Part shown: piece after piece, positions 1 to 24,536 of the stretch
Position numbering within the stretch: position 1 is the stretch's first letter
Layout of the letters: each line of letters starts with the position of its first letter
Source: Fimbriimonadales bacterium
GTDB lineage: Bacteria > Armatimonadota > Fimbriimonadia > Fimbriimonadales > ATM1
Length of the DNA stretch: 24,536 nt
Assembly: GCA_041744215.1 (NCBI GenBank)
Contig: JBGTLG010000024.1
Location: 1 to 24,536, forward strand
Reading direction: 5' to 3'
The notes under the pieces: generated by a model
Told to the model about the DNA's origin: nothing
The model's database searches: none
What the model saw: the letters and a program-made list of their open reading frames with translations, nothing else
Translations under genes and position numbers: made by a program

Positions 1-225
1 ACGCAATACTCCGAAAGAATCTGTCCGTGAACGGCATTGGCCAGCATCCCATCTCAGCCCCGATGACAGGCGTGACTGGCAATCTCAAAACAGGTTGACT
101 TTCGACTCTCCAAAGACTTAACCGACGGAACTCTCATGCACGAAAGAAAGCGTCCGAACCGCTCGCACCGCACCACCCAACTCATCCAGCGAGTTCAAAA
201 CCCCGCGTTAACAATTATAAACAGT

Positions 226-270
226 GGTGAGTTCGATGAGTCAGGTGAGTCCGATGACTCCGATGAGCCG
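226..270. repeat. Short imperfect tandem repeat, 5 x 9 bp
   Basis: Consecutive units ggtgagttc, gatgagtca, ggtgagtcc, gatgactcc, gatgagccg; flanked by two copies of CGTTAACA at 206-213 and 269-276. Confidence 0.8.
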
Positions 271-436
271 TTAACATTCCGCAGTCAACCAGACCCTGAA
301 ACAAAACGAGCCCATCCCGACAACCTTGAAAACCTACGCCGAATAAAGATTGGATAGCTTGATCTTGAAGGCGGCCATCGGCATCTCTTTCATTTTTGCT
401 TCCCCATCGTATAGAGTCTGCCACTCGGAGCTAAAG

Positions 437-2620
437 TTATCCGACCCACACGCTTCGATGCTCGTCGATCGGCATGTACTCGGTTCTCTTACCGACGAAT
501 AGGATCCGCACCGTCGCGATCTCTTTTGCTCGAAGAGGAATTCTGATGGTGTCATCTGATAAAGACACCGGCCGGTCGATCGATTCGCCAAAGAAATCGA
601 CGCGGCGCGCCGACTCGACTTCCCAGAGGAATCGCACTTCAACTTCCTGCGATTCGCCGTCCGGTTCGAAGAGCCGCAGTTCGAGTTCTTCTCCGACTTT
701 GCGGATTGATGTGATGCACGGTCTGCTTGTAACCGACAAGAAGTCGCCGAAGCGTATGCCTTCAAACAACTGTGCGTGCGCGAGCAGGCCAGAGTTGAGC
801 AGCGAACCGGAAGGAACGAGCTGGAAGTCGATCGTCGCGCGCTTCGCGTGTTTGCCTTGGTCCCACGCATCCCATGCGAAGATCACTTCGTCGAAGCCGT
901 CATCCCGCGCGAACGCGAGGCTGTTTTGACCCGATAGAAACAGCAGCCCGCCACCGTTCCAATCTGCAGAGATGAGCGATTGGTGAACGATTGGCCGCTC
1001 AACCCAGCGGTCTTCTTGATTCGACGTGAGCCAATGTCCGGTCGGCTGCCTTGTAAGCCATCTGCCGTTGGGATGGATCTCTTCGACGGAGAATGGCGCG
1101 TCCACCCGCCAACGTTCAACAGGCTTTGCGCAGCGAACCGGAAGAGTGATCGCACGATCGACTCCGGTTGGAACTCTATCGACTTCCAGGACGAGTTGCC
1201 CGCGCGGCGCGCCAACCGCGATCGTCCACTTGAGCGTTCCTCTTCCTTCGGGCCCGGAGATCGGTGTTGTCAGGACTGCTTGTCCGTTTCGTTCGACGAG
1301 GTTTGGCGGTCCATCCGCTTTCCACCCGCTCGGCAGCCCGACGGGCGCGCCGAGCACGTTTTCTCCGCCCCGACCAAGGCGAAGAGCGACGAGTTCGCCC
1401 GACTTCTCGTCGAACGCTTCTCCATAGACGGCGGTGTTTGGCGCGATGAGGCCATCTCCTCGCAGTATCTTTTTCTGCGTGGCGGGTTTCGGTGGCTCAG
1501 CGGGCTGTCCGAGATGTTTCGCGCACCGATCGACAATGTCGTTTGCGAACATGATCGCCATCTGCGCGTATCGATGTCCGATTCGGTTCGTGAACCCCTC
1601 GCATTCGTAAGCGTCGTGTCCTTGGCTCATCATCAGATTTCGCCAAGCTTCGGCGAGTTGCCACTCTGGATAGGCGTCGAATTGCGGGTACGGCTGACCA
1701 AGGTAGCTGCACCAGCTTGCGAGGAACTCTGCGCGAAGGATTGTGCGTTCGGCTTTTCTCCAGAGTCTTGGAAGTGCGTCGCCGTTCTTTCCCGCGGAAA
1801 CTCCGTGGAAGCAGTCGTCGAGCGAGTAACTGCGAGGTGGCGCTGCTTTGAGTGCGCTTGAGGTCGCGAAGTATTCTGACAGGAGGGTCGGTTCTACTAA
1901 CGGATCTTTGCTCGCGAGGAGTTTTTCGAGGAATGGGAGCGCGAATTCTGTGCGCCACATCCAGTTCGGTTTGTCGAGGATTTCGAGCCACGTAATCATC
2001 AGCGCGCCATCTTTTAGCATTAGGGGATGGCCGAGCTGTTCTTGCGCTGTTGGTATTCCGCGCATGAGGCATCGTTCGGAATATGGAATGGCAGGAATCT
2101 GCGACCCGTCTGGCGCTTCCCAGAGAATAACTTCCTCTTTTTCGGCTGGCCAGGTCGGCGTGTGCCAGGTGTGTTGCGGGAACAGCAGCGCGCCTGTGTA
2201 CCCGAGCTGCACAAGCAGTTGGGGAAGTTGCGGAAAGAAGTCAAACTCTTCCTCGGCAAAGATGCGCGGTCTCGCATCGAGGATGTTCTTGAACGCCTGG
2301 ATGCCTGCGATTCTTTGGCGGATGTTGGATTCTGCTCCGATGAGACCGCCGTACGGCTGGGTGTAGGTTCCGCCCCAAACTTCGATCTGTTCGGATTTCA
2401 GCGCATTGCGCAACCATTCGATGCAGTCTGGATCTTCGACGGCAAGGTGTTCGATTCCGCGACCGTCAAAGTTGAGCCCTACCTTCAGGTTCGTTCGCTC
2501 GACGACCTCCTTCAGCGCGCGCGCTGAGTTTGCGAGTGTGTCCTGTCCCCATTCCCAAACCATGCCTGTCCAGTGGTTGTGCTTGCCGAACACGAATCTG
2601 ACTGTCCTTGGGGGCGACAT
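437..2620 (-). CDS. Divergent glycoside hydrolase, GH38 (alpha-mannosidase)-like architecture, 727 aa
   Basis: GH38-like motifs: N-terminal FGKHNHW, GGTYTQP..LIGAESNIRQ..G, PQLPQLL..GY, WEAPDGS, middle-domain LMMSQGHD, C-terminal LRLFEPDG...IPLRAKEIATVR. Start moved from 2791 to ATG 2620, which has TATGCT 6 nt upstream and avoids overlap with the divergent gene. Confidence 0.75.
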   Translation of the reverse strand: MSPPRTVRFVFGKHNHWTGMVWEWGQDTLANSARALKEVVERTNLKVGLNFDGRGIEHLAVEDPDCIEWLRNALKSEQIEVWGGTYTQPYGGLIGAESNIRQRIAGIQAFKNILDARPRIFAEEEFDFFPQLPQLLVQLGYTGALLFPQHTWHTPTWPAEKEEVILWEAPDGSQIPAIPYSERCLMRGIPTAQEQLGHPLMLKDGALMITWLEILDKPNWMWRTEFALPFLEKLLASKDPLVEPTLLSEYFATSSALKAAPPRSYSLDDCFHGVSAGKNGDALPRLWRKAERTILRAEFLASWCSYLGQPYPQFDAYPEWQLAEAWRNLMMSQGHDAYECEGFTNRIGHRYAQMAIMFANDIVDRCAKHLGQPAEPPKPATQKKILRGDGLIAPNTAVYGEAFDEKSGELVALRLGRGGENVLGAPVGLPSGWKADGPPNLVERNGQAVLTTPISGPEGRGTLKWTIAVGAPRGQLVLEVDRVPTGVDRAITLPVRCAKPVERWRVDAPFSVEEIHPNGRWLTRQPTGHWLTSNQEDRWVERPIVHQSLISADWNGGGLLFLSGQNSLAFARDDGFDEVIFAWDAWDQGKHAKRATIDFQLVPSGSLLNSGLLAHAQLFEGIRFGDFLSVTSRPCITSIRKVGEELELRLFEPDGESQEVEVRFLWEVESARRVDFFGESIDRPVSLSDDTIRIPLRAKEIATVRILFVGKRTEYMPIDEHRSVWVG

Positions 2621-2663
2621 GCGGAGAGCATACTTGGGACAGAAGTCGTTATACTTGCCTGGC

Positions 2664-3449
2664 ATGAACGCAGGAGTAGGCGCAACGCCCCCGAAGCAGA
2701 AGGCGATCCCGACATGGGCTGTCGTGACACTTGTCATTAGCGGGGTCGTCTTGGTAGCTGTCGCCTTGATCTTCGGCTTTGTGATGTACAAGTTTATCGA
2801 TCAGGCGGTGCGGTACGAGCGAGTGAATGAGGTTATGGAGGAGAACTACCGGAAGGTGTCCAACGGAGAGTTCATACCTGAGTCAAAGCCTTTCAGTGGA
2901 TCGGATGCGATTTCGACTTTTGGGAACGAGCTGCACGAGATGACTCGCCTGCTGCAACTCGAATACATGGCTTATGTGGATCGAATGGACGAACTTGATT
3001 TCATGGTCGAAGAGCACTTCTATGCATACAGCGATCAGGAGAGTTACGATAAGGCGCGCGCGAGCATCGATGACATGGTTATTGGGCTTGAGGAGTACGT
3101 CGCCGCTTGCGACAAGATCCTGTCAGAGTTCGGTAAGCGAGTTCGCGATGCGGTTGCGGGCGATCGGCTAGGCACTCAGCTGGCTGACGATTATATTCGC
3201 GGCGAAGAGCACGAGCTCGATTTCTTTCGACAGGAGTTAGAGCCGACGCGGGATCTTGCAAAAGCGCGCAAGCAACTGCTTGCGCTTGTGTGGGTAAACC
3301 GAACACACTTTGAGGCAGGATCCGACGAAGAGGTGACGATGGCTTCGCACATCCGCGCCGGGGTTAAATCGCAATACGAAGCGATCTTGAAAGAGATCGA
3401 GCGTCACTGGGGGCGGCTCGATGAAATTGAGGAATCGCGGCAGCGTTAA
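2664..3449 (+). CDS. Hypothetical protein with one N-terminal transmembrane segment and a helical, acidic C-terminal region, 261 aa
   Basis: Hydrophobic stretch WAVVTLVISGVVLVAVALIFGFVMY. Start ATG 2664 lies 8 nt after TATACT. The stop shares TTAA (3446-3449) with the convergent htpX stop. Confidence 0.7.
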   Translation: MNAGVGATPPKQKAIPTWAVVTLVISGVVLVAVALIFGFVMYKFIDQAVRYERVNEVMEENYRKVSNGEFIPESKPFSGSDAISTFGNELHEMTRLLQLEYMAYVDRMDELDFMVEEHFYAYSDQESYDKARASIDDMVIGLEEYVAACDKILSEFGKRVRDAVAGDRLGTQLADDYIRGEEHELDFFRQELEPTRDLAKARKQLLALVWVNRTHFEAGSDEEVTMASHIRAGVKSQYEAILKEIERHWGRLDEIEESRQR

Positions 3450-4273
3450 CCGATCCTTAGAGCGCGAAGCCTTTTGATTCGCTCTTCGAGTGGCGGGTGT
3501 GTCGAGAAGAGCGCAGAGAGCCCCTTGCCGCTGAGCGGGTTCGCGATGTACATATGCGCTGTCTCTGGCTGCGCCAGCCGCGACGGCGAGCCGGGAATGA
3601 TTTTTCCGAGGGTTCCCAGAGCATCGGCGAGAGGATCTGCATCTCCGAGCAATCGTGCGGCCATTTCGTCCGCTGCGTATTCTCGCGTTCTCGATACCGC
3701 CATCTGGATAGCAACCGCCGCCATGGGACCGACGATCATGATCGCCAGGGTTCCTAAGATTCCCGGTCCGTCTTCGGAGTTTCCGAAGAAGAGCGCGAAA
3801 TGCGAGATCCACATGATCGCGCTAGCAACGGACGCGACGACGGTCATCGTGAGGGTATCGCGATTCTTGATGTGCGCGACTTCGTGTGCGAGGACTCCGA
3901 TGACTTCACGCTCGCTCATTGTTTGGAGAAGTCCGGCTGTAAAGCAGACGCTCGCGTTGCCTGGGCCTCGGCCACAAGCGAACGCGTTTGGCTGGGTGTC
4001 CGGCGAAAGGTGGAGCCTGGGCGCAGGGATTCCCGCCCGCTGCGCGATGCGCTCGTTCGCTTCGAACAACCACGGCGCATCAGCCCGGGACAGGGGCTTT
4101 GCGCGCGCAAACGATAACGCGATCTTCTCGCTGAACCAAAACGTTCCGAGATTAAAGATAAGCGAGAAGGCCAAGGCTATGATGAGCCCGATTTGTCCGC
4201 CGAAGAGGTAGCCAATACCGAGGAAGAGCCCCGCCATCACGACCATCAGCAAGCCAGTTCTGAGGTAGTTCAT
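3446..4273 (-). CDS. htpX: Zinc metalloprotease HtpX (M48 family), 275 aa
   Basis: PNAFACGR, GVLAHEVAHIKNRD (HExxH), SRTREYAAD and LFSTHPPLEERI motifs; RBS-like AAAGGGAG before ATG 4273. Confidence 0.95.
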   Translation of the reverse strand: MNYLRTGLLMVVMAGLFLGIGYLFGGQIGLIIALAFSLIFNLGTFWFSEKIALSFARAKPLSRADAPWLFEANERIAQRAGIPAPRLHLSPDTQPNAFACGRGPGNASVCFTAGLLQTMSEREVIGVLAHEVAHIKNRDTLTMTVVASVASAIMWISHFALFFGNSEDGPGILGTLAIMIVGPMAAVAIQMAVSRTREYAADEMAARLLGDADPLADALGTLGKIIPGSPSRLAQPETAHMYIANPLSGKGLSALFSTHPPLEERIKRLRALRIG

Positions 4274-4289
4274 ATTCTCCCTTTGATTC

Positions 4290-4315
4290 AACGTGGGAGC
4301 AGAGCCGTCAGTTCC
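4290..4315 (-). promoter_or_regulatory. Putative ECF-sigma-type promoter for htpX (GGAAC-N17-CGTT)
   Basis: Minus strand reads GGAAC-tgacggctctgctccca-CGTT, ending 16 nt upstream of the htpX ATG; the -35 lies within the last folD codons. Confidence 0.6.
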
Positions 4316-5174
4316 GAAACTGCTCTGCAGCGTCGACGACATTCGAAAGCAGCATCGCTACAGTCATTGGTCCGACCCCGCCGGGCACTGGGGTTATCCA
4401 TTCTGCGCGTTGGCAAGTAGGCGCGAATTCAACGTCGCCGACATCCGTGTCACGTCCTTCGACGCGATTGTATCCTGCGTCGAGAATGACTGCCCCTTCC
4501 TTAATCCAGTCGCCCTTTATCATTTCAGCGCGTCCCACTGCGGCGACGAGGATGTCGGCCGTTCGGCAAATATCGGGCAGGTCCCGGGTCTTGCTGTGAC
4601 AGATCGTCACCGTCGCATTTCTTTCGAGCAGCATAAGCGCGGCAGGCTTGCCAAGAATCACACTTCTTCCGACGACCACAGCATTCTTGCCTTCGCAGTC
4701 GATCCCGTATTCTTCAAGGATACGCATCATGCCAAGAGGGGTGGCGCACCGAAAACCCTTTGCGCCGCAAACGAGGAGCCCGAGCGATTCTGGCGTCATT
4801 CCGTCGACGTCTTTGTTTGCACCGAGTGCGATAAGGGCTGCCTCTTCATCGAGATGTTTTGGTAAGGGATGTTGGACAAGAACGCCGTGCACGCTTGGGT
4901 TTGCGTTGAGTTCATGAATCTTATCTATGACCCAGCTTTGCGATGTTGTTCCGTCGATCGAATAAGACTCGCCGGTGATTCCAATCGCTTCTGCCCATCG
5001 GTGCTTCATTTGGACGTAGGCGAGGCTTGCGGGATCGTCGGCAGCAACGAGCACGTCGAGGCGCGGCGTGACTCCCTTCGAAGCCAGCGCAGCGACACGT
5101 GATTTCAGTTCTTCGCGAACTCGTCTCGACAGAGTTCGACCGTCAAGCAATTTACTCTTCGACTTCGTCTCCAT
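4308..5174 (-). CDS. folD: Bifunctional methylenetetrahydrofolate dehydrogenase/cyclohydrolase
   Basis: ASLAYVQMK, VHGVLVQHPLP, KDVDG, VVGRSVILGKP, ITPVPGGVGPMT motifs. Confidence 0.97.
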   Translation of the reverse strand: METKSKSKLLDGRTLSRRVREELKSRVAALASKGVTPRLDVLVAADDPASLAYVQMKHRWAEAIGITGESYSIDGTTSQSWVIDKIHELNANPSVHGVLVQHPLPKHLDEEAALIALGANKDVDGMTPESLGLLVCGAKGFRCATPLGMMRILEEYGIDCEGKNAVVVGRSVILGKPAALMLLERNATVTICHSKTRDLPDICRTADILVAAVGRAEMIKGDWIKEGAVILDAGYNRVEGRDTDVGDVEFAPTCQRAEWITPVPGGVGPMTVAMLLSNVVDAAEQFRN

Positions 5175-5592
5175 GCACTTTCAGTCCTTCGTGCTTGACA
5201 AGGTTGCCAAGGATACCGTTGACGAATGATCCGCTCGCTTCCGTGCTGTACTTTTTCGCCAAGTCTACTGCTTCGTTGATTGCGACCGCGGGCGGCACAT
5301 CTTGCACGTTGAGAATCTCAAAAACTGCGATTCGGAGTATGGCAAGGTCAACTGCAGCCAGGCGGTCGAGCGTATAGCCTTCGGCGAGCGATTCGATTCT
5401 TGCGTCAATATCAACTCTTCCGCTCTGCACGCCATTTACTAAGTCTGTTGCATACGCCTTTAGGTCATCGGACAGGTCGCGTCCTGAGACGGCTCCTGAA
5501 AGACCATCCTCCAAAGTCTGATCGCCTACCGACATCCCATATAGTGCTTTGAGTGCAACTTCGCGCGCCTTTCGTCTTGACTTAGACGCCAC
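5152..5592 (-). CDS. nusB: Transcription antitermination factor NusB
   Basis: RRKAREVALKALY, DLAILR, VAINEAVDLAKKYS, FVNGILG; GAGG RBS before GTG. Confidence 0.95.
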   Translation of the reverse strand: MASKSRRKAREVALKALYGMSVGDQTLEDGLSGAVSGRDLSDDLKAYATDLVNGVQSGRVDIDARIESLAEGYTLDRLAAVDLAILRIAVFEILNVQDVPPAVAINEAVDLAKKYSTEASGSFVNGILGNLVKHEGLKVHGDEVEE

Positions 5593-6943
5593 TAGCTACC
5601 TCAGTCATGATGCGGGACACCCATTTCGTGTCGACGTCGCCGCTAACGTAGTCTGGGTGGCGCACCAACGTGCGGAGGAACGGGATGTTTGTCGAGACGC
5701 CTTCGACTTGGAAGTTGTCAAGTGCAGCCTCAAGTTTTTCGACTGCGTCGGCCCGATCTTTACCGGTAACTATGAGTTTTGCAATCATAGGATCATAGAA
5801 GGGCGAAATGACGACACCGGAATCAACGTAAGTCTCGACGCGGATATGGTCGTCTTTCGGCGGACTCCACTTTGCAATTGTGCCGCAGCTCGGAGCGAAG
5901 TCTTTGCTCGGATCTTGGGCGGTGATCCTTGCTTCGATGGAATGCCCTTTCCATTCGACATCTTCCTGCGAAAATGCGAGTTCTTCACCCGCTGCAATTC
6001 GCAACATCGCTTGGACAATGTCGATGCCGGTAACCTGTTCTGTGACAGGATGCTCCACTTGCAGACGCGTATTCATTTCGATGAAGTAGTACTCGCCCGA
6101 CGCATCCATCAAAAACTCGATTGTTCCTGCATTGACATACCCGACCGACTTTGCAAGACGTACTGCCGCTTCGCCCATACCTCGTCTGGTTGTTGGGTCT
6201 ATTCCAGCAAAAGGCGCCTCCTCGATCATCTTTTGGTGACGCAGATTTTGAACTGAGCACTCGCGCTCGCCGAGGCTGACGCAGTTACCGTACGCATCAG
6301 CAATGATTTGGATCTCGACATGGCGAGGGTTGTCGATACACTTTTCGAGGTACATATCACCATTGCCGAAAGATGCCTCCGCTTCTTGGCTTGCCATTTG
6401 CAGAAGTCTCGGGAGCTCATCTGCGGACTCTACACGACGGATTCCGCGACCGCCCCCCCCGGCGACCGCCTTCAACAAGACTGGGTATCCGAACTGATCT
6501 GCGAGTTCGAGCGCATGCTGCTCGCTTTCGATTAGGCCCTCGGATCCAGGAACGACAGGGCAGTTCGCGTTGATCGCCGCGGTACGCGCGGCTGATTTAT
6601 CCCCCATCACGGACATCGCGTCTACGGGCGGCCCAATGAACTTCATGCCAAGCGCTTGCAGCGCGTCCGCAAACTGCTCTTGTTCACTGAAGTATCCATA
6701 TCCGGGATGGACAGCCTCTGCGCCGCTCGTGACTCCAGCCATCAGTACATTCGCCATGTTAAGGTAGCTCTGTTGATTCGGCCCGGGACCTATGCATATT
6801 GCTTCGTCTGCGAGTCGCACATGTTGGCTGTCTCTGTCCGCCTCGCTGTAAACCGCAACTGCGCGTACCCCAAGTTCATGACATGCGCGAATGATCCTGA
6901 CAGCGATCTCGCCTCGATTTGCGACGAGAACTTTCTTAAACAT
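5582..6943 (-). CDS. accC: Biotin carboxylase subunit of acetyl-CoA carboxylase, 453 aa
   Basis: ANRGEIA, HPGYG, KAVAGGGGRG, RHVEIQ, FIEMNTRLQVEHPVTE, YDPMIAKLI. ATG 6943 overlaps the upstream stop (TGATG). Confidence 0.95.
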   Translation of the reverse strand: MFKKVLVANRGEIAVRIIRACHELGVRAVAVYSEADRDSQHVRLADEAICIGPGPNQQSYLNMANVLMAGVTSGAEAVHPGYGYFSEQEQFADALQALGMKFIGPPVDAMSVMGDKSAARTAAINANCPVVPGSEGLIESEQHALELADQFGYPVLLKAVAGGGGRGIRRVESADELPRLLQMASQEAEASFGNGDMYLEKCIDNPRHVEIQIIADAYGNCVSLGERECSVQNLRHQKMIEEAPFAGIDPTTRRGMGEAAVRLAKSVGYVNAGTIEFLMDASGEYYFIEMNTRLQVEHPVTEQVTGIDIVQAMLRIAAGEELAFSQEDVEWKGHSIEARITAQDPSKDFAPSCGTIAKWSPPKDDHIRVETYVDSGVVISPFYDPMIAKLIVTGKDRADAVEKLEAALDNFQVEGVSTNIPFLRTLVRHPDYVSGDVDTKWVSRIMTEVASGV

Positions 6944-7314
6944 CAAATGTCCTCATGTCCTGGATGAGGACATTTGACGATTTGGGTTGGGGGACTGTAT
7001 TCGTAGGCTTCCTTGCCAACTGGGCATTGGAGCATTCTGGACGGCAGGGAGAGTTCAGTCAGTGAGTTAGGAATGACATCATCAATCTTCTGCATCTGGA
7101 TCGCGGCGCGAACCTGCCCAAGATAGTTTGAACATTCGAAATCCTTCGCCTTGAGCGCTGCGCGTCCCACTGTGGTCTTCCCAAGCCCGTCGGGCCGGTC
7201 GCTGTCGGGCTTGCCGAATCCGCCGCCGAGGTATACGGCAGCGAGAATGCCTATGATCGCAACTACTACGATCAGCTCGATTAGCATATGTCCGGCGGCT
7301 TTGTGTCTTTTCAT
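6943..7314 (-). CDS. Small prepilin-like protein (type IV pilin/pseudopilin N-terminus), 123 aa
   Basis: Basic leader MKRHKAAG followed by HMLIELIVVVAIIGILAAV (Glu at +5); C-terminal CPVG..YEY...VKCPHPGH; start/stop overlaps with both neighbours. Confidence 0.8.
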   Translation of the reverse strand: MKRHKAAGHMLIELIVVVAIIGILAAVYLGGGFGKPDSDRPDGLGKTTVGRAALKAKDFECSNYLGQVRAAIQMQKIDDVIPNSLTELSLPSRMLQCPVGKEAYEYSPPTQIVKCPHPGHEDI

Positions 7315-7715
7315 GGTCGAATCCTTGCGATTGCCTGACCATATTCTACAGGCTGTCCATCCTCGACGAGAAGTTCATCAAGTGTTCCTACTGATCCCGC
7401 AGAGATTTCGTTCGGTAAACCAAGCGCTTCTATGATTCCGATGACCGTGTCGGGGGCGACTTGTGTTCCCTCTTCGACGCCTGAAGGCGCGGATCGAAAG
7501 AATCCGACCATCGCGCTTCGCACAACGACATCCGTTGCGGAAAGCTCTGTTCCTGGCACATCAGCACAGAGAATCGGTTCTGAATGGAGAGGTGTGTTTG
7601 CAGGCAGTTCGAGGCGCAGGCTCGCGTCTCCTTCACGGATACGGACAGCGGTTAGGCCGTGCCTCTTCGCTGCAAGGACGATGCCTTCGATGGTGTCAAT
7701 ATCATATCCACTCAT
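7311..7715 (-). CDS. AccB/BCCP-like biotinyl-domain protein lacking the biotin-accepting lysine, 134 aa
   Basis: AccB-like N-terminus, VRSAMVGFF and LVEDGQPVEYGQAIARI, but EALGL where BCCP has EAMKM; upstream of accC. Confidence 0.85.
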   Translation of the reverse strand: MSGYDIDTIEGIVLAAKRHGLTAVRIREGDASLRLELPANTPLHSEPILCADVPGTELSATDVVVRSAMVGFFRSAPSGVEEGTQVAPDTVIGIIEALGLPNEISAGSVGTLDELLVEDGQPVEYGQAIARIRP

Positions 7716-8854
7716 ATCTTCAGCTTGAAGACGCAGAACTCAACAACCTTCATCATTTGAGCGAACACGAAGAGAAGGATTGCAAACAACACGAACTCTT
7801 CGAGCAGTCCGGGGTCGCCCGCAGCCGCCGTTTGGACTACCTCTGTCGCTCCTTCGGAGCTGAAGGTAAAGCGGCTCATCAGCTTGTCAAAGTCACCTAC
7901 GAGACCTTGCGTCCAAACCAGGAGTCCTGGCCTCAAAGCCAGATAGAACAAGACCATTGCCAGCGGCACTGCCCACGTTAGCAGCTTGTACTTTTGCCGC
8001 TGATGCTCGTTGTAGATGACGCACTGACGGCAACGCTCTGCTTTCTGCCCGGCGGTCAACGTCTTGTTGTAAGGGATGAATTTCGCGGCTGCGACGGCAT
8101 CCTTAGGGATAACCGTTCCAGACATTGCTCCGTGGATGACTTCTTCTTCGCACATGCACCCAACCCGCTCTCGCCAACAGCATCTTCTTGAATGGTAGAT
8201 AGGGCATTGCTCGCGGACAAACTTGCGGCAGAACGGCAACTGCCAGCACTTGCCCATGAAGACGTTTCTGTAGTCGTAGTCTTCCCTGACGCCGGATCCG
8301 TACTTCATCAGAGTTTCTTTCGATCCGAACAGGGTTCTATTGCGAATTCGAATGATGATGTCTGCGACTTGTAGGATGACTGCTGCTATGCCCAGTATGA
8401 GGCCGCCGAGCTTCAGAGAGAATAGGGCACGCCCGACCATATCCCAACTCTCGATGCTGGTTTCACGATAGCCGATGACTGCGTCGAGCCACCAGTTCGA
8501 AGTAAAGAAAACGGTCGCGACAATAAAGAGGGTTACGGGCAGCGCAATATCTCCCCAGAACATGAGCGCCATCCCGGCTCCGAAGAGAATCAGCCCCGCA
8601 ATGAGAGCTATCTGCCCCCATTGCACCATTGCGGTCCCGTCCTTGAGCGCCTGAATACCGGCGGTGTCGCTTGGTGCAGCCGTCACCCAGTTGCTGCCGA
8701 AATAGTAGGTGACGTAGATTAAGACGCCTGTCGCCAAGAGCGACATGACGATCCCGACAATCAGGACCTTTCCACCGGCCCATTCGATTATGTTCGCGAA
8801 CCAGTCTTCTTTGAGCTGGGCCGGACCGGGAGCGGAGACAGGGTTCTTCGCCAT
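7712..8854 (-). CDS. Multi-pass membrane protein with a central Cys-rich (two-CW-like) domain, 380 aa
   Basis: About four N-terminal and two C-terminal hydrophobic segments around KCWQLPFC..CPIY..RCCWRERVGCMC....CRQCVIY; ATGA overlap with the accB-like gene. Confidence 0.8.
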   Translation of the reverse strand: MAKNPVSAPGPAQLKEDWFANIIEWAGGKVLIVGIVMSLLATGVLIYVTYYFGSNWVTAAPSDTAGIQALKDGTAMVQWGQIALIAGLILFGAGMALMFWGDIALPVTLFIVATVFFTSNWWLDAVIGYRETSIESWDMVGRALFSLKLGGLILGIAAVILQVADIIIRIRNRTLFGSKETLMKYGSGVREDYDYRNVFMGKCWQLPFCRKFVREQCPIYHSRRCCWRERVGCMCEEEVIHGAMSGTVIPKDAVAAAKFIPYNKTLTAGQKAERCRQCVIYNEHQRQKYKLLTWAVPLAMVLFYLALRPGLLVWTQGLVGDFDKLMSRFTFSSEGATEVVQTAAAGDPGLLEEFVLFAILLFVFAQMMKVVEFCVFKLKI

Positions 8855-8866
8855 CGAGTTTCCGAG

Positions 8867-9436
8867 TTAAGCAGAAGAGACGCGCTCGAGGTATGTGTCG
8901 GTTCGAGTATCGACCTTGATCACGTCTCCTACCGCGATATGGAAGGGTACCGCGATGGTGGCGCCGCTTTCCAAGACGGCTGGCTTGTTGCCTCCGCTCA
9001 CGGTGTCGCCTTTGAATGCGGGGTCCGTTTCAGCGATTTTCATTTCGACAAAGGTGGGTACTTCGATTCCGCTTACTGTACCGTCGACGGTCGTCGCCGT
9101 AACGGTCATTCCTTCGGTGAGGTACTTAGCGCCGTCGCCAAACATCTCGATTGGGTAGTCGGCCTGGTCGTAGTCTTCGGAGTCCATGCAGGTGACCGAG
9201 TCACCGGAGCGATAGAGAAACTGCATTTGTTTCTGCTCGATTCTGGCGGGTTCAAACCTCTCGCCTGCTCGGAAGGTCTTCTCAATCGATTGGCCGGATT
9301 TGAGCTTTTTGAGTTTGGTGCGTACGAACGCGCCGCCCTTTCCTGGCTTGACGTGCTGGAACTCAACGACCTTGTAAACCTCTCCATCGAGGTAGATCGC
9401 CATACCGGTTCGAAAATCGCTAGTATCAATAGACAT
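8867..9436 (-). CDS. efp: Translation elongation factor P
   Basis: HVKPGKGGAFVRTKLK, KGDTVSGGNKPA, IKVDTR..Y motifs; TATACT at 9456-9451, 14 nt upstream of the ATG. Confidence 0.97.
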   Translation of the reverse strand: MSIDTSDFRTGMAIYLDGEVYKVVEFQHVKPGKGGAFVRTKLKKLKSGQSIEKTFRAGERFEPARIEQKQMQFLYRSGDSVTCMDSEDYDQADYPIEMFGDGAKYLTEGMTVTATTVDGTVSGIEVPTFVEMKIAETDPAFKGDTVSGGNKPAVLESGATIAVPFHIAVGDVIKVDTRTDTYLERVSSA

Positions 9437-9496
9437 AGAGGGACGGCGTGAGTATACACGTCGTCCCTCTCGATCAGTCCGATGGGCTCTAACCGG

Positions 9497-9700
9497 TTAC
9501 TTATAGTCGATCGTACCGGGCGCGCTCGCCTTCGTCGCCTCATCAACCGGGGGAAGGTCAGCGGGCTTCTGAGGAAGGTTCTTGAGCTCCTCCTCAGGAT
9601 TGTTACCGCCGCTACACCCGGCGATCGCGACCGCACCTGCGGCCCCGATCAAGATGCTTGCGACTCCGGCAGCCGCCGCTCGTTTCAGAACGCCAGCCAT
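9497..9700 (-). CDS. Small putative lipoprotein, 67 aa
   Basis: ATG 9700 one base after the upstream stop; basic then hydrophobic signal ending in lipobox-like IAGC; Pro/Glu-rich tail. Confidence 0.65.
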   Translation of the reverse strand: MAGVLKRAAAAGVASILIGAAGAVAIAGCSGGNNPEEELKNLPQKPADLPPVDEATKASAPGTIDYK

Positions 9701-9701
9701 G

Positions 9702-10652
9702 CTATTGCAGATCCCAGATGTAGGACTCTCTATCAAAGATAAAGCCGCCCCACGCGTTTCGGACATCGCACCCAGCGGTGATCCGGTCGATTCGAAGTGG
9801 CTTCGAGTGGCCGTCCAGGAAGGAGACCGTCACGACGCCTTCGTTGCGGCGGGTCCAGGTTTGGGCACCCATCGCCTTGCTGGCGAGGTGATACGGGAAC
9901 GCTCCTCCGAACGTATTCCAGGCCGTTGGAGAGGTCGGGTTCCAGCCGCCAAACCACCAGATTCCGAGAACGCCACCGATGGCTGGGAATGAGTTCTCGC
10001 CGCCTGTGTAGAACCGGCAGGGAGGATCAAGCGCCCAGTTACCGCCGTCTACCGGCGCACCATTGGAGGGTGCACGATCCCAGATCGAGTCAAGGATCGC
10101 GATCGTCTCAGATGGTTGGGCCACCCGAGACATGTTGATTGCCGCCGGGCCATCTTGGGGGAGGCCCGTGCATCGGTTGATGGCGGTGGTGTAGCGGACC
10201 ATCGGCGCCAGGTACTGGGAGTTTAGGCCGTGATTGGCCTTGGTAGTCCAGTTGAAGTACCTCTCTCGCTGGTTGGCACCCGGCGCGCCCGTTATGGGGT
10301 CTCTGTCGAGGCCACGGTCGGTCGCGTTCGGGTCAGACGGACAACGCGTGTACTTGATGTTGGCGATGTACGGCTGCATATCCAGAATCCAGTTGCTCTG
10401 CTCTGGATTGCTTCCCGTACAGTGGGTGATGCTGCATGGGCAGTAGTTCACCAACGGCATATGATCGTCCCAGTCCCCGAAGTACAGGTGGAACGCCTTG
10501 GAGACTCCGTTGAAGTTGCTGAGGCAGCTGGTCTTTTTGGCCGCTTCCTTTGCCTGCGCAAAGACAGGGAACAGGATGGCAGCCAAGATCGCGATGATCG
10601 CGATGACTACGAGCAGTTCTATAAGGGTAAACCCCTTCTTACTTGATTGCAT
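9702..10652 (-). CDS. Prepilin-type N-terminal cleavage/methylation domain protein (DUF1559/H-X9-DG-like), 316 aa
   Basis: [47 protein letters not shown] and C-terminal [17 protein letters not shown] before ATG 10652. Confidence 0.9.
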
Positions 10653-10834
10653 CTCACACCTCCGGGGCTTCCAGCCCCAAAAGAATTGCTCCCCGTTCAA
10701 CGCCACGGGGCGCTTAACATCAATATAACAGAAAAATAGCGAATCCGGTCATAGATTTTTTGCAAAACTTTGGAGGCACCTACTTGCCCTTTCACCACGT
10801 AATATGTCTGGAAACACCCTTTGGAGGGATGACG

Positions 10835-11731
10835 ATGACCCATAAATTGACTCTAGCTACCTTTCTAACCGGAGTTCTCCTCGGCCTCGGCTGCAACGGG
10901 GACGTCCCAGATACGCCCGATTCCGCGAGGGCCGAGCCGGTGGTGACTTCACCTTCACCCGAGAGTACGGGAGATGCTGTTGAGGCGCCACCGACGGCGG
11001 ACGCAGACACGCAGACACCTGCACCCGCGGATTCCAAGCCAGGAGAAGCTCCGGCAGCAAATGCCCCTCGGGCAAACAACCAGGGCAACCAGCCTCGAAC
11101 CAATCAAGGAGGCGGTGGCGGGAACAACCCTAACCGGGCCCAAGGCGGTGGGGGCGGAGGTTTCCGGGGTGGCGGCGGGATGATCTCGCTGGCTATGCGC
11201 GAGGATGTTCGAAAAGAGATTGGCGTAACGGACGAGCAAGTTGAGAAGCTGCGCGCGAAGTCTCGAGAATTGATGCCGCAGCCTGGAGCTGACGGTCAAC
11301 GGCCAAACGTCGATATGCAGGAGTTAACCAAGAAGATGGAGGCGGCGGTCAAGTCGATACTCACGCCTGCGCAGGTTACTCGCCTGGGTCAACTCCAGCT
11401 GCAGCGAGAGGGACCGACGGCGATGGCGCGCAAGGAAGTGGCCGACAAGGTCGGCTTGCCGGAGGCGACCCGAGCGAAGATCCAAGGGCTCGTTGAGGCC
11501 AACGCGGCCAAGGCTCGTGAGCAGGGCGCATCAAGGCCGGAGAACCAGGAGGAAGCCCAGAAGCGGATGGCCGAAATGCGGGCGAGCCGCGAGAAGCTTC
11601 AATCCGACATCCTCGCTCAGCTGAGTGCGGAGCAAAAGGCCAAGTGGGAGTCGCTCCTGGGCAAGACGTTCACGTTCCAGCAAGGCGGGGGTGGCGGCGG
11701 AGCCGGGCGACCCATCGCTCCGCGCGATTGA
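10835..11731 (+). CDS. Putative lipoprotein with a low-complexity linker and Spy/CpxP-like (LTxxQ-type) helical repeats, 298 aa
   Basis: GGAGGG RBS 6 nt upstream; lipobox-like LGLGC; Pro/Ala/Gly-rich region; VTDEQ, LTPAQ and LSAEQ motifs. Confidence 0.75.
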   Translation: MTHKLTLATFLTGVLLGLGCNGDVPDTPDSARAEPVVTSPSPESTGDAVEAPPTADADTQTPAPADSKPGEAPAANAPRANNQGNQPRTNQGGGGGNNPNRAQGGGGGGFRGGGGMISLAMREDVRKEIGVTDEQVEKLRAKSRELMPQPGADGQRPNVDMQELTKKMEAAVKSILTPAQVTRLGQLQLQREGPTAMARKEVADKVGLPEATRAKIQGLVEANAAKAREQGASRPENQEEAQKRMAEMRASREKLQSDILAQLSAEQKAKWESLLGKTFTFQQGGGGGGAGRPIAPRD

Positions 11732-11741
11732 TGCGAGGCCC

Positions 11742-12938
11742 CTACCTCCAGCCGTAGTGCGAGAAGAACGCCGGTGCGAGCCTCTCTTGGGGGCTCGTGC
11801 CGGCGAGTGAAAAGTAGAACCCTATGGGGTTAGTTGCGAGGTCGTCGCGCCGTTCATTGAACTGAGTCCCGCCCCATCTGGTGCCGGCCGCGACGAGTTC
11901 GAACTGGGTAAAGCGGCCGGAGCCCGTGTCGTACATCGCCTTTCCAAGGAGTTGGAGTTCGTATCCCCGGTTCTGGCGCCCGACAGGCCCTCCCACAGAC
12001 CACACTCCGCTTTGCGCGGCTATGGCCAGGCCCTCGAACCGGAGGAAAAGAGTCGCTCCAGCCCGCGCTCGGATTTCTGCTCGTAGGAATGCGGTTGGGA
12101 GATTTGCGTCTGAAAACGGGCTGGTTTGCCCTCGAACGTTGTCTGCGAGGTGCAAGCGAGCGATACGACGGACTATTGCCTCGGGGACGAGCCGAGTCTG
12201 CCCGGCTTCGTGGATGTTCGGCACGAATGCCTGCATCTCGTCGTATCGGAACCAAGCGAAGTCCTGGTTCCAGGACTTGCCCCGCCAACCCGATACGTCG
12301 ACCTCGCGCGGCAGGTCGTGGGAGATGACGCGAAGCGCCATCCCGTCTCGCGGGTAGTAGTCTTCGCCCCGGTCGACCTGCGCGCGGGCGAAGATCGGGT
12401 CTTCGGGCAGAAGTCTCTCCGACTTCGGGATTGCCGCCCACGCCGCCAAGGCCTTTTCGAGTACCTCAGCAACTCGTGTGGGGTCGTTGCTGTTGATGGA
12501 GCCAAGGTGGATTCCGGACGGAGTCAGAACGTAGGTGCCTTGGCGTGTGGCAGGGTGGTCTCTGGAAAAGCTCTTTTCGGCGACTTTCTGGAACAGCAGG
12601 CTATCTGGATGCGAACTGCGCTGGAGCCGGCCGACGTCGTCGGCAGCTGAAACGAACTCTTTCGCGAGTTCGATATTCTTAGGATCGGTCCAGACCAACT
12701 GTCTGTTTATGACGCCGTTGTTTCACGTACAGGCGAGGGGGTGGCCGTTCATCACCCAGAGCAGGATCGGCTTGTCCTGCTGTTGGGCGTAGACGACGGC
12801 CGTCCAGAGATCGGCGACCCAAGGAATCTTCTGCGCGCTTTCGGTGAGGGCGGGCGGGATGATTTGGGCCTTGATCTCCTCATACGTAGCGTCGGTCAGC
12901 ACGACAGTCTGGCTGAGGGCCAAGATAGCTGCAAGCAT
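11742..12938 (-). CDS. Putative selenoprotein: thioredoxin-like domain with a C-T-U motif plus an uncharacterised C-terminal domain, 398 aa with UGA readthrough
   Basis: ORFs 12723-12938 and 11742-12698 are in the same frame, separated by one TGA (12725-12723) and 8 sense codons: DKPILLWVMNGHPLACT-U-NNGVINRQLVWTDP. A hairpin follows the UGA. Confidence 0.75.
12686..12717 (-). promoter_or_regulatory. Putative bacterial SECIS element
   Basis: After the UGA: GUC-auaaa-CAGAC-AGUUG-GUCUG-GAC. Upper stem CAGAC/GUCUG, lower pairing GUC/GAC, 5-nt loop with G at position 2, and 22 nt between the UGA and the loop. Confidence 0.6.
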
Positions 12939-12949
12939 CGGGTCTGTTA

Positions 12950-12975
12950 GACGTGCCTGAATCCTTCATCGTTGC
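12950..12975 (-). promoter_or_regulatory. Possible ECF-sigma-type promoter for the putative selenoprotein (GCAAC-N17-CGTC)
   Basis: Minus strand GCAAC-gatgaaggattcaggca-CGTC, then taacagacccg and ATG; same spacing as the htpX element. Confidence 0.45.
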
Positions 12976-12999
12976 GGGGCCAAGTTAGCCTCTAGGTCT

Positions 13000-13026
13000 G
13001 CGAGATTTGGCCTCAGATGCCGACAA
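13000..13026 (+). promoter_or_regulatory. Possible sigma-28 (FliA)-type promoter for motAB
   Basis: GCCGACAA at 13019-13026 is a 7/8 match to GCCGATAA; a weak -35 (GCGAG) lies 14 nt upstream; the downstream genes are flagellar stator genes. Confidence 0.45.
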
Positions 13027-13085
13027 TTGAGGTTGTTGATGCATCGACATGTCTCCACCCCCGTGCGTGAAGGGGACGCTCGGCC

Positions 13086-13946
13086 ATGATTATCGGTCTG
13101 ATCGTCGTCCTTGCCGCTGTCGTCGGCGGGTTCATCATGGCTGGCGGCAAGGTCGGCGTATTGATTCAGATCGCTGAGTTCGTCATTATTGGCGGCGCGG
13201 CCCTAGGCTCGATCCTGGTTTCGAACCCCCCGTCCGTACTCGGCAAGATCATGAAGGAAGTGATGGCTGTTATGAAGCCATCGAAGTACTCGAAGGCTTC
13301 CTACATTTCACTTCTCAAGATGATGTTTTCGATGTTCAATCAGGCGCGACGGGACGGCTTGCTCGTTCTCGAGCCGCATGTCGAGCATCCCGAACAAAGC
13401 GAAATCTTCAAGCGTTGTCCGGAGTTACTTGAAGATCACCACGCGATGCTGTTTTTTGCAGACACGACGAAGGTTGTGCTGACTGGCGCTGTTGCGCCGC
13501 ATGATCTCATGGAGATGATGGAGATCGATCTTGAAGTCGCGCGCGAAGAGAAGGAGCACGTGCAACACATCGTCCAGACGATCGCTGATGCGATGCCTGG
13601 TTTCGGAATTGTCGCGGCAGTACTTGGCGTTATCGTTACGATGGCTTCGATTGGCGGCGACCCCGCGTCGATTGGCGCGCACGTTGCGGCTGCTTTAGTC
13701 GGGACGATGCTTGGCGTGTTGCTCGCTTATGGAGTATTTGGCCCGATCGCCAGCGCGCTTAAAGCGAGGAACGCTCAATCAGCGCAGTTCATGCAGTGCA
13801 TTCGGTACGCGCTATTCAGTTTCGCTCGTGGCGAGAGCCCAATCACTTGTATCGAGTTTGCAAGGCGAAACATCGACCCTGAGATTCGCCCGACGTTTAC
13901 GGAGATGGAGCAGGCGGTGCGCGAGAAGAAGCAGGAGGCTGCATAG
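13086..13946 (+). CDS. motA: Flagellar motor stator protein MotA
   Basis: AEFVIIGGAALG, ARRDGLLVLE (conserved R/E), DAMPGFGIVAAVLG, AALVGTMLGVLLAYGVFGP, EFARR. Confidence 0.95.
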   Translation: MIIGLIVVLAAVVGGFIMAGGKVGVLIQIAEFVIIGGAALGSILVSNPPSVLGKIMKEVMAVMKPSKYSKASYISLLKMMFSMFNQARRDGLLVLEPHVEHPEQSEIFKRCPELLEDHHAMLFFADTTKVVLTGAVAPHDLMEMMEIDLEVAREEKEHVQHIVQTIADAMPGFGIVAAVLGVIVTMASIGGDPASIGAHVAAALVGTMLGVLLAYGVFGPIASALKARNAQSAQFMQCIRYALFSFARGESPITCIEFARRNIDPEIRPTFTEMEQAVREKKQEAA

Positions 13947-14813
13947 TTGCCCGACCAATCGCCGGTTATCATCAAGAAGATCAAGAAAGGCGGCAACGAG
14001 CACCACGGGGGCTCTTGGAAGGTCGCCTTCGCCGACTTTATGACCGCAATGATGGCGTTCTTTCTTGTCATGTGGATTCTTGGGTTAGACCAAGACACAC
14101 GCAGCGCGATTGCCGGCTACTTCCAGGACCCATTTAACTTTGAGAAAAAAGCTGCCGGGAACACTCTCGAGTCGCTGCTGAACGCAAAAGCAGATGAACC
14201 CGGAGAGGCTGGGGCAGCTCGCGAGTTGCCACCGGAAGCGAGGGACAGGGAGATTGCAGAACTTGCAATGATCCAGGAAGAACTCGCAGGTCTCGCCGAG
14301 ATTGATCCAGACCTTGCAGAGCTCGCTGAGCAGATGGAAGTGAGGATGACGGACGAGGGACTGATTATCGAATTCACTGAGGGCGTCGGCGCGGCATTTT
14401 TCGAGAGCGGGAGTGCTGTGATGCGGCAGCAAGCGCGGGAGATCTTTACGCGTCTTGGCCAACTGCTCGCGAAATCCAAGCGGCATATCGTGGTCGACGG
14501 GCACACAGATGCTGCGCAATACGCGCCAGGCGCAAGTTATGACAACTGGACGCTCTCGCAGGATCGCGCGACGGCGACCTACCGAGTTTTACGTCAAGCT
14601 GGCGTATCTGAAAAGGACGTCTTGGCCGTTCGCGGATTTGCGGATCGACGGCTGAAGATACCGGCGGATCCGAAGAGTTTCGCGAATCGCCGCGTGTCCG
14701 TGTTGCTTCCGTTCATATGGAAGGAACGAGAAGTGACCGGCTCTGGCGATGGCCTGGATCCTTCGATTCAAGCGAAAATCGTCGAAGACTTTTCAATTCG
14801 AAAGTCGGACTGA
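13947..14813 (+). CDS. motB: Flagellar motor stator protein MotB (OmpA-like C-terminal domain)
   Basis: HGGSWKVAFADFMTAMMAFFLVMW with the conserved Asp; VDGHTD, NWTLSQDRA, NRRV; TTG start directly after the motA stop. Confidence 0.95.
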   Translation: MPDQSPVIIKKIKKGGNEHHGGSWKVAFADFMTAMMAFFLVMWILGLDQDTRSAIAGYFQDPFNFEKKAAGNTLESLLNAKADEPGEAGAARELPPEARDREIAELAMIQEELAGLAEIDPDLAELAEQMEVRMTDEGLIIEFTEGVGAAFFESGSAVMRQQAREIFTRLGQLLAKSKRHIVVDGHTDAAQYAPGASYDNWTLSQDRATATYRVLRQAGVSEKDVLAVRGFADRRLKIPADPKSFANRRVSVLLPFIWKEREVTGSGDGLDPSIQAKIVEDFSIRKSD

Positions 14814-14859
14814 TTTTGCCGCGATGGGCACCGGGATCCGAGACACGCGTGGATAGCTG

Positions 14860-14881
14860 AGTCACCTGACGAGTGGCTTTT
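14860..14881 (+). terminator. Possible weak intrinsic terminator after motB
   Basis: AGTCAC-ctgacga-GTGGCT hairpin (one G-U pair) followed by a short T run, between convergent genes. Confidence 0.3.
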
Positions 14882-15777
14882 CAAGATACGCTTTCGCGAA
14901 GAAACCTAAGTGCATTGTTGAACGCCTCATCAACCGACATTTGGTAGATGCGCCGCATCGCCTCTTCGGTTCGAGACTGTCCCTGGAGCCCAGCAGCGAA
15001 GTTGCGCCAGAACGACTCGTCGCCGTGCTGCTTGAGGAATTCGATCAGCTTAGCGTTGCCGAAAGTCTGTGCGAGGTATCGGATCACCCAAGCGGACTGT
15101 TGGTACGCGAGCCAGATCGCGTCCAGGGTCTCGGGGGTGCCGTCCGGGAGGCCGAATTCCGCCTCCAACTCCTCCCAGCCGAGCCATTCGACCTTGCTGG
15201 CGGCGAAATCATCGCGGTCGATCGGTTCGAAGGTGTCCTCGACCCAGACGGCGACGCCTTCTTCGACCCACCTGGGGGCCTCGTCCTTGGTGTAGCGCAT
15301 GGTGATGACGTGGGCGAACTCGTGCGCGACGGTTTTGTGGAACTCGTCTGGTTTGCGGAGGGCGGCGTGGGGGAGGCAGATCTTGATGTGAGGGACGCGG
15401 GGGCTCGCGTAGCCGCCGGGATGGCTGGCCCAGGGCGCGTCGGCTTCCTCGGCGAGGATCGTGACGAGCGCCGGGGTGTTTTCGGTGTATTCGAGGGCGG
15501 TCTTTGCCCTTTCGACGGCTCTCGCGACGGCGGCGTGGGGGCTCGGCGCCTCCTCGGGGATGTATTCGAGCAGGAGGTTTGGGCCGAGGGCGTCGATTGT
15601 CGAACGATGGCGCGTGACGGCTTCGGCTTCGAGGGTCCGATACCACCCCGCCATTGCGGCGGTCGGCCCGAGGCCTGCCCTTTTGGCCGCTTCGAATGCC
15701 TCGACGATCCTGTCTTCGTCGTAGAGTCTGAAGATGGCGTCCCATCCGAGTTCGTGGCGTGGCGCGACAACTTGCAC
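14881..15777 (-). CDS. Putative zinc metallopeptidase (peptidase MA-like/gluzincin), about 298 aa
   Basis: VAHEFAH followed by PRWVEEGVA and AYQQS..VIRYL..FG. Start uncertain; GTG 15777 was chosen to avoid overlap with the divergent gene. Confidence 0.75.
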   Translation of the reverse strand: MQVVAPRHELGWDAIFRLYDEDRIVEAFEAAKRAGLGPTAAMAGWYRTLEAEAVTRHRSTIDALGPNLLLEYIPEEAPSPHAAVARAVERAKTALEYTENTPALVTILAEEADAPWASHPGGYASPRVPHIKICLPHAALRKPDEFHKTVAHEFAHVITMRYTKDEAPRWVEEGVAVWVEDTFEPIDRDDFAASKVEWLGWEELEAEFGLPDGTPETLDAIWLAYQQSAWVIRYLAQTFGNAKLIEFLKQHGDESFWRNFAAGLQGQSRTEEAMRRIYQMSVDEAFNNALRFLRESVS

Positions 15778-15814
15778 GAGTTTGGGGATGATGCCACGTT
15801 GTACACTGTGCGGG

Positions 15815-16396
15815 ATGGCCACGCGGTCGCTCTCTCTGGATAAAATGGCTCGAGCCGTGGAGAAGGTTCGAGAGAGGTTGCTGCAGGCTGTCGCGGCGCT
15901 CGAAGGAGCGGGCGTTCCTTACGCGATCGCCGGCGGTCACGCCGTTGCCGTTTGGGTGGCAAGCGTCGATGAAGCGGCGACGCGGACGACGCGCGATGTG
16001 GACGTTCTGTTGAGGCGCTCGGACTTCGAGGTGGCGCGGGCGGCCCTGGAGAGCTCCGGGTTCGTCCACAGGCACGCGTCGGGAATGGACTTGTTTCTCG
16101 ACGGGCCCGATTCGAAGGCCAGAGAGGCTGTCCACCTGATCTTTGCGAACGAGTTTGTTCGTCCGGGCGAGCCGGAGCCGAACCCGGATGTCGATGCCGC
16201 CGTGTCGGGGGAGCAGTTTCGCGTGCTGTCGCTGGAGGCGCTGGTGAGAATCAAGCTGACGGCGTTTCGCGATAAAGACCGGACTCACCTGAGGGACCTC
16301 ATCGACGTTGGCTTAGTCGACGAATCGTGGCTTGCGCGGCTTCCCCAGGAGTTAGGAGTGCGGCTCAGGCAGTTGCTCGACGATCCGCACGGGTAG
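15815..16396 (+). CDS. Nucleotidyltransferase-superfamily protein, 193 aa
   Basis: PYAIAGGHAV, RTTRDVDVL (DxD) and IKLTAFRDKD motifs; TACACT 7 nt upstream of ATG 15815. Confidence 0.8.
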   Translation: MATRSLSLDKMARAVEKVRERLLQAVAALEGAGVPYAIAGGHAVAVWVASVDEAATRTTRDVDVLLRRSDFEVARAALESSGFVHRHASGMDLFLDGPDSKAREAVHLIFANEFVRPGEPEPNPDVDAAVSGEQFRVLSLEALVRIKLTAFRDKDRTHLRDLIDVGLVDESWLARLPQELGVRLRQLLDDPHG

Positions 16397-16538
16397 GCGG
16401 GGCTGCAAGGTATCATCGTTCGGACAACAAAATACTCTCCGGTCATGCGCCGGGCGGATGAGACGCTTTTCTACTGATTCGCCAAGTCCCCGAACAACGC
16501 GGGGCCCGCACCGGCCACCGGAACACTTGGGTGACGGT

Positions 16539-18257
16539 TTGAACAAGGAAATCATCGTCAACGTCACCCCTCGCGAAACGCGCATCGCCGTCGTCGAAGA
16601 CGGACAACTAATGGAGTTGCGCGTGGAACGCGAGGAGCGTGTCGTTGGCAGCATTTACAAAGGCATCGTACAGAACGTTCTCCCCGGCATGGATGCAGCG
16701 TTTGTAGACATTGGATTGGAGCGCAATGCGTTCCTCTATGTCGCAGACATTCTCCCGGAGGAGGATAACAATGGCGACAGCCCAGCGAGCATCAAGCGAT
16801 CGGAACTGCGTCGCAGACAGATCAAGGATCTGTTGCGGCCAGGACAAGAGATCATGGTGCAAGTTATCAAGGGCCCGCGCGGAACGAAGGGCGCGCGCGT
16901 ATCCTCGCGCGTGGCGCTTCCTGGTCGCTATGTTGTTTTGATGCCGACAGGGAATCACGTTGGCGTCAGCCGGAAGATCGACAGCCGCGACGAGCGAGAT
17001 CGGCTTAAGCGCATTGGTGATCGGATTCGCCCGTCTGGATTCGGCCTCGTTATGCGAACCGAATGCGAAGGGCGCACCGAGCGCGACCTGAAGGCGGATA
17101 CTCAATTTCTCATTCACACCTGGAAGAAGATCGAGGAAAATGCGCGGCGGATTAAGGCGCCCGCGTGCATCTATCGCGACCAAACGCTGCTCTATCGGAC
17201 AGTGCGCGACATGCTCGGCGAGGAGATCAACCGAATGGTGATCGACGACCCTGACGAGTTTGAAAAGGTGCACATGATCATGGAAGTGGTCATGCCCGGA
17301 ATGAGAGGGCGGATCCAGCTGTATGATGGCGACACGCCGATATTCGACAACTACGGAATCGAACGCGACTTAGAGAAGTTTCTAAAGCAGAAGGTCTGGC
17401 TGAAATCGGGAGCTTATCTCGTAATGGACGAGATGGAAGCAATCACCGCGATTGACGTCAATACAGGGAAAAACGTTGGTTCGACAAACCTCGCTGACAC
17501 GATCCTACGAGCAAACTTGGAGGCAGCCGAAGAGGTTGCAAGGCAACTTCGGCTTCGAGACATGGGGGGAATCATCGTCGTCGACTTCATCGACATGGCG
17601 AGCGCAGCAGATCGGAAGAAACTGTTGACGCACTTCCAAAACGTCTTGAAGCGCGACCGCGCGCGGACAAGAGTCGGTCGCGTAAGTTCGCTCGGGCTGA
17701 TCGAGCTAACGCGAAAGCGAACGGATGAATCCGTATCGCAAGCGCTCACATCAGTTTGCCCCACTTGCTCAGGTCAGGGTCGCGTCCCGAGCAACGACAC
17801 CGTTTCATTATGGGTGGAGCGCGACCTGCGCAGACAGCTTTCTGATCCTGGCAATGCTTTCCTCGTTGAATGCAGCCCGGCGGTGTGCGAAGCGCTGATT
17901 GGCGCAGACGGCGAAAACGTCGAAAACTTGGAGCACCTGTTGCGGCGGGCGATTTATGTGCGCTCGAACCCAACTCTTCCGCACGATGAATACTCGATTC
18001 GCGCAGGAACGATCGAGGAACTCGATCGCGAAGTGATGGGATTCAGGCGCGCACAAGTCGTCGAGTGCAATGTTCGGAACAGCATGCTGACTGGTTCAGA
18101 AAAAGCAGTTGGATGGACTGATGGTGGTTACTACATCGAATTGATCGAAGGGGATGTCCACGTTGGTCGGCGCGTAAAAGTTTGTCTTGAAGACATTCGG
18201 CGCTCGTTCGCTGTTGCGAGCGTCATCTTGTCTGGCAAAGTAAGAGAGATTCCTTAA
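16539..18257 (+). CDS. rng: Rne/Rng family ribonuclease (RNase G-like) with a C-terminal TRAM-like domain, 572 aa
   Basis: GSIYKG.V.NVLPGMDAAFVDIG, S1-like region, IDVNTG, RQLRLRDMGGIIVVDFIDM, zinc-link CPTCSGQG. TTG start at 16539 inferred from the family N-terminus KEIIVNV. Confidence 0.9.
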   Translation: MNKEIIVNVTPRETRIAVVEDGQLMELRVEREERVVGSIYKGIVQNVLPGMDAAFVDIGLERNAFLYVADILPEEDNNGDSPASIKRSELRRRQIKDLLRPGQEIMVQVIKGPRGTKGARVSSRVALPGRYVVLMPTGNHVGVSRKIDSRDERDRLKRIGDRIRPSGFGLVMRTECEGRTERDLKADTQFLIHTWKKIEENARRIKAPACIYRDQTLLYRTVRDMLGEEINRMVIDDPDEFEKVHMIMEVVMPGMRGRIQLYDGDTPIFDNYGIERDLEKFLKQKVWLKSGAYLVMDEMEAITAIDVNTGKNVGSTNLADTILRANLEAAEEVARQLRLRDMGGIIVVDFIDMASAADRKKLLTHFQNVLKRDRARTRVGRVSSLGLIELTRKRTDESVSQALTSVCPTCSGQGRVPSNDTVSLWVERDLRRQLSDPGNAFLVECSPAVCEALIGADGENVENLEHLLRRAIYVRSNPTLPHDEYSIRAGTIEELDREVMGFRRAQVVECNVRNSMLTGSEKAVGWTDGGYYIELIEGDVHVGRRVKVCLEDIRRSFAVASVILSGKVREIP

Positions 18258-18275
18258 AGAAGCACGTCCGGCCGC

Positions 18276-19502
18276 TCATAACTGCCCATTTTCCAGCAAC
18301 CTCGCCAGTTCTGATGCGGAGACAACGCGAGACTTGGCGAACGCAATTCGCTCCATCCTTTCTGTTGCTTCGCCCGATGTGAAGTCCCACTCCCCGCGCG
18401 GACGCTCGATAATCCACGCAGAAACTCCTCGCGATGCAAGCTCTTCCAAAAGCGTCAGATTTTCCAAGTTGCCGGTGCCATACGGCGTCGGACAAACGAC
18501 GACTGCTTCTGCATCGGATGCGAGGTGCAGCGCTTCTTCGCGAAGTTTGGACGTGAATTTTGAAAAGGGTGGAGCCGCGACGCACGGAATCCCCAAGCGA
18601 ACTGCCGCTTCGTAGTCTGAATCCGATACGTGCGTTATTCCAAGCGACAAGTTGTGTCCGATTTGCCAAAGCTCTGTGAGTATCGGCGCGGCACTTCCAC
18701 CTCCGCCAACCAAATGGATCCTCTTGGGCGTTTTTGTTTTCGACTTTTCTGGAACGAATTCCGGCACAACGATAATGCGCCCTGTTCTGTCGTCGCGCAC
18801 TCGCTCAAACGCCGCGCCATATACGCGCTCAATCTCTTGCGAAGACAGCACTTCGTCGACGGGACCTTCTGCAACGACCCGGCCCGAGTACATCAGAACC
18901 GCGCGGTCCGCAAATCCTGACGCAAGATTCAAATCGTGCAGCGCGGCGGCGACTCCCTTTCCTTCGCGCGACAATTGTCGCAACAAAGCAAGCGTCGCAA
19001 TCTGAAAACCGATGTCCATGTGCGCGGTTGGTTCGTCGAGAAGGATCACCGGCGTTTCTTGCGCAAGCGCGCGCGCGACCAACACGCGCTGTCTTTCTCC
19101 TCCCGACAACGATGTAAAAGATCGATCTGCAAGTGCATCGAGCGTCGTCGCTTCGAGTGCGAGTTGCACTGACTCGCCAAAAGAATCGCCCGCGGCGAAG
19201 CGACCCATCTCCACCATCTCGCGAACCGTAAACTCAAAAACGGGCTCTTCAAACTGAGGCACCACCGCGATGCGCCGCGCCGATTCGCGAGCAGTTAACG
19301 AATACAAATCTTCACCATCAACCTCAACGCGACCCGACGTCGGGCGGAGCGTTCTTGACAGACAGCGAATCAATGTCGATTTGCCTGCGCCGTTCGGACC
19401 GAGAATTGCGACAAGCTGCCCCGGCTCGACACGAATCCCGACCTCTTTCAAAACCGGTTCCGCGCCATAGCCCGCGACAACATCGACCGCTCTTAGCAAC
19501 AC
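18276..19502 (-). CDS. ABC transporter ATP-binding protein, iron-siderophore/cobalamin (FecE/BtuD-like) type with a C-terminal extension, 408 aa
   Basis: GPNGAGKST, LSGGERQR, LLDEPT, LHDLNLA; extra domain beginning IHLVGGGGS; GTG 19502 has CATAAT 6 nt upstream. Confidence 0.9.
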   Translation of the reverse strand: MLLRAVDVVAGYGAEPVLKEVGIRVEPGQLVAILGPNGAGKSTLIRCLSRTLRPTSGRVEVDGEDLYSLTARESARRIAVVPQFEEPVFEFTVREMVEMGRFAAGDSFGESVQLALEATTLDALADRSFTSLSGGERQRVLVARALAQETPVILLDEPTAHMDIGFQIATLALLRQLSREGKGVAAALHDLNLASGFADRAVLMYSGRVVAEGPVDEVLSSQEIERVYGAAFERVRDDRTGRIIVVPEFVPEKSKTKTPKRIHLVGGGGSAAPILTELWQIGHNLSLGITHVSDSDYEAAVRLGIPCVAAPPFSKFTSKLREEALHLASDAEAVVVCPTPYGTGNLENLTLLEELASRGVSAWIIERPRGEWDFTSGEATERMERIAFAKSRVVSASELARLLENGQL

Positions 19503-19558
19503 AGCGCGATTATGGACGTTTGGCGACACAAGGCAACCCGCGGCGGTATCCTCCGCGA

Positions 19559-20449
19559 ATGTCGCTTTGGCCGTTCAAGAAAAAGCCGACGCAGGCGCCG
19601 ATTGCAATCAACCGCAATTTCTATCTCTCCGTGCTGGCAGGCCCTGGCCCGCTGCCGCCGATTCTGCAACTGCTCAATCCACAAGGAACGAACGGCGCGG
19701 CCGCAGGTTTTGGTGCGCCGCTGACCGAAGGCGCATCGAAGGAGCTACTGAATGAACCGCTCGCGCCCGGCGCTTACGTTTTAACGACGACAGACAAACT
19801 TACCGTTTTGCAGATGGACGTCTTCCGGCGAGACGATGTGCATGCTTTTCAATTGCCGACCGACCCGCTGCAGCTCGAAGCGGCGAGACTCACGGGCCGT
19901 CGGCTTGCGCGCGCTGAGGCGAGCGAATGGCTTGTCAATCTCGTTTTCAAAGGCTACAGTCCCGACGCGTATCTGTCCGTCCAGTTCATGCAAGAGATCG
20001 CCGCGCGAATGGCGACGCTTACCGAAGGGGTTGTGGCAGATCCGCTCGCGGAGGTTTATCGGCTGCCAGAAGAAACGTCGGTGACGCCACGTATCGACCC
20101 GCGAATCGACTTCCGAGAAGTCGGGTCCGTGCGCGCGGTGCGAACGGGCGATGGCGTGTGGGTGAGCACTCGCGGCATGATCAAGTTCGATCAAGCCGAG
20201 TACGAGATGTTCGGTCTGCCCGACGAGCTAGTGGACACCGCCGCGAACATGCTGATTTCGGCGGCGCAGCAAACTCTCATCGGGCTCCCGATCCGCCCAG
20301 GCGAGACGGCCTTCGCGCTGGCGAGCCCCTTGGAGGCGGTAGCGGGATCGCGGGGGGAGTGGGATGGGCGGCAGGTGGTCGAGTTCCGCGACCCAGGCGG
20401 GTCCGGCGCGGCTCAAGGCGTCAAGGCCTGGGCCGATCAAGTGAGTTGA
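19559..20449 (+). CDS. Hypothetical protein with a DUF4261-like C-terminal region, 296 aa
   Basis: ATG 19559 lies 6 nt after TATCCT; WVSTRGMIKFDQAEYEM...IRPGET resembles DUF4261-type proteins (from recollection, not searched). Confidence 0.7.
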   Translation: MSLWPFKKKPTQAPIAINRNFYLSVLAGPGPLPPILQLLNPQGTNGAAAGFGAPLTEGASKELLNEPLAPGAYVLTTTDKLTVLQMDVFRRDDVHAFQLPTDPLQLEAARLTGRRLARAEASEWLVNLVFKGYSPDAYLSVQFMQEIAARMATLTEGVVADPLAEVYRLPEETSVTPRIDPRIDFREVGSVRAVRTGDGVWVSTRGMIKFDQAEYEMFGLPDELVDTAANMLISAAQQTLIGLPIRPGETAFALASPLEAVAGSRGEWDGRQVVEFRDPGGSGAAQGVKAWADQVS

Positions 20450-20502
20450 CCCGGGCTCGATCGCGATTTCGTCGGTCAGCGGGCGATATCCGAGGCTGGG
20501 GG

Positions 20503-20828
20503 GATCGTCCCCGCTGCCGAGTGGATGCTCCGCTAAGCCTAGTGGCTCGTCCATTCAGCCTAATGGAACCTCCGCTAAGCCTAGTGGCTCGTCCATTCAG
20601 CCTAATGGAACCTCCGCTAAGCCTAGTGGCTCGTCCACTCAGCCTAATGGAACCTCCGCTAAGCCGAGTGGCTCGTCCGCTCGGCCTAATGGAACCTCCG
20701 CTAAGCCTAGTGGCTCGTCCATTCAGCCTAATGGAACCTCCGCTAAGCCTAGTGGCTCGTCCACTTGACTTAGTAGCTCGTCCGCGATGCCTGATGGCGC
20801 CAGATTAGGCTTGTTGGAACCTCCGCTC
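20503..20828. repeat. Intergenic tandem repeat with a 42-bp unit made of two related 21-bp halves
   Basis: ctccgctaagcc starts at 20528, 20570, 20612, 20654, 20696 and 20738 (period 42). Unit is ctccgctaagcctagtggctcgtccattcagcctaatggaac, with degenerate copies at both flanks. Confidence 0.95.
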
Positions 20829-22002
20829 AGGGATCAGTTTCGGGCTCCGGAGGGGGAATTGGCACGTTCGAAGGTGCGCGCTGCCGGGTGGCCGCCTCGA
20901 TTACTCGCCGCGCGGCTTCCGTCGCCTCGGCGTCGGTCGTGTCCTTCCCGAAAGTGAACCGGAGCGCCTGCTTCGCGTCCGCCTCCGACCATCCCGAGGC
21001 GCGGAGGACGTGGGACGGCTCGATGCTCCCGCTGCTGCACGCGGCGCCGCTTCCCGCGTCGACCCCGATCAGGTCGAGGTTGATCAGCATGGACTCGGCG
21101 TCGCTGCCCGGAAACGCGAGGTGGGAATGGCCGGGAAGGCGCACCCCGCACTGAGTGATGACTGGCGGGACGGTAAGCGTTGGCAGAGTGAGCGCGGACT
21201 CAAATTGGTCGCGAACTTGGGCGATTCGCTCGGCTCGGCCTGGGTCGTTCATCGCGAGGCGCACCGCGGCCCCGAAGCCGACGATGCCGGCGACGTTTTC
21301 GGTGCCAGCCCTCATCTCGCGCTCTTGGCTGCCGCCGATGATTATCGGCTGCGGACTGATTCCGGCTCTGACGACGAGCGCGCCGATGCCCTTCGGGCCG
21401 TAGAGTTTGTGGGCGGAGACGGCGACAAGGTCGGCGCCTGGGGTCGGGAGGAGGCCGAAGGTTTGCACGGCGTCGCAGAAGTGGAGCACGCCGTGGGCGC
21501 GGGCGATTTCGGAGATGCGCTCTGCGTCGCTGATCGCGCCGGTTTCGTTGTTTGCGTGCATGGCGGCGACGAGGAGAACGTCGCTTCCCATCGCCTCTTC
21601 AACTGCGCCTGGCGAGAGGCTTGCGTCGCCTTCGACCGCGAGCATTTCGACGCGGTAGCCGAATGACTCGAGGAGCGGCTTCGTGTGGATGACGCAGTGA
21701 TGCTCGGCGTCGGAGATGACGATTCGGTTGCGCTCTGCCCCCCGGTTGGCGAGGGCGACGCCTATCAGCGCGAGATTTGCGGCTTCTGTGCCCGAGGAGG
21801 TGAAGAGGATCTCTCCTGCGAGGCATCCGAGTGCTTGTGCGAGCGTGTCGCGAGCGTCGTCGATTGCGACTCGCGCCTCTCTCGCTCCGGCATAGAGGCT
21901 GGACGGGTTGTGGAATTTCTCGGCGAGCCACGGGAGCATCGCCTGGCGCGCGATGGGGTCGAGCGGCGTCGTGGCGGCGTGGTCGAGGTAGATGCGGCTC
22001 AC
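20827..22002 (-). CDS. iscS: Cysteine desulfurase, IscS/NifS group I (PLP-dependent), 391 aa
   Basis: IYLDHAATTP, FTSSGTEA, ANNETG, DAVQ, SAHKLYGPKG, RAGTEN, catalytic GAACSSG; GTG 22002 has TACAAT 6 nt upstream. Confidence 0.92.
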   Translation of the reverse strand: MSRIYLDHAATTPLDPIARQAMLPWLAEKFHNPSSLYAGAREARVAIDDARDTLAQALGCLAGEILFTSSGTEAANLALIGVALANRGAERNRIVISDAEHHCVIHTKPLLESFGYRVEMLAVEGDASLSPGAVEEAMGSDVLLVAAMHANNETGAISDAERISEIARAHGVLHFCDAVQTFGLLPTPGADLVAVSAHKLYGPKGIGALVVRAGISPQPIIIGGSQEREMRAGTENVAGIVGFGAAVRLAMNDPGRAERIAQVRDQFESALTLPTLTVPPVITQCGVRLPGHSHLAFPGSDAESMLINLDLIGVDAGSGAACSSGSIEPSHVLRASGWSEADAKQALRFTFGKDTTDAEATEAARRVIEAATRQRAPSNVPIPPPEPETDP

Positions 22003-22057
22003 GCTGGGATTGTAGTCGGCTTGCATCGCGCGGCGCGCTGCGGGCGTCCCTAACCGC

Positions 22058-22879
22058 GTGGGGCTTCTCGAAGCGACTGTCCTCGGCATCGTCCAGGGCC
22101 TGACCGAATTTCTCCCGATCAGCAGCACCGCGCACGTTCGGATCGTGCCTGCGCTGTTTGGCTGGGCTGATCCTGGCGCGTCGTTTACAGCTGTGATTCA
22201 GCTTGGGACGCTTCTCGCGGTGCTGATTTACTTTCGATCCGACCTCGCTCGCGCTTTTATGGGCTGGTGCCGGTCTTTTCGCGGCGGGGAGCATCTGCGG
22301 ACGGCGGACGCTCGACTGGGCTGGGCTGCGTTTGTGGGGACGATTCCGGTGGTTGTGCTTGCGCTGCTCTACAAAGATTGGATTCGGGAGGATTCGCGGT
22401 CGCTGTATGTGGTTGCTTGGGCGCTGATCGGTTTGGCGGTGCTGTTGGCGGTTGCGGAGGTGGTTGGCAAGCGGCTGCGCCAGGTGGAGGATGCGCGGGT
22501 TTTGGATGGTTGGGTCGTTGGTCTGTTTCAGGCGATCGCGCTGATTCCCGGCGCGTCGCGCTCGGGCAGCACAATTACTGGCGCGCTGTTTATGGGGTTT
22601 GACCGCGCGGCGGCGGCACGTTTCAGTTTCATTTTGAGCACTCCCGCGATTCTCACGTCGGGTTTATTCGAACTGTTTGATCAGCGAAAAGAGATTCTGA
22701 CTATTGGCGTCGCGCCTGTTGTTGTCAGCACTCTGTTTTCTTTTGTTGCGGGTTATGCGGCGATCGCTTTTCTGATCAGCTACTTGAAGACGCACTCGAC
22801 GGCGGTGTTTATCGTTTATCGGATCGCGCTCGGGCTGGTGTTGTTGTTCCTTCTTTGGAAAGGTGTTCTCCAACCTTAG
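22058..22879 (+). CDS. uppP: Undecaprenyl-diphosphate phosphatase (BacA)
   Basis: GIVQGLTEFLPISSTAH, IQLGT, LIPGASRSGSTI, AARFSF, YRI motifs. Confidence 0.96.
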   Translation: MGLLEATVLGIVQGLTEFLPISSTAHVRIVPALFGWADPGASFTAVIQLGTLLAVLIYFRSDLARAFMGWCRSFRGGEHLRTADARLGWAAFVGTIPVVVLALLYKDWIREDSRSLYVVAWALIGLAVLLAVAEVVGKRLRQVEDARVLDGWVVGLFQAIALIPGASRSGSTITGALFMGFDRAAAARFSFILSTPAILTSGLFELFDQRKEILTIGVAPVVVSTLFSFVAGYAAIAFLISYLKTHSTAVFIVYRIALGLVLLFLLWKGVLQP

Positions 22880-23049
22880 TTTAGCCCGGTAAAACTAGCT
22901 GATCGACAAAAACCTTGCGGGTTTTGCGACAGTTGGTTGTTAGTCTGTTGTACTATGCTTTGGGAGGCGAAAATCGAAAGTGCCGCCCATGTAGGGGACT
23001 GCCCCGGAACTGTCGGGGGCACAGTCTTGAGACTGAAGGAGATTCGAGA

Positions 23050-23745
23050 ATGCGAACAGTGATTGTTATTGGGCTACTGTTGCCGTTGGCGGCGATGGCG
23101 CAATCATTTAACATCGACTTAGACATATCTGGGGGCAGTCCAGCGATCGGTTTTGGCGTGCCTTCGGACGCGTTTGGAGGTGCGGCGAATCAGCCAGGTC
23201 GATGGAATCGACATCCCTCAACTGGAGCCGGAACAACCTCGTTAGTAGACCTGCTTGGCAACACTACGGCCGTGACGCTCCGCGCGGTCGGCGGCATTGG
23301 CACCGGAGGCGGTTTCAACCAGCCACTGAATACAGGCGACTTTGCCTTGCTTTTGAACGACTTTTCGTCGCTGGCGAATGGCGAGATCACCTGGATATTT
23401 TCGGGGCTTCTACCTGGCCACTACCGGGTGTATAGCTACGCTGCAAACCCGGCCTATCTGACAACAGTGCCGACGAGTGTCACCGTTCCCTACAGCAGTA
23501 GCCAAAGCCCCCAAATCGTGACGGGCCCCATGCCGGGCAATGCTTTCCAGCACTTGGTAACTCATGCCGAGCACGACGTGTTGATCACTGCGGATGAGCT
23601 ACGGGTCTCAATAATCGGCCTTGATCAAACCAGGTTGTCGGCCGTGAACGGCTTTCAAATAGTGGTTGTTCCAGAGCCAGCGGCTCTGCTGATCCTGGGT
23701 ACAGCACTTATCGTCATGTCTCGCCGCCCATTTCGGCGAGCCTAA
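23050..23745 (+). CDS. PEP-CTERM sorting-signal surface protein, 231 aa
   Basis: Signal peptide MRTVIVIGLLLPLAAMA-Q; C-terminal VPEPAALLILGTALIVMSRRPFRRA (VPEP, transmembrane segment, basic tail). Confidence 0.85.
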   Translation: MRTVIVIGLLLPLAAMAQSFNIDLDISGGSPAIGFGVPSDAFGGAANQPGRWNRHPSTGAGTTSLVDLLGNTTAVTLRAVGGIGTGGGFNQPLNTGDFALLLNDFSSLANGEITWIFSGLLPGHYRVYSYAANPAYLTTVPTSVTVPYSSSQSPQIVTGPMPGNAFQHLVTHAEHDVLITADELRVSIIGLDQTRLSAVNGFQIVVVPEPAALLILGTALIVMSRRPFRRA

Positions 23746-23810
23746 CCTCACACATTGAGCTGCCAGAGCCGGCAGTTCACACTGACCGTTCAAACAATTG
23801 GAGATTGGAA

Positions 23811-24536
23811 ATGAACATCACATGCAAACTCGTTGCCGGCTTTCTGGCAACAACTATTGTAGGCGTTTCTGGCTTGTTTTTGCAGCCGGATCCAGTAGAC
23901 TCAAGGTACAACGGGACTGTGAGCGGCAACGATGTTGCCAATGCGGTTACTGTTGATGTGTTCGGCAATACGATCGTAACGGGCCAAGCCGATGAAACTT
24001 CTGGTGGCCTTAATGCTGTCACTATATCTTACTCCCCAACGGGCACCGAAAACTGGCGAGTTGATTTCGACGGCACTCATCAAGGCGAAGACGAAGGCGT
24101 AGCACTGGTTGTAGACAAAGCAGGCAACACATATGTCGCAGTTACATCGGAAGGAGATGGGACTGGCACCGACATAGTAGTTATAAAAATCAACCCGGTA
24201 GGGCAACGCTCAACGGATTGGCCAACAACGGGCGAAGGAGTCGGCGTCCGCCGTTACGACCATGACGAGAGCGAAGAGATCGCGTACGACATCGCGCTCG
24301 ATGAAGAAGGAAACGTGTATGTGACCGGCACCACCGATGGAAACGGTACCGGGCTCGACACACTCGTCATTAAGATCGAACCGGACGGCACGATGAACCC
24401 TGGGGGCGAAAACTGGCCCGCCGTCTACGACGGCGCAGAACAAGACGACGTCGGTCGCTCGATAGCGACGGACAAGGACGGTCACGTTGTGGTCGCGGGA
24501 TACACCAATACGACCACGACCAGTATCGGCGACAGG
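23811..24536 (+). CDS. Secreted beta-propeller (SBBP-type repeat) protein, 3'-truncated by the window edge and absent from the ORF track
   Basis: Manual translation gives an open frame from ATG 23811 (GGAG upstream) to the window end. It begins MNITCKLVAGFLATTIVGVSG and contains repeats AVTVDVFGNTIVTG, LVVDKAGNTYVAV, IALDEEGNVYVTG, IATDKDGHVVVAG. Confidence 0.85.
   Translation, partial: MNITCKLVAGFLATTIVGVSGLFLQPDPVDSRYNGTVSGNDVANAVTVDVFGNTIVTGQADETSGGLNAVTISYSPTGTENWRVDFDGTHQGEDEGVALVVDKAGNTYVAVTSEGDGTGTDIVVIKINPVGQRSTDWPTTGEGVGVRRYDHDESEEIAYDIALDEEGNVYVTGTTDGNGTGLDTLVIKIEPDGTMNPGGENWPAVYDGAEQDDVGRSIATDKDGHVVVAGYTNTTTTSIGDR

Follow-up and report, generated by a model that had tools for sequence, protein, structure and literature searches.

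In the window, the whole 24,536-nucleotide stretch of Fimbriimonadales DNA that was analysed, a set of reverse-strand genes includes a paralogue of AccB, the biotin carboxyl carrier protein (BCCP); this paralogue lacks the biotinyl lysine and is termed AccB2 here (Table 1). Biotin ligase modifies the lysine of the AMKM motif. In AccB2, bases 7430-7416 on the minus strand read GAA GCG CTT GGT TTA, which gives E-A-L-G-L at the place where BCCP has E-A-M-K-M. The hairpin tip thus carries no biotinyl-Lys in an (E)AMKM motif, and the sole lysine of the protein is K17. The gene overlaps both of its neighbours. An ATGA at 7715-7712 ends the upstream membrane-protein gene, and a second ATGA at 7314-7311 provides the start of the downstream gene. 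A preliminary description, made from the sequence, had listed the open reading frame, the altered motif, the lone K17 and the two overlaps, and all of these are present.

Table 1. Genes and protein segments at the AccB2 locus (positions in the window)
Feature	Position	Strand	Remarks
ORF, presumably nusB-like	5152..5592	-	downstream of accC; homologues follow accC across the phylum
accC (biotin carboxylase)	5582..6946	-	640 bits with NF006367 (cut-off 597)
Conserved prepilin-like gene, 123 aa	6943..7314	-	between AccB2 and accC; neighbour only
AccB2, Lys-less AccB paralogue	7311..7715	-	134 aa plus stop, open ORF, ATG start
Pseudo-biotinyl domain, residues 63-134, shortened thumb	7314..7529	-	Foldseek match and spacer length
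P-V-E-Y-G-Q, residues 122-127	7335..7352	-	conserved surface, contacts AccC in the model; Y125 among the least-error pairs
E-A-L-G-L replacing E-A-M-K-M	7416..7430	-	G99 at the expected biotinyl-Lys position
V70-G71, invariant	7503..7508	-	within the modelled AccC interface
Flexible linker, residues 37-62	7530..7607	-	pLDDT <50 at 44-47 and 49-54; gappy, unconserved alignment columns
N-terminal AccB module, residues 1-36	7608..7715	-	model: helix 6-18, strands 23-28 and 31-36
Conserved Cys-rich membrane protein, 380 aa	7712..8854	-	upstream of AccB2, ATGA-joined; neighbour only
efp	8867..9436	-	EFP_N, EFP and Elong-fact-P_C domains; marks the ancestral efp-accB-accC neighbourhood

The AccB-like N-terminus and biotinyl fold that had been proposed are both borne out by profile and structure comparisons. 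The PF00364 Biotin_lipoyl family matches residues 65-132 with 36.1 bits (cut-off 22.1), and the AccB2 family profile aligns over positions 3-128 with full-length Escherichia coli BCCP (4hr7_B residues 20-175; E 1.4e-21). Because this alignment begins at residue 3, the AccB N-terminus is present. Comparison by hhalign with the canonical BCCPs of the same genomes and order gave 99.8% over 130 columns, covering residues 3-132. The TIGR00531 BCCP score, 57.9 bits, lies under the equivalog cut-off of 115.2, but TIGR00531 is nonetheless the family matched by 29 of 29 AccB2 members, with a best E of 9.1e-19. In the AF2 model (mean pLDDT 84.6) the protein displays the biotinyl/lipoyl beta-sandwich, preceded by the N-terminal module and the linker, and Foldseek places it closest to BCCP structures (1bdo, TM(target) 0.84; 4hr7_G, 0.86, rmsd 1.9). 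AccB2 has neither a signal peptide nor a membrane segment.

The thumb is shortened, as had been noted. The spacer from the VG of strand 1 to the E of the motif is 25 residues in AccB2 versus 30 in the canonical BCCP of the same genome; the canonical copies of relatives share the 30-residue spacer, as do all 10 BCCPs compared from other phyla. The resulting gap, at the place of an ACC-type thumb, is visible in both profile alignments. Since AccB2 has lost both the lysine recognized by biotin ligase and most of the thumb, its sequence predicts a protein that cannot carry CO2.

The reading frame of accC likely begins with the ATG at 6943, one base of which also belongs to the stop codon of the gene upstream; the consensus of the accC orthologues (n = 27) begins MFxK. 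The accC product scores 619 bits with TIGR00514, just below the cut-off of 626.5. accC is found in the flank of 27 of 30 loci of the order, one gene from AccB2. AccB2 had been described as occupying the normal accB position near accC, and the linkage holds, but AccB2 is not directly beside accC because the conserved prepilin-like gene intervenes. This gene is kept in 29 of the 30 loci. An N_methyl motif is detected in its product here (20.3 bits) and in 15 of 34 orthologues, and a fold search against the PDB gave nothing at E ≤ 0.001, with type IV pilins and small zinc ribbons among the weaker hits. The upstream Cys-rich membrane protein has no match in Pfam or NCBIfam, and an atlas search returned only "hypothetical protein" clusters, commonest in Armatimonadota. 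Its gene is present in 23 of 30 loci of the order and is absent from the flank in 6 of 6 loci of one Fimbriimonadales family (f3). The whole cluster (membrane protein, AccB2, prepilin-like protein, accC) recurs in many other families of Armatimonadota. Both the prepilin-like and the membrane-protein neighbours are conserved, and neither is explained by a role in acetyl-CoA carboxylase (ACC).

AccB2 was found in 41 of 41 genomes of the order, with the frame intact in every genome read. The motif site reads L-G-[LI] in all 30 orthologous loci examined, from 30 Fimbriimonadales genomes, and this recurrence rules out chance or a sequencing error at the motif, in agreement with the view that a single base error could not account for it. 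All 29 sequences compared have L98 and G99, and V70 and G71 are likewise invariant. The strongest conservation lies in these residues and in PVEYGQ, that is, in the C-terminal domain and not in the N-terminal module. NG86 dN/dS values are 0.11-0.29 in five of six lysine-less pairs (the sixth is saturated) and 0.07-0.14 in four of five pairs of canonical BCCPs (the fifth is saturated), so AccB2 evolves somewhat faster than the canonical copy. The conserved L-G-[LI] and the low dN/dS indicate purifying selection and a gene that is not decaying; relatives that retain AMKM, with relaxed selection on this copy, had been named as the signs of a pseudogene, and neither is seen.

The lysine-less state is confirmed, but AccB2 is not a single oddity. 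Among the best 150 representatives at 50% identity, 147 lack the lysine, the column containing G in 145, E in one and D in one. Judged from these sequences and those of other families described below, AccB2 belongs to a large family whose members have lost the lysine in several different ways.

The true carrier had been predicted to be encoded elsewhere, and this proved correct. A canonical BCCP with a thumb and an EAMKV motif lies away from the AccB2 locus, on contig C30 (G000:C30:88690-89124), and a search of the contigs of the genome located accA and accD on C33 and birA on C26. AccB2 thus coexists with a true BCCP, a heteromeric ACC (accA, accD, accC) and a biotin ligase. A carrier fused to another subunit, which had also been considered, need not be invoked because the free canonical BCCP exists. 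The canonical form was detected in 40 of the 41 genomes of the order, the one miss being a genome that is 65% complete, and the lysine is present in 30 of 30 canonical BCCPs read. The only other free biotinyl protein in the genome, on contig C10, has the motif LEAMKME. It is located beside its own biotin-carboxylase-like gene, and its other neighbour is an ORF that we take to be HMG-CoA-lyase-like; because of these two neighbours it is read as part of a catabolic acyl-CoA carboxylase.

Comparison of the two paralogues displays a complementary pattern. In copies found in the operon context (n = 69), the lysine column contains G (44), K (11), R (11), A (1), H (1) and N (1). These copies have an aromatic residue at position 125 in 69 of 69 cases and [EQ][YFW]G[QT] in 62. 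In copies found elsewhere (n = 44), K is present in 43 and the 30-residue thumb spacer in 42, but the aromatic residue at 125 in only three. BCCPs of other phyla combine both features, the lysine and thumb and the aromatic surface, in 10 of 10. This complementary loss of motifs suggests the job of each copy. Across Armatimonadota, the accC-side copies have the lysine replaced by G, R, A, S, H or N and keep the PVEYGQ surface. Since the operon copy retains the lysine in 11 of the 39 Armatimonadota families read, a biotin-free role is not universal for this paralogue.

A Limnocylindrales genome displays the order accD-accA-X-accC-fabZ-phosphoesterase-fabF-accB(EAMKL)-fabH, in which X is a lysine-less copy (VDVLGV). 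The lysine-less Limnocylindrales copies directly adjoin accC, and neither a pilin-like nor a membrane-protein gene lies close to them. Resolution of the paralogue tree is poor, 57 of its 121 inner branches being open. In it the canonical copies and the BCCPs of other phyla form one group (SH-aLRT 84; 51 rows, every one with K), and the presence or absence of K requires 10 changes, of which at least two are forced by starred branches.

A model of the complex of AccB2 with AccC, a comparison suggested in the preliminary description, gave an ipSAE of 0.83, and the best of three controls gave 0.00; of 157 solved complexes 116 attain the mark used for ipSAE, and of 215 mismatched pairs 2 do so. At least 48% of contacts are common to the three runs, and the partner pLDDT is at least 70. 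The modelled interface consists of AccC residues 35, 50-54, 60, 65-74 and 99 and AccB2 residues 69-72, 97-98 and 122-127; on the AccC side, C51, G53 and S60 do not vary among the 27 orthologues. AccB2 is thereby predicted to dock on the non-catalytic N-terminal domain of AccC. The controls were passed, but the score may be a memory of the solved E. coli BC-BCCP complex and not evidence of binding, because like complexes are known (PDB 4HR7, 8UXZ).

A scaffolding or regulatory role for AccB2 had been inferred from the sequence. Because the protein is conserved without the biotin lysine and the genome has a normal carrier gene at another place, AccB2 probably serves the enzyme that starts fatty-acid synthesis as a non-catalytic component, by analogy with the plant BADC proteins. 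The form of this role that is favoured here, with a probability of roughly 0.45, is that of a permanently docked, BADC-like ACC subunit. AccB2 keeps the alpha/beta/beta oligomerization module of the AccB N-terminus and a flexible linker, and its surface formed by PVEYGQ, V-G and A-L would dock on the non-catalytic N-terminal domain of AccC, as in the model. It would be made together with AccC and sit permanently at the BCCP "parking" site on biotin carboxylase (BC). The second, canonical AccB, with its thumb and EAMKV, does the carrier job and has lost the PVEYGQ docking surface. The N-terminal module of AccB2 may co-assemble with this real BCCP, so that the BC-BCCP subcomplex, and perhaps the BC-CT contact, would be held together while the real carrier swings between active sites. 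The effect of AccB2 on the enzyme would then be a positive, structural one.

A broader version can be put forward more tentatively, as a possibility that is on balance doubtful. It proposes that the two jobs of E. coli BCCP, to oligomerize while docked on biotin carboxylase and to swing biotin from one active site to the other, have been split between paralogues in at least two phyla, Armatimonadota and Chloroflexota. A lysine-less "anchor", made with AccC, would permanently fill the non-catalytic BCCP site and tether the thumb-bearing carrier through the N-terminal module. The lysine of the anchor would have been lost repeatedly (to G, R, A, S, H, N, Q or D) once it was dispensable, and plants would have reached the same solution with BADC.

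The leading alternative is a negative regulator that throttles malonyl-CoA synthesis by competing against the real BCCP, either for biotin carboxylase or for a place in the N-terminal oligomer. About one chance in four may be given to it, as the protein has no lysine, keeps both the BC-docking surface and the N-terminal module and coexists with a real BCCP, and BADCs are described as ACCase inhibitors in abstracts. AccB2 is, however, translationally coupled into the accC unit, and its Limnocylindrales counterpart occupies the accB place in accD-accA-X-accC; such a gene order fits a stoichiometric subunit more readily than it does a conditional inhibitor. The docking motif is also missing from the real BCCP, so the two proteins may not compete for the same site, and a passage of PMC11926652 argues that BADCs are assembly "glue".

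Less probable, though still to be considered, is an operon autoregulator, in which the N-terminal module would repress the efp-...-accC unit as the E. coli AccB N-terminus represses accBC. The module is indeed retained and can be aligned with that of E. coli AccB, but conservation is strongest in the C-terminal domain, and a protein that acted purely as a regulator could do without it. Slightly less probable again is a function outside ACC, for example in the cell envelope, in which the membrane and prepilin-like neighbours would also take part; the proximity of accC would then be a relic. The retention of these neighbours in most loci of the order and across many further families of Armatimonadota, and the ATGA overlaps between neighbouring genes, are in keeping with such a function. 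The Limnocylindrales copies, located between accA and accC, have no such neighbours, however, and the f3 loci have no membrane gene. In addition, the prepilin-type N-terminus predicts an extracytoplasmic protein, which AccB2, with neither signal peptide nor membrane segment, is not expected to be, and in the model AccB2 contacts AccC through its conserved surface. A decaying, functionless accB relic would agree with the low TIGR00531 score and the somewhat faster evolution, but it is very improbable and, as far as sequence evidence goes, is refuted by the conservation observed (intact frames, invariant L and G, low dN/dS, at least 147 clusters at 50% identity and presence in every genome of the order).

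Several known proteins resemble AccB2 in part. Bacillus subtilis BLAP, which keeps its lysine and is not known to have an AccB N-terminal module, is also a small, free-standing protein of the biotinyl/lipoyl fold. It matches AccB2 weakly (1Z6H; NF004547) and is by its entry titles ("Biotin/Lipoyl Attachment Protein", "BLAP biotinylated-form") a modified carrier, unlike the lysine-less AccB2. The best match in sequence and fold is bacterial AccB itself. The E. coli protein (1BDO, 4HR7, TIGR00531) has the same build of N-terminal alpha/beta/beta module, linker and C-terminal biotinyl-fold domain, and bacterial AccB shares with AccB2 the efp-accB-accC-nusB neighbourhood and the C-terminal PVEYGQ motif. 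AccB2 differs in having G99 for the lysine, Leu for the preceding Met and a thumb that is five residues shorter. The alpha/beta/beta motif is placed at residues 1-30 of E. coli BCCP in a passage of PMC11160672; such an N-terminal module is described as oligomerizing, and AccB2 has kept it. PMC11926652 cites Cronan 2001 for the finding that the thumb is essential in E. coli.

Plant BADC1-3 (biotin attachment domain-containing proteins), which belong to the ACCase of plastids, are likewise lysine-less BCCP paralogues and occur alongside a true BCCP in a heteromeric ACCase system. Passages of two papers state that they bind the BC-BCCP subcomplex (PMC11889953, PMC11926652). They were first described as inhibitors of ACCase and are called so in literature abstracts, and PMC11926652 presents them as assembly "glue", not inhibitors. 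AccB2 differs from them in being bacterial, in being encoded in the accC operon and in keeping the bacterial AccB N-terminal module. The several losses of the lysine within one phylum, with varied substitutions, suggest parallel origins and independent losses for AccB2 and plant BADC. The small epsilon subunits of actinobacterial acyl-CoA carboxylases, which to our knowledge are not BCCP homologues, offer a likeness of role only, as non-catalytic subunits. PMC11926652 mentions them as a "glue" by which the holoenzyme is assembled. A full-text literature search found no paper describing a bacterial counterpart of BADC.

ACC catalyses the committed step of fatty-acid synthesis and is an antibiotic and herbicide target as well as a lever for oil yield. 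Whether plant BADC is an inhibitor or an assembly factor is disputed, according to a passage of PMC11926652. Lysine-less look-alikes are the rule in the whole phylum Armatimonadota and are common in a second, Chloroflexota, and they provide a small set of soluble bacterial proteins that offer a direct test of this question. If the two jobs of BCCP have indeed been split between paralogues, a simple system that can be expressed in E. coli would be available to settle whether ACC look-alikes assemble or inhibit.

There is also a consequence for annotation. Of the 11 other clusters without the lysine (P0002-P0012), three are named "acetyl-CoA carboxylase biotin carboxyl carrier protein" by JGI and one "biotin carboxyl carrier protein", yet proteins with such sequences are predicted to be unable to serve as carriers.

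AccB2, a lysine-less AccB paralogue, is encoded within a minus-strand series of genes that runs from efp to accC. Bases 7430-7416 of that strand read GAA GCG CTT GGT TTA, which bears out the preliminary description of E-A-L-G-L in place of the E-A-M-K-M that BCCP (biotin carboxyl carrier protein) has. K17 is the sole lysine, as had been claimed, and ATGA overlaps are indeed present with both the upstream gene (7715-7712) and the downstream gene (7314-7311). AccB2 shares its transcription unit with accC; the ORF after accC is presumably nusB, and the next folD. On its sequence, AccB2 would be unable to carry biotin.

Minus-strand genes from efp to accC in the window
Gene or product	Position	Strand	Order
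efp	8867-9436	-	first in minus-strand gene order
Cys-rich membrane protein, 380 aa, no Pfam or NCBIfam family	7712-8854	-	after efp
AccB2, 134 aa	7311-7715	-	after membrane-protein gene
prepilin-like protein, 123 aa	6943-7314	-	after AccB2
accC	5582-6946	-	after prepilin-like gene

AccB2 is an AccB along its entire length. The Pfam Biotin_lipoyl domain covers residues 65-132 (36.1 bits, cut-off 22.1), and the top NCBIfam model is TIGR00531 BCCP, at 57.9 bits well under its cut-off of 115.2. AccB2 is homologous to AccB and fails the tests by which a carrier is defined. Aligned with full-length E. coli BCCP (4hr7_B), the family profile covers positions 3-128 (E 1.4e-21), with a gap that coincides with the E. 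coli thumb; a profile-profile comparison against the order's own canonical BCCPs reaches 99.8% probability, with the N-terminus among the 130 columns covered and again a gap at the thumb. The AlphaFold2 model (mean pLDDT 84.6) displays a helix (6-18), two strands (23-28 and 31-36), a disordered linker and a beta-sandwich (pLDDT 91-98) whose fold matches 1bdo (TM 0.84) and 4hr7_G (TM 0.86). According to a preprint on E. coli ACC filaments (PMC11160672), the first 30 residues of BCCP form an alpha/beta/beta motif that is proposed to oligomerise at the tube centre; the N-terminal helix and strands of AccB2 are the same motif.

The true carrier had been suggested to lie elsewhere, and a free 145-aa BCCP with thumb and lysine, MVGTYYRRPIPSDPPFVEVGDRITIGQVIGVIEAMKVFNE, is found on contig C30. 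The genome (2.68 Mb, 93% complete, the window being its contig C24; window DNA is present in hot-spring metagenome runs) has seven PF00364 matches, AccB2 and this BCCP among them. Two long proteins (C40, C25) are presumably lipoyl E2 subunits, judged by length; two further matches are weak and within long proteins, and one, on C10, is a 149-aa biotinyl protein with LEAMKME. Searches also located accA and accD, adjacent to each other on C33 and both above cut-offs, and birA on C26. With these genes and the C30 carrier, ACC is therefore complete in this genome, normal carrier included, and AccB2 is an additional, lysine-less AccB. At locus L004 (G000:C10:3251-6451) the LEAMKME protein follows a biotin-carboxylase-like gene and precedes a third ORF, presumably HMG-CoA-lyase-like; the locus resembles the alpha subunit of a methylcrotonyl-CoA-type carboxylase in split form.

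By sequence comparison, AccB2 is conserved and not decaying. Matches to it occur in 41/41 genomes of the order (five families). Conservation of L-G across relatives held: x-x-L-G-[LI] is found in 30/30 orthologues at the fetched loci tallied, and likewise in three of the other 11 genomes (L127, L132, L135), with variants such as EALGL, ESLGL, ETLGL, AALGL, VALGI, FALGI and VSLGL. M1, V70, G71, L98 and G99 are the invariant columns of a 29-protein alignment; thus the residues replacing Met-Lys are themselves fixed. Nei-Gojobori dN/dS is 0.11-0.29 in five close pairs, a sixth being saturated; for the canonical BCCP it is 0.07-0.14 in the same or similar genome pairs, with a fifth saturated. Searched with the profile, 1.84 billion cluster representatives yielded 37 matches at E <= 1e-30, and among the best 150 representatives (each at least 109 bits) the lysine column holds G in 145, E in one, D in one and K in three. 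The canonical BCCP query matched 40/41 genomes of the order, the unmatched one being 65% complete, and its lysine is kept at 30/30 loci (EAMKV 27, EAMKT 1, EANKV 2). One unpublished genome, G011, is within the 41/41 and 40/41 tallies, and its rows L027 and L058 are in the order-locus motif, neighbour, tree, spacer and context counts; no claim depends solely on it.

Profile matches occur in 120/121 sampled Armatimonadota genomes, with at least two in 118, and the cluster efp-(membrane protein)-AccB2-prepilin-like-accC-nusB is recurrent through the phylum. With motifs read from one or two loci per family, and the unreadable f4 and f19 outside the 39 families counted, the lysine of the operon copy (the AccB homologue in the efp-accC neighbourhood) is absent in 27/39 families, retained in 11 (ESMKL, ESLKV, EAMKV, EAIKL, ESMKQ, ESMKI); in one more, f8, both states occur (ESLRV and ESLKI). 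The motif is xALG[LI] in Fimbriimonadales; other families display [QR]AMGL, ESMR[LI], ESLRV, EALRI, ETMRL, EAMRV, EALAL, EAMGI, ESMGM, ESMGI, ESVGL, DALGV, ELMHI, EAMSV and ESMNI. Operon copies at L157, L162 and L165 (families f17, f23, f27) have EALGK or EALRK, with a lysine one position later, the canonical one gone and a thumb-length spacer retained. A tree of the paralogues computed without the motif columns is mostly poorly resolved; canonical copies fall together with the BCCPs from other phyla (51 rows, each with K; SH-aLRT 84), and the lysine state requires 10 changes, at least two of these being forced by well-supported branches. In one family both copies share a cluster: locus L151 (G047:C26:10500-17700) has the order efp, a thumbless EAMKV copy, accC, nusB and a thumb-bearing EAMKV copy, possibly a picture of the state preceding lysine loss.

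Sequences were also grouped by genomic context, 69 in the operon and 44 elsewhere, in counts that are weighted to Fimbriimonadales and do not represent independent events. In the operon context the lysine column reads G 44, K 11, R 11, A 1, H 1 and N 1; position 125 is aromatic in 69/69, and [EQ][YFW]G[QT] is present in 62/69. The copies elsewhere have K in 43 and a 30-residue thumb spacer in 42, with an aromatic at 125 in only three. The K-less exception, L036, adjoins a membrane-protein gene and so is really an operon copy. BCCPs of other phyla combine lysine, thumb and the aromatic at 125 in 10/10, and have Q at 127 in 7/10. The context-sorted counts thus indicate that the canonical features are divided between the paralogues, with a different half retained in each. 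The real carrier has lost the putative docking face.

AccB2 had been suggested to scaffold or regulate biotin carboxylase (BC, AccC), and a complex with the neighbouring AccC was modelled from the AccC alignment (27 rows) and the AccB2 alignment. The score is 0.83 (three runs, 0.82-0.84), the best of three controls being 0.00; the mark for this score is reached by 116/157 solved complexes and 2/215 mismatched pairs. The three runs have at least 48% of contacts in common, with partner pLDDT of at least 70. The confident interface comprises AccC residues 35, 50-54, 60, 65-66, 68-70, 72-74 and 99 and AccB2 residues 69-72, 97-98 and 122-127, Y125 being in most of the best pairs. The AccC contacts are within the N-terminal domain, with C51, G53 and S60 invariant in the 27 rows; the catalytic residues of BC presumably lie further along the chain. 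Because the E. coli BC-BCCP complex (4HR7) has already been solved, the pass may be a memory of it. What the model shows is that AccB2 retains a putative BCCP-like docking face, as distinct from binding itself.

Pattern scans of species genomes extended the matches to Limnocylindrales (Chloroflexota). Here a lysine-less copy, ...HVDVLGVRHEV..., is found immediately before accC and occupies the exact accB place of the ACC operon. A lysine-less copy, together with a canonical EAMK[LV] one, is present in 4/4 Limnocylindrales genomes examined and in a Chthonomonas MAG. The order on one Limnocylindrales contig (G044, C14; loci L087, L111) is sigma factor, accD, accA, lysine-less copy, accC, FabA/FabZ-like, metallophosphoesterase, fabF-like KAS I/II, canonical BCCP and fabH-like KAS III, all from accD to KAS III on one strand, with no pilin-like or membrane-protein gene in the cluster. 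This links the lysine-less protein to ACC and to fatty-acid synthesis without recourse to its odd neighbours in Armatimonadota. The Limnocylindrales protein matched in 27/61 sampled Chloroflexota genomes. Lysine is missing at 19/30 loci and present at nine, two being unreadable; efp is in the flank of 10 of the 19. The lysine-less motifs are DVLGV, EMLGV, EALAI, EVLGI, QVVNV, QSLNV, ETLNV, ETLRV, EALQV, EAMDI, DTLNH and DTLDH. Many Chloroflexota (loci L196-L216; for example IQSLNV, VEALQV, IEAMDI, IDTLDH) have next to efp an AccB-like gene with N, Q, D, R, A or G in place of the lysine and PVEYGQ retained. The pattern EYGQ[AP][IV]A[RK][IV] also led to weak relatives in Pantoea coffeiphila (L090, ...QAGPICLPL...) and a Margulisbacteria MAG (L091, ...SITSMNIAHD...), where the aligned site has no lysine.

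Selection has maintained in AccB2 the two non-catalytic parts of BCCP, the N-terminal module proposed to oligomerise and the putative BC-docking face. Most simply read, AccB2 and the mobile carrier would divide the work between them: AccB2 would be a BCCP parked for good, holding BC and tethering that carrier. The same role is given to plant BADCs, the plastid BCCP-like proteins without the biotinyl lysine, by one school, which views them as 'glue' or 'cap' for BC-BCCP (PMC11926652). The other school, as represented in abstracts, views BADCs as inhibitors, and AccB2 might likewise be one; inhibitor and 'glue' cannot be separated by sequence. The operon position favours a stoichiometric subunit. 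AccB2 would, by inference, work like a BADC. No paper on a bacterial lysine-less AccB was found in the full-text literature searched, with most subscription journals outside its coverage.

The prepilin-like and Cys-rich membrane-protein genes accompany AccB2 and accC across the phylum. The former is kept between AccB2 and accC at 29/30 loci of the order and in many other families. Its product displays G-x-x-L-I-E, a hydrophobic helix and a conserved C...CP.G.EPY.YDP.TG.V.CPHPGHE tail, in which C61, C97 and H120 are invariant and C115 almost so; 15/34 orthologues have the N_methyl motif, and for the AlphaFold2 model (pLDDT 87.6) a fold search of the PDB found nothing at E <= 0.001. The membrane protein, whose gene lies between efp and AccB2 at 23/30 loci of the order, has several hydrophobic stretches, a Cys cluster (C203, 209, 217, 225, 226, 233, 235) and C275 and C278. 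Its Atlas matches are 'hypothetical protein' clusters only, commonest in Armatimonadota. A 334-aa ORF at 9702-10706 (minus strand) has a prepilin-type N-terminus and ...DGHSKPL... near the C-terminus, and is presumably of a kind common in Planctomycetota and Armatimonadota.

Follow-up and report, generated by a model that had tools for sequence, protein, structure and literature searches.

We identified 12938..11742 on the minus strand of the window (the whole stretch of 24,536 nucleotides that was analysed) with high confidence as one gene for a 398-residue selenoprotein, for which a decoding mechanism, a redox chemistry and a role in the envelope are proposed below. The TGA at 12725-12723 almost certainly encodes selenocysteine (Sec). 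The family to which the protein belongs is widespread and may be a bacterial relative of selenoprotein N.

The list of open reading frames contains two minus-strand ORFs at this locus, one of 71 aa (12938..12723) and one of 318 aa with a TTG start (12698..11742). The first-pass annotation had read both as one frame which is broken only by the TGA, and retranslation agrees: with TGA read as U, the region yields 398 residues (P0001) with U72 as the sole recoded codon, in the context ...LLWVMNGHPLACT-U-NNGVINRQLVW.... Relatives match the 398-aa protein over its full length with exactly one in-frame TGA, and comparison with genomes of the phylum revealed no frameshifts in the gene and conservation along its full length. 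The 318-aa ORF has its TTG start within the loop of a SECIS-like hairpin; this codon is not conserved, since most relatives carry TCT or TCC there. As had been predicted, standard annotation splits such genes: 117 of the 120 listed database homologues of P0001 correspond only to the part downstream of the TGA. The features of the locus are summarized in Table 1.

Table 1. Features of the selenoprotein locus in window coordinates.
Feature	Position	Strand	Details and basis
Selenoprotein gene, single	11742..12938	minus	ATG at 12938, TAG at 11744-11742; 398 aa, Sec = residue 72
Short hydrophobic N-terminus MLAAILALSQ	12909..12938	minus	May be an atypical signal peptide
Thioredoxin-like domain, about residues 32-175 (model)	12414..12845	minus	Thioredoxin_7/DsbD-gamma/AGR/UAS type; TGA inside
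Cys70 codon TGT	12729..12731	minus	Likely Sec partner, C-T-U; motif alignments
UGA codon, Sec (U72), almost certain	12723..12725	minus	Aligned TGA in related loci
SECIS-like hairpin	12688..12713	minus	5-bp stem CAGAC (12705-12701) / GTCTG (12695-12691); loop AGUUG (AGTTG in DNA, 12700-12696)
C-terminal beta-rich domain, about residues 190-398 (model)	11745..12371	minus	Conserved columns; separate model

Homologues with an aligned TGA and with conservation on both sides of it, which the first-pass annotation had proposed to look for, proved to be common. The TGA was aligned in 29 of 30 related loci. It was also aligned in 4 of 6 further loci, among them two more paralogues in the source genome and two in G386, in all 80 loci from GTDB species and in all 20 loci of more remote paralogues; at least six of the first 30 loci are also among the 80. 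The 80-locus set is drawn from Armatimonadota and Planctomycetota species and from one MAG each with the label Verrucomicrobiota or Alcaligenaceae. More than 100 other genomes carry this codon, and the source genome itself has three family genes with TGA. Residues on both flanks of the TGA are conserved across homologues, and the family motif around Sec reads MNGHPL-x-C-T-U-NNG and variants thereof. In sister branches, the Cys directly adjoins the Sec (C-U-G, C-U-V, C-U-Q).

Homologues with Cys at the Sec position, a further expectation of the first-pass annotation, were also detected. P0100 represents a natural Cys form with the motif STC and Cys in the Sec column, a source-genome paralogue on C33 carries C-D-D-C with its second Cys in this column, and P0129 shows RCCGC where L154 has RCUG (aligned by eye). 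Stop codons other than TGA or varied non-Cys residues at this codon had been named as evidence against Sec. Neither TAA nor TAG occurs there in any of the sets of 30, 6, 80 and 20 loci, but a few homologues do have Ser, Asp, Ala or Gly in place of Sec. The Ser and Asp variants also lack the partner Cys; the Ala form, P0055, retains it. For one homologue, P0006, the database entry shows W at the Sec position, probably because the gene caller used another table. The retention of Sec in nearly every member of the family argues for a chemistry that Cys cannot easily replace.

The machinery for Sec insertion, for which a search had likewise been suggested, is present in the source genome with matches to tRNA-Sec (78.4 bits; called as SeC with anticodon tca by ARAGORN), selA (471 bits), selB (356 bits) and selD (339 bits), all of which exceed the curated cut-offs. 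The selD is of the Sec type and carries a TGA of its own. Within the window, ARAGORN called no tRNA. Among 401 genomes of the phylum, 43 had a family match, and in 39 of these it was a match with an in-frame TGA. A strong selA match was found in 37 of the 39 genomes, and the remaining two (92% and 83% complete) showed weak selA matches. Conversely, a TGA-bearing homologue was detected in none of the 173 phylum genomes without a selA match; G325, one genome without such a match, has a homologue with Asp and no Cys.

The hairpin that had been described downstream of the UGA in this copy, with a spacing of 22 nt from the UGA to the loop and a G at loop position 2, is present as stated. It turned out to be the conserved hairpin of the family, with support at the codon level and from covariation. 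Its optional extension, GTC (12713-12711) pairing with GAC (12690-12688), is present in this copy alone. In alignment A4, the family helix is formed by columns 19-26 and 30-37 with 87.7% of cells paired, compared to 21–45% in a slid-partner control. The pair 26-30 is GC in 33, AU in 31, GU in five and another combination in 14 sequences. At U+7, Arg is encoded by AGA or AGG in 61 of 80 loci, whereas these two account for 6.7% of 2465 Arg codons gene-wide. Furthermore, CAG is combined with TCT 28 times and never with TCC, CGG is combined with TCC 19 times and with TCT four times, and TCT makes up 8.7% of the TCN Ser codons gene-wide. On the tree, the covarying pair switched between AU and GC at least nine times; among independent pairs the partner follows in four to five and goes against in none, a sample for which 0.05 is out of reach of a sign test (median p 0.0625). 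A hairpin starting 16–19 nt past the UGA is shown to be kept by RNA-level selection.

On the comparative counts, the frame and its TGA are clearly above chance. By folding energy alone, the hairpin is not; what supports it is how relatives conserve it and which codons they use there. The minimum free energy is -8.7 kcal/mol versus -9.7 ± 2.8 kcal/mol for synonymous recodings, 60% of which match or exceed it in stability, and the copy in the window falls slightly short of its controls. Over 29 loci, the mean z of stability was -0.8, with two of the 29 at or below 0.05. Hairpins of the same class follow 18% of the other codons in the same gene, and a fixed hairpin definition found none in eight of the 29 Sec loci. 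The branch without a definition-matching hairpin uses a different hairpin, which lies further downstream. At gathering thresholds, no Rfam family matched in the window.

Structure prediction, another check that had been proposed, yielded a thioredoxin fold in which Sec is positioned where the first helix starts. The AlphaFold (AF2) model of the joined protein has a pLDDT of 94 and a pTM of 0.91 and places U72 after strand 58-63 and before the first helix 73-81. In VIA-align, the best match of the thioredoxin-like domain was 3f9u_B (Z 13.1, rmsd 2.4, 120 aligned), followed by 3ph9_B (Z 11.8), 2lst (11.3), 2ju5 (10.3), 1vrs_D (9.1) and 2dlx (9.1); 3f9u_B was also the best Foldseek match (E 4.6e-3). 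The best structural match, over residues 32-171, is to Thioredoxin_7/DsbD gamma folds (3f9u, 1vrs, 2ju5 DsbH, 7tkv; AGR2/AGR3; UAS). These are redox domains that are either exported or located in the ER lumen, and their active site lies where the first helix begins. In the model, Sec is at the active-site position of such a domain. P0001 differs from this type by its C-x-U centre instead of CxxC and by the additional C-terminal domain. A profile search of PDB sequences gave no match at E≤10, and P0001 matched no Pfam family, PF13899 included, at E≤1. Two of 60 family members touch PF13899 weakly (best E 2.3e-4).

The large C-terminal domain which had been noted from the sequence is predicted to be beta-rich and is without a clear known fold. 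It contains the conserved motifs RDLPR, WNxDxAWF, DNVRGQT and RWGGTQ(F/Y)N and, when modelled alone, reached a pLDDT of 94.3. The best Foldseek match had an E of 0.07. We rejected a small outer-membrane beta-barrel as a candidate fold, for which the best Z was only 6.3 with an rmsd above 4. Because both values are below the noise bar, no fold was assigned; this absence of a structural match does not make the fold new. In an ESM Atlas search with the C-terminal part of P0100, the three matches listed were bacterial hypothetical clusters alone.

Proteins of the family are probably exported. The export suggested in the first-pass annotation is clear for relatives with classical signal peptides; by visual inspection, the N-termini of more distant relatives are of this classical type or resemble twin-arginine signals. 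For this copy it is only plausible, as the N-terminus is a 10-residue uncharged hydrophobic stretch without a charged n-region. The start is identical in the nearest relative, and residues 1-8 have a pLDDT below 50 in the model.

We infer the redox chemistry and the roles of Cys70 and of the C-terminal domain as follows. SelB and Sec-tRNA(Sec) would bind the hairpin as a bacterial SECIS and insert Sec at residue 72. Sec72 lies at the canonical redox site of the thioredoxin fold, where the first helix has its N-terminus, and would attack as a selenolate. It would then join Cys70 in a selenenylsulfide (the motif being C-x-U in this protein and C-U in the sister branches), which an external reductant could reduce again. 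After export, the protein would serve the envelope as a thiol/selenol oxidoreductase or as a sensor of redox state, and the conserved C-terminal domain may supply substrate or partner binding. Cys or non-redox relatives of this two-domain module are fused to ECF sigma factors, to anti-sigma proteins of the FecR type and to Ser/Thr kinases, which is indicative of redox sensing at the envelope by a route that appears unexplored.

A rather unlikely reading accepts the selenoprotein and regards it as a sensor or binder of redox state, metal or selenium that signals or sequesters instead of a turnover oxidoreductase. Relatives of the module form the extracytoplasmic parts of fusions to ECF sigma factors (Sigma70_r2/r4; P0124, P0126, P0130, P0138), of a FecR-type protein (P0208) and of Ser/Thr kinases (Pkinase; P0157, P0175). 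Several of these fused relatives have Gly or no Cys at the Sec site, and in one lineage an ECF sigma gene lies just upstream of the family gene. However, the fusions were retrieved with a profile of the sister branch A6 and not with P0001, which itself has no signalling domain and no conserved neighbour. Moreover, the stand-alone forms retain Sec almost without exception, as is typical of catalytic sites.

The remaining alternatives concern the codon itself. It is very improbable that a code change or suppression assigns one of the standard amino acids (Trp, Cys or Gly) to UGA. The W printed in P0006 would fit such a reading, but it probably stems from another table, and four of the 12 genes with Pfam support in the window end with TGA as a regular stop. 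The complete Sec machinery, the co-occurrence of TGA forms with selA and the Cys of the natural Cys forms at what is a redox site also speak against it. Even less tenable is a true stop at the TGA, which would leave a 71-aa peptide and a separate 318-aa protein starting from TTG 12698. Gene callers do annotate the locus in this way, as reflected in the listed homologues, and the energy of the hairpin is unremarkable. Yet the break would fall within one predicted thioredoxin fold, between its strand 58-63 and helix 73-81, the codon is always TGA and never TAA or TAG in the 30-, 80- and 20-locus sets, TGA forms are found only in genomes with a selA match, and the supposed start is an unconserved TTG in a hairpin loop. 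A pseudogene, or an assembly or sequencing error behind the TGA, can practically be dismissed: although just one contig, probably from the source sample, covers the whole stretch identically, the same codon recurs in the other genomes and in two other paralogues of the source genome, and the gene is free of frameshifts and conserved over its full length. Among contigs of the same strain from other samples, none spans the TGA; in four metagenomes, the motif is covered by contigs from other organisms, with no listed difference at 12723-12725. None of the sequencing runs listed for the stretch is from RNA.

The family is absent from current selenoprotein catalogues. A comparison of P0001 with the 119 prokaryotic selenoprotein families of a 2026 inventory (PMC13188914, Table 1) gave no Pfam or NCBIfam match at E≤1; it covered directly the families with Pfam or NCBIfam models, as opposed to those listed only by cd or PTHR identifiers. 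Certain catalogued families share the C-x-U spacing, and their models miss P0001 at the same threshold. The VPGUxxT family (NF041382/NF041383; OS_HP5 in the same table) also consists of bacterial thioredoxin-like selenoproteins of similar length, and there is weak N-terminal similarity to it in the relatives L155, L156, L032 and P0129 (E 0.001–0.02). These relatives score 14–19 bits versus cut-offs of 275–350, P0001 has no match, and the Sec motif is VPGU in that family in contrast to C-T-U in P0001. A literature search, with supplementary tables outside its scope, found neither this family nor any bacterial relative of SelN described; S9 of PMC4807772 (Planctomycetes selenoprotein candidates), which lay outside that search, may bear on novelty. 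Since members of the family are split and their pieces called hypothetical proteins, the selenoproteomes of Armatimonadota and Planctomycetota are undercounted. The Sec-dependent chemistry would reside in an envelope protein, and the bacteria that carry it live in oxic and thermal habitats.

SELENON (SEPN1) is a human muscle-disease (myopathy) protein. The first-pass annotation had suggested a local resemblance to the Sec region of the eukaryotic protein, and one independent lead bears on this: in an ESM Atlas feature search with P0100, a “Selenoprotein N” cluster was at rank 2 (score 0.91, 193 of 256 features), a likeness which reflects protein-language-model neighbourhood and not sequence alignment. 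At the residue level, P0001 appears to resemble SELENON in G at U+3, R at U+7 and V at U+10. When the thioredoxin domains of L154-L156 were searched with HMMER, the matches inspected among the best 150 of 1557 (20 by name, 12 by Pfam) were bacterial or unnamed; SELENON may rank below these 150, so this says nothing on a relation. Both proteins carry Sec in a thioredoxin-like domain, which is exposed to the ER lumen in SelN and probably to the envelope in P0001. According to PMC12839072, the Sec of SELENON is at position 458 or 462, near the C-terminus, in the motif SCUG. The Cys directly before Sec recurs in the sister branches, whereas in P0001 the Cys is near Sec, in the motif C-T-U. In algae, Sec of SelN is almost never replaced (PMC7539508), which it has in common with this family. 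A 2026 review (PMC12936836) describes a hairpin immediately 3′ of the UGA in SELENON mRNA, the SRE, comparable in position to the SECIS-like hairpin here, and calls the biochemical function of SELENON enigmatic. In contrast to SelN, P0001 has no Pfam match to an EF-hand and lacks the type II membrane anchor. Its thioredoxin-like domain comes first, ahead of a beta domain of 210 residues, while the Sec of SelN is close to the C-terminus.

We regard the chances as evenly balanced that the family, together with the C-U-G and C-U-V branches, constitutes the bacterial arm of the selenoprotein N family. The module would then be an ancient extracytoplasmic redox sensor or reductase, which bacteria have also coupled to ECF sigma factors and kinases and the Sec domain of which eukaryotes inherited or acquired, and the SRE could be a relic of the bacterial SECIS. 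If this link is true, the biochemical function of SELENON would become testable in bacteria. Carriers that can be cultivated, for instance Rohdeia mirabilis Pla163 with its TGA-bearing homologue L128, would then provide a tractable model for the chemistry of the myopathy protein.

The neighbourhood of the family gene revealed no conserved partner, with no neighbour cluster occurring in more than 11 of 110 loci (based on crude ORF calling). The largest recurring neighbour cluster looks like a spurious overlapping ORF. An ECF sigma gene together with an uncharacterized 598-aa gene recurs in eight loci, and a serine carboxypeptidase recurs near the family gene in six loci, in both cases within lineages only.

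In our analysis the joined gene proves to be genuine and conserved, encoding a selenoprotein of a thioredoxin-fold family that is not yet catalogued. There is good support for decoding of U72, the TGA codon, as selenocysteine by the usual bacterial route; what we infer is the redox chemistry, the export of the window's copy and what the C-terminal domain does. The first-pass annotation had read two minus-strand ORFs as one frame broken only by TGA, and translation with TGA as U bore this out, giving 398 residues with U72 as the sole recoded codon (context ...KPILLWVMNGHPLACT-U-NNGVINRQLVWTDP...). Elsewhere in the window TGA is an ordinary stop: of 12 Pfam-supported genes, 4 end with it. The loop of the hairpin that follows the UGA contains the TTG “start” of the downstream ORF.

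Features of the selenoprotein locus and related genes
Feature	Position	Strand	Description
Joined selenoprotein gene	12938..11742	minus	TGA read as U
Upstream ORF	12938..12723	minus	71 aa
Downstream ORF	12698..11742	minus	318 aa, TTG start
UGA codon (U72)	12725-12723	minus	DNA sequence
Hairpin	CAGAC 12705-12701, loop AGTTG 12700-12696, GTCTG 12695-12691	minus	outer GTC/GAC arms; DNA sequence
Segment matched by short contigs	12709-12778		70 nt, encodes LLW-MNGHPL-C-T-U
Convergent neighbour	10760-11731	plus	323 aa; hydrophobic N-terminal segment; long Gly/Asn/Gln-rich low-complexity runs; no Pfam family
TGA-bearing paralogue L052	G000:C14:27295-28449		window's genome
TGA-bearing paralogue L053	G000:C2:33814-34929		window's genome
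Distant paralogue L054	G000:C33:8842-9573		window's genome; C-D-D-C
selD (L018)	G000:C16:75837-76805		window's genome; one in-frame TGA

The comparative sequence evidence that this TGA would specify selenocysteine is strong. Of 401 genomes from the phylum searched in six frames, 43 matched the joined protein, and 39 of these had a match with an in-frame TGA. After translation and alignment, Sec fell in one column for 29 of 30 loci, within the motif MNGHPLGC-T-U-NNG or variants; the sole exception, L045, has Ser there and has lost the Cys too. The aligned codon was TGA in all 80 loci from a scan of GTDB species genomes, a set that shares at least six loci with the first 30. By record names these 80 belong to Armatimonadota (Fimbriimonadales, Chthonomonadales), Planctomycetota (Gemmataceae, Isosphaeraceae, Pirellulaceae, Rohdeia mirabilis Pla163 and others) and single MAGs labelled Verrucomicrobiota and Alcaligenaceae. 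Likewise, all 20 more distant paralogues carry U in the motif (G-C-U-Q-N-G, C-G-U-N-N-A, R-C-U-G, R-C-U-V), 18 in the column and two offset by one residue. The window's genome encodes two further TGA-bearing paralogues. Cysteine also occurs at the Sec position, as the second Cys of C-D-D-C in a distant paralogue of the same genome and in the natural homologue P0100, while neither TAA nor TAG was found at the aligned codon among these three sets and the same-genome paralogues.

The machinery for selenocysteine insertion, which the first-pass annotation had proposed to look for, is present in full in the window's genome (2.68 Mb, 93% complete): tRNA-Sec (78.4 bits; called SeC, anticodon tca, by ARAGORN), selB (356 bits), selA (471 bits) and selD (339 bits). 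The selD gene lies about 6 kb from selA on the same contig and contains one in-frame TGA, which makes this organism's selenophosphate synthetase a selenoprotein as well. Across the 401 phylum genomes, selA scored above cut-off in 212 and gave any match in 228. A strong selA match was found in 37 of the 39 genomes with a TGA-bearing homologue, the other two (92% and 83% complete) giving weak matches only, and TGA-bearing homologues were absent from all 173 genomes that gave no selA match. One of these 173, G325, carries a homologue whose Sec site is Asp and which has no Cys. Within the window's order, the TGA form was found in 17 of 47 genomes, all among the 23 having selA.

The SECIS-like hairpin claimed for the region 3′ of the UGA is present as described and is accompanied by comparative signals, but its folding energy does not stand out. 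Over 29 loci, the 45 nt that follow the UGA were no more stable than synonymous recodings (mean z -0.8; -8.7 vs -9.7 +/- 2.8 kcal/mol for the window's copy). A hairpin search with fixed criteria (stem of 5 bp or more, loop of 3-7 nt, G among the first two loop positions, loop start 13-30 nt after the UGA) hit 21 of 29 Sec loci, vs a background of 17% of other codon positions, and the eight misses all belong to one branch. In that branch (L031, L033, L036-L042) the upstream hairpin is absent and GGUCU-GGUC-AGACC, from Val-Trp-Ser-Asp codons, stands about 10 nt further downstream, indicating a shift of the SECIS position between branches of the family. The comparative signals are stronger. In the alignment of sequences 3′ of the UGA (83 gap-free sequences), 87.7% of cells were paired in helix columns 19-26/30-37, vs 21-45% with slid partners. 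Pair 26-30 was G-C in 33 sequences, A-U in 31, G-U in 5 and unpaired in 14, column 30 being mostly the synonymous third position of a Ser codon. Codon choice in the 80 GTDB loci points the same way: the Arg codon of the 5′ arm was AGA/AGG in 61, codons that account for 6.7% of the 2465 Arg codons of these genes; after Gln-CAG, TCT stood in 28 loci and TCC in none, and after Arg-CGG, TCC stood in 19, TCG in 7 and TCT in 4, with TCT making up 8.7% of TCN codons gene-wide. A tree of the downstream protein shows at least nine changes between A-U and G-C; among independent pairs the 3′ base followed in 4-5 and opposed in none, there being so few such pairs that the sign test gets no lower than p 0.06. 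The window's own hairpin is a shortened family helix (5 bp, loop AGUUG), common to its nearest relative L057 (77% identity).

Neither Pfam nor NCBIfam matched the joined protein at E<=1. An AlphaFold2 model (60-sequence alignment; pLDDT 94, pTM 0.91) agrees with the thioredoxin-like scaffold predicted from sequence: residues 32-171 resemble thioredoxin folds of the Thioredoxin_7/DsbD-gamma type (3f9u_B, Z 13.1, rmsd 2.4 over 120 residues; AGR3, Z 11.8; DsbH, Z 10.3; DsbD-gamma, Z 9.1; UAS domains, Z 9.1 and 8.6), with a best Foldseek E-value of 4.6e-3. Strand 58-63 precedes U72 and helix 73-81 follows it, which places the TGA inside one domain. The C-terminal 210 residues have long antiparallel strands and invariant polar motifs; modelled alone they reached pLDDT 94.3, with no structural match above noise level. 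Many relatives (e.g. L034, L154-L156) have classical signal peptides, and the N-termini of L032 (1375-1460) and L035 look, by eye, twin-arginine-type (SRRAVF, TRRCCL), which, if real, would mean export of a folded selenoprotein. The window's copy and its nearest relative begin MLAA(I/T)L(A/V)LSQ with no charged n-region, and export of the window's copy is plausible.

GenBank entries of the family are truncated “hypothetical proteins”. It has no counterpart among the 119 prokaryotic selenoprotein families with model identifiers in a May 2026 inventory (PMC13188914, Table 1); nearest by score was the VPGUxxT family, with 14-19 bits vs cut-offs of 275-350, and for relatives only, not the window's protein. 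Literature searches at the level of main texts turned up no description of the family. The first-pass remark on selenoprotein N gained one independent lead. In an ESM Atlas feature search with P0100, a eukaryotic “Selenoprotein N” cluster ranked second (0.91; 193/256 features), flanked by two Planctomycetota clusters. Some residues after Sec in SELENON may also match those of the window's family. Published reports describe SelN as carrying Sec in an SCUG motif within a luminal thioredoxin-like domain (PMC12839072, PMC10650576), and its mRNA as having a hairpin that adjoins the UGA and is similar to a bacterial SECIS (PMC12936836).

With Trx domains from the C-U-G/C-U-V branch as queries, a full HMMER scan gave 1557 proteins at E<=0.001. 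Among the best of these are proteins of 600-840 aa with the Trx-like and beta-domain module C-terminal to another domain: Sigma70_r2/r4 (P0124, P0126, P0130, P0138), FecR (P0208) or a Ser/Thr protein kinase domain (P0157, P0175). In these ECF sigma-factor, FecR-type and kinase fusions the module presumably forms the extracytoplasmic part. Since it is joined to such domains and its Sec site bears, by eye, Cys, Gly or no thiol (several with Gly or no Cys), it may act as a sensor, a reading that concerns this sister branch and not the window's protein itself.

The selenoprotein gene stands alone in the window, with motA/motB divergent on one side and the convergent low-complexity gene on the other, and no family-wide conserved neighbour was found around the family loci. 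In one Planctomycetota lineage (L118:336-2926 and seven related loci), a gene for an ECF-type sigma factor and one for a 598-aa protein of no Pfam family lie directly upstream of the selenoprotein gene and on its strand. Finally, the 70-nt segment is the only stretch matched by many short contigs of other organisms, from four hot-spring metagenome runs of one study, and several family carriers thus seem to share a hot-spring habitat.
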